Source: Eledone cirrhosa
Lineage: Eukaryota
NCBI GenBank assembly: GCA_964016885.1
Contig: OZ024740.1
Span: forward strand, 252,278,001 to 252,342,000
Length of the DNA stretch: 64,000 nt
Reading direction: 5' to 3'
Shown: positions 1 through 64,000 of the stretch, in pieces
Position numbering within the stretch: the first letter of the stretch is position 1
Layout: every line of letters begins with the position of its first letter
Notes under the pieces: model-generated
What the model saw: the letters and a program-made list of their open reading frames with translations, nothing else
Told to the model about the DNA's origin: nothing
The model's database searches: none
Translations under genes and position numbers: made by a program

Positions 1-98
1 ACCACGTAAGATTGACAGCTCGTAACAACGGAGCAATAAATATCTGTTGGTATAATGTTTGTGTTAGTAACGAATAGATTAGATAGACAGACAGATGG

Positions 99-101
<3 letters not shown>

Positions 102-163
<62 letters not shown>
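102..163. repeat. (AG)n microsatellite, about 31 units
   Basis: Perfect AG dinucleotide run read directly from the sequence. Confidence 0.98.
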
Positions 164-167
<4 letters not shown>

Positions 168-195
168 AGTGAAGAAGTGATATAAAGAAAGAATG

Positions 196-304
196 AATCC
201 CGGTACTGGATTGGTACTTTTTTAAATTCAGAGCGCAGAGAGCCCGAACGAATATTGCTAAGTACTCAATCCTACGTTCTAACAACTCAGCCAATTCGCT
301 GCCT
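196..304 (-). mobile_element. Internally deleted, decayed tRNA-derived SINE fragment (same family as 1519-1730 and 4585-4796)
   Basis: ATCCCGGTACTGGATTGGTACTTT...ATTCAGAGCGCAGAGAGCCCG...ACGTTCTAACAACTCAGCCAATTC aligns by eye with GACCCCAGTACATTACTGGTGCTTT...ACTCAAAACGTAAAGGGCCG...ACGCTCTAACGATACTGCCAATCC at 4646-4796; the middle part is missing. Confidence 0.55.
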
Positions 305-531
305 TTTGGTAGACAAATAGTTCACTACGTTAGAAATACATCTCCTCACAAAAGATATAAATAATATTTTAGGGGGCAGATGGACTATTGAAGAGAGAAT
401 TAGGAATCTGGGGTAAGTGACGCAACTGGAACAACATATATTCCATACTATGAACTCAAGATTACTTTGATGTAATTTGTTTCTTAAATACAACAATCTC
501 CGGTTTATTAAAGCCCTATATACGTCGAGAG

Positions 532-806
<275 letters not shown>

Positions 807-948
807 ATGCAGTTAAAATCTATTTGACATTGACAGTTATAATGATTCTTAATGACTATCTTTCTAGCCGTAAAATTTCCGTTGTTACCAACTTACACAG
901 ACATTGATAACATTTACTTTAAACTTTTTGTTGTCGTTATTGTGTTTA

Positions 949-1114
949 ACACACACACACACATATATATATACACACACACACATACGCACACTCACAC
1001 ACACACATATATACATATATATACACACACATACGTACACTCACACACACACACACATACATATATACACACACACACATACGCACACTCACACATACAC
1101 ACACACACACACAC

Positions 1115-1158
<44 letters not shown>

Positions 1159-1178
1159 TTGTGTGCGTCTGTGTATGT

Positions 1179-1255
<77 letters not shown>

Positions 1256-1274
1256 TGCGTGTGTGTGTATGTAT
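949..1274. repeat. Compound (CA)n/(TA)n/(GT)n microsatellite
   Basis: CA-rich left arm (949-1116), (TA)n centre (about 1124-1155), GT-rich right arm (1161-1274). Explains the HT/YI/CV-repeat ORFs. Confidence 0.97.
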
Positions 1275-1518
1275 CATTGATATCTTACGTCATTTTTTTT
1301 ACACTTATTCATGCTGTTGATATTTTCAAAAGCTTTTCTCTTCCTTATTTTCTTTAATTCATTTTCTTCCGTCTCCAACTGCTGATTCCATTATACATAT
1401 ATGCTGCCTCGATGTTAAGCTTTCTTTCCTGCTATTAACTCAAACACTTATTAAGATTCCACTGCTATTTAAACTAAACTTACAATATTTGCTACAAATA
1501 TCATAAACTTAAGAATTT

Positions 1519-1730
1519 TTTCTGAAATACACACAATACCAGTAACATTGCAGGGAGGTGGAGTGGGGGGGAATCAATTAAATTGACCACAGTACTTCAT
1601 TGATACCTTTTAAAATTGACCTCAGAAGAATGAAAAGCAAAGTTGACCTCGGTGGAACTTGAAACTAAAATTTCAAGAGCCGAGATATGCTGCAATGTAT
1701 TTCTCCAACGCTCTAACGATTCATCAACCT
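1519..1730 (-). mobile_element. Decayed tRNA-derived SINE copy
   Basis: Colinear with 4585-4796: TTAAATTGACCACAGTAC vs TTAAATTGACCCCAGTAC, ATGAAAAGCAAAGTTGAC vs ATGAAAGGCAAAGCTAAC, ACGCTCTAACGAT in both. Confidence 0.75.
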
Positions 1731-1823
1731 TCATAGACTTAAATAAAGTTCTTAACCAACTACAACAGAACTAGATTCATCTTTATAGTTATGATATATT
1801 TCAACTTCCCATATATATATACA

Positions 1824-1826
<3 letters not shown>

Positions 1827-1886
<60 letters not shown>
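1827..1886. repeat. (AT)n microsatellite, about 30 units, left flank of the PLE remnant
   Basis: Perfect AT run; a shorter AT run lies at 1811-1821. Confidence 0.98.
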
Positions 1887-1889
<3 letters not shown>

Positions 1890-2727
1890 ACCTAAAATGG
1901 GATATAATAGCAGCTGCCCCACCATATCCCACGGACAGGAATTTTGTAAATTGTGTAATATGGAATTATTTTGTATTATGAAATCCAAAAATATTTTATT
2001 AAATAACAGAATAGAGCGATCGTTATACTGTAACCATCACTTAAAATCTACATTTTCATATTACAAACACTACCAGGATTGAACGCCTGTCTCCATCTCC
2101 GTTTGATTGTCAAAATACATATTAGCATTCTCTATTAGTCTTAATTCTATCAACTCTTCTATTCTTTACCATTTAATATAAACTGCTATAGATAAAATGA
2201 GATTTCTTAATTCAATTCCCTAATGCATATACCAGCAGGCTACCAGCATTGTTGTTATTCAGTAGCAGTGAAAATCTCCCTCTTCCTTAATTGACACTTT
2301 ATAATTAATACTACTACACCAAACAACCAGCCCTGTCCATTGTTCAATTGGTCAAGTATAGATTAAAATAGGCACTCCCAAAAATTCTTATTTAGATAAA
2401 ATAAACCATATACTCATTGTATTCTCATTAGAAACCCTTTATATACTTGTTTACCAGTAAATTGAATTGCCATCTGTCATATACTATCCCCTCTCTTCTT
2501 CCTTTATTACAACTAATATAAATACTTCAATTTTTCTGATTTTTTCCAATTTATCCAATATCTCTGAAGAAGTGACAACTGATTATACATTTGCTATCGA
2601 ATACTTGCTAACATTATATGATTGCGCAAGCAGCGATACATAGGTATTCCGTTTGATACGGAAACATATGTCAATACCTAATAAATTCCTTTTTTAAAAT
2701 AAAGCACTTTCATTTTATATTCATCTT

Positions 2728-2730
<3 letters not shown>
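1886..2730 (+). mobile_element. 5'-truncated Penelope-like retroelement (PLE) remnant: end of the endonuclease ORF plus about 650 bp of 3' UTR/pLTR, bounded by (AT)n on both sides
   Basis: Protein motif at 1889-2082 (next feature), AATAAA signals near 2680-2703, a hammerhead-like 3' half at 2661-2680, and sharp boundaries at (AT)30 and (TA)15. Confidence 0.7.
1889..2082 (+). pseudogene. C-terminal fragment of a PLE GIY-YIG endonuclease domain, one frameshift
   Basis: Frame from 1889 gives NLKWDIIAAAPPY; after a 1-nt deletion near 1928 the 1897..2082 frame continues HGQEFCKLCNMELFCIMKSKNILLNNRIERSLYCNHH...*. The joined pattern W.I.....Y......CxLC..E...I......LN.R.E....CxH matches my recollection of the C-terminus of PLE (Naiad-type) GIY-YIG domains. 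No search was run. Confidence 0.72.

Positions 2731-2760
<30 letters not shown>
2731..2760. repeat. (TA)15 microsatellite separating the PLE remnant and the retrozyme-like element
   Basis: Perfect TA run. Confidence 0.98.
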
Positions 2761-2764
<4 letters not shown>

Positions 2765-2999
2765 CAAATAACGAAACGAAATTAAATTTCGTTTCGTTTG
2801 TAACTCACTTTTGTATGACTGACGCTTAAACAATTATGTTAAAAATGTACATCCACATATGTATACTGAAATACTAGTATGCATATGAATACACACACGT
2901 ATACATATGTAGATGTACCGAGTTTTTCACTGGTCACTTTACTGTGAGTGTCCAGCTATTCTGTATGTAAACACAGACAAACCGGTTTTTAGAGTCATA
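2758..2999. repeat. Direct repeat copy 1 (242 bp)
   Basis: Near-identical to 3222-3465; visible differences are TATGTT/TAAGTT, ACACAG/ACACACAG and TTTTTAG/TTTTGAG. Confidence 0.97.
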
Positions 3000-3050
3000 C
3001 TGGTTTTTGAGGAAACACCTTTCCTCTATTCTCCAGAAAGCCAGACAAGG

Positions 3051-3095
3051 AATATTGAACTAGTTTCGATGTTGTTACATCTCATCAGCAATATT
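3051..3095 (-). ncRNA. Type I hammerhead ribozyme (minimal metazoan type, palindromic short stem III)
   Basis: Minus strand reads AAUAUUG-CUGAUGA-GAUGU(AACA)ACAUC-GAAA-CUAG-UU^CAAUAUU: 7-bp stem I, invariant CUGAUGA and GAAA core, 5-bp stem II, palindromic ACUAGU stem III, and a GUU cleavage triplet. Predicted cut between 3058 and 3057. Confidence 0.92.
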
Positions 3096-3221
3096 TACCT
3101 ATCTTCCGGCCTTTCTAGAGAATCGTAAAAGCACATATCGTTATATGCTTTTTCTATGAAAATTAGTAGTGGGCAGACTAATTTGCATAGAGCGTGAGTA
3201 CGTACCGGTTCAACGGAGACG

Positions 3222-3465
3222 ATAAAAACAAATAACGAAACGAAATTAAATTTCGTTTCGTTTGTAACTCACTTTTGTATGACTGACGCTTAAACAATTA
3301 AGTTAAAAATGTACATCCACATATGTATACTGAAATACTAGTATGCATATGAATACACACACGTATACATATGTAGATGTACCGAGTTTTTCACTGGTCA
3401 CTTTACTGTGAGTGTCCAGCTATTCTGTATGTAAACACACAGACAAACCGGTTTTGAGAGTCATA
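3222..3465. repeat. Direct repeat copy 2 (244 bp)
   Basis: Near-identical to 2758-2999. Confidence 0.97.
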
Positions 3466-3517
3466 TATATATAATAGAGAAACGAAAATCAATTACTGAA
3501 TTTCAGAGACTTATCAA

Positions 3518-3753
3518 ACCAGAGTTTATCCCAGTTTCATGTGACATTAAGCAACTGAGGACATAAGGTTCTTCCCTGGAGAGGATGCTGTCTATTGCAA
3601 GATGAATGCTCAAGGGCTGTTGATATAAATTTCATTCCAGCTGAGTGGCTGAGGCAACGTGAAATGTAGTGCCTTGTTCAGGAAGACAACGCTTCATAGA
3701 TCGAAACCTGGCCTTATGATCATGTGACTAACACCATAAGACAACACACCTTC
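3518..3753 (-). mobile_element. Decayed tRNA-derived SINE, probably MetaSINE-type
   Basis: TATCCCAGTTTCATGTGACATTAAGCAACTGAGG...CCCTGGAGAGGATGCTGTCTATTGCAAG resembles the recalled Meta-domain consensus; GCAACGTGAAATGTAGTGCCTTGTTCAGGAAGACAACGC...GATCGAAACC gives a minus-strand B-box-like GGTTTCGATC. Confidence 0.55.
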
Positions 3754-3887
3754 TTAACCAACTATAGAATATTTGGATTCCTCTTTATAGTTAAAATATA
3801 TAATACAACTCTGAGTAACCAGAGACAACTTGCTAACCGATTTTTCTTTTAGATCGCGGCTTCATTTATTAGTATATTATTGGTATC

Positions 3888-4222
3888 AGACACAAGCATG
3901 ACTGGGAGTTTGAGAAGTTCGCTTCAGAATCATGAAGTCCCAGGTTCGATCACATTGTATAACATCTTGGGCGTCAATGTTGGGTGTCTTTACCAAAGTG
4001 TCAGGTCGACTCAACTCTTACCAGTGAAAATGTGTAGACAGAAACTGTGTTGAAACCAGTCAGTTGGATTGTACATGCAATTCAAATGTCCATCCCTGTT
4101 AAGTATTGTGCCACGCTTATTTAATTTGGTAACTGCGTTAAGGCTACACGTGTCTGTGGGATACACAGACATTTAATCTCGAGTTGGCCCAGTTGAAACC
4201 ATCAAAGGATCCACCATCGTTG
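3888..4222 (+). mobile_element. Decayed tRNA-derived SINE
   Basis: B-box-like GGTTCGATCAC at about 3942-3952, followed by CATCTTGGGC...GTGTCTTT...GGTCGAC...GTAGACAGAAACTG, similar to recalled octopus SINE bodies. Confidence 0.55.
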
Positions 4223-4584
4223 GTATCCTTCAATCTTCATTTGCAAATATTTTTTTCCCTTTAGAAAACTGAGATCTATCTTGACTTAGTTAAAAAAATA
4301 ACAGAGCAAGCTAAATGGTAAACAAGTTGAGAAGAGCAGAAACCTTGTTAGTAAATATACAATAAAGAGATGAGGAACATATATGATGGATGGCAATACA
4401 TGGAACACACCGAAGAACTGATATCATTTACAGTAAAAGGTCAACTAATTTAGCAGTGATGCTGGTGTTTGTTTTTCTCACAGAAAGTACAATAGAACCT
4501 TAGTCCTCTCCATCCCGTCGACTGGAACCACGAGGTGGACGTGGGTAGGAGTAGGGTGGCAGTCTTCAGACGAAAGGGTTAATA

Positions 4585-4796
4585 ATGATTTCTGATTTAG
4601 GCACAAGACCACCAATTTTTAGGGGAGGGTAAAGTTGTTTAAATTGACCCCAGTACATTACTGGTGCTTTATTTTATCGAACCCGTCGGGATGAAAGGCA
4701 AAGCTAACATTGGTGGGATATGAACTCAAAACGTAAAGGGCCGTAAATCTATGTTGCAAAGCATGGTGTCTGACGCTCTAACGATACTGCCAATCC
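4585..4796 (-). mobile_element. tRNA-derived SINE, best-preserved copy of the family in this window
   Basis: Minus strand begins TGGCAGTATCGTTAGAGCGTCA (A-box-like), then GAGTTCATATCCC (B-box-like), then TTTGCCTTTCATCCCGACGGGTTCGATAAAATAAAGCACCAGT, resembling the Nin/Deu-type central domain. Two further copies occur in the window. Confidence 0.8.
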
Positions 4797-4865
4797 AAGA
4801 ATTAATAATATAGACACACACTCACATGAATAAAATAGTAAGTTAACTCGGAGTCTTAGTTATAC

Positions 4866-4950
4866 AAAATGACTGGATGGTCAAAGTCAGAATATCTTTG
4901 ATCATAGGTCTGTTGAATTAGGACCGATTCAATAAAAGCAGCTTGGTAAA
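4866..4950 (+). mobile_element. Possible 3' tail fragment of a SINE abutting the satellite
   Basis: TGACTGGATGGTCAAAGTCAGAATATCTTTGATCATAGGTCTGTTGAATTAGGACCGA resembles a recalled octopus repeat tail that ends in TAAAC(AAC)n. Recognition from memory only. Confidence 0.35.
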
Positions 4951-5967
4951 CACTACCAAAACCATTAACATCACCAACACCGCCAACACTACCAACACCA
5001 CTAACAGCACTAACACTAACAACGCTACCAACACCATTAAAACCACCAACACCAACACCAACACCAACAAGACCACTAACGCTACCAACACTAACAACAC
5101 GAGCAACACCACCAACGCTAACAACACAACCAACAACACCAACACTACCAATTCCATTAAAACCATCAACTCTACAAACACCACCAGCACCAACATCACT
5201 AACACCACAAACATCACCAATGCCACCAATACTACCAACGCCCCCAACACTAGCACCACAGAGACCACCAACCCCACCAATGCTACTAACGCCACCAACA
5301 CCATTAACAACACTATCACCTCCAACACCACCAATACCACCAACACCACCACCACTACCAACACTACAATATCACCAACACCACCAACACCACAACATTA
5401 CCAAGGCTAGCAACACCATTAACACCACTATTATCACCAACACCACAAAAAACACCAGCAGCACTCACATCACCAACACCACCAACACCACAATCATCAC
5501 CAACACCCCCAACACCACCAACACCACTCAAACCAAGAACACTACAACACCACCAACACCACTCACATCACCAACACCACCAACACCACTCACATCACCA
5601 ACACCGCTCACATCACGAACACCACCAATAACACCAACAGCACTCACACCACCAACACTACAACACCACCTACACCACTCACACCACCAACACCACCAAC
5701 ACCACCAACACCACTCACACCACCAACACTACAACACAACCAACACCACTCACAGCACCAACACCACCAACACCACCAACACCACTCACACCACCAACGC
5801 TACCAACACCACCAACACCACTCACACCACCAACACTACCAAAACCACTCACACCGCCAACGCTACCAACACAACCAACACCACCAACACCACTCACACC
5901 ACCAACGCTACCAACACCACCAACACCACTCACACCACCAAAACTACCAACGCCACTCACACCGCCA

Positions 5968-8900
5968 ACGCTACCAACACCATTAAAACAACTATCACCA
6001 CCAACACTACAATACCACCAACACCACCAATACCACTCACATCACCAACACCCCCAACACCACCAACAACACTCACACCACCAACACCACTCACACCACC
6101 AACACCACCAACACCACTCACACCACCAACACCCCCAACACCACCAAAACCACTCACACCACCAACGCTACCAACACCACCAACACCACTCCAACCACCA
6201 AAACCACCAACACCACTCACACCACCAACACCCCCAACACCACCAACACCGCTCACACCACCAACACCACTCACACCACCAACACTATCAACACTAACAA
6301 CACCACCAACACCACTCACACCACCAACACCACCAACACCACTCGCACCACCAAAACCACTCACACCACCAACGCCACCAACACTACCAACACCACCAAC
6401 ACCACTCACACCACCAACACCACCAACACCACTCACACCACCAACACCACTCACACCACCAACACCACCAACACTACCAACACCACCAACACCACTCACA
6501 CCACCAACACCACCAACACCACTCACACCACTCACACCACCAACACTACCAACACCACCAACACCACTCACACCACTCACACCACCAACACTACCAACAC
6601 CACCAACATCACTCACACCACCAACACCACTCACACCACCAACACCACTCACACCACCAACACCACCAACACTACCAACACCACCAACACCACTCACACC
6701 ACCAACACTACTCACATCACCAACACCCCCAACACCACTCACACCACCAACACTACCAACACCACTAACACCACTCACACCACCAACACTGCTCACACCA
6801 CCGACACTACCAACACCACCAACACCACCAACACCACCAACACCACCAACACCACCAACACCACCAACACCACTCACACCACCAACACCACCAACACCAC
6901 CAACACCACCAACACCACCAACACCACTCACACCACCAACACCACCAACACCACCAACACCACCAACACCACCAACACTACCAACACCACCAACACCACT
7001 CACACCACCAACACTACCAACACCACCAACACCACCAACACCACTCATACCACTCACACCACCAACACTACCAACATCACCAACACCACTCACACCACCA
7101 ACACCACTCACACCACCAACACCCACAACACCACCAACACCCCTCACACCACCAACACCACCAACACCCCTCACACCCCCAACAGCACCAACACCACTCA
7201 CACCGCCAACACTACCAACACCACCAACACCCCTCACACCACCAACACCACCAACACCCCTCACACCACTCACACCACCAACACCACCAACACCACACAC
7301 ACCACTCACACCACCAACACCACCAACACCACCAACACCACTCACACCACTCACACCACCAGCACCACCAAAACCACCAACACCACTCACACCACTCACA
7401 CCACCAACACCACCAACACCACCAACACCCCTCACACCACTCACGCCACCAACACCACCAATACCACTCACACCACTCACACCACCAACACCACCAACAC
7501 CACCAACACCACCAACACCACTCACACCTCCAACACTACAACCACCACCAACACCACTCACACCACCAAAACTACTCACACCACCAACACTACCAACACC
7601 ACCAAAGCCAACAGCAGCACACAGACGACCAACGCCACTAACACCATCAACACCACCAACACCACCAACACCAGCAACACCGCTCACACCACTCACACTA
7701 CCAACACCACCAACACCGCTCACACCACCAACACTACCAACACCACCAACACCACCAACACCACTCACACCACCAACACCGCTCACACCACCAACACTAC
7801 CAACACCACCAACACCACCAACACCACTCACACCACCAACGCTACCAACACCACCAACACCACCAACACCACTCACACCACCAACGCTACCAACACCACC
7901 AACACCACTCACACCACCAACACCACCAACACCACTCACACCACCAACGCTACCAACACCACCAACACCACTCACACCACCAACACTACCAACGCCACTC
8001 ACACCGCCAACGCTACCAACACCATTAAAACAACTATCACCACCAACACTACAATACCACCAACACCACCAATACCACTCACATCACCAACACCCCCAAC
8101 ACCACCAACAACACTCACACCACCAACACCACTCACACCACCAACACCACCAACACCACTCACACCACCAACACCCCCAACACCACCAAAACCACTCACA
8201 CCACCAACGCTACCAACACCACCAACACCACTCCAACCACCAAAACCACCAACACCACTCACACCACCAACACCCCCAACACCACCAACACCGCTCACAC
8301 CACCAACACCACTCACACCACCAACACCATCAACACTAACAACACCACCAACACCACTCACACCACCAACACCACCAACACCACTCGCACCACCAAAACC
8401 ACTCACACCACCAACACCACCAACACTACCAACACCACCAACACCACTCACACCACCAACACCACCAACACCACTCACACCACCAACACCACTCACACCA
8501 CCAACACCACCAACACTACCAACACCACCAACACCACTCACACCACCAACACCACCAACACCACTCACACCACTCACACCACCAACACTACCAACACCAC
8601 CAACACCACTCACACCACTCACACCACCAACACTACCAACACCACCAACATCACTCACACCACCAACACCACTCACACCACCAACACCACTCACACCACC
8701 AACACCACCAACACTACCAACACCACCAACACCACTCACACCACCAACACTACTCACATCACCAACACTCCCAACACCACTCACACCACCAACACTACCA
8801 ACACCACTAACACCACTCACACCACCAACACTGCTCACACCACCAACACTACCAACACCACCAACACCACCAACACCACCAACACCACCAACACCACCAA

Positions 8901-11900
8901 CACCACCAACACCACTCACACCACCAACACCACCAACACCACCAACACCACCAACACCACCAACACCACTCACACCACCAACACCACCAACACCACCAAC
9001 ACCACCAACACCACCAACACTACCAACACCACCAACACCACTCACACCACCAACACTACCAACACCACCAACACCACCAACACCACTCATACCACTCACA
9101 CCACCAACACTACCAACATCACCAACACCACTCACACCACCAACACCACTCACACCACCAACACCCACAACACCACCAACACCCCTCACACCACCAACAC
9201 CACCAACACCCCTCACACCCCCAACAGCACCAACACCACTCACACCGCCAACACTACCAACACCACCAACACCCCTCACACCACCAACACCACCAACACC
9301 ACTCACACCACTCACACCACCAACACCACCAACACCACCAACACCACTCACACCACTCACACCACCAACACCACCAACACCACCAACACCCCTCACACCA
9401 CTCACACCACCAACACCACCAACACCACACACACCACTCACACCACCAACACCACCAACACCACCAACACCACTCACACCACTCACACCACCAGCACCAC
9501 CAAAACCACCAACACCACTCACACCACTCACACCACCAACACCACCAACACCACCAACACCCCTCACACCACTCACGCCACCAACACCACCAACACCACT
9601 CACACCACTCACACCACCAACACCACCAACACCACCAACACCACCAACACCACTCACACCTCCAACACTACAACCACCACCAACACCACTCACACCACCA
9701 AATCTACTCACACCACCAACACTACCAACACCACCAAAGCCAACAGCAGCACACAGACCACCAACGCCACTAACACCATCAACACCACCAACACCACCAA
9801 CACCAGCAACACCGCTCACACCACTCACACTACCAACACCACCAACACCGCTCACACCACCAACACTACCAACACCACCAACACCACCAACACCACTCAC
9901 ACCACCAACACCGCTCACACCACCAACACTACCAACACCACCAACACCACCAACACCGCTCACACCACCAACACTACCAACACCACCAACACTACCAACA
10001 CCACCAACACCACTCACATCACCAACACCACTCACACCACCAACACTACTCACACCACCAACACCACCAACACCACCAACACCACTCATACCACCAACAC
10101 TACTCACACCACCAACACCACCAACACCACCAACACTACCAACACCACCAACACCACTCACACCACCAACACCACTCACACCACCAACACCACCAACACC
10201 ACCAACACCACTCACACCACCAACACTACTCACACCACCAACACCACCAACACCACCAACACCACCAACACTACCAACACCACCAACACCACTCACACCA
10301 CAAACACCGCTCACACCACCAACACTACTCACACCACCAACACCACTCACACCACCAACACTACCAACACCAACAACACCACTCATACCACCAACACCAC
10401 TCACACCACCATCACTACCAACACCACCAACACCACTCACACCACCAACACTACCAACACCACCAACACCACTCACACCACCAACACCGCCAACACTACC
10501 AACACCACCAACACCACTCACACCACCAACACCGCCAACACTACCAACACCACCAACACCACTCACACCACTCACACCACCAACACTACCAACACCACCA
10601 ACAGCACTCACACCACCAACACTACCAACACAACCAACACCACTCACACCACCAACACCGCCAACACTACCAACACCACCAACACCACTCACACCACCAA
10701 CACTACCCACACCACCAACACCAGTCACACCACCAACACACCCAACACTACCAACACCACCAACACTACCAACACCACCAACACCACTCACACCACCAAC
10801 ACCGCTCACACCACCAACACTACCAACACCACCAACACCACCAACACCACTCACACCACCAACACTACCAACACCACCAACACCGCTCACACCACCAACA
10901 CCGCTCACACCACCAACACTACCAACACCACCAACACCGCTCACACCACCAACACCACTCACACCACCAACACTACCAACACCACCAACACCACTCACAC
11001 CACCAACACTACCAACACCACCAACACCACTCACACCACCAACACTACAACGCCACCAACACCACCAACACCACTCACACCACCAAAACTACAACACCAC
11101 CAACACCACCAACACCGCTCACACCACCAATACTACCAACACCACCAACACCACTCACACCACCAACGCTACCAACACCACCAACACCACTCACACCACC
11201 AACACTACAGCACCACCAACACCACCAACACCACTCACACCACCAACACTACAACAACACCAACACTACCAACACCGCTCACACCACCAATACTACCAAC
11301 ACTACCAACACCACCAACAACACTCACACCACCAACACCACCAACATCACTCACACCACCAACACTACCAACACTACCAACACCACCAACACCACCAACA
11401 CCACTCGCACCACCAACACTACCAACACCACCAACACCGCTCACACCACCAACACTACAACACCACCAACACCACCAACACCACTCACACCACCAACACT
11501 ACAACACCACCAACACCACCAACACCGCTCACACCACCAATACTACCAACACCACCAACACCACTCACACCACCAACACTACCAACACCACCAACACCAC
11601 TCACACCACCAACACTACAACACCACCAACACCACCAACACCACTCACACCACCAACACTACAACACCACCAACACCACCAACACCGCTCACACCACCAA
11701 AACTACCAACACCACCAACAACACTCACACCACCAACACCACCAACACCACTCACACCACCAACACTACCAACACTACCAACACCACCAACACCACCAAC
11801 ACCACTCACACCACCAACACTACCAACACCACCAACACCGCTCACACCACCAACACTACCAACACCACCTACACCACTCACACCACCAACACTACAACAC

Positions 11901-14150
11901 CACCAACACCACCAACACCACTCACACCACCAACACTACAACACCACCAACACCACCAACACCACCAACACCCCTCACACCACTCACGCCACCAACACCA
12001 CCAACACCACTCACACCACTCACACCACCAACACCACCAACACCACCAACACCACCAACACCACTCACACCTCCAACACTACAACCACCACCAACACCAC
12101 TCACACCACCAAAACTACTCACACCACCAACACTACCAACACCACCAAAGCCAACAGCAGCACACAGACCACCAACGCCACTAACACCATCAACACCACC
12201 AACACCACCAACACCAGCAACACCGCTCACACCACTCACACTACCAACACCACCAACACCGCTCACACCACCAACACTACCAACACCACCAACACCACCA
12301 ACACCACTCACACCACCAACACCGCTCACACCACCAACACTACCAACACCACCAACACCACCAACACCGCTCACACCACCAACACTACCAACACCACCAA
12401 CACTACCAACACCACCAACACCACTCACATCACCAACACCACTCACACCACCAACACTACTCACACCACCAACACCACCAACACCACCAACACCACTCAT
12501 ACCACCAACACTACTCACACCACCAACACCACCAACACCACCAACACTACCAACACCACCAACACCACTCACACCACCAACACCACTCACACCACCAACA
12601 CCACCAACACCACCAACACCACTCACACCACCAACACTACTCACACCACCAACACCACCAACACACCAACACCACCAACACTACCAACACCACCAACACC
12701 ACTCACACCACAAACACCGCTCACACCACCAACACTACTCACACCACCAACACCACTCACACCACCAACACCACTCACACCACCAACACTACCAACACCA
12801 ACAACACCACTCATACCACCAACACCACTCACACCACCATCACTACCAACACCACCAACACCACTCACACCACCAACACTACCAACACCACCAACACCAC
12901 TCACACCACCAACACCACTCACACCACCAACACCGCCAACACTACCAACACCACCAACACCACTCACACCACTCACACCACCAACACTACCAACACCACC
13001 AACAGCACTCACACCACCAACACTACCAACACAACCAACACCACTCACACCACCAACACCGCCAACACTACCAACACCACCAACACCACTCACACCACCA
13101 ACACTACCCACACCACCAACACCAGTCACACCACCAACACACCCAACACTACCAACACCACCAACACTACCAACACCACCAACACCACTCACACCACCAA
13201 CACCGCTCACACCACCAACACTACCAACACCACCAACACCACCAACACCACTCACACCACCAACACTACCAACACCACCAACACCGCTCACACCACCAAC
13301 ACCGCTCACACCACCAACACTACCAACACCACCAACACCGCTCACACCACCAACACCACTCACACCACCAACACTACCAACACCACCAACACCACTCACA
13401 CCACCAACACTACCAACACCACCAACACCACTCACACCACCAACACTACAACGCCACCAACACCACCAACACCACTCACACCACCAAAACTACAACAACA
13501 CCAACACCACCAACACCGCTCACACCATCAATACTACCAACACTACCAACACCACCAACAACACTCACACCACCAACACCACCAACATCACTCACACCAC
13601 CAACACTACCAACACTACCAACACCACCAACACCACCAACACCACTCGCACCACCAACACTACCAACACCACCAACACCGCTCACACCACCAACACTACA
13701 ACACCACCAACACCACCAACACCACTCACACCACCAACACTACAACACCACCAACACCACCAACACCGCTCACACCACCAATACTACCAACACCACCAAC
13801 ACCACTCACACCACCAACACTACCAACACCACCAACACCACTCACACCACCAACACTACAACACCACCAACACCACCAACACCACTCACGCCACCAACAC
13901 TACAACAACACCAACACCACCAACACCGCTCACACCACCAATACTACCAAAACTACCAACACCACCAACAACACTCACACCACCAACACCACCAACACCA
14001 CTCACACCACCAACACTACCAACACTACCAACACCACCAACACCACCAACACCACTCACACCACCAACACTACCAACACCACCAACACCGCTCACACCAC
14101 CAAAACTACCAACACCACCTACACCACTCACACCACCAACACTACAACAC
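5968..14150. repeat. About 2.0-2.4-kb higher-order duplications within the satellite
   Basis: Marker ACCATTAAAACAACTATCACC at about 5979 and 8021 (offset 2042); marker AAAGCCAACAGCAGCACACAGAC at 7604, 9736 and 12147; matching ORFs 11235 and 13476 (offset 2241). Boundaries approximate. Confidence 0.85.
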
Positions 14151-17100
14151 CACCAACACCACCAACACCACTCACACCACCAACACTACAACACCACCAA
14201 CACCGCTCACACCACCAATACTACCAACACCACCAACACTACTCACACCACCAACACTACCAACACCACCAACACCACTCACACCACCAAGACTACAACA
14301 CCACCAACACCACCAACACCACTCACACCACCAACACTACAACAACACCAACACCACCAACACCGCTCACACCACCAATACTACCAACACTACCAACACC
14401 ACCAACAACACTCACACCACCAAAACCACCAACACCACTCACACCACCAACACTACCAACACTACCAACACCACCAACACCGCTCACACCACCAACACTA
14501 CCAACACCACCAACACCACTCACACCACTCACACCACCAACACTACCAACACCGCTCACACCACCAACACTACCAACACCACCAACACTACTAACACCAC
14601 CAACACCGCCAACACTACCAACACTACCAACACCACTCACACCACCAACACTACCAACACCACCAACACCGCTCACACCACCAACACTACCAACACCACC
14701 AACAGTACTCACACCACCAACACTACCAACACCACCAACACCACTCATATCACCAACACCACTCACACCACCAACACCACCAACACCCATCACCCCACGA
14801 ACACCGCTCACACCACCAACACTACCAACACCACCAACACCACTCACACCACTCACACAACCAACACAACCAACACCACCAACACCGCTCACACCACCAA
14901 AACCGCTCACACCACCAACACTACCAACACCACCAACACTACCAACACCACCAACACTACCAACACCACCAAAACCGCTCACACCATCAACACTACCAAC
15001 ACCACCAACGCTACCAACACCACCAACACTACCAACACCACCAACACTACCAACACCACCAAAACCGCTCACACCATCAACACTACCAACACCACCAACA
15101 CCACCAACACTACCAACAGCACCAACACCCCTCACCCCACCAACACCGCTCACACCACCAACACTACCAACACCACTCACACCACCAACACTACCAACAC
15201 CACCAACACTACCAACACCACCAAAACCGCTCACACCATCAACACTACCAACACCACCAACACTACCAACACCACCAAAACCGCTCACACCACCAACACT
15301 ACCAACACCACAAACACCACCAACACTACCAACACCACCAACACCCCTCACCCCACCAACACCGCTCACACCACCAACACTACCAACAACACCAACACTA
15401 CCAACACTACCAACACCACCAACAGCATTCACACCACCAACACTACCAACACCACCAACACTACTCACACCACACACACCACCAACTTTACCAACACTAC
15501 CAACACCACCAACACTACCAACACTACCAACACCACCAAAACCGCTCTCACCACCAACACTACCAACACGACCAACACTACCAACAACACCAACACCACT
15601 CACACCACCAACACTACCAACACCACCAACACCACTCACACCACAAACACTACCAACACCACCAACACCACTCACACCACCAACACTACCAACACCACCA
15701 ACACCACTCACACCACACACACCACCAACTCTACCAACACCACCAAAACCGCTCACACCACCAACACTACCAACACCACCAACACTACCAACACCACCAA
15801 CACCACTCACACCACCAACACCACCAACACCCCTCTCACCACCAACACCGCTCACACCACTGACACTACCAACACCACCAACACTACCAACACCACCAAC
15901 ACCACTCACACCACCAACACTACCAACACCACCAACACCATTCACACGGCTCACACCACCAACACTACCAACACCACCAACACCACTGACACCACCAACA
16001 CTACCAACACCACCAACACCACTCACACCACCAACACCACCAACACTACCAACACCACTCACACCACCAAAACTACCAACACCACCAACACCACTCACAC
16101 CACCAACACCACCAACACTACCAACACCACTCACACCACCAACACTACAACACCACCAACACCACCAACACTACCAACACCACTAACACCGCTCACACCA
16201 CCAAAACCGCTCACACCACCAACACTACCAACACCAGCAACACCACTCACACCACCAACACCGCTCACACCACCAACACTACAACACCACCAACACCACT
16301 CACACCACCAACACTACAACACCACCAACACCACCAACACCACTCACACCACCAACACTACAACACCACCAACACTACCAACACCACCAAGACTACCAAC
16401 ACCACCAACACTACCAACACCACCAACACCACTCACACCACCAACACTACCAACACCACCAACACCACCAACACCGCTCAAACCATCAACACTACCAACA
16501 CCGCCAACACTACTCACACCACCAACACCACCAACACCACCAACACTACCAACACCACCAACACCACTCACATCACCAACACCACTCACACCACCAACAC
16601 CCCTCACACCACCAACACCCCTCACACCACCAACACCGCTCACACCACTCACACCACCAACACCACCAACACCACCAACACCACTCACACCACCAACACC
16701 CCCAACACCACCAACACCGCTCACACCACCAACACCACACACACCACCAACACCACCAACACTACCAACACCACCAACACCACTCACACTACCAACACCA
16801 CCAACACCACTCACACCACCAACACCACTCACACCACCAACACCACCAACACTACCAACACCACCAACACCACTGACACCACCAACACCACCAACACCAC
16901 TCACACCACCAACACCACTCACACCACCAACACCACCAACACTACCAACACCACCAACACCACTCACACCACCAACAGCACCAACACCACTCACACCACT
17001 CACACCACCAACACTACCAACACCACCAACACCACTCACACCACTCACACCACCAACACTACCAACACCACCAACATCACTCACACCACCAACACCACTC

Positions 17101-20100
17101 ACACCACCAACACCACTCACACCACCAACACCACCAACACTACCAACACCACCAACACCACTCACACCACCAACACCACTCACACCACCAACACTACCAA
17201 CTCCACTAACACCACTCACACCACCAACACTGCTCACACCACCAACACTACCAACACCACCAACACCACCAACACCACCAACACCACCAACACCACTCAC
17301 ACCACTAACACCACCAACACCACCAACACCACCAACACCACCAACACCACTCACACCACCAACACCACCAACACCACCAACACCACCAACACCACCAACA
17401 CTACCAACACCACCAACACCACTCACACCACCAACACTACCAACACCACCAACACCACCAACACCACTCATACCACTCACACCACCAACACTACCAACAT
17501 CACCAACACCACTCACACCACCAACACTACCAACACAACCAACACCACTCACACCACCAACACCGCCCACACTACCAACACCACCAACACCACTCACACC
17601 ACCAACACCACTCACACAACCAACACTACTCACACCACCAACACCACTCACACCACCAACACCACTCACACCACCAACACTACCAACACCAACAACACCA
17701 CTCATACCACCAACACCACTCACACCACCAACACTACCAACACCACCAACACCACTCACACCACCAACACTACCAACACCACCAACACCACCAACACTAC
17801 CAACACCACCAACACCACTCACACCACCAACACCACTCACACCACTCACACCACCAACACTACCAACACCACCAACAGCACTCACACCACCAACACTACC
17901 AACACAACCAACACCACTCACACCACCAACACCGCCCACACTACCAACACCACCAACACCACGCACACCACCAACACTACCAACACTACCAACACCACCA
18001 ACACTACCAACACCACCAACACCACTCACACCACCAACACCGCTCACACCACCAACACCACCAACACCACTCACACCACCAACACTACCAACACCACCAA
18101 CACCGCTCACACCACCAACACCGCTCACACCACCAACACTACCAACACCACCAACACCGCTCACACCACCAACACCACTCACACCACCAACACTACCAAC
18201 ACCACCAACACCACTCACACCACCAACACTACCAACACCACCAACACCACTCACACCACCAACACTACAACACCACCAACACCACCAACACCACTCACAC
18301 CACCAACACTACAACACCACCAACACCACCAACACCGCTCACACCACCAATACTACCAACACCACCAACACCACTCACACCACCAACACTACCAACACCA
18401 CCAACACCACTCACACCACCAACACTACAACACCACCAACACCACCAACACCACTCACACCACCAACACTACAACAACACCAACACCACCAACACCGCTC
18501 ACACCACCAATACTACCAACACTACCAACACCACCAACAACACTCACACCACCAACACCACCAACACCACTCACTCCACCAACACTACCAACACTACCAA
18601 CACCACCAACACCACCAACACCACTCACACCACCAACACTACCAACACCACCAACACCGCTCACACCACCAACACTACTAACACCACCTACACCACTCAC
18701 ACCACCAACACTACCAACATCACCAACACCGCTCACACCACCAACACTACAATACCACCAACACCACCAACACCACTCACACCACCAACACTACAACACC
18801 ACCAACACCACCAACACCGCTCACACCACCAATACTACCAACACCACCAACACTACTCACACCACCAACACTACCAACACCACCAACACCACTCACACCA
18901 CCAAGACTACAAAACCACCAACACCACCAACACCACTCACACCACCAACACTACAACAACACCAACACCACCAACACCGCTCACACCACCAATACTACCA
19001 ACACTACCAACACCACCAACAACACTCACACCACCAAAACCACCAACACCACTCACACCACCAACACTACCAACACTACCAACACCACCAACACCACCAA
19101 CACCGCTCACACCACCAACACTACCAACACCACCAACACCACTCACACCACTCACACCACCAACACTACCAACACCGCTCACACCACCAACACTACCAAC
19201 ACCACCAACACTACTAACACCACCAACACCGCCAACACTACCAACACTACCAACACCACTCACACCACCAACACTACCAACACCACCAACACCGCTCACA
19301 CCACCAACACTACCAACACCACCAACAGTACTCACACCACCAACACTACCAACACCACCAACACCACTCATATCACCAACACCACTCACACCACCAACAC
19401 CACCAACACCCCTCAGCCCACGAACACCGCTCACATCACCAACACTACCAACACCACCAACACCACTCACACCACTCACACAACCAACACAACCAACACC
19501 ACCAACACCGCTCACACCACCTAAACCGCTCACACCACCAACACTACCAACACCACCAACACTACCAACACCATCAACACTACCAACACCACCAACACTA
19601 CCAACACCACCAACACTACCAACACCACCAAAACCGCTCACACCATCAACACTACCAACACCACCAACACCACCAACACTACCAACAGCACCAACAGCCC
19701 TCACCCCACCAACACCGCTCACACCACCAACACTACCAACACCACTCACACCACCAACACTACCAACACCACCAACACTACCAACACCACCAAAACCGCT
19801 CACACCATCAACACTACCAACACCACCAACACTACCAACACCACCAACACTACCAACACCACCAAAACCGCTCACACCACCAACACTACCAACACCACCA
19901 AAACCGCTCACACCACCAACACTACCAACACCACCAACACCACCAACACTACCAACACCACCAACACCCCTCACCCCACCAACACAGCTCACACCACCAA
20001 CACTACCAACACCACCAACACTACCAACACTACCAACACCACCAACACCACTCACACCAGCAACACTACCAACACCACCAACACCACTCACACCACACAC

Positions 20101-23100
20101 ACCACCAACTCTACCAACACTACCAACACCACCAACACTACCAACACTACCAACACCACCAACACCACTCACACCACCAACACCGCTCACACCACCAACA
20201 CTACCAACACCACCAACACCACCAACACCACTCACACCACCAACACTACCAACACCACCAACACCGCTCACACCACCAACACCGCTCACACCACCAACAC
20301 TACCAACACCACCAACACCGCTCACACCACCAACACCACTCACACCACCAACACTACCAACACCACCAACACCACTCACACCACCAACACTACCAACACC
20401 ACCAACACCACTCACACCACCAACACTACAACGCCACCAACACCACCAACACCACTCACACCACCAAAACTACAACAACACCAACACCACCAACACCGCT
20501 CACACCACCAATACTACCAACACTACCAACACCACCAACAACACTCACACCACCAACACCACCAACATCACTCACACCACCAACACTACCAACACTACCA
20601 ACACCACCAACACCACCAACACCACTCGCACCACCAACACTACCAACACCACCAACACCGCTCACACCACCAACACTACAACACCACCAACACCACCAAC
20701 ACCACTCACACCACCAACACTACAACACCACCAACACCACCAACACCGCTCACACCACCAATACTACCAACACCACCAACACCACTCACACCACCAACAC
20801 TACCAACACCACCAACACCACTCACACCACCAACACTACAACACCACCAACACCACCAACACCACTCACGCCACCAACACTACAACAACACCAACACCAC
20901 CAACACCGCTCACACCACCAATACTACCAAAACTACCAACACCACCAACAACACTCACACCACCAACACCACCAACACCACTCACACCACCAACACTACC
21001 AACACTACCAACACCACCAACACCACCAACACCACTCACACCACCAACACTACCAACACCACCAACACCGCTCACACCACCAACACTACCAACACCACCT
21101 ACACCACTCACACCACCAACACTACAACACCACCAACACCACCAACACCACTCACACCACCAACACTAAAACACCACCAACACCACCAACACCGCTCACA
21201 CCACCAATACTACCAACACCACCAACACTACTCACACCACCAACACTACCAACACCACCAACACCACTCACACCACCAAGACTACAACACCACCAACACC
21301 ACCAACACCACTCACACCACCAACACTACAACAACACCAACACCACCAACACCGCTCACACCACCAATACTACCAACACTACCAACACCACCAACAACAC
21401 TCACACCACCAAAACCACCAACACCACTCACACCACCAACACTACCAACACTACCAACACCACCAACACCACCAACACCGCTCACACCACCAACACTACC
21501 AACACCACCAACACCACTCACACCACTCACACCACCAACACTACCAACACCGCTCACACCACCAACACTACCAACACCACCAACACTACTAACACCACCA
21601 ACACCGCCAACACTACCAACACTACCAACACCACTCACACCACCAACACTACCAACACCACCAACACCGCTCACACCACCAACACTACCAACACCACCAA
21701 CAGTACTCACACCACCAACACTACCAACACCACCAACACCACTCATATCACCAACACCACTCACACCACCAACACCACCAACACCCATCACCCCACGAAC
21801 ACCGCTCACACCACCAACACTACCAACACCACCAACACCACTCACACCACTCACACAACCAACAATACCAACACCACCAACACCGCTCACACCACCAAAA
21901 CCGCTCACACCACCAACACTACAACACCACCAACACTACCAACACCACCAACACTACCAACACCACCAAAACCGCTCACACCATCAACACTACCAACACC
22001 ACCAACGCTACCAACACCACCAACACTACCAACACCACCAACACTACCAACACCACCAAAACCGCTCACACCATCAACACTACCAACACCACCAACACCA
22101 CCAACACTACCAACAGCACCAACACCCCTCACCCCACCAACACCGCTCACACCACCAACACTACCAACACCACTCACACCACCAACACTACCAACACCAC
22201 CAACACTACCAACACCACCAAAACCGCTCACACCATCAACACTACCAACACCACCAACACTACCAACACCACCAACACTACCAACACCACCAAAACCGCT
22301 CACACCACCAACACTACCAACACCACCAACACCACCAACACTACCAACACCACCAACACCCCTCACCCCACCAACACCGCTCACACCACCAACACTACCA
22401 ACAACACCAACACTACCAACACTACCAACACCACCAACAGCATTCACACCACCAACACTACCAACACCACCAACACTACTCACACCACACACACCACCAA
22501 CTTTACCAACACTACCAACACCACCAACACTACCAACACTACCAACACCACCAAAACCGCTCTCACCACCAACACTACCAACACGACCAACACTACCAAC
22601 AACACCAACACCACTCACACCACCAACACTACCAACACCACCAACACCACTCACACCACAAACACTACCAACACCACCAACACCACTCACACCACCAACA
22701 CTACCAACACCACCAAAACCGCTCACACCACCAACACTACCAACACCACCAACACTACCAACACCACCAACACCACTCACACCACCAACACCACCAACAC
22801 CCCTCTCACCACCAACACCGCTCACACCACCGACACTACCAACACCACCAACACCACTCACACGAATCACACCACCAACACTACCAACACCACCAACACC
22901 ACTCACACCACCAACACTACCAACACCACCAACACCACTCACACGGCTCACACCACCAACACTACCAACACCACCAACACCACTGACACCACCAACACTA
23001 CCAACACCACCAACACCACTCACACCACCAACACCACCAACACTACCAACACCACTCACACCACCAAAACTACCAACACCACCAACACCACTCACACCAC

Positions 23101-26100
23101 CAACACCACCAACACTACCAACACCACTCACACCACCAACACTACAACACCACCAACACCACCAACACTACCAACACCACTAACACCGCTCACACCACCA
23201 AAACCGCTCACACCACCAACACTACCAACACCAGCAACACCACTCACACCACCAACACCGCTCACACCACCAACACTACAACACCACCAACACCACTCAC
23301 ACCACCAACACTACAACACCACCAACACCACCAACACCACTCACACCACCAACACTACAACACCACCAACACTACCAACACCACCAAGACTACCAACACC
23401 ACCAACACTACCAACACCACCAACACCACTCACACCACCAACACTACCAACACCACCAACACCACCAACACCGCTCAAACCATCAACACTACCAACACCA
23501 CCAACACTACTCACACCACCAACACCACCAACACCACCAACACTACCAACACCACCAACACCACTCACATCACCAACACCACTCACACCACCAACACCCC
23601 TCACACCACCAACACCCCTCACACCACCAACACCGCTCACACCACTCACACCACCAACACCACCAACACCACCAACACCACTCACACCACCAACACCCCC
23701 AACACCACCAACACCGCTCACACCACCAACACCACTCACACCACCAACACCACCAACACTACCAACACCACCAACACCACTCACACTACCAACACCACCA
23801 ACACCACTCACACCACCAACACCACTCACACCACCAACACCACCAACACTACCAACACCACCAACACCACTGACACCACCAACACCACCAACACCACTCA
23901 CACCACCAACACCACTCACACCACCAACACCACCAACACTACCAACACCACCAACACCACTCACACCACCAACAGCACCAACACCACTCACACCACTCAC
24001 ACCACCAACACTACCAACACCACCAACACCACTCACACCACTCACACCACCAACACTACCAACACCACCAACATCACTCACACCACCAACACCACTCACA
24101 CCACCAACACCACTCACACCACCAACACCACCAACACTACCAACACCACCAACACCACTCACACCACCAACACCACTCACACCACCAACACTACCAACTC
24201 CACTAACACCACTCACACCACCAACACTGCTCACACCACCAACACTACCAACACCACCAACACCACCAACACCACCAACACCACCAACACCACTCACACC
24301 ACCAACACCACCAACACCACCAACACCACCAACACCACCAACACCACTCACACCACCAACACCACCAACACCACCAACACCACCAACACCACCAACACTA
24401 CCAACACCACCAACACCACTCACACCACCAACACTACCAACACCACCAACACCACCAACACCACTCATACCACTCACACCACCAACACTACCAACATCAC
24501 CAACACCACTCACACCACCAACACTACCAACACAACCAACACCACTCACACCACCAACACCGCCCACACTACCAACACCACCAACACCACTCACACCACC
24601 AACACCACTCACACAACCAACACTACTCACACCACCAACACCACTCACACCACCAACACCACTCACACCACCAACACTACCAACACCAACAACACCACTC
24701 ATACCACCAACACCACTCACACCACCAACACTACCAACACCACCAACACCACTCACACCACCAACACTACCAACACCACCAACACCACCAACACTACCAA
24801 CACCACCAACACCACTCACACCACCAACACCACTCACACCACTCACACCACCAACACTACCAACACCACCAACAGCACTCACACCACCAACACTACCAAC
24901 ACAACCAACACCACTCACACCACCAACACCGCCCACACTACCAACACCACCAACACCACGCACACCACCAACACTACCAACACTACCAACACCACCAACA
25001 CTACCAACACCACCAACACCACTCACACCACCAACACCGCTCACACCACCAACACCACCAACACCACTCACACCACCAACACTACCAACACCACCAACAC
25101 CGCTCACACCACCAACACCGCTCACACCACCAACACTACCAACACCACCAACACCGCTCACACCACCAACACCACTCACACCACCAACACTACCAACACC
25201 ACCAACACCACTCACACCACCAACACTACCAACACCACCAACACCACTCACACCACCAACACTACAACACCACCAACACCACCAACACCACTCACACCAC
25301 CAACACTACAACACCACCAACACCACCAACACCGCTCACACCACCAATACTACCAACACCACCAACACCACTCACACCACCAACACTACCAACACCACCA
25401 ACACCACTCACACCACCAACACTACAACACCACCAACACCACCAACACCACTCACACCACCAACACTACAACAACACCAACACCACCAACACCGCTCACA
25501 CCACCAATACTACCAACACTACCAACACCACCAACAACACTCACACCACCAACACCACCAACACCACTCACTCCACCAACACTACCAACACTACCAACAC
25601 CACCAACACCACCAACACCACTCACACCACCAACACTACCAACACCACCAACACCGCTCACACCACCAACACTACCAACACCACCTACACCACTCACACC
25701 ACCAACACTACCAACATCACCAACACCGCTCACACCACCAACACTACAATACCACCAACACCACCAACACCACTCACACCACCAACACTACAACACCACC
25801 AACACCACCAACACCGCTCACACCACCAATACTACCAACACCACCAACACTACTCACACCACCAACACTACCAACACCACCAACACCACTCACACCACCA
25901 AGACTACAAAACCACCAACACCACCAACACCACTCACACCACCAACACTACAACAACACCAACACCACCAACACCGCTCACACCACCAATACTACCAACA
26001 CTACCAACACCACCAACAACACTCACACCACCAAAACCACCAACACCACTCACACCACCAACACTACCAACACTACCAACACCACCAACACCACCAACAC

Positions 26101-29100
26101 CGCTCACACCACCAACACTACCAACACCACCAACACCACTCACACCACTCACACCACCAATACTACCAACACCGCTCACACCACCAACACTACCAACACC
26201 ACCAACACTACTAACACCACCAACACCGCCAACACTACCAACACTACCAACACCACTCACACCACCAACACTACCAACACCACCAACACCGCTCACACCA
26301 CCAACACTACCAACACCACCAACAGTACTCACACCACCAACACTACCAACACCACCAACACCACTCATATCACCAACACCACTCACACCACCAACACCAC
26401 CAACACCCCTCAGCCCACGAACACCGCTCACATCACCAACACTACCAACACCACCAACACCACTCACACCACTCACACAACCAACACAACCAACACCACC
26501 AACACCGCTCACACCACCTAAACCGCTCACACCACCAACACTACCAACACCACCAACACTACCAACACCATCAACACTACCAACACCACCAACACTACCA
26601 ACACCACCAACACTACCAACACCACCAAAACCGCTCACACCATCAACACTACCAACACCACCAACACCACCAACACTACCAACAGCACCAACAGCCCTCA
26701 CCCCACCAACACCGCTCACACCACCAACACTACCAACACCACTCACACCACCAACACTACCAACACCACCAACACTACCAACACCACCAAAACCGCTCAC
26801 ACCATCAACACTACCAACACCACCAACACTACCAACACCACCAACACTACCAACACCACCAAAACCGCTCACACCACCAACACTACCAACACCACCAAAA
26901 CCGCTCACACCACCAACACTACCAACACCACCAACACCACCAACACTACCAACACCACCAACACCCCTCACCCCACCAACACCGCTCACACCACCAACAC
27001 TACCAACACCACCAACACTACCAACACTACCATCACCACCAACACCACTCACACCAGCAACACTACCAACACCACCAACACCACTCACACCACACACACC
27101 ACCAACTCTACCAACACTACCAACACCACCAACACTACCAACACTACCAACACCACCAACACCACTCACACCACCAACACCGCTCACACCACCAACACTA
27201 CCAACACCACCAACACCACCAACACCACTCACACCACCAACACTACCAACACCACCAACACCGCTCACACCACCAACACCGCTCACACCACCAACACTAC
27301 CAACACCACCAACACCGCTCACACCACCAACACCACTCACACCACCAACACTACCAACACCACCAACACCACTCACACCACCAACACTACCAACACCACC
27401 AACACCACTCACACCACCAACACTACAACGCCACCAACACCACCAACACCACTCACACCACCAAAACTACAACAACACCAACACCACCAACACCGCTCAC
27501 ACCACCAATACTACCAACACTACCAACACCACCAACAACACTCACACCACCAACACCACCAACATCACTCACACCACCAACACTACCAACACTACCAACA
27601 CCACCAACACCACCAACACCACTCGCACCACCAACACTACCAACACCACCAACACCGCTCACACCACCAACACTACAACACCACCAACACCACCAACACC
27701 ACTCACACCACCAACACTACAACACCACCAACACCACCAACACCGCTCACACCACCAATACTACCAACACCACCAACACCACTCACACCACCAACACTAC
27801 CAACACCACCAACACCACTCACACCACCAACACTACAACACCACCAACACCACCAACACCACTCACGCCACCAACACTACAACAACACCAACACCACCAA
27901 CACCGCTCACACCACCAATACTACCAAAACTACCAACACCACCAACAACACTCACACCACCAACACCACCAACACCACTCACACCACCAACACTACCAAC
28001 ACTACCAACACCACCAACACCACCAACACCACTCACACCACCAACACTACCAACACCACCAACACCGCTCACACCACCAACACTACCAACACCACCTACA
28101 CCACTCACACCACCAACACTACAACACCACCAACACCACCAACACCACTCACACCACCAACACTACAACACCACCAACACCACCAACACCGCTCACACCA
28201 CCAATACTACCAACACCACCAACACCACTCACACCACCAAGACTACAACACCACCAACACCACCAACACCACTCACACCACCAACACTACAACAACACCA
28301 ACACCACCAACACCGCTCACACCACCAATACTACCAACACTACCAACACCACCAACAACACTCACACCACCAAAACCACCAACACCACTCACACCACCAA
28401 CACTACCAACACTACCAACACCACCAACACCACCAACACCGCTCACACCACCAACACTACCAACACCACCAACACCACTCACACCACTCACACCACCAAC
28501 ACTACCAACACCGCTCACACCACCAACACTACCAACACCACCAACACTACTAACACCACCAACACCGCCAACACTACCAACACTACCAACACCACTCACA
28601 CCACCAACACTACCAACACCACCAACACCGCTCACACCACCAACACTACCAACACCACCAACAGTACTCACACCACCAACACTACCAACACCACCAACAC
28701 CACTCATATCACCAACACCACTCACACCACCAACACCACCAACACCCATCACCCCACGAACACCGCTCACACCACCAACACTACCAACACCACCAACACC
28801 ACTCACACCACTCACACAACCAACACAACCAACACCACCAACACCGCTCACACCACCAAAACCGCTCACACCACCAACACTACAACACCACCAACACTAC
28901 CAACACCACCAACACTACCAACACCACCAAAACCGCTCACACCATCAACACTACCAACACCACCAACGCTACCAACACCACCAACACTACCAACACCACC
29001 AACACTACCAACACCACCAAAACCGCTCACACCATCAACACTACCAACACCACCAACACCACCAACACTACCAACAGCACCAACACCCCTCACCCCACCA

Positions 29101-30650
29101 ACACCGCTCACACCACCAACACTACCAACACCACTCACACCACCAACACTACCAACACCACCAACACTACCAACACCACCAAAACCGCTCACACCATCAA
29201 CACTACCAACACCACCAACACTACCAACACCACCAACACTACCAACACCACCAAAACCGCTCACACCACCAACACTACCAACACCACCAACACCACCAAC
29301 ACTACCAACACCACCAACACCCCTCACCCCACCAACACCGCTCACACCACCAACACTACCAACAACACCAACACTACCAACACTACCAACACCACCAACA
29401 GCATTCACACCACCAACACTACCAACACCACCAACACTACTCACACCACACACACCACCAACTTTACCAACACTACCAACACCACCAACACTACCAACAC
29501 TACCAACACCACCAAAACCGCTCTCACCACCAACACTACCAACACGACCAACACTACCAACAACACCAACACCACTCACACCACCAACACTACCAACACC
29601 ACCAACACCACTCACACCACAAACACTACCAACACCACCAACACCACTCACACCACCAACACTACCAACACCACCAACACCACTCACACCACACACACCA
29701 CCAACTCTACCAACACCACCAAAACCGCTCACACCACCAACACTACCAACACCACCAACACTACCAACACCACCAACACCACTCACACCACCAACACCAC
29801 CAACACCCCTCTCACCACCAACACCGCTCACACCACCGACACTACCAACACCACCAACACCACTCACACGAATCACACCACCAACACTACCAACACCACC
29901 AACACCACTCACACCACCAACACTACCAACACCACCAACACCACTCACACGGCTCACACCACCAACACTACCAACACCACCAACACCACTGACACCACCA
30001 ACACTACCAACACCACCAACACCACTCACACCACCAACACCACCAACACTACCAACACCACTCACACCACCAAAACTACCAACACCACCAACACCACTCA
30101 CACCACCAACACCACCAACACTACCAACACCACTCACACCACCAACACTACAACACCACCAACACCACCAACACTACCAACACCACTAACACCGCTCACA
30201 CCACCAAAACCGCTCACACCACCAACACTACCAACACCAGCAACACCACTCACACCACCAACACCGCTCACACCACCAACACTACAACACCACCAACACC
30301 ACTCACACCACCAACACTACAACACCACCAACACCACCAACACCACTCACACCACCAACACTACAACACCACCAACACTACCAACACCACCAAGACTACC
30401 AACACCACCAACACTACCAACACCACCAACACCACTCACACCACCAACACTACCAACACCACCAACACCACCAACACCGCTCAAACCATCAACACTACCA
30501 ACACCACCAACACTACTCACACCACCAACACCACCAACACCACCAACACTACCAACACCACCAACACCACTCACATCACCAACACCACTCACACCACCAA
30601 CACCCCTCACACCACCAACACCCCTCACACCACCAACACCGCTCACACCA
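13440..30650. repeat. About 7-kb higher-order repeat, roughly 2.5 tandem copies
   Basis: Near-identical ORF-track pairs at offset 6997 (16344/23341, 18455/25452, 18937/25934, 20456/27453, 20866/27863), 6980 (13476/20456, 13886/20866), 6961 (21312/28273) and 7006 (23341/30347). Boundaries approximate. Confidence 0.9.
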
Positions 30651-31239
30651 CCAACACCACTCACACCACCAACACCACCAACACTACCAACACCACCAAC
30701 ACCACTCACACTACCAACACCACCAACACCACTCACACCACCAACACCACTCACACCACCAACACCACCAACACTACCAACACCACCAACACCACTGACA
30801 CCACCAACACCACCAACACCACTCACACCACCAACACCACCAACACCCCTCAGCCCACGAACACCGCTCACATCACCAACACTACCAACACCACCAACAC
30901 CACTCACACCACTCACACAACCAACACAACCAACACCACCAACACCGCTCACACCACCTAAACCGCTCACACCACCAACACTACCAACACCACCAACACT
31001 ACCAACACCATCAACACTACCAACACCACCAACACTACCAACACCACCAACACTACCAACACCACCAAAACCGCTCACACCATCAACACTACCAACACCA
31101 CCAACACCACCAACACTACCAACAGCACCAACAGCCCTCACCCCACCAACACCGCTCACACCACCAACACTACCAACACCACTCACACCACCAACACTAC
31201 CAACACCACCAACACTACCAACACCACCAAAACCGCTCA

Positions 31240-34200
31240 CACCATCAACACTACCAACACCACCAACACTACCAACACCACCAACACTACCAACACCACC
31301 AAAACCGCTCACACCACCAACACTACCAACACCACCAAAACCGCTCACACCACCAACACTACCAACACCACCAACACCACCAACACTACCAACACCACCA
31401 ACACCCCTCACCCCACCAACACCGCTCACACCACCAACACTACCAACACCACCAACACTACCAACACTACCAACACCACCAACACCACTCACACCAGCAA
31501 CACTACCAACACCACCAACACCACTCACACCACACACACCACCAACTCTACCAACACTACCAACACCACCAACACTACCAACACTACCAACACCACCAAA
31601 ATCGCTCTCACCACCAACACTACCAACACGACCAACACTACCAACAACACCAACACCACTCACACCACCAACACTACCAACACCACCAACACCACTCACA
31701 CCACAAACACTACCAACACCACCAACACCACTCACACCACCAACACTACCAACATCACCAACACCACTCACACCACACACACCACCAACTCTACCAACAC
31801 CACCAAAACCGCTCACACCACCAACACTACCAACACCACCAACACTACCAACACCACCAACACCACTCACACCACCAACACCACCAACACCCCTCTCACC
31901 ACCAACACCGCTCACACCACCAACACTACCAACACCACCAACACCACTCACACGAATCACACCACCAACACTACCAACACCACCAACACCACTCACACCA
32001 CCAACACTACCAACACCACCAACACCACTCACACGGCTCACACCACCAACACTACCAACACCACCAACACCACTGACACCACCAACACTACCAACACCAC
32101 CAACACCACTCACACCACCAACACCACCAACACTACCAACACCACTCACACCACCAACACTACAACACCACCAACACCACCAACACTACCAACAACACCA
32201 ACACCACTCACACCACCAACACTACCAACACCACCAACACCACTCACACCACAAACACTACCAACACCACCAACACCACTCACACCACCAACACTACCAA
32301 CATCACCAACACCACTCACACCACTCACACCACCAACACTACCAACACCACCAACACCACTCACGCGGCTCACACCACCAACACTACCAACACCACCAAC
32401 ACCACTGACACCACCAACACTACCAACACCACCAACACCACTCACACCACCAACACCACCAACACTACCAACACCACTCACACCACCAAAACTACCAACA
32501 CCACCAACACCACTCACACCACCAACACCACCAACACTACCAACACCACTCACACCACCAACACTACAACACCACCAACACCACCAACACTACCAACACC
32601 ACTAACACCGCTCACACCACCAACACTACCAACACCACTCACACCACCAACACTACAACACCACCAACACCACCAACACTACCAACACCACTAACACCGC
32701 TCACACCACCAACACTACAAACACCACTCACACCACCAACACTACAACACCACCAACACCACCAACACCACCAACACCACTAACACCACTCACACCACCA
32801 ACACTACAACACCACCAACACCACCAACACTACCAACACCAACAACACCACTCACACCACCAAAACCGCTCACACCACCAACACTACAACACCACCAACA
32901 CCACTCACACCACCAACACTACAACACCACCAACACCACCAACACCACTCACACCACCAACACCACCAACACCGCTCACACCACCAATACTACCAACACT
33001 ACCAACACCACCAACAATACTCACACCACCAACACCACCAACACCACCAACACTACCAACACCACCAACACCACTCACATCACCAACACCACTCACACCA
33101 CCAACACCCCTCACACCACCAACACCCCTCACACCACCAACACCACTCACACCACTCACACCACCAACACCGCTCACACCACCAACACTACAACACCACC
33201 AACACCACTCACACCACCAACACTACAACACCACCAACACTACAACACCACCAACACCACCAACACCACTCACACCACCAACACCACCAACACTGCTCAC
33301 ACCACCAATACTACCAACACTACCAACACCACCAACAATACTCACACCACCAACACCACCAACACCACCAACACTACCAACACCACCAACACCACTCACA
33401 TCACCAACACCACTCACACCACCAACACCCCTCACACCACCAACACCCCTCACACCACCAACACCACTCACACCACTCACACCACCAACACCGCTCACAC
33501 CACCAACACTACAACACCACCAACACCGCTCACACCACCAACACTACAACACCACCAACACCGCTCACACCACCAACACTACAACACCACCAACACCGCT
33601 CACACCACCAACACCACCAACACCGCTCACACCACCAACACTACAACACCACCAACACCGCTCACACCACCAACACTACAACACCACCAACACCACTCAC
33701 ACCACCAACACCACCAACACCACCAATACTACCAACACCACTCACACCACCAACACCACCACACCACCAACACCACCAACACTACAACACCACCAACACC
33801 AACAACACCACTCACACCACCAACACCGCTCACACCAGCAACACTACAACACCACCAACACCACTCACACCACCAACACTACAACACCACCAACACCACC
33901 AACACTACCAACACCACTCACACCACCAACACCACTCACACCACCAACACCGCTCACACCACCAACACTACAACACCACCAACACCACTCACACCACCAA
34001 CACTACAACACCACCAACACTACCAACACCAACAACACAACTCACTCCACCAACACTACCAACACCACTCACACCACCAACACTACCAACACCACCAACA
34101 CCACTCACACCACCAACACTACCAACACCACCAACACCACCAACACCACCAACACCACCAACACCACCAACACCACCAACACCGCTCACACCACCAATAC

Positions 34201-37200
34201 TACCAACACTACCAACACCACCAACAATACTCACACCACCAACACCACCAACACCACCAACACTACCAACACCACCAACACCACTCACATCACCAACACC
34301 ACTCACACCACCAACACCCCTCACACCACCAACACCCCTCACACCACCAACACCACTCACACCACTCACACCACCAACACCACCAACACCACTCACACCA
34401 CACACACCACCAACACTACTCACACCACTCACACCACTCACACCACCAACACTACCAACACCACCAACACTACCAACACCACCAACACCACCAACACCAC
34501 CAACACCACTCACACCACCAACACCACTCACACCACCAACACCACCAACACCACCAACACCACCAACACCACCAACACCACTCACACCACCAACACCACT
34601 CACACCACCAACACTACCAACACCACCAACACCACCAACACCACTCACACCACCAACATCCCCAACACCACCAACACCACTCACACCACCAACGCTACCA
34701 ACACCACCAACACCCCTCACACCCCCAACACCACCAACACCACTCACACCACCAACACCACCAACACCACCAACACCACTCACATCACCAACACCACTCA
34801 CACCACCAACACCGCTCACACCACCAACACTACCAACACCACCAACACCACCAACACCGCTCACACCACCAACACTACAACACCACCAACACCGCTCACA
34901 CCACCAACACTACAACACCACCAACACCGCTCACACCACCAACACTACAACACCACCAACACCGCTCACACCACCAACACCACCAACACCGCTCACACCA
35001 CCAACACTACAACACCACCAACACCGCTCACACCACCAACACTACAACACCACCAACACCACTCACACCACCAACACCACCAACACCACCAATACTACCA
35101 ACACCACTCACACCACCAACACCACCAACACCACCAACACCACCAACACTACAACACCACCAACATCAACAACACCACTCACACCACCAACACCGCTCAC
35201 ACCACCAACACTACAACACCACCAACACCACTCACACCACCAAAACTACAACACCACCAACACCACCAACACCACCAACACCACTCACACCACCAACACC
35301 ACTCACACCACCAACACCGCTCACACCACCAACACTACAACACCACCAACACCACTCACACCACCAAAACTACAACACCACCAACACTACCAACACCACC
35401 AACACAACTCACTCCACCAACACTACCAACACCACTCACACCACCAACACTACCAACACCACCAACACCACTCACACCACCAACACTACCAACACCACCA
35501 ACACCACCAACACCACCAACACCACCAACACCACCAACACCACCAACACCGCTCACACCACCAATACTACCAACACTACCAACACCACCAACAATACTCA
35601 CACCACCAACACCACCAACACCACCAACACTACCAACACCACCAACACCACTCACATCACCAACACCACTCACACCACCAACACCCCTCACACCACCAAC
35701 ACCCCTCACACCACCAACACCACTCACACCACCAACACTACCAACACCACCAACACTACCAACACCACCAACACCACCAACACCACCAAGACCACCAAGA
35801 CCACCAACACCACCAACACCGCTCACACCACCAATACTACCAACACTACCAACACCACCAACAATACTCACACCACCAACACCACCAACACCACCAACAC
35901 TACCAACACCACCAACACCACTCACATCACCAACACCACTCACACCACCAACACCCCTCACACCACCAACACCCCTCACACCACCAACACCACTCACACC
36001 ACTCACACCACCAACACCACCAACACCACTCACACCACACACACCACCAACACTACTCACACCACTCACACCACTCACACCATCAACACTACCAACACCA
36101 CCAACACTACCAACACCACCAACACCACCAACACCACCAACACCACTCACACCACCAACACCACTCACACCACCAACACCACCAACACCACCAACACCAC
36201 CAACACCACCAACACCACTCACACCACCAACACCACTCACACCACCAACACTACCAACACCACCAACACCACCAACACCACTCACACCACCAACATCCCC
36301 AACACCACCAACACCACTCACACCACCAACGCTACCAACACCACCAACACCCCTCACACCCCCAACACCACCAACACCACTCACACCACCAACACCACCA
36401 ACACCACCAACACCACTCACATCACCAACACAGCTCACACCACCAACACCGCTCACACCACCAACACTACCAACACCACCAACACCACCAACACCGCTCA
36501 CACCACCAACACTACCAACACCACCAACACTACCAACACCACCAACACCACTCACATCACCAACACCACTCACACCACCAACACTACTCACACCACCAAC
36601 ACCACCAACACCACCAACACCACTCACACCACCAACACTACTCACACCACCAACAACACCAACACTACCAACACCACCAACACCACTCACACCACCAACA
36701 CTACCAACACCACCAACACCACTCACACCACCAACATCCCCAACACCACCAACACCACTCACACCACCAACGCTACCAACACCACCAACACCCCTCACAC
36801 CCCCAACACCACCAACACCACTCACACCACCAACACCACCAACACCACCAACACCACTCACATCACCAACACCACTCACACCACCAACACCGCTCACACC
36901 ACCAACACTACCAACACCACCAACACCACCAACACCGCTCACACCACCAACACTACAACACCACCAACACCGCTCACACCACCAACACTACAACACCACC
37001 AACACCGCTCACACCACCAACACTACAACACCACCAACACCGCTCACACCACCAACACCACCAACACCGCTCACACCACCAACACTACAACACCACCAAC
37101 ACCGCTCACACCACCAACACTACAACACCACCAACACCACTCACACCACCAACACCACCAACACCACCAATACTACCAACACCACTCACACCACCAACAC

Positions 37201-40200
37201 CACCAACACCACCAACACCACCAACACTACAACACCACCAACATCAACAACACCACTCACACCACCAACACCGCTCACACCACCAACACTACAACACCAC
37301 CAACACCACTCACACCACCAACACTACAACACCACCAACACCACCAACACCACCAACACCACTCACACCACCAACACCACTCACACCACCAACACCGCTC
37401 ACACCACCAACACTACAACACCACCAACACCGCTCACACCACCAACACTACAACACCACCAACACCACTCACACCACCAACACCACCAACACCACCAATA
37501 CTACCAACACCACTCACACCACCAACACCACCAACACCACCAACACCACCAACACTACAACACCACCAACATCAACAACACCACTCACACCACCAACACC
37601 GCTCACACCACCAACACTACAACACCACCAACACCACTCACACCACCAACACTACAACACCACCAACACCACCAACACCACCAACACCACTCACACCACC
37701 AACACCACTCACACCACCAACACCGCTCACACCACCAACACTACAACACCACCAACACCACTCACACCACCAAAACTACAACACCACCAACACTACCAAC
37801 ACCACCAACACAACTCACTCCACCAACACTACCAACACCACTCACACCACCAACACTACCAACACCACCAACACCACTCACACCACCAACACTACCAACA
37901 CCACCAACACCACCAACACCACCAACACCACCAACACCACCAACACCACCAACACCGCTCACACCACCAATACTACCAACACTACCAACACCACCAACAA
38001 TACTCACACCACCAACACCACCAACACCACCAACACTACCAACACCACCAACACCACTCACATCACCAACACCACTCACACCACCAACACCCCTCACACC
38101 ACCAACACCCCTCACACCACCAACACCACTCACACCACCAACACTACCAACACCACCAACACTACCAACACCACCAACACCACCAACACCACCAAGACCA
38201 CCAAGACCACCAACACCACCAACACCGCTCACACCACCAATACTACCAACACTACCAACACCACCAACAATACTCACACCACCAACACCACCAACACCAC
38301 CAACACTACCAACACCACCAACACCACTCACATCACCAACACCACTCACACCACCAACACCCCTCACACCACCAACACCCCTCACACCACCAACACCACT
38401 CACACCACTCACACCACCAACACCACCAACACCACTCACACCACACACACCACCAACACTACTCACACCACTCACACCACTCACACCATCAACACTACCA
38501 ACACCACCAACACTACCAACACCACCAACACCACCAACACCACCAACACCACTCACACCACCAACACCACTCACACCACCAACACCACCAACACCACCAA
38601 CACCACCAACACCACCAACACCACTCACACCACCAACACCACTCACACCACCAACACTACCAACACCACCAACACCACCAACACCACTCACACCACCAAC
38701 ATCCCCAACACCACCAACACCACTCACACCACCAACGCTACCAACACCACCAACACCCCTCACACCCCCAACACCACCAACACCACTCACACCACCAACA
38801 CCACCAACACCACCAACACCACTCACATCACCAACACAGCTCACACCACCAACACCGCTCACACCACCAACACTACCAACACCACCAACACCACCAACAC
38901 CGCTCACACCACCAACACTACCAACACCACCAACACTACCAACACCACCAACACCACTCACATCACCAACACCACTCACACCACCAACACTACTCACACC
39001 ACCAACACCACCAACACCACCAACACCACTCACACCACCAACACTACTCACACCACCAACAACACCAACACTACCAACACCACCAACACCACTCACACCA
39101 CCAACACTACCAACACCACCAACACCACTCACACCACCAACATCCCCAACACCACCAACACCACTCACACCACCAACGCTACCAACACCACCAACACCCC
39201 TCACACCCCCAACACCACCAACACCACTCACACCACCAACACCACCAACACCACCAACACCACTCACATCACCAACACCACTCACACCACCAACACCGCT
39301 CACACCACCAACACTACCAACACCACCAACACCACCAACACCGCTCACACCACCAACACTACAACACCACCAACACCGCTCACACCACCAACACTACAAC
39401 ACCACCAACACCGCTCACACCACCAACACTACAACACCACCAACACCGCTCACACCACCAACACCACCAACACCGCTCACACCACCAACACTACAACACC
39501 ACCAACACCGCTCACACCACCAACACTACAACACCACCAACACCACTCACACCACCAACACCACCAACACCACCAATACTACCAACACCACTCACACCAC
39601 CAACACCACCAACACCACCAACACCACCAACACTACAACACCACCAACATCAACAACACCACTCACACCACCAACACCGCTCACACCACCAACACTACAA
39701 CACCACCAACACCACTCACACCACCAACACTACAACACCACCAACACCACCAACACCACCAACACCACTCACACCACCAACACCACTCACACCACCAACA
39801 CCGCTCACACCACCAACACTACAACACCACCAACACCACTCACACCACCAACACTACAACACCACCAACACTACCAACACCACCAACACAACTCACTCCA
39901 TCAACACTACCAACACCACTCACACCACCAACACTACCAACACCACCAACACCACTCACACCACCAACACTACCAACACCACCAACACCACCAACACCAC
40001 CAACACCACCAACACCACCAACACCACCAACACCGCTCACACCACCAATACTACCAACACTACCAACACCACCAACAATACTCACACCACCAACACCACC
40101 AACACCACCAACACTACCAACACCACCAACACCACTCACATCACCAACACCACTCACACCACCAACACCCCTCACACCACCAACACCCCTCACACCACCA

Positions 40201-43200
40201 ACACCACTCACACCACCAACACTACCAACACCACCAACACTACCAACACCACCAACACCACCAACACCACCAAGACCACCAAGACCACCAACACCACCAA
40301 CACCGCTCACACCACCAATACTACCAACACTACCAACACCACCAACAATACTCACACCACCAACACCACCAACACCACCAACACTACCAACACCACCAAC
40401 ACCACTCACATCACCAACACCACTCACACCACCAACACCCCTCACACCACCAACACCCCTCACACCACCAACACCACTCACACCACTCACACCACCAACA
40501 CCACCAACACCACTCACACCACACACACCACCAACACTACTCACACCACTCACACCACTCACACCATCAACACTACCAACACCACCAACACTACCAACAC
40601 CACCAACACCACCAACACCACCAACACCACTCACACCACCAACACCACTCACACCACCAACACCACCAACACCACCAACACCACCAACACCACCAACACC
40701 ACTCACACCACCAACACCACTCACACCACCAACACTACCAACACCACCAACACCACCAACACCACTCACACCACCAACATCCCCAACACCACCAACACCA
40801 CTCACACCACCAACGCTACCAACACCACCAACACCCCTCACACCCCCAACACCACCAACACCACTCACACCACCAACACCACCAACACCACCAACACCAC
40901 TCACATCACCAACACAGCTCACACCACCAACACCGCTCACACCACCAACACTACCAACACCACCAACACCACCAACACCGCTCACACCACCAACACTACC
41001 AACACCACCAACACTACCAACACCACCAACACCACTCACATCACCAACACCACTCACACCACCAACACTACTCACACCACCAACACCACCAACACCACCA
41101 ACACCACTCACACCACCAACACTACTCACACCACCAACAACACCAACACTACCAACACCACCAACACCACTCACACCACCAACACTACCAACACCACCAA
41201 CACCACTCACACCACCAACACCGCTCACACCACCAACACCACCAACACCACCAACACCACTCACATCACCAACACAACTCACACCACCAACACCGCTCAC
41301 ACCACCAACACTACCAACACCACCAACACCACCAGCACCGCTCACACCACCAACACTACCAACACCACCAACACTACCAACACCACCAACACCACTCACA
41401 TCACCAACACCACTCACACCACCAACACTACTCACACCACCAACACCACCAACACCACCAACACCACTCACACCACCAACACCGCTCACACCACCAACAC
41501 CACCAACACCACCAACACCACTCACATCACCAACACCACTCACACCACCAACACTACTCACACCACCAACACCACCAACACCACCAACACCACTCACACC
41601 ACCAACACCGCTCACACCACCAACACCACCAACACCACCAACACCACTCACATCACCAACACCACTCACACCACCAACACCGCTCACACCACCAACACTA
41701 CCAACACCACCAACACCACCAACACCGCTCACACCACCAACACTACTCACACCACCAACAACACCAACACTACCAACACCACCAACACCACTCACACCAC
41801 CAACACCACCAACACCACCAACACCACTCACACCACCAACACTACTCACACCACCAACAACACCAACACTACCAACACCACCAACACTACTCACACCACC
41901 AACACTACCAACACCACCAACACCACTCACACCACCAACACCGCTCACACCACCAACACTACCAACACCACCAACACCACTCACACCACCAACACCACTC
42001 ACACCACCAACACCACCAACACCACCAACACCACTCACACCACCAACACTACTCACACCACCGACACCACCAACACCACCAACACTACCAACACCACCAA
42101 CACCACTCACACCACCAACACCGCTCACACCACAAACACTACCAACACCACCAACACCACTCACACCACCAACACCACTCACACCACCAACACTACTCAC
42201 ACCACCAACACCACTCACACCACCAACACCACTCACACCACCAACACTACCAACACCACCAACACCACTCATACCACCAACACCACTCACACCACCAACA
42301 CTACCAACACCACCAACACCACTCACACCACCAACACTACCAACACCACCAACACCACTCACACCACCAACACCGCCAACACTACCAACACCACCAACAC
42401 CACTCACACCACCAACACTACCAACACCACCAACACCAGTCACACCACCAACACTACCAACACCACCAACACCGCTCACACCACTCACACCACTCACACC
42501 ACCAACACTACCAACACCACCAAATCCACTCACATCACCAACACTACCAACACCACCAACACCACCAACACTACCAACACCACCAACAGCACTCACACCA
42601 CCAACACTACCCACACAACCAACACCACTCACACCACCAACACCGCCAACACTACCAACACCACCAACACCACTCACACCACCAACACTACCAACACCAC
42701 CAACACCAGTCACACCACCAACACTACCAACACTACCAACACCACCAACACTACCAACACCACCAAATCCACTCACACCACCAACACCGCTCACACCACC
42801 AACACTACCAACACCACCAACACCACCAACACCACTCACACCACCAACACTACCAACACCACCAACACCGTTCACACCACCAACACCGCTCACACCACCA
42901 ACACCACTCACACCACCAACACTACCAACACCACCAACACCACTCACACCACCAACACTACCAACACCACCAACACCACTCACACCACCAACACTACAAC
43001 ACCACCAACACCACCAACACCACTCACACCACCAACACTACAACACCACCAACACCACCAACGCCGCTCACACCACCAATACTACCAACACCACCAACAC
43101 CACTCACACCACCAACACTACCAACACCACCAACACCACTCACACCACCAACACTACAACACCACCAACACCACCAACACCACTCACACCACCAACACTA

Positions 43201-46200
43201 CAACAACACCAACACCACCAACACCGCTCACACCACCAATACTACCAACACTACTAACACCACCAACAACACTCACACCACCAACACCACCAACACCACT
43301 CACACCACCAACACTACCAACACTACCAACACAACCAACACCACCAACACCACTCACACCACCAACACTACCAACACCACCAACACCGCTCACACCACCA
43401 ACACTACCAACACCACCTACACCACTCACACCACCAGCACTACCAACACCACCAACACCACTCACACCACCAACACTACAACACCACCAACACCACCAAC
43501 ACCACTCACACCACCAACACTACAACACCACCAACACTACCAACACCACCAAAACCCCTCACACCACCAACACTACCAACACCACCAACACCACCAACAC
43601 TACCAACATCACCAACACCCCTCAACCCACCAACACCGCTCACACCACCAACACTACCAACACCACCAACACTACCAACACTACCAACACCACCAACACC
43701 ACTCACACCACCAACACTAGCAACACCACCAACACCACTCACACGGCTCACACCACCAACACTACCAACACCACCAACACCACTGACACCACCAACACTA
43801 CAAACACCACCAACACCACTCACACCACCAACACCACCAACACTACCAACACCACTCACACCACCAACACTACCAACACCACCAACACCACTCACACCAC
43901 CAACACCACCAACACTACCAACACCACTCACACCACCAACACTACAACACCACCAACACCACCAACACTACCAACACCACTAACACCGCTCACACCACCA
44001 AAACCGCTCACACCACCAACACTACCAACACCAGCAACACCACTCACACCACCAACACCGCTCACACCACCAAAACTACAACACCACTAACACCACTCAC
44101 ACCACCAACACTACAACACCACCAACACCACCAACACCACTCACACCACCAACACTACAACACCACCAACACCACCAACACCACTCACACCACCAATACT
44201 ACCAACACTACCAACACCACCAACAACACTCACACCACCAACACTACCAACACTACCAACACCACTCACACCACCAACACCACTCACACGACTCACACCA
44301 CCAACACTACCAACACCACCAACACCACTCACACCACCAACACTACCAACACCACCAACACCAGTCACACCACCAACACTACCAACACTACCAACACCAC
44401 CAACACTACCAACACCACCAACACCACTCACACCACCAACACCGCTCACACCACCAACACTACCAACACCACCAACACCACCAACACCACTCACACCACC
44501 AACACTACCAACACCACCAACACCGTTCACACCACCAACACCGCTCACACCACCAACACTACCAACACCACCAACACCGCTCACACCACCAACACCACTC
44601 ACACCACCAACACTACCAACACCACCAACACCACTCACACCACCAACACTACCAACACCACCAACACCACTCACACCACCAACACTCCAACACCACCAAC
44701 ACCACCAACACCACTCACACCACCAACACTACAACACCACCAACACCACCAACGCCGCTCACACCACCAATACTACCAACACCACCAACACCACTCACAC
44801 CACCAACACTACCAACACCACCAACACCACTCACACCACCAACACTACAACACCACCAACACCACCAACACCACTCACACCACAAACACTACAACAACAC
44901 CAACACCACCAACACCGCTCACACCACCAATACTACCAACACTACTAACACCACCAACAACACTCACACCACCAACACCACCAACACCACTCACACCACC
45001 AACACTACCAACACTACCAACACCACCAACACCACCAACACCACTCACACCACCAACACTACCAACACCACCAACACCGCTCACACCACCAACACTACCA
45101 ACACCACCTACACCACTCACACCACCAACACTACCAACACCACCAACACCACTCACACCACCAACACTACAACACCACCAACACCACCAACACCACTCAC
45201 ACCACCAAAACTACAAAACCACCAACACCACCAACACCGCACACACCACCAACACTACCAACACCACCAACACCACTCACACCACCAACACTACAACACC
45301 ACCAACACCACCAACACCACTCACACCACCAACACTACAACAACACCAACACCACCAACACCGCTCACACCACCAATACTACCAACACTACCAACACCAC
45401 CAACAACACTCACACCACCAAAACCACCAACACCACTCACACCACCAACACTACCAACACCACCAACACCGCTCACACCACCAACACTACCAACACCACC
45501 AACACCACTCACACCACCAACACTACCAACACCACCAACACCGCTCACACCACCAACACTACCAACACCACCAACACCACCAACACCACTCACACCACCA
45601 ACACTACCAACACCACCAACACCGTTCACACCACCAACACCGCTCACACCACCAACACTACCAACACCACCAACACCGCTCACACCACCAACACCACTCA
45701 CACCATCAACACTACCAACACCACCAACACTACCAACACCACCAACACTACCAACACCACCAAAACCGCTCACACCACCAACACTACCAACACCACCAAA
45801 ACCGCTCACACCACCAACACTACCAACACCACCAACACCACCAACACTACCAACACCACCAACACCCCTCACCCCACCAACACCGCTCACACCACCAACA
45901 CTACCAACACCACCAACACTACCAACACTACCAACACCACCAACACCACTCACACCAGCAACACTACCAACACCACCAACACCACTCACACCACACACAC
46001 CACCAACTCTACCAACACTACCAACACCACCAACACTACCAACACTACCAACACCACCAAAATCGCTCTCACCACCAACACTACCAACACGACCAACACT
46101 ACCAACAACACCAACACCACTCACACCACCAACACTACCAACACCACCAACACCACTCACACCACAAACACTACCAACACCACCAACACCACTCACACCA

Positions 46201-49200
46201 CCAACACTACCAACATCACCAACACCACTCACACCACACACACCACCAACTCTACCAACACCACCAAAACCGCTCACACCACCAACACTACCAACACCAC
46301 CAACACTACCAACACCACCAACACCACTCACACCACCAACACCACCAACACCCCTCTCACCACCAACACCGCTCACACCACCAACACTACCAACACCACC
46401 AACACCACTCACACGAATCACACCACCAACACTACCAACACCACCAACACCACTCACACCACCAACACTACCAACACCACCAACACCACTCACACGGCTC
46501 ACACCACCAACACTACCAACACCACCAACACCACTGACACCACCAACACTACCAACACCACCAACACCACTCACACCACCAACACCACCAACACTACCAA
46601 CACCACTCACACCACCAACACTACAACACCACCAACACCACCAACACTACCAACAACACCAACACCACTCACACCACCAACACTACCAACACCACCAACA
46701 CCACTCACACCACAAACACTACCAACACCACCAACACCACTCACACCACCAACACTACCAACATCACCAACACCACTCACACCACTCACACCACCAACAC
46801 TACCAACACCACCAACACCACTCACGCGGCTCACACCACCAACACTACCAACACCACCAACACCACTGACACCACCAACACTACCAACACCACCAACACC
46901 ACTCACACCACCAACACCACCAACACTACCAACACCACTCACACCACCAAAACTACCAACACCACCAACACCACTCACACCACCAACACCACCAACACTA
47001 CCAACACCACTCACACCACCAACACTACAACACCACCAACACCACCAACACTACCAACACCACTAACACCGCTCACACCACCAACACTACCAACACCACT
47101 CACACCACCAACACTACAACACCACCAACACCACCAACACTACCAACACCACTAACACCGCTCACACCACCAACACTACAAACACCACTCACACCACCAA
47201 CACTACAACACCACCAACACCACCAACACCACCAACACCACTAACACCACTCACACCACCAACACTACAACACCACCAACACCACCAACACTACCAACAC
47301 CAACAACACCACTCACACCACCAAAACCGCTCACACCACCAACACTACAACACCACCAACACCACTCACACCACCAACACTACAACACCACCAACACCAC
47401 CAACACCACTCACACCACCAACACCACCAACACCGCTCACACCACCAATACTACCAACACTACCAACACCACCAACAATACTCACACCACCAACACCACC
47501 AACACCACCAACACTACCAACACCACCAACACCACTCACATCACCAACACCACTCACACCACCAACACCCCTCACACCACCAACACCCCTCACACCACCA
47601 ACACCACTCACACCACTCACACCACCAACACCGCTCACACCACCAACACTACAACACCACCAACACCACTCACACCACCAACACTACCACACCACCAACA
47701 CTACAACACCACCAACACCACCAACACCACTCACACCACCAACACCACCAACACTGCTCACACCACCAATACTACCAACACTACCAACACCACCAACAAT
47801 ACTCACACCACCAACACCACCAACACCACCAACACTACCAACACCACCAACACCACTCACATCACCAACACCACTCACACCACCAACACCCCTCACACCA
47901 CCAACACCCCTCACACCACCAACACCACTCACACCACTCACACCACCAACACCGCTCACACCACCAACACTACAACACCACCAACACCGCTCACACCACC
48001 AACACTACAACACCACCAACACCGCTCACACCACCAACACTACAACACCACCAACACCGCTCACACCACCAACACCACCAACACCGCTCACACCACCAAC
48101 ACTACAACACCACCAACACCGCTCACACCACCAACACTACAACACCACCAACACCACTCACACCACCAACACCACCAACACCACCAATACTACCAACACC
48201 ACTCACACCACCAACACCACCACACCACCAACACCACCAACACTACAACACCACCAACACCAACAACACCACTCACACCACCAACACCGCTCACACCAGC
48301 AACACTACAACACCACCAACACCACTCACACCACCAACACTACAACACCACCAACACCACCAACACTACCAACACCACTCACACCACCAACACCACTCAC
48401 ACCACCAACACCGCTCACACCACCAACACTACAACACCACCAACACCACTCACACCACCAACACTACAACACCACCAACACTACCAACACCAACAACACA
48501 ACTCACTCCACCAACACTACCAACACCACTCACACCACCAACACTACCAACACCACCAACACCACTCACACCACCAACACTACCAACACCACCAACACCA
48601 CCAACACCACCAACACCACCAACACCACCAACACCACCAACACCGCTCACACCACCAATACTACCAACACTACCAACACCACCAACAATACTCACACCAC
48701 CAACACCACCAACACCACCAACACTACCAACACCACCAACACCACTCACATCACCAACACCACTCACACCACCAACACCCCTCACACCACCAACACCCCT
48801 CACACCACCAACACCACTCACACCACTCACACCACCAACACCACCAACACCACTCACACCACACACACCACCAACACTACTCACACCACTCACACCACTC
48901 ACACCACCAACACTACCAACACCACCAACACTACCAACACCACCAACACCACCAACACCACCAACACCACTCACACCACCAACACCACTCACACCACCAA
49001 CACCACCAACACCACCAACACCACCAACACCACCAACACCACTCACACCACCAACACCACTCACACCACCAACACTACCAACACCACCAACACCACCAAC
49101 ACCACTCACACCACCAACATCCCCAACACCACCAACACCACTCACACCACCAACGCTACCAACACCACCAACACCCCTCACACCCCCAACACCACCAACA

Positions 49201-52200
49201 CCACTCACACCACCAACACCACCAACACCACCAACACCACTCACATCACCAACACCACTCACACCACCAACACCGCTCACACCACCAACACTACCAACAC
49301 CACCAACACCACCAACACCGCTCACACCACCAACACTACAACACCACCAACACCGCTCACACCACCAACACTACAACACCACCAACACCGCTCACACCAC
49401 CAACACTACAACACCACCAACACCGCTCACACCACCAACACCACCAACACCGCTCACACCACCAACACTACAACACCACCAACACCGCTCACACCACCAA
49501 CACTACAACACCACCAACACCACTCACACCACCAACACCACCAACACCACCAATACTACCAACACCACTCACACCACCAACACCACCAACACCACCAACA
49601 CCACCAACACTACAACACCACCAACATCAACAACACCACTCACACCACCAACACCGCTCACACCACCAACACTACAACACCACCAACACCACTCACACCA
49701 CCAACACTACAACACCACCAACACCACCAACACCACCAACACCACTCACACCACCAACACCACTCACACCACCAACACCGCTCACACCACCAACACTACA
49801 ACACCACCAACACCACTCACACCACCAAAACTACAACACCACCAACACTACCAACACCACCAACACAACTCACTCCACCAACACTACCAACACCACTCAC
49901 ACCACCAACACTACCAACACCACCAACACCACTCACACCACCAACACTACCAACACCACCAACACCACCAACACCACCAACACCACCAACACCACCAACA
50001 CCACCAACACCGCTCACACCACCAATACTACCAACACTACCAACACCACCAACAATACTCACACCACCAACACCACCAACACCACCAACACTACCAACAC
50101 CACCAACACCACTCACATCACCAACACCACTCACACCACCAACACCCCTCACACCACCAACACCCCTCACACCACCAACACCACTCACACCACCAACACT
50201 ACCAACACCACCAACACTACCAACACCACCAACACCACCAACACCACCAAGACCACCAAGACCACCAACACCACCAACACCGCTCACACCACCAATACTA
50301 CCAACACTACCAACACCACCAACAATACTCACACCACCAACACCACCAACACCACCAACACTACCAACACCACCAACACCACTCACATCACCAACACCAC
50401 TCACACCACCAACACCCCTCACACCACCAACACCCCTCACACCACCAACACCACTCACACCACTCACACCACCAACACCACCAACACCACTCACACCACA
50501 CACACCACCAACACTACTCACACCACTCACACCACTCACACCATCAACACTACCAACACCACCAACACTACCAACACCACCAACACCACCAACACCACCA
50601 ACACCACTCACACCACCAACACCACTCACACCACCAACACCACCAACACCACCAACACCACCAACACCACCAACACCACTCACACCACCAACACCACTCA
50701 CACCACCAACACTACCAACACCACCAACACCACCAACACCACTCACACCACCAACATCCCCAACACCACCAACACCACTCACACCACCAACGCTACCAAC
50801 ACCACCAACACCCCTCACACCCCCAACACCACCAACACCACTCACACCACCAACACCACCAACACCACCAACACCACTCACATCACCAACACAGCTCACA
50901 CCACCAACACCGCTCACACCACCAACACTACCAACACCACCAACACCACCAACACCGCTCACACCACCAACACTACCAACACCACCAACACTACCAACAC
51001 CACCAACACCACTCACATCACCAACACTACAACACCACCAACATCAACAACACCACTCACACCACCAACACCGCTCACACCACCAACACTACAACACCAC
51101 CAACACCACTCACACCACCAACACTACAACACCACCAACACCACCAACACCACCAACACCACTCACACCACCAACACCACTCACACCACCAACACCGCTC
51201 ACACCACCAACACTACAACACCACCAACACCACTCACACCACCAACACTACAACACCACCAACACTACCAACACCACCAACACAACTCACTCCACCAACA
51301 CTACCAACACCACTCACACCACCAACACTACCAACACCACCAACACCACTCACACCACCAACACTACCAACACCACCAACACCACCAACACCACCAACAC
51401 CACCAACACCACCAACACCACCAACACCGCTCACACCACCAATACTACCAACACTACCAACACCACCAACAATACTCACACCACCAACACCACCAACACC
51501 ACCAACACTACCAACACCACCAACACCACTCACATCACCAACACCACTCACACCACCAACACCCCTCACACCACCAACACCCCTCACACCACCAACACCA
51601 CTCACACCACCAACACTACCAACACCACCAACACTACCAACACCACCAACACCACCAACACCACCAAGACCACCAACACCACCAACACCACCAACACCGC
51701 TCACACCACCAATACTACAAACACTACCAACACCACCAACAATACTCACACCACCAACACCACCAACACCACCAACACTACCAACACCACCAACACCACT
51801 CACATCACCAACACCACTCACACCACCAACACCCCTCACACCACCAACACCCCTCACACCACCAACACCACTCACACCACTCACACCACCAACACCACCA
51901 ACACCACTCACACCACACACACCACCAACACTACTCACACCACTCACACCACTCACACCATCAACACTACCAACACCACCAACACTACCAACACCACCAA
52001 CACCACCAACACCACCAACACCACTCACACCACCAACACCACTCACACCACCAACACCACCAACACCACCAACACCACCAACACCACCAACACCACTCAC
52101 ACCACCAACACCACTCACACCACCAACACTACCAACACCACCAACACCACCAACACCACTCACACCACCAACATCCCCAACACCACCAACACCACTCACA

Positions 52201-55200
52201 CCACCAACGCTACCAACACCACCAACACCCCTCACACCCCCAACACCACCAACACCACTCACACCACCAACACCACCAACACCACCAACACCACTCACAT
52301 CACCAACACAGCTCACACCACCAACACCGCTCACACCACCAACACTACCAACACCACCAACACCACCAACACCGCTCACACCACCAACACTACCAACACC
52401 ACCAACACTACCAACACCACCAACACCACTCACATCACCAACACCACTCACACCACCAACACTACTCACACCACCAACACCACCAACACCACCAACACCA
52501 CTCACACCACCAACACTACTCACACCACCAACAACACCAACACTACCAACACCACCAACACCACTCACACCACCAACACTACCAACACCACCAACACCAC
52601 TCACACCACCAACACCGCTCACACCACCAACACCACCAACACCACCAACACCACTCACATCACCAACACAACTCACACCACCAACACCGCTCACACCACC
52701 AACACTACCAACACCACCAACACCACCAGCACCGCTCACACCACCAACACTACCAACACCACCAACACTACCAACACCACCAACACCACTCACATCACCA
52801 ACACCACTCACACCACCAACACTACTCACACCACCAACACCACCAACACCACCAACACCACTCACACCACCAACACCGCTCACACCACCAACACCACCAA
52901 CACCACCAACACCACTCACATCACCAACACCACTCACACCACCAACACTACTCACACCACCAACACCACCAACACCACCAACACCACTCACACCACCAAC
53001 ACCGCTCACACCACCAACACCACCAACACCACCAACACCACTCACATCACCAACACCACTCACACCACCAACACCGCTCACACCACCAACACTACCAACA
53101 CCACCAACACCACCAACACCGCTCACACCACCAACACTACTCACACCACCAACAACACCAACACTACCAACACCACCAACACCACTCACACCACCAACAC
53201 CACCAACACCACCAACACCACTCACACCACCAACACTACTCACACCACCAACAACACCAACACTACCAACACCACCAACACCACTCACACCACCAACACT
53301 ACCAACACCACCAACACCACTCACACCACCAACACCGCTCACACCACCAACACTACCAACACCACCAACACCACTCACACCACCAACACCACTCACACCA
53401 CCAACACCACCAACACCACCAACACCACTCACACCACCAACACTACTCACACCACCGACACCACCAACACCACCAACACTACCAACACCACCAACACCAC
53501 TCACACCACCAACACCGCTCACACCACAAACACTACCAACACCACCAACACCACTCACACCACCAACACCACTCACACCACCAACACTACTCACACCACC
53601 AACACCACTCACACCACCAACACCACTCACACCACCAACACTACCAACACCACCAACACCACTCATACCACCAACACCACTCACACCACCAACACTACCA
53701 ACACCACCAACACCACTCACACCACCAACACTACCAACACCACCAACACCACTCACACCACCAACACCGCCAACACTACCAACACCACCAACACCACTCA
53801 CACCACCAACACTACCAACACCACCAACACCAGTCACACCACCAACACTACCAACACCACCAACACCGCTCACACCACTCACACCACTCACACCACCAAC
53901 ACTACCAACACCACCAAATCCACTCACATCACCAACACTACCAACACCACCAACACCACCAACACTACCAACACCACCAACAGCACTCACACCACCAACA
54001 CTACCCACACAACCAACACCACTCACACCACCAACACCGCCAACACTACCAACACCACCAACACCACTCACACCACCAACACTACCAACACCACCAACAC
54101 CAGTCACACCACCAACACTACCAACACTACCAACACCACCAACACTACCAACACCACCAACACCACTCACACCACCAACACCGCTCACACCACCAACACT
54201 ACCAACACCACCAACACCACCAACACCACTCACACCACCAACACTACCAACACCACCAACACCGTTCACACCACCAACACCGCTCACACCACCAACACCA
54301 CTCACACCACCAACACTACCAACACCACCAACACCACTCACACCACCAACACTACCAACACCACCAACACCACTCACACCACCAACACTACAACACCACC
54401 AACACCACCAACACCACTCACACCACCAACACTACAACACCACCAACACCACCAACGCCGCTCACACCACCAATACTACCAACACCACCAACACCACTCA
54501 CACCACCAACACTACCAACACCACCAACACCACTCACACCACCAACACTACAACACCACCAACACCACCAACACCACTCACACCACCAACACTACAACAA
54601 CACCAACACCACCAACACCGCTCACACCACCAATACTACCAACACTACTAACACCACCAACAACACTCACACCACCAACACCACCAACACCACTCACACC
54701 ACCAACACTACCAACACTACCAACACAACCAACACCACCAACACCACTCACACCACCAACACTACCAACACCACCAACACCGCTCACACCACCAACACTA
54801 CCAACACCACCTACACCACTCACACCACCAGCACTACCAACACCACCAACACCACTCACACCACCAACACTACAACACCACCAACACCACCAACACCACT
54901 CACACCACCAACACTACAACACCACCAACACTACCAACACCACCAAAACCCCTCACACCACCAACACTACCAACACCACCAACACCACCAACACTACCAA
55001 CATCACCAACACCCCTCAACCCACCAACACCGCTCACACCACCAACACTACCAACACCACCAACACTACCAACACTACCAACACCACCAACACCACTCAC
55101 ACCACCAACACTAGCAACACCACCAACACCACTCACACGGCTCACACCACCAACACTACCAACACCACCAACACCACTGACACCACCAACACTACAAACA

Positions 55201-57090
55201 CCACCAACACCACTCACACCACCAACACCACCAACACTACCAACACCACTCACACCACCAACACTACCAACACCACCAACACCACTCACACCACCAACAC
55301 CACCAACACTACCAACACCACTCACACCACCAACACTACAACACCACCAACACCACCAACACTACCAACACCACTAACACCGCTCACACCACCAAAACCG
55401 CTCACACCACCAACACTACCAACACCAGCAACACCACTCACACCACCAACACCGCTCACACCACCAACACTACAACACCACTAACACCACTCACACCACC
55501 AACACTACAACACCACCAACACCACCAACACCACTCACACCACCAACACTACAACACCACCAACACCACCAACACCACTCACACCACCAATACTACCAAC
55601 ACTACCAACACCACCAACAACACTCACACCACCAACACTACCAACACTACCAACACCACTCACACCACCAACACCACTCACACGACTCACACCACCAACA
55701 CTACCAACACCACCAACACCACTCACACCACCAACACTACCAACACCACCAACACCAGTCACACCACCAACACTACCAACACTACCAACACCACCAACAC
55801 TACCAACACCACCAACACCACTCACACCACCAACACCGCTCACACCACCAACACTACCAACACCACCAACACCACCAACACCACTCACACCACCAACACT
55901 ACCAACACCACCAACACCGTTCACACCACCAACACCGCTCACACCACCAACACTACCAACACCACCAACACCGCTCACACCACCAACACCACTCACACCA
56001 CCAACACTACCAACACCACCAACACCACTCACACCACCAACACTACCAACACCACCAACACCACTCACACCACCAACACTCCAACACCACCAACACCACC
56101 AACACCACTCACACCACCAACACTACAACACCACCAACACCACCAACGCCGCTCACACCACCAATACTACCAACACCACCAACACCACTCACACCACCAA
56201 CACTACCAACACCACCAACACCACTCACACCACCAACACTACAACACCACCAACACCACCAACACCACTCACACCACAAACACTACAACAACACCAACAC
56301 CACCAACACCGCTCACACCACCAATACTACCAACACTACTAACACCACCAACAACACTCACACCACCAACACCACCAACACCACTCACACCACCAACACT
56401 ACCAACACTACCAACACCACCAACACCACCAACACCACTCACACCACCAACACTACCAACACCACCAACACCGCTCACACCACCAACACTACCAACACCA
56501 CCTACACCACTCACACCACCAACACTACCAACACCACCAACACCACTCACACCACCAACACTACAACACCACCAACACCACCAACACCACTCACACCACC
56601 AAAACTACAAAACCACCAACACCACCAACACCGCACACACCACCAACACTACCAACACCACCAACACCACTCACACCACCAACACTACAACACCACCAAC
56701 ACCACCAACACCACTCACACCACCAACACTACAACAACACCAACACCACCAACACCGCTCACACCACCAATACTACCAACACTACCAACACCACCAACAA
56801 CACTCACACCACCAAAACCACCAACACCACTCACACCACCAACACTACCAACACCACCAACACCGCTCACACCACCAACACTACCAACACCACCAACACC
56901 ACTCACACCACCAACACTACCAACACCACCAACACCGCTCACACCACCAACACTACCAACACCACCAACACCACCAACACCACTCACACCACCAACACTA
57001 CCAACACCACCAACACCGTTCACACCACCAACACCGCTCACACCACCAACACTACCAACACCACCAACACCGCTCACACCACCAACACCA
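31240..57090. repeat. Large tandem duplication: about 14.46-kb block (31240-45700) followed by an 11.39-kb copy (45701-57090)
   Basis: ORF pairs at offset 14461 (32146/46607, 32905/47366, 33223/47684, 33989/48450, 35356/49817), then at offset 11394 (39840/51234, 43184/54578, 43506/54900, 44141/55535, 44875/56269, 45321/56715); rare marker AAAATCGCTCTC at about 31598 and 46059. Confidence 0.9.
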
Positions 57091-60000
57091 CTCACACCAC
57101 CAACACTACCAACACCACCAACACCACTCACACCACCAACACTACCAACACCACCAACACCACTCACACCACCAACAGTACAACACCACCAACACCACCA
57201 ACACCACTCACACCACCAACACTACAACACCACCAACACCACCAACGCCGCTCACACCACCAATACTACCAACACCACCAACACCACTCACACCACCAAC
57301 ACTACCAACACCACCAACACCACTCACACCACCCACACTACAACACCACCAACACCACCAACACCACTCACACCACAAACACTACAACAACACCAACACC
57401 ACCAACACCGCTCACACCACCAATACTACCAACACTACTAACACCACCAACAACACTCACACCACCAACACCACCAACACCACTCACACCACCAACACTA
57501 CCAACACTACCAACACCACCAACACCACCAACACCACTCACACCACCAACACTACCAACACCACCAACACCGCTCACACCACCAACACTACCAACACCAC
57601 CTACACCACTCACACCACCAACACTACCAACAGCACCAACACCACTCACACCACCAACACTACAACACCACCAACACCACCAACACCACTCACACCACCA
57701 ACACTACAACACTACCAACACCACCAACAGTACTCACACCACCAACACTACCAACACCACCAACACCACTCACACCACCAACACTACAACACCACCAACA
57801 CCACCAACACCACTCACACCACCAACACTACAACAACACCAACACCACCAACACCGCTCACACCACCAATACTACCAACACTACCAACACCACCAACAAC
57901 ACTCACACCACCAAAACCACCAACACCACTCACACCACCAACACTACCAACACCACCAACACCGCTCACACCACCAACACTACCAACACAACCAACACCA
58001 CTCACACCACTCACACCACCAACACTACCAACACCGCTCACACCACCAACACTACTAACACCACCAACACCGCCAATACTACCAACACTACCAACACCAC
58101 TCACACCACCAACACTACCAACACCACCAACACCGCTCACACTACCAACACTACCAACACCACCAACAGTACTCACACCACCAACACTACCAACACCACC
58201 AACACCACTCATATCACCAACACCAGTCACACCACCAACACCGCTCACACCACCAACACTACAAACACCACCAACACCACTCACACCACCAAAACGGCTC
58301 ACACCACCAACACTACCAACACCACCAACACTACCAACACCACCAAAACCGCTCACACCACCAAAACCGCTCACACCATCAACACTACCAACACCACCAA
58401 CACTACCAACACCACCAACACTACCAACACCACCAAAACCGCTCACACCATCAACACTACCAACACCACCAACACCACCAACACTACCAACAGCACCAAC
58501 ACCCCTCACCCCACCAACACCGCTCACACCACCAACACTACCAACACCACTCACACCACCAACACCACCAACACCACCAACACTACCAACACCACCAAAA
58601 CCGCTCACACCATCAACACTACCAACACCACCAACACTACCAACACCACCAACACCACCAACACCACCAACACTACCAACACCACCAACACCACTCACAC
58701 CACCAACACTACCAACACCACCAACACCACCAACACCGCTCACACCACCAACACTACCAACACCACCAACACTACCAACACCACCAAAACCGCTCACACC
58801 ATCAACACTACCAACACCACCAACACTACCAACACCACCAACACTACCAACACCACCAACACTACCAACACCACCAAAACCGCTCACACCACCAACACTA
58901 CCAACACCACCAACACCACCAACACTACCAACATCACCAACACCCCTCAACCCACCAACACCGCTCACACCACCAACACTACCAACACCACCAACACTAC
59001 CAACACTACCAACACCACCAACACCACTCACACCAACAACACTAGCAACACCACCAACACCACTCACACGGCTCACACCACCAACACTACCAACACCACC
59101 AACACCACTGACACCACCAACACTACCAACACCACCAAAACCACTCACACCACCAACACCACCAACACTACCAACACCACTCACACCACCAACACTACCA
59201 ACACCACCAACACCACTCACACCACCAACACCACCAACACTACCAACACCACTCACACCACCAACACTACAACACCACCAACACCACCAACACTACCAAC
59301 ACCACTAACACCGCTCACACCACCAAAACCGCTCACACCACCAACACTACCAACACCAGCAACACCACTCACACCACCAACACCGCTCACACCACCAACA
59401 CTACAACACCACTAACACCACTCACACCACCAACACTACAACACCACCAACACCACCAACACCACTCACACCACCAACACTACAACACCACCAACACCAC
59501 CAACACCGCTCACACCACCAATACTACCAACACTACCAACACCACCAACAACACTCACACCACCAACACTACCAACACTACCAACACCACTCACACCACC
59601 AACACCACTCACACGACTCACACGACCAACACTACCAACACTACCAACACCACTTACACCACCAACACCACCAACACCACCAACACCACTCACACCACCA
59701 ACACCACCAACACTACCAACACCACCAACACTACCAACACCACCAACACTACCAACACCACCAACACCACTCACACCACCAACACTACAACACCACCAAC
59801 ACCACCAACACCACTCACACCACCAACACTACAACACCACCAACACCACCAACACCGCTCACACCACCAATACTACCAACACCACCAACACTACTCACAC
59901 CACCAACACTACCAACACCACCAACACCACTCACACCACCAACACTACAACACCACCAACACCACCAACACCACTCACACCACCAACACTACAACAACAC

Positions 60001-63000
60001 CAACACCACTAACACCGCTCACACCACCAATACTACCAACACTACCAACACCACCAACAACACTCACACCACCAAAACCACCAACACCACTCACACCACC
60101 AACACTACCAACACCACCAACACCGCTCACACCACCAACACTACCAACACCACCAACACCACTCACACCACTCACACCACCAACACTACCCACACCGCTC
60201 ACACCACCAACACTACCAACACCACCAACACTACTAACACCACCAACACCGCCAACACTACCAACACTACCAACACCACTCACACCACCAACACTACCAA
60301 CACCACCAACACCGCTCACACCACCAACACTACCAACACCACCAACAGTACTCACACCACCAACACTACCAACACCACCAACACCACTCATATCACCAAC
60401 ACCACTCACACCACCAACACCGCTCACACCACCAACACTACAAACACCACCAACACCACACACACCACTCACACAACCAACACAACCAACACCACCAACA
60501 TCGCTCACACCACCAAAACCGCTCACACCACCAACACTACCAACACCACCAACACTACCAACACCACCAAAACCGCTCACACCATCAACACTACCAACAC
60601 CACCAACACTACCAACACCACCAACACTACCAACAGCACCAACACCCCTCACCCCACCAACACCGCTCACACCACCAACACTACCAACACCACTCACACC
60701 ACCAACACTACCAACACCACCAAAACCGCTCACACCATCAACACTACCAACACCACCAACACTACCAACACCACCAACACTACCAACACCACCAACACCA
60801 CTCACACCACCAACACTACCAACACCACCAACATCACCAACACCGCTCACACCACCAACACTACCAACACCACCAACACTACCAACACCACCAAAACCGC
60901 TCACACCATCAACACTACCAACACCACCAACACTACCAACACCACCAACACTACCAACACCACCAACACTACCAACACCACCAACACTACCAACACCACC
61001 AACACTACCAACACCACCAAAACCGCTCACACCACCAACACTACCAACACCACCAACACCACCAACACTACCAACATCACCAACACCCCTCAACCCACCA
61101 ACACCGCTCACACCACCAACACTATCAACACCACCAACACTACCAACACTACCAACACCACCAACACCACTCACACCACCAACACTAGCAACACCACCAA
61201 CACCACTCACACGGCTCACACCACCAACACTACCAACACCACCAACACCACTGACACCACCAACACTACCAACACCACCAACACCACTCACACCACCAAC
61301 ACCACCAACACTACCAACACCACTCACACCACCAACACTACCAACACCACCAACACCACTCACACCACCAACACCACCAACACTACCAACACCACTCACA
61401 CCACCAACACTACAACACCACCAACACCACCAACACTACCAACACCACTAACACCGCTCACACCACCAAAACCGCTCACAGCACCAACACTACCAACACC
61501 AGCAACACCACTCACACCACCAACACCGCTCACACCACCAACACTACAACACCACTAACACCACTCACACCACCAACACTACAACACCACCAACACCACC
61601 AACACCACTCACACCACCAACACTACAACACCACCAACACCACCAACACCGCTCACACCACCAATACTACCAACACTACCAACACCACCAACAACACTCA
61701 CACCACCAACACTACCAACAATACCAACACCACTCACACCACCAACACCACTCACACGACTCACACCACCAACACTACCAACACCACCAACACCACTCAC
61801 ACCACCAACACTACCAACACCACCAACACCAGTCACACCACCAACACTACCAACACTACCAACACCACCAACACTACCAACACCACCAACACCACTCACA
61901 CCACCAACACCGCTCACACCACCAACACTACCAACACCACCAACACCACCAACACCACTCACACCACCAACACTACCAACACCACCAACACCGTTCACAC
62001 CACCAACACCGCTCACACCACCAACACTACCAACACCACCAACACCGCTCACACCACCAACACCACTCACACCACCAACACTACCAACACCACCAACACC
62101 ACTCACACCACCAACACTACCAACACCACCAACACCACTCACACCACCAACACTACAACACCACCAACACCACCAACACCACTCACACCACCAACACTAC
62201 AACACCACCAACACCACCAACGCCGCTCACACCACCAATACTACCAACACCACCAACACCACTCACACCACCAACACTACCAACACCACCAACACCACTC
62301 ACACCACCAACACTACAACACCACCAACACCACCAACACCACTCACACCACCAACACTACAACAACACCAACACCACCAACACCGCTCACACCACCAATA
62401 CTACCAACACTACTAACACCACCAACAACACTCACACCACCAACACCACCAACACCACTCACACCACCAACACTACCAACACTACCAACACCACCAACAC
62501 CACCAACACCACTCACACCACCAACACTACCAACACCACCAACACCGCTCACACCACCAACACTACCAACACCACCTACACCACTCACACCACCAACACT
62601 ACCAACACCACCAACACCACTCACACCACCAACACTACAACACCACCAACACCACCAACACCACTCACACCACCAACACTACAACACCACCAACACCACC
62701 AACACCGCTCACACCACCAATACTACCAACACCACCAACACTACTCACACCACCAACACTACCAACACCACCAACACCACTCACACCACCAACTCTACAA
62801 CACCACCAACACCACCAACACCACTCACACCACCAACACTACAACAACACCAACACCACCAACACCGCTCACACCACCAATACTACCAACACTACCAACA
62901 CCACCAACAACACTCACACCACCAAAACCACCAACACCACTCACACCACCAACACTACCAACACCACCAACACCGCTCACACCACCAACACTACCAACAC

Positions 63001-64000
63001 CACCAACACCACTCACACCACTCACACCACCAACACTACCAACACCGCTCACACCACCAACACTACCAACACCACCAACACTACTAACACCACCAACACC
63101 GCCAACACTACCAACACTACCAACACCACTCACACCACCAACACTACCAACACCACCAACACCGCTCACACTACCAACACTACCAACACCACCAACAGTA
63201 CTCACACCACCAACACTACCAACAGCACCAACACCACTCATATCACCAACACCACTCACACCACCAACACCGCTCACACCACCAACACTACAAACACCAC
63301 CAACACCACTCACACCACCAAAACCGCTCACACCACCAACACTACCAACACCACCAACACTACCAACACCACCAACACCAGTCACACCACCAACACTACC
63401 AACACTACCAACACCACCAACACTACCAACACCACCAACACCACTCACACCACCAACACCGCTCACACCACCAACACTACCAACACCACCAACACCACCA
63501 ACACCACTCACACCACCAACACTACCAACACCACCAACACCGTTCACACCACCAACACCGCTCACACCACCAACACTACCAACACCACCAACACCACTCA
63601 CACCACCAACACTACCAACACCACCAACACCACTCACACCACCAACACTACAACACCACCAACACCACCAACACCACTCACACCACCAACACTACAACAC
63701 CACCAACACCACCAATGCCGCTCACACCACCAATACTACCAACACCACCAACACCACTCACACCACCAACACTACCAACACCACCAACACCACTCACACC
63801 ACCAACACTACAACACCACCAACACCACCAACACCACTCACACCACCAACACTACAACAACACCAACACCACCAACACCGCTCACACCACCAATACTACC
63901 AACACTACTAACACCACCAACAACACTCACACCACCAACACCACCAACACCACTCACACCACCAACACTACCAACACTACCAACACCACCAACACCACCA

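Follow-up and report, generated by a model that had tools for sequence, protein, structure and literature searches.

The closest described counterparts of the locus analysed here are found among C-terminal EN+ PLEs and among retrozymes. In the PLEs of the Hydra clade, a CxxC and a CxH around a conserved E and N have been put forward as potential marks of the clade (Craig 2021, PMC8557442), and in Figs S2 and S7 of that paper only the rows of Hydra elements show this signature by eye. Of the Hydra families listed there, 26 of 27 prefer (TA)n as their target, and for octopus both Hydra and Naiad families are listed with this preference. Metazoan non-LTR retrozymes are portrayed in the accessible portions of Cervera and de la Pena 2020 (PMC7229834) and Li et al. 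2026 (bioRxiv 10.64898/2026.07.22.740005) as short non-coding units with a GC content below 50%, a type I hammerhead, a strongly self-paired predicted circle and a head-to-tail layout of more than unit length; the former gives unit lengths of 150-450 bp and the latter of 51-972 bp. In plant LTR retrozymes, as summarized in the accessible part of PMC7761336, direct repeats enclose a unique middle and each LTR carries a type III hammerhead; a PBS, a PPT and 4-bp TSDs are also present. A PLE origin of animal retrozymes has already been argued in print, and their mobiliser and circular template have been argued, in the accounts available to us, from shared ribozymes, co-occurrence and pLTR homology.

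The window, i.e. the whole stretch of 64,000 nt that was analysed, has its sole non-satellite part at positions 1-4948, the remainder (4949-64000) being one C/A-rich tandem array. In character the DNA resembles a microsatellite-rich animal genome. The first-pass annotation had described two elements lying tail-to-tail between TA runs, and both the layout and the orientation were confirmed: the order is (AT)30, an endonuclease remnant on the + strand, (TA)15, a hammerhead element on the - strand and (AT)5, with the 3' ends of both elements meeting at (TA)15. The features are as follows.

1827-1886: (AT)30, left flank, adjoining the point at which the PLE remnant is truncated on its 5' side
1886-2082, + strand: about 65 codons from the C-terminus of the GIY-YIG endonuclease of a Hydra-clade PLE, interrupted by a single -1 frameshift
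2083-2730, + strand: 648 nt that probably form the 3' UTR of the PLE remnant; unstructured, with a T-rich end
2641-2680, + strand: probable dead type I hammerhead of the PLE, with an 8-bp stem I, GAAA and a palindromic stem III
2731-2760: (TA)15, common to the 3' ends of both elements; its last 3 nt, ATA, also match the unit of the ribozyme element
2761-2996, - strand: downstream copy of the duplicated part (3' end of the ribozyme element), holding a 20-bp and a 13-bp hairpin
2770-2798, - strand: 13-bp hairpin followed by U-rich 9 nt at the 3' end of the ribozyme element, also present at 3234-3262
2997-3224, - strand: single-copy middle of the 464-nt unit, containing the hammerhead
3035-3106, - strand: intact canonical type I hammerhead, matched by Rfam HH9 and by our own descriptor
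3225-3462, - strand: duplicated part, upstream copy, at the 5' end of the insertion; it differs from the other copy by two substitutions and one 2-nt indel
3463-3473: (AT)5A, right flank; its first 3 nt, ATA, also match the unit of the ribozyme element

The coding part of the PLE remnant is distributed over two frames by the frameshift, which is located between 1928 and 1944. Frame 1886-1981 yields the F-N-L-K-W..I...PY part, whose F-N-L-K-W begins at the last base of (AT)30 and aligns by eye with F-N-I-R-W of Hydra-1_Obim of Octopus bimaculoides, and frame 1891-2082 yields CxLCxxE-x11-LNxRxE-x4-CxH, followed by the stop codon at 2080-2082. The codons of Y and C are separated by 17 nt as opposed to the six residues of the Hydra rows in Craig 2021 (PY-x6-C), which implies that one base was lost in the remnant. 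The CxxC-E-N-CxH motif, taken from Fig. S7 of Craig 2021, has a single match in positions 1-4948 of the window and was found in none of 500 dinucleotide shuffles at each of three strictness levels. A phmmer search with 1903-2079 against 1.84 billion proteins gave three matches with E <= 0.001. One of these (P0003, E 2.8e-4) has by eye a PLE-type GIY-YIG domain with GIY-YIG-like strands and a Hydra-type CxCx5C linker, and it aligns to both frames of the remnant (51% identity over 41 aa and 41% over 17 aa); its single-sequence fold was unusable (pLDDT 31). The other two (P0001 and P0002), a tandem-repeat protein and a large repetitive protein, appeared unrelated by eye and were dropped. Pfam and PHROGs had no match for the remnant, sequence searches of Pfam, PHROGs and PDB with the remnant or P0003 gave nothing useful, and word-based homologue searches found no homologue of the remnant and none, or only the query itself, for P0003.

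The PLE identity proposed earlier for this fragment is supported by features of the Hydra clade, the comparison with published Hydra proteins being one by eye. The flanks agree with this assignment, since Hydra elements such as Hydra-1_Obim have the same (TA)n flanks and TA runs stand at both ends of the remnant, the 3' boundary being itself partly defined by the run. In comparison to full Hydra elements only the last ~65 codons are kept; the RT part (the RWK and DKT motifs and the CxCx5C linker, with no CCHH in the Hydra clade) is absent from the window. Judged by its sequence, the remnant is a dead, 5'-truncated copy of a Hydra-clade PLE. It does not belong to the Hydra-1_Obim family itself, from whose published representative it differs by scattered identity (by eye), a different hammerhead and a UTR that is about three times longer.

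The remnant probably extends past the coding end at 2082 (+ strand) to 2730. The fold of this putative UTR is no better than that of shuffled sequence (z +2.7 and +0.5 for two stretches), and its 648 nt exceed the roughly 200 nt of Hydra-1_Obim (by eye), so that it may hold other DNA. An intact hammerhead core is not present in 2083-2730. At 2641-2680, a GUC site 58 nt before (TA)15 is accompanied by the stem and GAAA elements listed above, with the CUGANGA half of the core missing; in four Hydra-clade families for which the distance was taken by hand from published material, the sense-strand hammerhead lies about 35-115 nt from the 3' end. A descriptor of this arrangement, written after the site had been seen, was matched in 1 of 2000 shuffles with stem I at 8 bp and in 10 of 2000 at 7 bp, and within 1-4948 it finds 2641-2680 and the intact ribozyme and nowhere else. 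The MFE structure favours another hairpin and the centroid keeps part of stem I. We consider this site to be probably the decayed hammerhead of the PLE itself, and rate it no higher because of the competing hairpin and the length of the UTR. If this reading is right, 1886-2730 would be a single insertion, truncated at its 5' end and decayed, that is bordered by TA at either end. Upstream of the site, at 2560-2640, fainter hammerhead-like words are visible by eye (CUGAAGA with a 3-bp hairpin, and another 3-bp hairpin whose loop is GCAA), which may be additional decayed copies.

The ribozyme element (2761-3462) comprises 702 nt or 1.51 copies of a 464-nt unit, which is defined by a direct repeat of period 464 (2758-2999 versus 3222-3465, 98.4% identity over 244 columns). 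The hammerhead announced for this element by the first-pass annotation is present, but as one copy only, outside the duplicated 240 bp. Stem I (3095-3089/3057-3051) has 7 bp plus an extension, stem II has 5 bp and stem III is short and palindromic; the core consists of CUGAUGA (3088-3082) and GAAA (3067-3064), and cleavage is predicted after GUU, between 3058 and 3057. The Rfam HH9 match has an E-value of 7.5e-7, but its 36.5 bits stay under the gathering score of 52, and at gathering level Rfam gave no match; the full descriptor was found in none of 2000 shuffles. Matches to miRNA and other weak Rfam matches were taken as chance matches to hairpins. As 55 nt alone the hammerhead folds no better than its shuffles (z -1.4), with the MFE structure pairing the core with loop III, and as 76 nt the z-score is -3.1. 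The one-pair helix III and palindromic tetraloop are shared with axolotl HHR_Amex1, for which weak cleavage of the monomer (6% in 1 h) and efficient cleavage of the dimer are reported in the accessible part of PMC7229834. HHR_Amex1 differs in sequence and host, and the element here has no second ribozyme in cis.

The 464-nt unit has a GC content of 35.6%, and its longest stop-free frames are 71 aa (antisense) and 57 aa; the former is an ATG frame at 2913-3128 (+ strand), antisense to the hammerhead, and probably due to chance. A PLE coding trace was not found in the element. Folded as a circle, the unit is predicted to form a multi-hairpin structure of -154.6 kcal/mol (z -8.9, 40 shuffles), and as a linear molecule it reaches z -10.2, whereas the z-scores of all five control stretches, of which two come from the PLE UTR, range from -1.2 to +2.7. 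Searches for related loci in bacterial, archaeal and phage collections (GTDB genomes, phages) retrieved no second copy of either family. By its hammerhead, its non-coding low-GC unit and its self-pairing, the element is, at the level of sequence and predicted fold, of the non-LTR retrozyme type, with a unit above the older length range and inside the newer one. An active retrozyme is a tandem array with at least two hammerhead-bearing units. With 1.5 units and one hammerhead, the element is not 'active' in the sense given in the accessible text of Li et al. 2026, and we hence file it as a dispersed, non-propagating retrozyme-type copy. As a unit-length circle cannot be cut out with one hammerhead only, the copy would be a dead end. 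Direct repeats around a unique middle with a hammerhead are also found in plant LTR retrozymes; unlike these, the element has a single type I ribozyme outside the repeats, which places it outside the plant type.

A PLE partial tandem would have the same layout of two repeat copies around a single-copy middle. In the main rival explanation, the - strand element belongs to another PLE family, itself autonomous, of which it is the 3' end (pLTR), and it arrived as a 5'-truncated partial tandem with neither a circle nor a helper in trans. PLE insertions are typically described as such truncated partial tandems with hammerheads in the pLTR, 10 of 25 Hydra families have GUU as their cut site (our hand count in File S2 of Craig 2021, PMC8557442), and 21 of the 22 Repbase elements matched by Xenopus retrozyme families are PLEs according to the accessible text of bioRxiv 10.64898/2026.07.22.740005, so that the two categories grade into each other. 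The element here nevertheless lacks a PLE coding trace, its hammerhead is not included in the duplication, self-pairing is far stronger in the whole unit than in the UTR of the neighbouring PLE, and microhomology is present at both ends. We consider this explanation rather doubtful on balance, in the knowledge that a single copy cannot separate a partial tandem from a cDNA of a circle. It could also be asked whether the 1.5-mer is what recombination or assembly collapse left of a longer tandem array. Retrozymes often form arrays, and with copies 98% alike both processes are possible; the 59-kb satellite is resolved in the same window, which suggests long reads, and we regard such an origin as very unlikely. 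It would leave the reading of the target site unchanged.

The ends of the ribozyme element are set by the limits of the direct repeat and are hence independent of the TA runs, yet both fall exactly on such runs, for which the local run density gives a rough chance of 2-3e-5. At both ends ATA (3 nt) belongs to the run as well as to the unit; an overlap of at least 3 nt at a random point and phase of the unit is expected in 3.6% of cases for one end and in 0.13% (~0.0013) for both. Neither end coincides with the site of ribozyme cleavage. The choice of these tests was made with the locus already in view, and TA runs can grow from ATA seeds. The ends and overlaps together fit reverse transcription primed at a (TA)n nick and continuing for more than one round of a retrozyme RNA, be it circular or multimeric. 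For non-LTR retrozymes, the accessible portions of PMC7229834 and bioRxiv 10.64898/2026.07.22.740005 describe no (TA)n flanks with such ATA overlaps. Could the adjacency be incidental, the runs having grown after insertion or any element being bound to land beside TA here? The region is microsatellite-rich, with seven TA runs of at least four units in 4948 nt, and ATA at both ends could seed slippage. Against this stand the exact coincidence of two independently defined ends with runs and the documented (TA)n preference of Hydra elements, and we judge a merely incidental adjacency to be improbable.

The first-pass annotation had attributed both insertions to a TA-targeting machinery and had read the locus as a snapshot in which an autonomous element and its parasite share a target site. 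The targeting part is favoured by the Hydra-like remnant, the (TA)n preference of Hydra and the ends of the ribozyme element on TA runs; the helper part is not supported. The PLE copy, 5'-truncated to ~65 codons and frameshifted, is not autonomous, and being dead it cannot have been the helper. Nor does it have any sequence in common with the ribozyme element: the whole-length local score of 56 lies below the shuffle mean of 60.5 and is reached by 209 of 300 shuffles. In the 3'-end comparison that had been proposed, here run on these two copies, the similarity of the last 25, 40, 60 and 100 nt was reached by 220, 229, 58 and 419 of 1000 shuffles, respectively, and that of the hammerhead regions by 78 of 1000. 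A retrozyme can be homologous to the pLTR of some PLE in its host genome; with the neighbouring remnant, the one PLE compared, such homology was not seen.

A stronger form of the relationship would be that the neighbouring Hydra family itself, rather than this copy, is the helper and that the pair reflects a link between helper and parasite. This overlaps with the history preferred below and differs from it by naming the helper. Both elements have the TA target in common, both end in U-rich tails and both carry, or probably carried, a type I hammerhead with a palindromic stem III. The lack of similarity over the whole elements, their 3' ends and their hammerheads speaks against it, as does the coexistence of several TA-preferring PLE families that is possible in one genome, and we consider it unlikely. 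Since Hydra and Naiad families both prefer (TA)n in octopus, the common target cannot name the helper.

The history that we prefer, with a probability of roughly 0.55, is that of two separate retrotranspositions into one reusable TA microsatellite, first of the PLE and then of the retrozyme by means of a PLE protein acting in trans. In the first event, which we infer to be the older one, a Hydra-clade PLE would have used its GIY-YIG endonuclease to nick (TA)n and would have copied no more than its last ~845 nt before stopping, which left TA on both sides; this copy would then have decayed. Later, a non-autonomous hammerhead retroelement with a 464-nt unit would have entered the TA run flanking the PLE in the opposite direction. 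A TA-cutting PLE protein provided in trans may have primed the cDNA at a 3-nt UAU match just past the 13-bp hairpin, which together with the U-rich 9 nt at 2770-2798 is a candidate start site of reverse transcription. The cDNA would have extended for 1.5 rounds of a circular RNA, or followed an uncut multimer instead, with a further UAU match as the point of joining. As each insertion leaves TA on either side, the target could be reused. The near-identical repeat copies of the retrozyme suggest a recent event and, as opposed to the frameshift and the lost ribozyme core of the PLE, that the retrozyme is younger; this order rests on the decay of the PLE copy, undated by any family consensus, and the whole history is read from one locus.

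cDNA of more than unit length from circles is a published model (accessible parts of PMC7761336 and PMC4209133). The only PLE assayed in vitro cleaved AT-rich DNA (PMC11167929), but in the same account it started copying at fixed internal positions that had no homology to the target, and it did not depend on hammerhead cleavage, which counts against a reading built on microhomology and a circle. A 6-bp helix across the unit junction (p 0.94) was considered as evidence of a circle and rejected as too short.

Neither half of the locus is of a new kind, and for the PLE half a description exists, Hydra elements being known in octopus. A paper on a cephalopod retrozyme or on a (TA)n-targeted retrozyme insertion was not found in the open-access literature; the supplements of PMC7229834 and of the preprint, Repbase and subscription papers lie outside this range and may hold such families. 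The main text of the Octopus vulgaris repeat annotation (PMC13282606), in its accessible part, does not mention ribozymes. Tentatively, and at well below even odds, the locus could exemplify a target-specific animal retrozyme, in which a 464-nt circular RNA borrows a TA-cutting PLE (Hydra or Naiad) and whose copies are permuted cDNAs of more than unit length bounded by UAU matches to (TA)n. If this were true, permuted copies across the genome would directly record reverse transcription round a circle, and the target would point to the clade of the helper, which in retrozyme papers is hypothesis only. The locus offers two countable signatures in this respect, (TA)n ends with ATA overlaps and a permuted length exceeding the unit. 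As a single site, it does no more than hint at PLEs as movers of hammerhead RNA elements.

Further repeats are present in the window. The satellite at 4949-64000 covers 59 kb and is C/A-rich with only 690 G; it has a 9-nt unit with 79% matches and higher-order periods of 6997, 11394 and 14461 nt, and its + strand frames stay open for up to ~3700 codons, probably through composition. A 51-nt direct repeat (80% identity) has one copy on either side of the composite locus, at 1749-1799 and 3751-3801, and is far more diverged than the repeats of the ribozyme element. Two copies of a 147-nt repeat with 68% identity lie at 1578-1720 and 4639-4785; these neighbouring repeats presumably resemble octopus SINEs. 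A tRNA gene was not found in positions 1-5000 of the window. At 949-1272, a near-palindrome of ~320 nt is composed of a (CA)-rich run, (TA)16 and a (TG)-rich run, with the TA run at its centre.

Follow-up and report, generated by a model that had tools for sequence, protein, structure and literature searches.

Metazoan non-LTR retrozymes, as described for coral, mussel and axolotl in the available parts of the reports (PMC7229834; bioRxiv 10.64898/2026.07.22.740005), are short non-coding tandem units, each with a type I hammerhead and a GC content below 50%, which have a highly paired predicted circle, form arrays from dimers to tens of units and share their genomes with Penelope-like elements (PLEs). 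Their link to PLEs was derived from co-occurrence and from similarity to PLE pseudo-LTRs (pLTRs), and which enzyme moves animal retrozymes, and from what template, is stated in these reports as open. PLE insertions are partial tandems, truncated at the 5' end, that include an inverted copy; a tail of 30-40 nt is often present at one end only (PMC8557442, PMC3846280). [quoted passage not shown] Two further systems are related in form: the non-autonomous Chlamys elements, e.g., MRC1, which are PLE derivatives in multicopy head-to-tail insertions (PMC8557442), and newt satellite 2, a tandem hammerhead repeat with a weak stem III for which an snRNA-type internal promoter was reported (as cited in PMC2220036). 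Among cephalopods, 235 hammerhead hits were listed for the giant squid (PMC6962438).

The repeat found in the 64,000-nt stretch of DNA analyzed here (hereafter, the window) shares all of the above features with metazoan non-LTR retrozymes. Its 466-nt unit is longer than the tested invertebrate circles (170-400 nt) and lies within the 51-972 nt of the vertebrate survey, and it is described here from DNA sequence, whereas expression and cleavage were shown for the published families. Fixed double 3' ends, inverted arms pairing two sites (A and B, Table 1) and (TA)n targeting are found only here, as far as the available text of those papers extends, and no tail or inverted junctions were described for any retrozyme in the published literature searched, although supplements may differ. 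With the PLEs that carry a tail and an inverted pLTR, including PAc (PMC8557442, PMC3846280, PMC11167929), the family has in common 5' truncation, partial tandems, a head-to-head copy, a tail at one end, AT-rich or microsatellite targets and two internal start sites. Unlike them, it has no ORF, its tail measures 67-72 instead of 30-40 nt, its hammerhead is canonical rather than minimal, and the repeat unit is the whole element; Naiad-type PLEs are described as being without canonical hammerheads (PMC8557442). The MRC1-type elements are algal and resemble their autonomous partner at the 3' end, whereas no such partner was found here in the 49 loci examined. Newt satellite 2 is an amphibian repeat of ~330 nt, and its likeness to the present unit extends to the weak stem III and, with a conserved octamer here, to a putative promoter.

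The repeat unit and its family in the genome

The first-pass annotation had described the element as about one and a half copies of a non-coding 464-bp unit with ~242 bp of redundancy, one hammerhead per unit and TA runs at both ends, and the sequence bore this out. Window 2758-2999 (242 nt) recurs at 3222-3465 (244 nt), the two copies being separated in the alignment by 2 substitutions and a CA indel of 2 nt, the best period of the repeat is 464, and the longest stop-free stretch in the six frames of 2758-3465 is 71 aa, at a GC content of 34%. The length of 464 nt is correct for this copy, whereas the usual unit of the family has 466 nt: the CA tract is CA x3 in 342 of 397 scored units and CA x2 in 55, so that the shorter unit of the window reflects a recurrent CA loss. 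The element is flanked by three mutually related short interspersed repeats (window ~200-300, 1545-1720 and 4625-4800), which may be SINE-like, and the remaining 59 kb of the window (4949-64000) are a single 9-bp satellite (AACACCACC, ~6,600 copies). Neighboring repeats have a possibly cephalopod-like character.

Table 1. Features of the window copy. Unit positions are counted from window 2760; the RNA sense is the minus strand, read from high to low position.
Feature	Window position	Strand	Evidence or remark
(TA)n target run, left flank	2731..2759		TA x15 at 2731-2760
Full repeat unit, unit 1-464 (family mode 466)	2760..3223	-	repeat alignment, DNA search
Site A, fixed RNA-3' end, unit 1-5, putative reverse-transcription start, joined to (TA)n	2758..2764	-	exact junctions genome-wide
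Perfect hairpin immediately 5' (in RNA) of site A, within the tail	2770..2798	-	sequence and predicted fold
Tail, 67-72 nt separating sites A and B	2760..2826	-	at only one end of two-armed insertions
Site B, second fixed RNA-3' end, unit 67-74, peaks at 68 and 73	2826..2833	-	unit-68 junctions
Long hairpin 5' (in RNA) of site B	2847..2918	-	predicted fold
Type I hammerhead ribozyme motif with its core at 3088-3057; cut predicted at 3058/3057	3035..3106	-	Rfam profile and sequence
Octamer ATGCAAAT, putative snRNA-type internal promoter element	3181..3188	-	conservation
Partial second copy, unit 1-240, which stops at the variable RNA-5' end of the insertion	3224..3465	-	repeat alignment
(TA)5 right flank, initial bases common to the element	3464..3473		sequence

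The hammerhead was recognized both by an Rfam match and by reading its core. Hammerhead_HH9 matches with an E value of 2.3e-7 and 36.5 bits, below its gathering score of 52, and a scan of the whole window at gathering thresholds gave zero matches; the other sub-threshold Rfam matches were rejected as hairpin look-alikes with scores far below their gathering scores. The core is composed of CUGAUGA (3088-3082), a 5-bp stem II (3081-3068), GAAA (3067-3064), then CUAG, and GUU, after which the cut is predicted exactly where the first-pass annotation had placed it. Stem III is one pair closed by a palindromic CUAG loop, and a weak stem III with such a loop is known as the dimer-type architecture (PMC4209133), so the ribozyme is likely of that type. 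In the 487 units sampled, the core hardly varies, either GUU or GUC serves as the triplet, and the commonest variant (158 units, 51 loci) has a stem II A-U pair swapped for U-A. When the sister family described below was included, 92% of cells in the helices were able to pair and 6 of 16 pairs changed on both sides, in a set of only 8 related sequences; their covariation score exceeded that of 500 of 500 shuffles, while the pair count was reached by 70 of 500. The monomer, folded as a circle, has a predicted energy of -154.6 kcal/mol with 66% of nucleotides paired (z ~ -10 vs 40 shuffles), and the hairpin at 2770-2798 varies little among insertions (1.2%). The octamer, a possible snRNA-type internal promoter motif, is intact in 97 of 105 insertions and kept in the sister family. 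It is reminiscent of the promoter reported for newt satellite 2 and is a possible promoter element of the unit.

The genome searched comprises 3.0 Gb in 1,796 contigs. A DNA search with the unit gave 127 matches among the 40 candidates scored out of 96, the full-length ones being 97-100% identical. Exact patterns, each with a reversed-pattern control of 0 and each a lower bound, were found 965 times for one ribozyme variant, 1,970 times for TA junctions at unit 1 (site A) and 1,042 times for the unit-68 junction (site B), which places the number of insertions at ~2,000 or more and substantiates the earlier proposal of a multicopy, dispersed, tandem and TA-targeted family. Its subfamilies have from ~88% to 99% identity to the window unit and differ mutually by up to ~12%. 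By these sequence data it is a young, abundant non-LTR retrozyme family, new as a family though of a kind already known; no description of it was found in the published literature searched, and paper supplements, Dfam or Repbase may list it or its relatives.

Arrays hold 1 to 71 units with one variable end, and their arms reach 32.8 kb; no LTR pair surrounds a unique middle. An LTR retrozyme or TRIM, with a type III hammerhead in two LTRs and both ends fixed, was rejected in view of the type I motif and the variable end. In long arrays, where neighboring units mostly differ at 2-6 positions, variant matrices revealed irregular duplicated blocks, a sign of later DNA-level growth of some arrays; array length is therefore no measure of the rounds of reverse transcription. 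The same matrices disposed of higher-order trimer arrays, which the spacing had suggested as a sign of multimeric circles.

Several side observations concern the distribution of the family. Two identical insertions 17.7 kb apart (G000:C1:55,970,351 and 55,988,021) represent a local segmental duplication, and one was dropped from the counts. Runs X4 and X6, labeled as other organisms, contain a single unit variant over 2762-3462 and no TA-junction contigs, and one contig among them goes back by 466; what these two runs hold may be RNA, contamination or DNA of low copy number. All runs searched consist of contigs of unrecorded kind and were kept out of the evidence on expression. PLE loci (L168:7900-9901; L169:117-173 and 3144-3455; L152:2892-3085; L177:4172-4416) also contain a sister family of hammerhead tandems with a period of ~483 nt and 64-67% identity to the unit, which shares the octamer and the TA targets and seems to have two fixed 3' ends as well.

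Insertion ends of the family and of local PLEs

The fetched loci were merged into 124 groups and parsed; after removal of the segmental duplicate 123 remained, of which 14 were incomplete at the border of a locus or at an N gap (with one insertion represented twice, by its two ends) and 109 had both ends visible. This sample corresponds to ~6% of insertions, mainly from contig C1. RNA 3' ends fall at two fixed sites ~70 nt apart, A (unit 1-5) and B (67-74); B has further support from run X1, whose contigs show loose ends in TA at 3291. Two head-to-head arms pairing A with B make up 78 of the 109 insertions, 7 of which rest on a very short second arm detected by its motif. A+A was never seen (0/109) and B+B twice (one of the two having been fetched because it looked like B+B), whereas ~19 and ~21, respectively, would be expected under independence. 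Single arms account for another 23 insertions (17 A and 6 B), and 6 have another end. As many loci had been picked by a junction, they were split by the way of picking, into groups that overlap: the end opposite a chosen A junction was B in 46 of 69 insertions and A in 0, that opposite a chosen B junction was A in 29 of 41 and B in 2, and 33 insertions picked without a junction pattern included 23 A+B and no A+A or B+B.

A TA-rich flank was present at 183 of 196 A/B ends; the targets are (TA)n, a sequence in which a target-site duplication is unreadable. The window copy is a one-armed outcome, which starts at A, runs for 1.5 units and rejoins TA with its RNA-5' end at unit 240; site B serves as an end in other copies, not in this one. 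Such single A arms are only 17 of 109, most insertions being two inverted arms, so the 1.5-unit form is not typical of the family. Of the circularly permuted, variable endpoints that had been anticipated, only the RNA-5' end proved to vary, whereas the RNA-3' end is fixed at A or B, and random circular permutation of both ends is thereby ruled out. In 185 arms, the RNA-5' ends scatter across the unit (chi-square p 0.028, owing to an excess at 30-87 and at the BLAST boundary 464); the cut site has 6 of them where 3.4 would be expected (p 0.13), which is no excess. Where the two arms meet, 48 of 74 junctions overlap by at least 1 base, a raw count before any chance control that is suggestive of microhomology between arms. 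Taken together, the pairing of A with B and the tail at one end only are the PLE tail signature.

PLEs of the same genome were then compared with the family. Among 10,597 GIY-YIG candidates, 150 were scored and 49 loci examined; these contain several PLE families with ORFs carrying reverse transcriptase together with a GIY-YIG domain at the C terminus. A CxxxxCxxC motif, which is a mark of Neptune/Nematis elements when placed before GIY-YIG (PMC8557442), was found there in 5 of 6 aligned proteins, and by this motif and the C-terminal GIY-YIG domain the local PLEs are Neptune-type. They end in TA, with two 3' ends ~40-65 nt apart (64 nt in one family). All ten head-to-head PLE insertions inspected by eye in 4 families (L139, L147, L163, L164, L169, L170, L172, L174 and two in L175) have one tailed and one tailless end, all ending in TA.

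BLAST and a motif scan of the 49 loci revealed no PLE whose terminal repeat is homologous to the unit. In none of the 123 parsed insertions (0/123) does the unit directly follow an RT-GIY-YIG ORF, which, for these insertions, supports the earlier view that the unit is not an ordinary pLTR attached to a PLE ORF. Two retrozyme insertions adjoin a Neptune-type PLE of one family, whose ORF ends in KYGPRLNTSP, while the other chimeric joints are with a different TA-targeting element. In L238:2950-5390 and L239:3817-4065, retrozyme arms are joined to a 5'-truncated Neptune-type PLE, by template mixing or by later nested insertion. Naming the partner PLE from chimeric insertions was abandoned, as six odd-ended insertions fit later insertion into the TA flank with deletion. 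The further TA-targeting element is abundant, has tailed and tailless ends ~80 nt apart and head-to-head arms (L161:500-810; L233:3020-3135; L045:4715-4825; L198:740-855), and is probably mobilized by a PLE as well. Neptune-type copies with long open frames lie at L160:1775-5062 (+), with 1,096 codons, and L158:4309-7122 (-), with 938 codons, and the 3' repeat of some local PLE families contains a degenerate hammerhead-like core. Long open frames of the local Neptune-type families were located at G000:C1:83.81 Mb and C1:145.87 Mb.

Proposed mechanism and its alternatives

On the evidence of the junctions, it is very probable that the family is mobilized by a PLE. Some observations fit this less well: the tail exceeds the 30-40 nt of PLEs, though one local family has 64 nt, the two B+B insertions break the pairing rule, and the 49 GIY-YIG loci examined contain no PLE terminal repeat homologous to the unit. 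In the mechanism that we propose, tandem units would be transcribed, cut by paired hammerheads and ligated into monomer circles, and the PLE protein, as its biochemistry suggests, would cut both strands of a (TA)n run. One DNA end would prime at site A and the other at site B, ~70 nt apart, leaving the end pattern that is observed; each cDNA would then extend over a variable length, through the ribozyme sites and often for several rounds. The two cDNAs would be joined head to head, the arrangement seen in the insertions, often via a few common bases, and DNA-level duplication, whose traces are visible, later enlarged some arrays. If a PLE is indeed responsible, a circular template is quite likely, and we consider the whole reading, that a Neptune-type PLE enzyme copies the retrozyme in trans from a probably 466-nt circular RNA with its ends fixed in TA runs, to be likely too. 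A more specific version, in which a dimeric PLE enzyme loads one 466-nt circle, cuts both strands of the TA run, primes at A and B of the same circle and has its two rolling-circle cDNAs joined head to head, is proposed tentatively.

The evidence on the template comes from comparing arms and units. In 61 insertions, the two arms differ by 0.60%, vs a median of 4.8% to other insertions; the nearest other insertion is 0.57% from an arm, as close as its own partner, which is strictly nearest in 20 of 61. In 44 well-covered insertions the arms differ by no more than 2.4% (cross pairs, median 5.3%), and for the 20 insertions with arms within 0.3%, only 1.6% of cross pairs are equally close. Subfamilies, each with nearly identical arms, thus do not mix within one event. 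Of 53 insertions, 14 carry rare alleles that are fixed throughout both arms, in each unit (25 alleles, vs 187 found in single units and 41 partial). Together with the haplotype data given below, they match a passage through a monomer in each generation, which favors the circle without proving it. In the other insertions where they occur, most of these rare alleles are fixed as well, so that they may be lineage markers of homogeneous source arrays; a parent-daughter test covering 20 of the 25 alleles found no parent unit.

The strongest competitor is PLE-driven insertion from a linear, uncleaved multimeric array transcript, for which the ribozyme would be incidental to mobility and the circle unnecessary. 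The 1.5-unit structure, which the first-pass annotation had read as a sign of a circle, does not speak against it, as a PLE enzyme starting inside an uncleaved tandem transcript leaves the same structure; that copy alone is thus no proof of a circle. The ribozyme cut site is crossed by 145 of 185 arms, and two or more are crossed by 71, which fits a linear template equally well: in the in vitro work, as far as its available text shows, the enzyme used mainly linear RNA that had not been processed, the ribozyme site was not the end of any read, and insertion persisted when the ribozyme was mutated (PMC11167929), so that read-through does not require a circle. Arrays of up to 71 units are possible sources, and of the 973 differences counted between adjacent units, 212 set one common allele of the family against another. 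However, most long arrays are heterogeneous, whereas the units within a young insertion are identical and have a haplotype of their own: 15 of 50 long insertions are near-homogeneous, and these hold 14 haplotypes. Within-array variants common to different insertions show no excess (17 pairs vs 72 under a resampling null that is biased high), the 5' ends do not pile up at a start or at the cut site, and the ribozyme core and helices are kept across subfamilies and in the 65%-identical sister family. We therefore regard a linear template as unlikely.

It is far less likely still that the copies are 5'-truncated ends (pLTRs) of an unsampled autonomous PLE. Their ends, target and inversions are the same as in local PLEs, two of them adjoin a Neptune-type PLE of one family, and Xenopus retrozymes are related to pLTRs in the available text of bioRxiv 10.64898/2026.07.22.740005. 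Yet the arms run into further units rather than into an ORF, 39 flanks beyond non-A/B ends have no common upstream sequence such as a PLE 3' UTR would give, and both PLE joints are inverted or follow a partial unit, which fits later nested insertion with deletion.

Spread of a satellite by DNA processes alone (extrachromosomal DNA circles or unequal exchange), with the ribozyme as a relic, would account for the block duplications within long arrays, but leaves the strand-polar fixed ends, the A+B pairing, the variable opposite ends and the PLE-identical end pattern unexplained and is highly improbable. Least probable of all is an inverted arm made by fold-back self-priming on an antisense template, as put forward for rotifer Penelope elements (PMC3846280): head-to-head inversions are the form that it sought to explain and the unit is rich in predicted hairpins, but only 3 of 74 junctions have inner arm ends that are 5 nt or less apart, the median distance being 101 nt; the joints are thus not palindromic fold-backs, and both outer ends are fixed, TA-joined and of different type.

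Implications for retrozymes and Penelope-like elements

The junction data link a retrozyme with the insertion pathway of PLEs by evidence more direct than co-occurrence, and they display the PLE end signature on thousands of short, young and easily parsed copies. The family supplies precise start-site predictions, a target sequence and, as candidate partners, proteins with long open frames, all from the same genome, which makes both questions stated as open, the enzyme and template of animal retrozymes and the origin of tandem and inverted PLE insertions, directly testable in vitro. The junction test can be applied to any other retrozyme family, and a precise test of the circle model is now set up. 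If priming at A and B of the same circle by a dimeric enzyme is true, the near-strict pairing of A with B across thousands of young copies would constitute a genomic record of that step for retrozymes and PLEs generally.

Follow-up and report, generated by a model that had tools for sequence, protein, structure and literature searches.

The 708-bp insertion at 2758-3465 of the window, the whole 64,000-nucleotide stretch of DNA analysed here, is very probably one dispersed insertion of a metazoan non-LTR retrozyme present in many copies, and a Penelope-like reverse transcriptase (RT) priming at nicked TA repeats would have mobilised it. This class of element is already known, and the 464-base family is a fresh example of it. 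A repetition period of 464 across 2758-3465 gives a 1.53-mer embedded in (TA)n, which is made up of the following parts.

2758-3465, minus strand: whole insertion, 708 bp, 1.53 units of the putative 464-bp non-coding retrozyme
2758-3221, minus strand: complete monomer, 464 bp, 35.6% GC
3222-3465, minus strand: partial second unit, 5′-truncated, a pseudo-LTR-like direct repeat of 244 bp
2731-2760, no strand: (TA)15 microsatellite forming the left side of the target, adjoining the minus-strand 3′ end of the element
3463-3473, no strand: short (AT)n forming the right side of the target

The second copy is 98.4% identical to the first over 244 columns (blastn); compared with 2758-3001, 3222-3465 has two substituted bases and a 2-nt insertion, which makes three differing sites. 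The longest stop-free run in the circularised unit is 57-60 aa, with no ORF above 60 codons, and no further copy of the unit was found elsewhere within the 64-kb window. With regard to a target-site duplication, which in metazoan non-LTR retrozymes exceeds 4 bp when present, both flanks of the insertion are TA repeat; the truncated 5′ end shares a 3-nt microhomology with the (AT)n on the right. The right junction is spanned by a 1147-bp contig of a public sequencing run (X1, described below) at a depth of 5.08 and with 0 differences. Two smaller observations concern this side of the insertion. The truncated 5′ end (3457-3465) coincides with the base of a long-range 8-bp RNA helix, at which an RT might stall or jump, and which may be a coincidence. 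Another dispersed repeat begins ~40 bp to the right of the insertion, where 3503-3550 has a depth of ~400-460 and several loose ends in run X1.

The hammerhead ribozyme

The ribozyme lies in the unique middle of the insertion, outside the repeated part, and is the only hammerhead that the locus carries.

3028-3123, minus strand: type I hammerhead with extended helix I, from an Rfam HH9 match and pair probabilities
3059-3064, minus strand: minimal palindromic helix III, one pair and a self-complementary tetraloop
3057-3058, minus strand: predicted self-cleavage site, between 3058 and 3057, after the GUU triplet

The match to Rfam Hammerhead_HH9 (RF02275) at 3035-3106 scores 36.5 bits (E 2.3e-7), below the gathering score of 52, and its alignment covers all 77 model positions. 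At the gathering threshold, Rfam gave 0 matches in the whole 64-kb window; the many microRNA and sRNA matches were rejected because they score far under their own gathering scores and reflect generic hairpins. The hammerhead shares with HH9 the type I arrangement, the full core, the internal loop of helix I, and a six-base loop 2, and has a shorter helix III. The core is complete on the minus strand, with CUGAUGA at 3088-3082 and GAAA at 3067-3064. Helix II (3081-3068) comprises 4-5 bp, and helix I, interrupted by an internal loop and prolonged by a long extension, has 6-7 bp in its proximal part (3095-3089/3057-3051). Helix III is predicted to pair between two ribozymes (cofold, −7.2 kcal/mol), with an intramolecular pair probability of 0.0, and freeing the ribozyme core for the core-free conformation is predicted to cost 1.5 kcal/mol. 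As in axolotl HHR_Amex1 and newt satellite-2, helix III thus consists of one pair and a palindromic tetraloop, which implies dimeric cleavage (Amex1); palindromic helix III is known in dimer-cleaving amphibian ribozymes (PMC7229834). Unlike the axolotl and newt hammerheads, the window copy has a GUU triplet, a different host, and unrelated flanking sequence. One contig of run X8 carries a GUC triplet at 3058 instead of GUU, together with a 1-nt deletion in helix I (3047-3048).

The predicted cut site is 300 nt from the left end of the insertion and 408 nt from its right end. The locus does not hold two consecutive units with complete hammerheads, the arrangement by which a 2026 preprint defines an 'active' locus, and no contig spanning two ribozymes was present among the contigs listed, a result that bears on the locus and not on the family. 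The locus copy, with its single hammerhead, probably cannot release a monomer by itself.

A unique middle between direct repeats is also found in plant LTR retrozymes, which have a circular RNA intermediate of the kind predicted here by analogy. Plant LTR retrozymes, however, carry type III hammerheads in both LTRs, a PBS, a PPT, and 4-bp duplications, unlike the single type I hammerhead in the unique middle here, where the repeat is a partial tandem. A plant-type LTR retrozyme was therefore rejected, because the hammerhead is type I, single, and outside the repeated part.

Fold and strand asymmetry of the unit

Apart from the hammerhead, the predicted minus-strand fold of the unit contains the following stems and hairpins.

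2770-2783/2785-2798, minus strand: perfect hairpin, 14/14 Watson-Crick with a 1-nt spacer; as RNA, 13 bp and a 3-nt loop
2803-2808 with 3194-3199, minus strand: long-range helix, pair probability 0.66-1.0 on minus and 0.05 on plus
2813-2820/2993-3000, minus strand: long-range helix, 8/8 paired, closing a multibranch domain
2847-2866/2899-2918, minus strand: 20-bp stem, 19/20 Watson-Crick, with one G-U (C·A on the plus strand at 2854/2911)
3009-3026, minus strand: 7-bp hairpin, from the strand-neutral stem scan
3127-3137/3142-3152, minus strand: 11-bp hairpin, 10/11 Watson-Crick, with G-U at 3134/3145 (C·A on the plus strand)
3153-3191, minus strand: 15-bp hairpin with one mismatch

Every stem listed in the first-pass annotation of this DNA was recovered where it had been placed, and the four mismatches that it had read as C·A on the plus strand are indeed so, namely 2854/2911, 3134/3145, and 3034/3117 and 3043/3107 in the helix I extension. 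The A·G mismatch at 3159/3185 in the 3153-3191 stem, absent from that annotation, is unpaired on either strand. An inner 8-bp stem within 2847-2918 carries two G-U pairs on the minus strand. The helix 2813-2820/2993-3000 has a pair probability of 0.87-1.0 on minus versus 0.01 on plus, and the long-range helices are predicted to fold the unit into a compact, unit-length shape. A copy of the 2770-2798 hairpin is present at 3234-3262 in the partial second unit. On the minus RNA, this hairpin is followed by a U-rich tract that runs up to the main 3′ end. A promoter and terminator scan re-found the terminal hairpin with its U tract, with bacterial models that are irrelevant to an animal host.

The linear minimum free energy (MFE) of 2758-3221 is −161.1 kcal/mol on the minus strand (z −10.9) and −134.6 kcal/mol on the plus strand (z −6.4), each reached by 0 of 100 shuffles, and strand-neutral stems hold 190 bases, whereas 200 shuffles average 69 and reach at most 130. 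The circular MFE is −154.6 kcal/mol for minus versus −128.3 kcal/mol for plus, a difference of −26.3 kcal/mol. In shuffles, this difference is −4.4±5.1 kcal/mol with −19.3 as the most extreme value, and 0 of 60 reach −26.3. As far as folding energy against shuffles and strand asymmetry are concerned, the check proposed with the first-pass annotation came out in its favour. When G-U pairs are forbidden, the circular MFE becomes −123.0 kcal/mol for minus versus −123.4 kcal/mol for plus. Since the strand difference arises wholly from G-U pairs, the fold belongs to the RNA of the minus strand, which carries the hammerhead, and not to a DNA cruciform, as had been claimed. The full fold contains nine interior G-U pairs on minus versus one on plus in both phasings (p=0.021). 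A stricter strand-neutral scan gives three C·A versus 0 G·T (p=0.25), so that the few mismatches first pointed out are non-significant alone, and the significance rests on the full fold. The minus strand also bears the recurrent 3′ ends expected of a reverse-transcribed template.

It is highly improbable that the stems are DNA-level palindromes (cruciforms, MITE- or Helitron-like elements, or satellite) and the hammerhead a chance match. Several of the stems are perfect inverted repeats, and the plus strand folds well too, as its z-score above indicates; a DNA-level cause, however, predicts equal numbers of G·T and C·A mismatches, where one and nine are observed, and the hammerhead match (E 2.3e-7) falls on the same minus strand. 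This DNA-level reading is further opposed by the ends of the insertion, at which the sequence contains no terminal inverted repeats. The G-U bias appears to be a trace of repeated passage through minus-strand RNA, the likeliest cause being selection for a compact RNA, though a strand-biased A>G mutational process acting in the RNA phase could give the same pattern.

Other copies and their variants

The view of other copies comes from four of 24 public sequencing runs, mapped on 2990-3550. Run X1 is probably genomic, as suggested by its 1428 million contig letters, DNA not being on record as its source. It contains 1281 contigs on the unit, 636 of them at an identity of at least 99% and 442 at 95-99% (1078/1281 at 95% or more). 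The summed depth over the unit has a median of 4.9e5 versus 5.08 for the contig spanning the locus flank, giving a ratio of ~1e5, or ~3e3 with a worst-case overlap correction. Because such depth does not equal copy number, it is read here only as a sign that the family is young and has thousands of members or more. In X1 and X8, joints that go back by 466 nt show that units also stand head-to-tail elsewhere. Of the mapped records, a share of 0 in X1 and 0.01 in X8 continues into unlike sequence, so that no adjoining ORF body is seen. A loose end behind 3465 shows a tandem-junction variant in which the loop-closing A-U of the 3009-3026 hairpin becomes G-U on minus.

Among the nine of 71 loose-end entries viewed, pure (TA)n loose ends occur before 3222 in six records of X1 and one of X8, and before 3291 in five records of X1. 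The latter position marks one further feature.

2827 (seen as position 3291), minus strand: second recurrent 3′ end, 69 nt inside the first

On the RNA, both recurrent 3′ ends are preceded by much the same motif, UUGUUU(UU)A. The main 3′ end, beyond the 2770-2798 hairpin and the U-rich tract, is likely to be the start of reverse transcription. The 5′ ends may vary among copies, the view here covering nine of 71 loose-end entries and 17 of 1336 contig pieces.

These features bring the family close to Penelope-like elements (PLEs) such as Poseidon, Neptune, and Naiad, with which it shares the partial tandem, the 5′ truncation, and AT/TA-repeat targets. PLEs form partial tandems, and a (TA)n bias is described for Naiad and a microsatellite bias proposed for Neptune (PMC8557442); Naiads are known (TA)n specialists without canonical hammerheads. 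The two alternative 3′ ends recall the PLE 'tail', although they are 69 nt apart here versus 30-40 nt in PLEs. In contrast to PLEs, the element has no RT or GIY-YIG ORF, and its hammerhead is canonical and not minimal; an autonomous Penelope-like element was rejected on these two grounds. That the insertion is instead a remnant pseudo-LTR of such an element, and not a self-standing retrozyme, would agree with its partial tandem, TA target, and two 3′ ends, and with the reported relation of retrozymes to pLTRs (10.64898/2026.07.22.740005). We consider this improbable. An RT and GIY-YIG ORF between pseudo-LTRs was not found in the window unit, in agreement with the zero share of unlike sequence in X1, and in the window, X1, and X8 alike, successive units join head-to-tail without an intervening ORF. 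The minimal PLE ribozyme, according to PMC4209133, has a long helix II of 7-8 bp, a short helix I of 4-5 bp, and an extra base at 9/10.1; the corresponding values here are 4-5 bp, 6-7 bp plus the extension, and none.

Near-identical parts of the stretch occur in 20 of 24 runs, the 20 coming from 16 studies under 17 organism labels, and no RNA run is listed among them. In run X19, the occurrence is one 128-nt piece at a depth of 3.1; raw reads of run X23 gave 0 matches, which does not amount to a test. Run X8 has nine of the 11 variant sites that it covers in common with X1, its depth being roughly a thousandfold lower. The presence under many labels may be explained by horizontal transfer, by a close relationship among the organisms, or by contamination originating from a repeat of very high copy number, and no host range is claimed. 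Exact-pattern scans gave 0 loci in metagenome contigs and 0 in viral contigs; one of the metagenome-contig patterns would miss the majority helix II variant.

That variant belongs to a set of 13 with a frequency of at least 5% among copies, tabled without linkage. On the minus fold, five of them keep a pair, two are unpaired, and six break an MFE pair, one of the six being a degenerate bulge with a ddG of 0. The six breaks compare with a null expectation of 4.6 and are non-significant on either strand. The summed variant ddG is 12.1 kcal/mol versus 16.8 kcal/mol for a type-matched null built from 45 sampled positions per substitution type (p=0.25 for minus, p=0.26 for plus), and no double compensatory change is visible among the 13. 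Variant 3069 places an A·A in hammerhead helix II and accounts for 53% of the depth in X1 and 82% in X8. It is comparable to axolotl Amex2, in which a mismatch at the base of helix II is tolerated; in the axolotl, a retrozyme ribozyme that has U·U at this place still cleaves (PMC7229834). Variant 3320 (23%) disrupts one G-C pair in the 20-bp stem. Thus, of the initial claim that selection maintains a branched minus-strand RNA fold, the RNA-level part holds, and the part on selection is not borne out by the variants (p=0.25), which neither demonstrate nor rule out selection on the whole fold.

The variants also bear on RNA editing. The element would be the same, and ADAR would edit A to I in its double-stranded minus RNA with the RT fixing G, so that A-U becomes G-U and A·C becomes G-C with no selection needed; as an account of the G-U bias, we regard this as rather unlikely. 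Of the ten transitions, nine are A↔G as read on the RNA (p=0.022), or 11 of 13 (p=0.022) once three further changes, picked out by eye in loose ends, are counted, and all five pair-keeping variants are A-U↔G-U, with 0 G-C↔G-U (p=0.09). The 5′ neighbour is U or A at all nine tabled A↔G sites (p=0.02), similar to the 5′ A/U excess and 5′ G depletion of ADAR targets (PMC8586724); with two loose-end sites included, however, one 5′ C appears, and the lack of 5′ G among the 11 sites gives p=0.16. Editing has been suggested for the heterogeneous circles of mussel retrozymes (PMC7229834). The strand-bias and neighbour tests are nevertheless post hoc, with few sites and unpolarised changes, G being in the window copy at four of the nine sites, and selection that tolerates A-U>G-U predicts part of the A↔G excess. 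Furthermore, clustered hyper-edited copies are not visible in short contigs, and run X1 is not recorded as DNA, though the size of its contig set suggests it. ADAR favours A·C mismatches, a preference that would fit variants 3320 and 3399. The more specific form of this idea is unlikely to a greater degree, that is, that the minus-strand G-U wobbles are A-to-I edits in stems, written back by a TA-targeting Penelope-like RT starting at two fixed sites. If true, the thousands of young copies would be a genomic fossil record of RNA editing, and editing, the circular or linear nature of the template, and the mobilising enzyme could be read directly from DNA.

Proposed cycle and relation to known retrozymes

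For the retrozyme reading preferred here, a cycle of five steps may be proposed. Tandem arrays would be transcribed from the minus strand, and neighbouring hammerheads would pair via the palindromic helix III and cut, giving a ~465-nt monomer. A host RtcB-type ligase would circularise the monomer into a highly paired circle. An autonomous Penelope-like RT-endonuclease would nick a TA repeat and begin copying inside the RNA, in most cases immediately 3′ of the 2770-2798 hairpin. At the present locus, the RT would have copied 1.53 units through an intact cleavage junction and dropped off at 3465, and TA microhomology would have joined the end. Expression, cleavage, and circles of the unit are predictions. 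In other families, array transcripts, dimer cutting with a weak palindromic helix III, RtcB circles, and reverse transcription to more-than-unit cDNA are described (PMC7229834, PMC4209133, and PMC7761336). Further sources report two internal start sites and an AT-rich target preference for an anole PLE RT (PMC11167929), and tie animal retrozymes to PLE pseudo-LTRs (2026 preprint 10.64898/2026.07.22.740005). Counting against the retrozyme reading, only one of nine predicted retrozyme dimers cleaved in vitro in that preprint.

The template in this cycle could instead be a linear, uncleaved multimeric array transcript, the hammerhead then being dispensable for insertion, which is a possible but doubtful alternative to the circle. 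An RT that went round one circle once would be expected to leave two repeats of the same sequence, and the two repeats differ at their three sites; these differences, however, may postdate the insertion, and one of them is a dinucleotide slip. The cleavage site coincides with neither end of the insertion, being 300 and 408 nt away from them, and the variant that weakens helix II is the majority. For the anole PLE in vitro, insertion proceeds without hammerhead cleavage, with unprocessed RNA as the main substrate (PMC11167929). On the other hand, the long-range helices close a compact unit-length fold, and circles predominate in the retrozyme families of coral, mussel, and axolotl (PMC7229834). 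Altogether, the three repeat differences lean slightly to a multimer or to age.

The assignment to the metazoan non-LTR retrozymes follows from several shared features. Like the coral, mussel, and axolotl families (PMC7229834), the element has a short, low-GC (under 50%) tandem unit that is non-coding and carries a canonical type I hammerhead, here below the gathering score with all core bases present. It is head-to-tail and multi-copy at a high copy number, encodes no protein, and shows no LTR, PBS, or PPT; a stable self-paired circle with the ribozyme free to fold is a prediction only. Its length of 464 bp slightly exceeds the 150-450 bp of PMC7229834 and is within the range of 51-972 bp in 10.64898/2026.07.22.740005. 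Unlike those retrozymes, the locus is a dispersed 1.53-mer with one ribozyme, and the fixed 3′ ends in (TA)n are a feature undescribed for retrozymes in the accessible part of PMC7229834.

No cephalopod or octopus hammerhead family of this sort and no retrozyme editing footprint was found in a literature search that mostly left subscription papers outside; the supplement of PMC7229834 may list more invertebrate families. Integration of animal retrozymes is still a proposal (PMC7229834), and its mechanism remains to be elucidated according to 10.64898/2026.07.22.740005. A young, abundant family whose 3′ ends are defined and lie within TA repeats, and whose 1.x-mer insertions are clean, offers a test case, in which the priming site, the partner PLE, and the type of template could be worked out from one genome, and in which the strand-biased A↔G variation could reveal editing that feeds into DNA.

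Other repeats lie elsewhere in the window, and the abundance of microsatellites around the insertion suggests an animal. At 949-1274, (AC)n, (AT)n, and (TG)n tracts form a 150-bp imperfect inverted repeat of microsatellites. Two copies of a dispersed SINE-like repeat, 68% identical to each other, are located at 1578-1720 and 4639-4785, and may resemble octopus SINEs. Positions 4949-64000 are taken up by a 59-kb array whose degenerate units of 9 bp follow the consensus AACACCACC (79% matches). Its stop-free runs of up to 3768 codons were rejected as a gene, being compositional and alike in all three plus frames. The array is nearly devoid of G and T on the plus strand, with a GC skew of about −0.96. 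Periods of 18 and 9 describe it best, and no higher-order period emerges up to 3 kb.

Follow-up and report, generated by a model that had tools for sequence, protein, structure and literature searches.

The hammerhead ribozyme motif on the minus strand of the 64,000-nt stretch of Eledone cirrhosa DNA analyzed here (the window), predicted to cleave its own RNA, is part of a non-LTR retrozyme with a 464- to 466-bp unit; where both ends of its two-armed insertions lie at the two fixed 3' sites, they pair the two different ones in nearly every case. We consider it likely that this retrozyme is transcribed, cut as a dimer, circularized, and copied into (TA)n runs by a Penelope-like RT/GIY-YIG protein. 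The preliminary description missed the context of the ribozyme, which is one of thousands of repeat copies; its placement among the type I hammerheads of retrozymes and Penelope-like elements is supported.

The motif itself, a type I hammerhead with an extended helix I (3028 to 3123, minus strand), was recognized by core match, fold, and similarity to Rfam Hammerhead_HH9, and every coordinate given for it beforehand checks. Along the minus strand, the 5' strand of stem I, AAUAUUG (3095 to 3089), is followed by CUGAUGA (3088 to 3082), stem II, GAUGU/ACAUC with the loop AACA (3081 to 3068), GAAA (3067 to 3064) and then C-UA-G, U16.1 (3059), U17 (3058), and the 3' strand of stem I (3057 to 3051). 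The catalytic core, stem II, and the palindromic stem III region together occupy 3057 to 3088, with the predicted cut after GUU, between 3058 and 3057. The motif thereby carries the CUGANGA, GAAA, and UH elements of a type I core and forms a three-way junction with an open helix I and covarying stems, of which stem III never varies. Helix I, with its UA bulge and three outer helices, folds as claimed (−35.3 kcal/mol; z = −5.36; none of 200 shuffles equally good). A single match to the core pattern was found in the window and none in 100 shuffles, and a structural hammerhead descriptor found no match in 1,000 Markov simulations of the first 4.9 kb. In Rfam, no family reaches its gathering score in the window. 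The search that had been proposed as a check did recover a hammerhead, Hammerhead_HH9 (RF02275; 3106 to 3035; E = 2.9 × 10−7), as the best subthreshold match, but at 36.5 bits against a cut-off of 52; as the Rfam listing keeps the best of each clan, Hammerhead_1 has no separate entry. The window motif shares with RF02275 the core, the G2.1-C1.1 pair, the helix I UA bulge, and an A-rich loop II, and differs from it in its score below the gathering value, a nearly absent stem III, and its residence in a multicopy mobile repeat. Subthreshold miRNA and sraA matches were rejected as reflecting AT-rich hairpins.

Stem III is indeed short and palindromic, as claimed, but it cannot be an ordinary hairpin of 2 bp closed by 2 nt and consists instead of one A-U pair with a palindromic CUAG cap, inside the self-complementary ACUAGU (3059 to 3064, minus strand). 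Two ribozymes are predicted to pair through this hexamer in a 6-bp stem III of −4.8 kcal/mol, a value that is a sum and not a true fold. According to the accessible text of the two sources, a short palindromic stem III hampers cleavage of monomers and works in dimers (PMC4209133), and dimer-dependent behavior has been demonstrated for an axolotl ribozyme of the same design (PMC7229834); by analogy, ACUAGU pairing is predicted to give stem III a dimer role. Cleavage as a cis dimer is not possible at the window locus. The copy holds a single ribozyme and thus would not release a monomer by itself, and it could be cleaved only in the presence of a trans partner. No passage on GUU cleavage triplets was found in the literature searched.

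We examined the conservation of the ribozyme both within its family and across variants. The core is covered by 34 of 40 stretches that had been selected by their ends; deviations affect 3 of the 374 cells at its 11 positions, versus 3.8% elsewhere. The preferential conservation of the core anticipated among genomic copies is thus suggestive, but a column permutation (P = 0.11) shows it not to be significant alone. Hammerheads with U17 cleave more slowly than those with C17. The common variants leave the structure intact: U17 is replaced by C in 9 of the 34 loci, and a stem II pair is swapped between A-U and U-A (8 versus 26 loci). Across 19 variants, hand-chosen from 85 distinct ones, 92% of cells are paired, versus 36 to 45% in slid controls, and the proposed search for covariation turned up double changes in 6 of 17 pairs. 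The variants are related, such that they amount to two or three independent comparisons rather than 19, and most of the covariation comes from two related families; in the sister family described below, pairs 22-66 (outer stem I) and 36-49 (base of stem II) do not form. These sequence comparisons support selection on the hammerhead structure across families. In the same alignment, the U of the helix I bulge (3096 to 3097, minus strand) and the loop II U-A-A-Y-A-A are invariant in 19 of 19 variants and the bulge A nearly so, while the flanking pairs vary. This co-conservation agrees with, without proving, the suggested docking of the bulge on loop II and gives this putative tertiary contact indirect support.

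The hammerhead is flanked by two copies of a 242-bp repeat (3222 to 3465 and, as a terminal partial repeat, 2758 to 2999) spaced 464 to 466 bp apart. The whole insertion (2760 to 3463, minus strand) comprises about 1.5 units in one 5'-truncated arm and is bounded by a (TA)15 target run at its 3' end (2731 to 2760) and a short (TA)n run at its 5' junction (3464 to 3472); since both flanks are (TA)n, the length of a target-site duplication is not definable. Its 3' end lies at a position that we term site A (~2760; internal counterpart at 3222), past a 13-bp hairpin (3234 to 3262, second copy 2798 to 2770) and a U-rich stretch. The alternative and shorter 3' end, site B (3291 to 3296, second copy ~2827 to 2832), coincides with the loop of a small hairpin predicted there, and the ~70 nt between B and A (3222 to 3290) form a "tail," all on the minus strand. 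The unit has 36% GC and is non-coding, its sole ORF being one of 71 aa in antisense. Its circular fold reaches −158.8 kcal/mol with 67% of bases paired, and the z of −10.2 of its linear fold is due in part to AT-rich palindromes. Five Penelope-like proteins that were compared gave no match in window positions 1 to 5000, and the unit lacks an RT + GIY-YIG ORF, so it is not an autonomous Penelope-like element; the terminal repeats of the insertions are variable partial tandems and not LTRs. The hammerhead-bearing unit is a non-LTR retrozyme, a new family of a known class. An octamer, ATGCAAAT (3181 to 3188, minus strand), is kept in both retrozyme families of this genome (26 of 33 and 19 of 31 motif calls). 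We take it to resemble part of snRNA promoters, and it may be a candidate element of such a promoter; an snRNA-type promoter is cited for newt satellite 2 in the accessible text of PMC2220036. A bacterial promoter scan was set aside as irrelevant to this organism.

Elsewhere in the window, we observed a 59-kb array (4949 to 64000) of degenerate 9-bp units of the AACACCACC type with extreme strand skew. Its plus-strand frames have only 24 to 40 stops and open stretches of up to 3,768 codons that are Thr/His/Pro-rich; the three frames are alike in composition, which suggests that the frame often slips, and our guess is that the array is a satellite rather than a mucin gene. The segments at 4640 to 4800 and 1580 to 1730 resemble short interspersed repeats, and a sequence similar by eye is present in another stretch (L191, ~2100 to 2350).

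Counted as exact pattern matches over the 3.0-Gb genome, the core of the window variant occurs 4,105 times and the core with stem II left free 9,494 times, with no matches for reversed controls. The copies are dispersed singles as well as tandem arrays, one of which has 31 consecutive matches. A pattern that excludes the window family recovered 16,101 matches genome-wide (controls, 1 and 1), and among the matches listed, 99 of 100 look like one sister family, which would have up to 16,101 core matches (e.g., L075, 2689 to 3264; L092, 890 to 1464; and stretches L121 to L150, of which L149, matched by a relaxed pattern, was rejected as unrelated). This family has a unit of ~420 to 430 bp, is 64% identical over aligned positions, and is marked by a GUA triplet and a U-U at the base of stem II; its 3' ends lie at positions homologous to A and B. 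Two sequencing runs of unknown kind and with other organism codes (X4 and X5) cover window positions 2924 to 3461 with exactly one unit in a single variant and no TA junction listed, and the X5 contig is self-closing. They may reflect circular RNA, a collapsed array, or contamination and are not evidence; from the reads of the four runs, all of unknown kind, strand, ends, and level are not readable.

To define the anatomy of the insertions, we classified 117 of them in 115 stretches of contig C1 (0 to 99 Mb), after setting aside L001 to L030, an array that spanned two stretches, a locus that nearly duplicated another, and two stretches of flank only. The 3' ends fall at the two fixed sites, ~70 nt apart, of which B is the upstream one. 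Inverted arms are present in 77 of the 117 insertions and are always divergent, with none convergent, so both outer ends correspond to 3' ends of the RNA. Where both ends of a two-armed insertion lie at A or B, the combination is A+B in 66 of 68 cases, B+B in 2 (both complex), and A+A in none; of the other two-armed insertions, 7 end outside A and B on one side and 2 extend beyond the stretch. The remaining 40 insertions are one-armed, and 9 of these carry a few inverted bases of the opposite end at the 5' junction. An examination of 37 stretches picked by the core alone gave A+B in 22 of 22; A or B accounts for 61 of the 65 closed 3' ends there, and 55 of these 61 adjoin TA. Pairing of the genome-wide end list over C1 0 to 81 Mb, which overlaps the classified set, gave A+B in 39 of 41. 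Across the whole genome, TA adjoins 2,382 ends at A and 983 forward ends at B; overlapping matches inflate the count of reverse B ends. The unit offers ten other ATAT/TATA sites, so the choice of ends is site specific. Two loci call for separate mention: one insertion has ends that adjoin (CAT)n instead of (TA)n (L101, 7711 to 8273), and two insertions 17.7 kb apart (L115 and L116) have equal arm lengths and the same junction, likely through local segmental duplication.

The two arms of a locus differ by a median of 0.5%, versus 5.2% between loci, and are the closer pair in 44 of 44 two-armed loci. Their overlap at the junction peaks at 1 to 3 nt. These relations bear on whether the second arm could be a fold-back copy of the first cDNA, with a single priming end and the second end made by a resolution cut of the endonuclease. 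Craig et al. attribute the tail of Penelope-like elements to EN-mediated resolution (PMC8557442, accessible text), and arms meet at nearly the same unit coordinate in 9 of 66 junctions versus 3 expected; we nevertheless give this reading little credence, since a copy cannot outgrow its template, yet arm lengths are symmetric, with the A arm the longer in 37 and the B arm in 29 of 66 insertions and the B arm ahead by over one unit in 13, and both ends adjoin TA. Even less credible to us is that the repeat is a satellite spread by events at the DNA level (unequal crossing over, rolling-circle DNA, or repair of breaks in TA), with the hammerhead as a relic of an old pseudo-LTR. The local tandem amplification from pseudo-LTRs discussed by Li et al. 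(bioRxiv 10.64898/2026.07.22.740005, in part), the variants shared among units of long arrays, and the nonsignificant conservation of the core within the family speak for it, while fixed 3' ends with variable 5' ends, a strict divergent polarity, an A/B rule held in common with an RT-encoding element, and the compensatory stem II swap (8 versus 26 loci) speak against it.

The cleavage site is crossed by 145 of 186 arms, and 108 of 186 are longer than one unit, and hence the template was not a linear cleaved monomer; 5' ends show no clear enrichment at the cleavage site (8 of 195 versus 4.6 expected). In one locus, 16 units over two arms are without any difference, and four other arrays of 4 to 7 units have at most one substitution. 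In contrast to these, three long arrays each have 7 to 9 shared variants that recur semiperiodically among the units. These arrays thus did not arise purely by copying a single monomer circle and point to multimeric templates or later recombination. It is therefore conceivable, though in our judgment unlikely, that a Penelope-like protein moves the retrozyme with an uncleaved multimeric array read-through as the template, the ribozyme serving in trimming or regulation and circles not being intermediates. Besides the semiperiodic variants, this accords with the weak stem III and the dispensability of ribozyme cleavage for Poseidon insertion in vitro (PMC11167929, accessible text), and arms longer than one unit fit it equally; the near-identical arrays fit repeated copying of a circle instead, and the preservation of stems through compensatory change also tells against it. 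Circles as templates for more-than-unit copying have been proposed before (PMC4209133, in the text available).

The retrozyme shows the traits of a Penelope-type insertion, namely, partial tandems, an inverted 5' arm, a tail at one end, and a microsatellite target. As far as the available portions of the respective papers go, Penelope-like elements have an inverted arm and a tail of 30 to 40 bp, often at one end only (PMC8557442), and the tail of Poseidon is bounded by two internal RT start sites seen in vitro, with both target strands cut and extended and a protein dimer predicted (PMC11167929). The shared signature points to double target-primed reverse transcription by a Penelope-like protein. 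In the course of events that we favor, the retrozyme would be transcribed, perhaps from the octamer-containing promoter; ribozyme dimers would cut the transcript to unit length, and ligation would yield a circle. A Penelope-like endonuclease would nick both strands of a TA run, whereupon each 3'-OH would prime a cDNA on one RNA, with site A serving one and site B the other. Both cDNAs would extend beyond the cleavage site, in many cases over more than a unit length (on a circular or uncleaved multimeric template), and be joined midway, often through microhomology of 1 to 3 nt. The window copy would be a one-armed product, with an A end and its 5' junction in TA. More tentatively, and with somewhat less than even confidence, we propose that a dimer of the Penelope-like RT-endonuclease primes both cDNAs on a single circle, always as A+B, and rolls out arrays of up to ~30 units. 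The two sites would then be structural signals common to families only 64% identical, with no need for homology to the helper, the tail would be the footprint of an obligately asymmetric twin priming, and the 466-nt RNA would be a minimal trans template.

Candidate helpers are abundant in this genome: searches for GIY-YIG genes gave 10,596 candidates, of which 150 were scored, and 10 of 12 scanned ORFs matched both RT and GIY-YIG, the other 2 matching RT only. Most of the scanned Penelope-like ORFs have a cysteine linker ahead of the endonuclease, a trait of Neptune/Nematis according to the accessible text of PMC8557442, and we call them Neptune-type from this trait and without a tree. The Neptune-type elements, too, have a short and a long end, 45 to 70 nt apart and both in TA, and in one family (C1, 0 to 52 Mb), divergent end pairs are short+long in 31 of 33 cases and long+long in 2. 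No pseudo-LTR homologous to the retrozyme unit was found in 50 GIY-YIG stretches (from the 150 scored of 10,596), which we have counted on the negative side; matches to the unit near GIY-YIG genes in these stretches were independent insertions of the window or sister family. A possible retrozyme/Neptune-type chimeric insertion between two TA runs lies at C1 41.49 Mb (L043, 1653 to 4501, and L191, 1 to 1420); the order is TA, a retrozyme A arm, a 42-nt opposite arm, a 5'-truncated Penelope-like element, and TA, a join that could have arisen by template switching or by later deletion. L103, where a Penelope-like endonuclease fragment adjoins the 5' end and the far end is unclear, was not counted as a chimera. 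Penelope-like families and neighboring repeats have several different minimal hammerheads (L081, 1432 and 6411, minus strand; L084, 2336, minus strand; and L086, 684), and the CUGANGA half appears degenerate in the L081 family, which nonetheless has thousands of ends.

In the available text of PMC7229834, the non-LTR retrozymes of coral, mussel, and axolotl resemble the present family in being tandem noncoding repeats with one type I hammerhead per unit, GC below 50%, thousands of copies, and a highly paired predicted circle. The axolotl HHR_Amex1 matches it further in a stem III of one pair and a palindromic tetraloop, with poor cleavage as a monomer and efficient cleavage as a dimer. The 466-nt window unit stands at the top of their 150- to 450-bp range, and that description mentions neither two fixed ends nor inverted arms nor (TA)n targeting, the likeness being one by description. 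With the Neptune and Poseidon elements (PMC8557442 and PMC11167929, accessible portions), the family shares partial tandems, an inverted 5'-truncated arm, a tail at one end, AT-rich or microsatellite targets, and a hammerhead in the repeat. It differs from them in lacking an ORF, in having a canonical hammerhead with a long helix I rather than a minimal one, and in its ~70-nt tail versus the usual 30 to 40 bp (45 to 70 nt in the elements of this genome). Vertebrate retrozymes, in the parts of the preprint available (bioRxiv 10.64898/2026.07.22.740005), likewise co-occur with Penelope-like elements and form monomers, dimers, and multimers, but are linked to them by pseudo-LTR homology, whereas here the link is the insertion signature, with no such homology in the 50 stretches; that preprint requires two consecutive intact ribozymes, a criterion under which the window copy does not count as an active retrozyme.

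Taken alone, the ribozyme is ordinary, as genomes with thousands of such motifs have been published. The class is already known from PMC7229834 and bioRxiv 10.64898/2026.07.22.740005, as seen in their accessible text, and what is new is the manner of insertion; no report of a two-end rule in retrozymes was found in a search of openly readable papers. It bears on the question of by which enzyme and in what way animal retrozymes move: in the text available, Penelope-like elements were strong candidates only in 2020 (PMC7229834), and the preprint regards the mechanism of retrozyme mobilization as still to be elucidated (bioRxiv 10.64898/2026.07.22.740005). The strict two-end signature offers a direct test, in that it predicts two priming sites on a short RNA. 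It also sharpens the mechanism of Penelope itself: in vitro, two start sites were seen without a difference between strands (PMC11167929, accessible text), and the present counts indicate that A and B are each used once per event.
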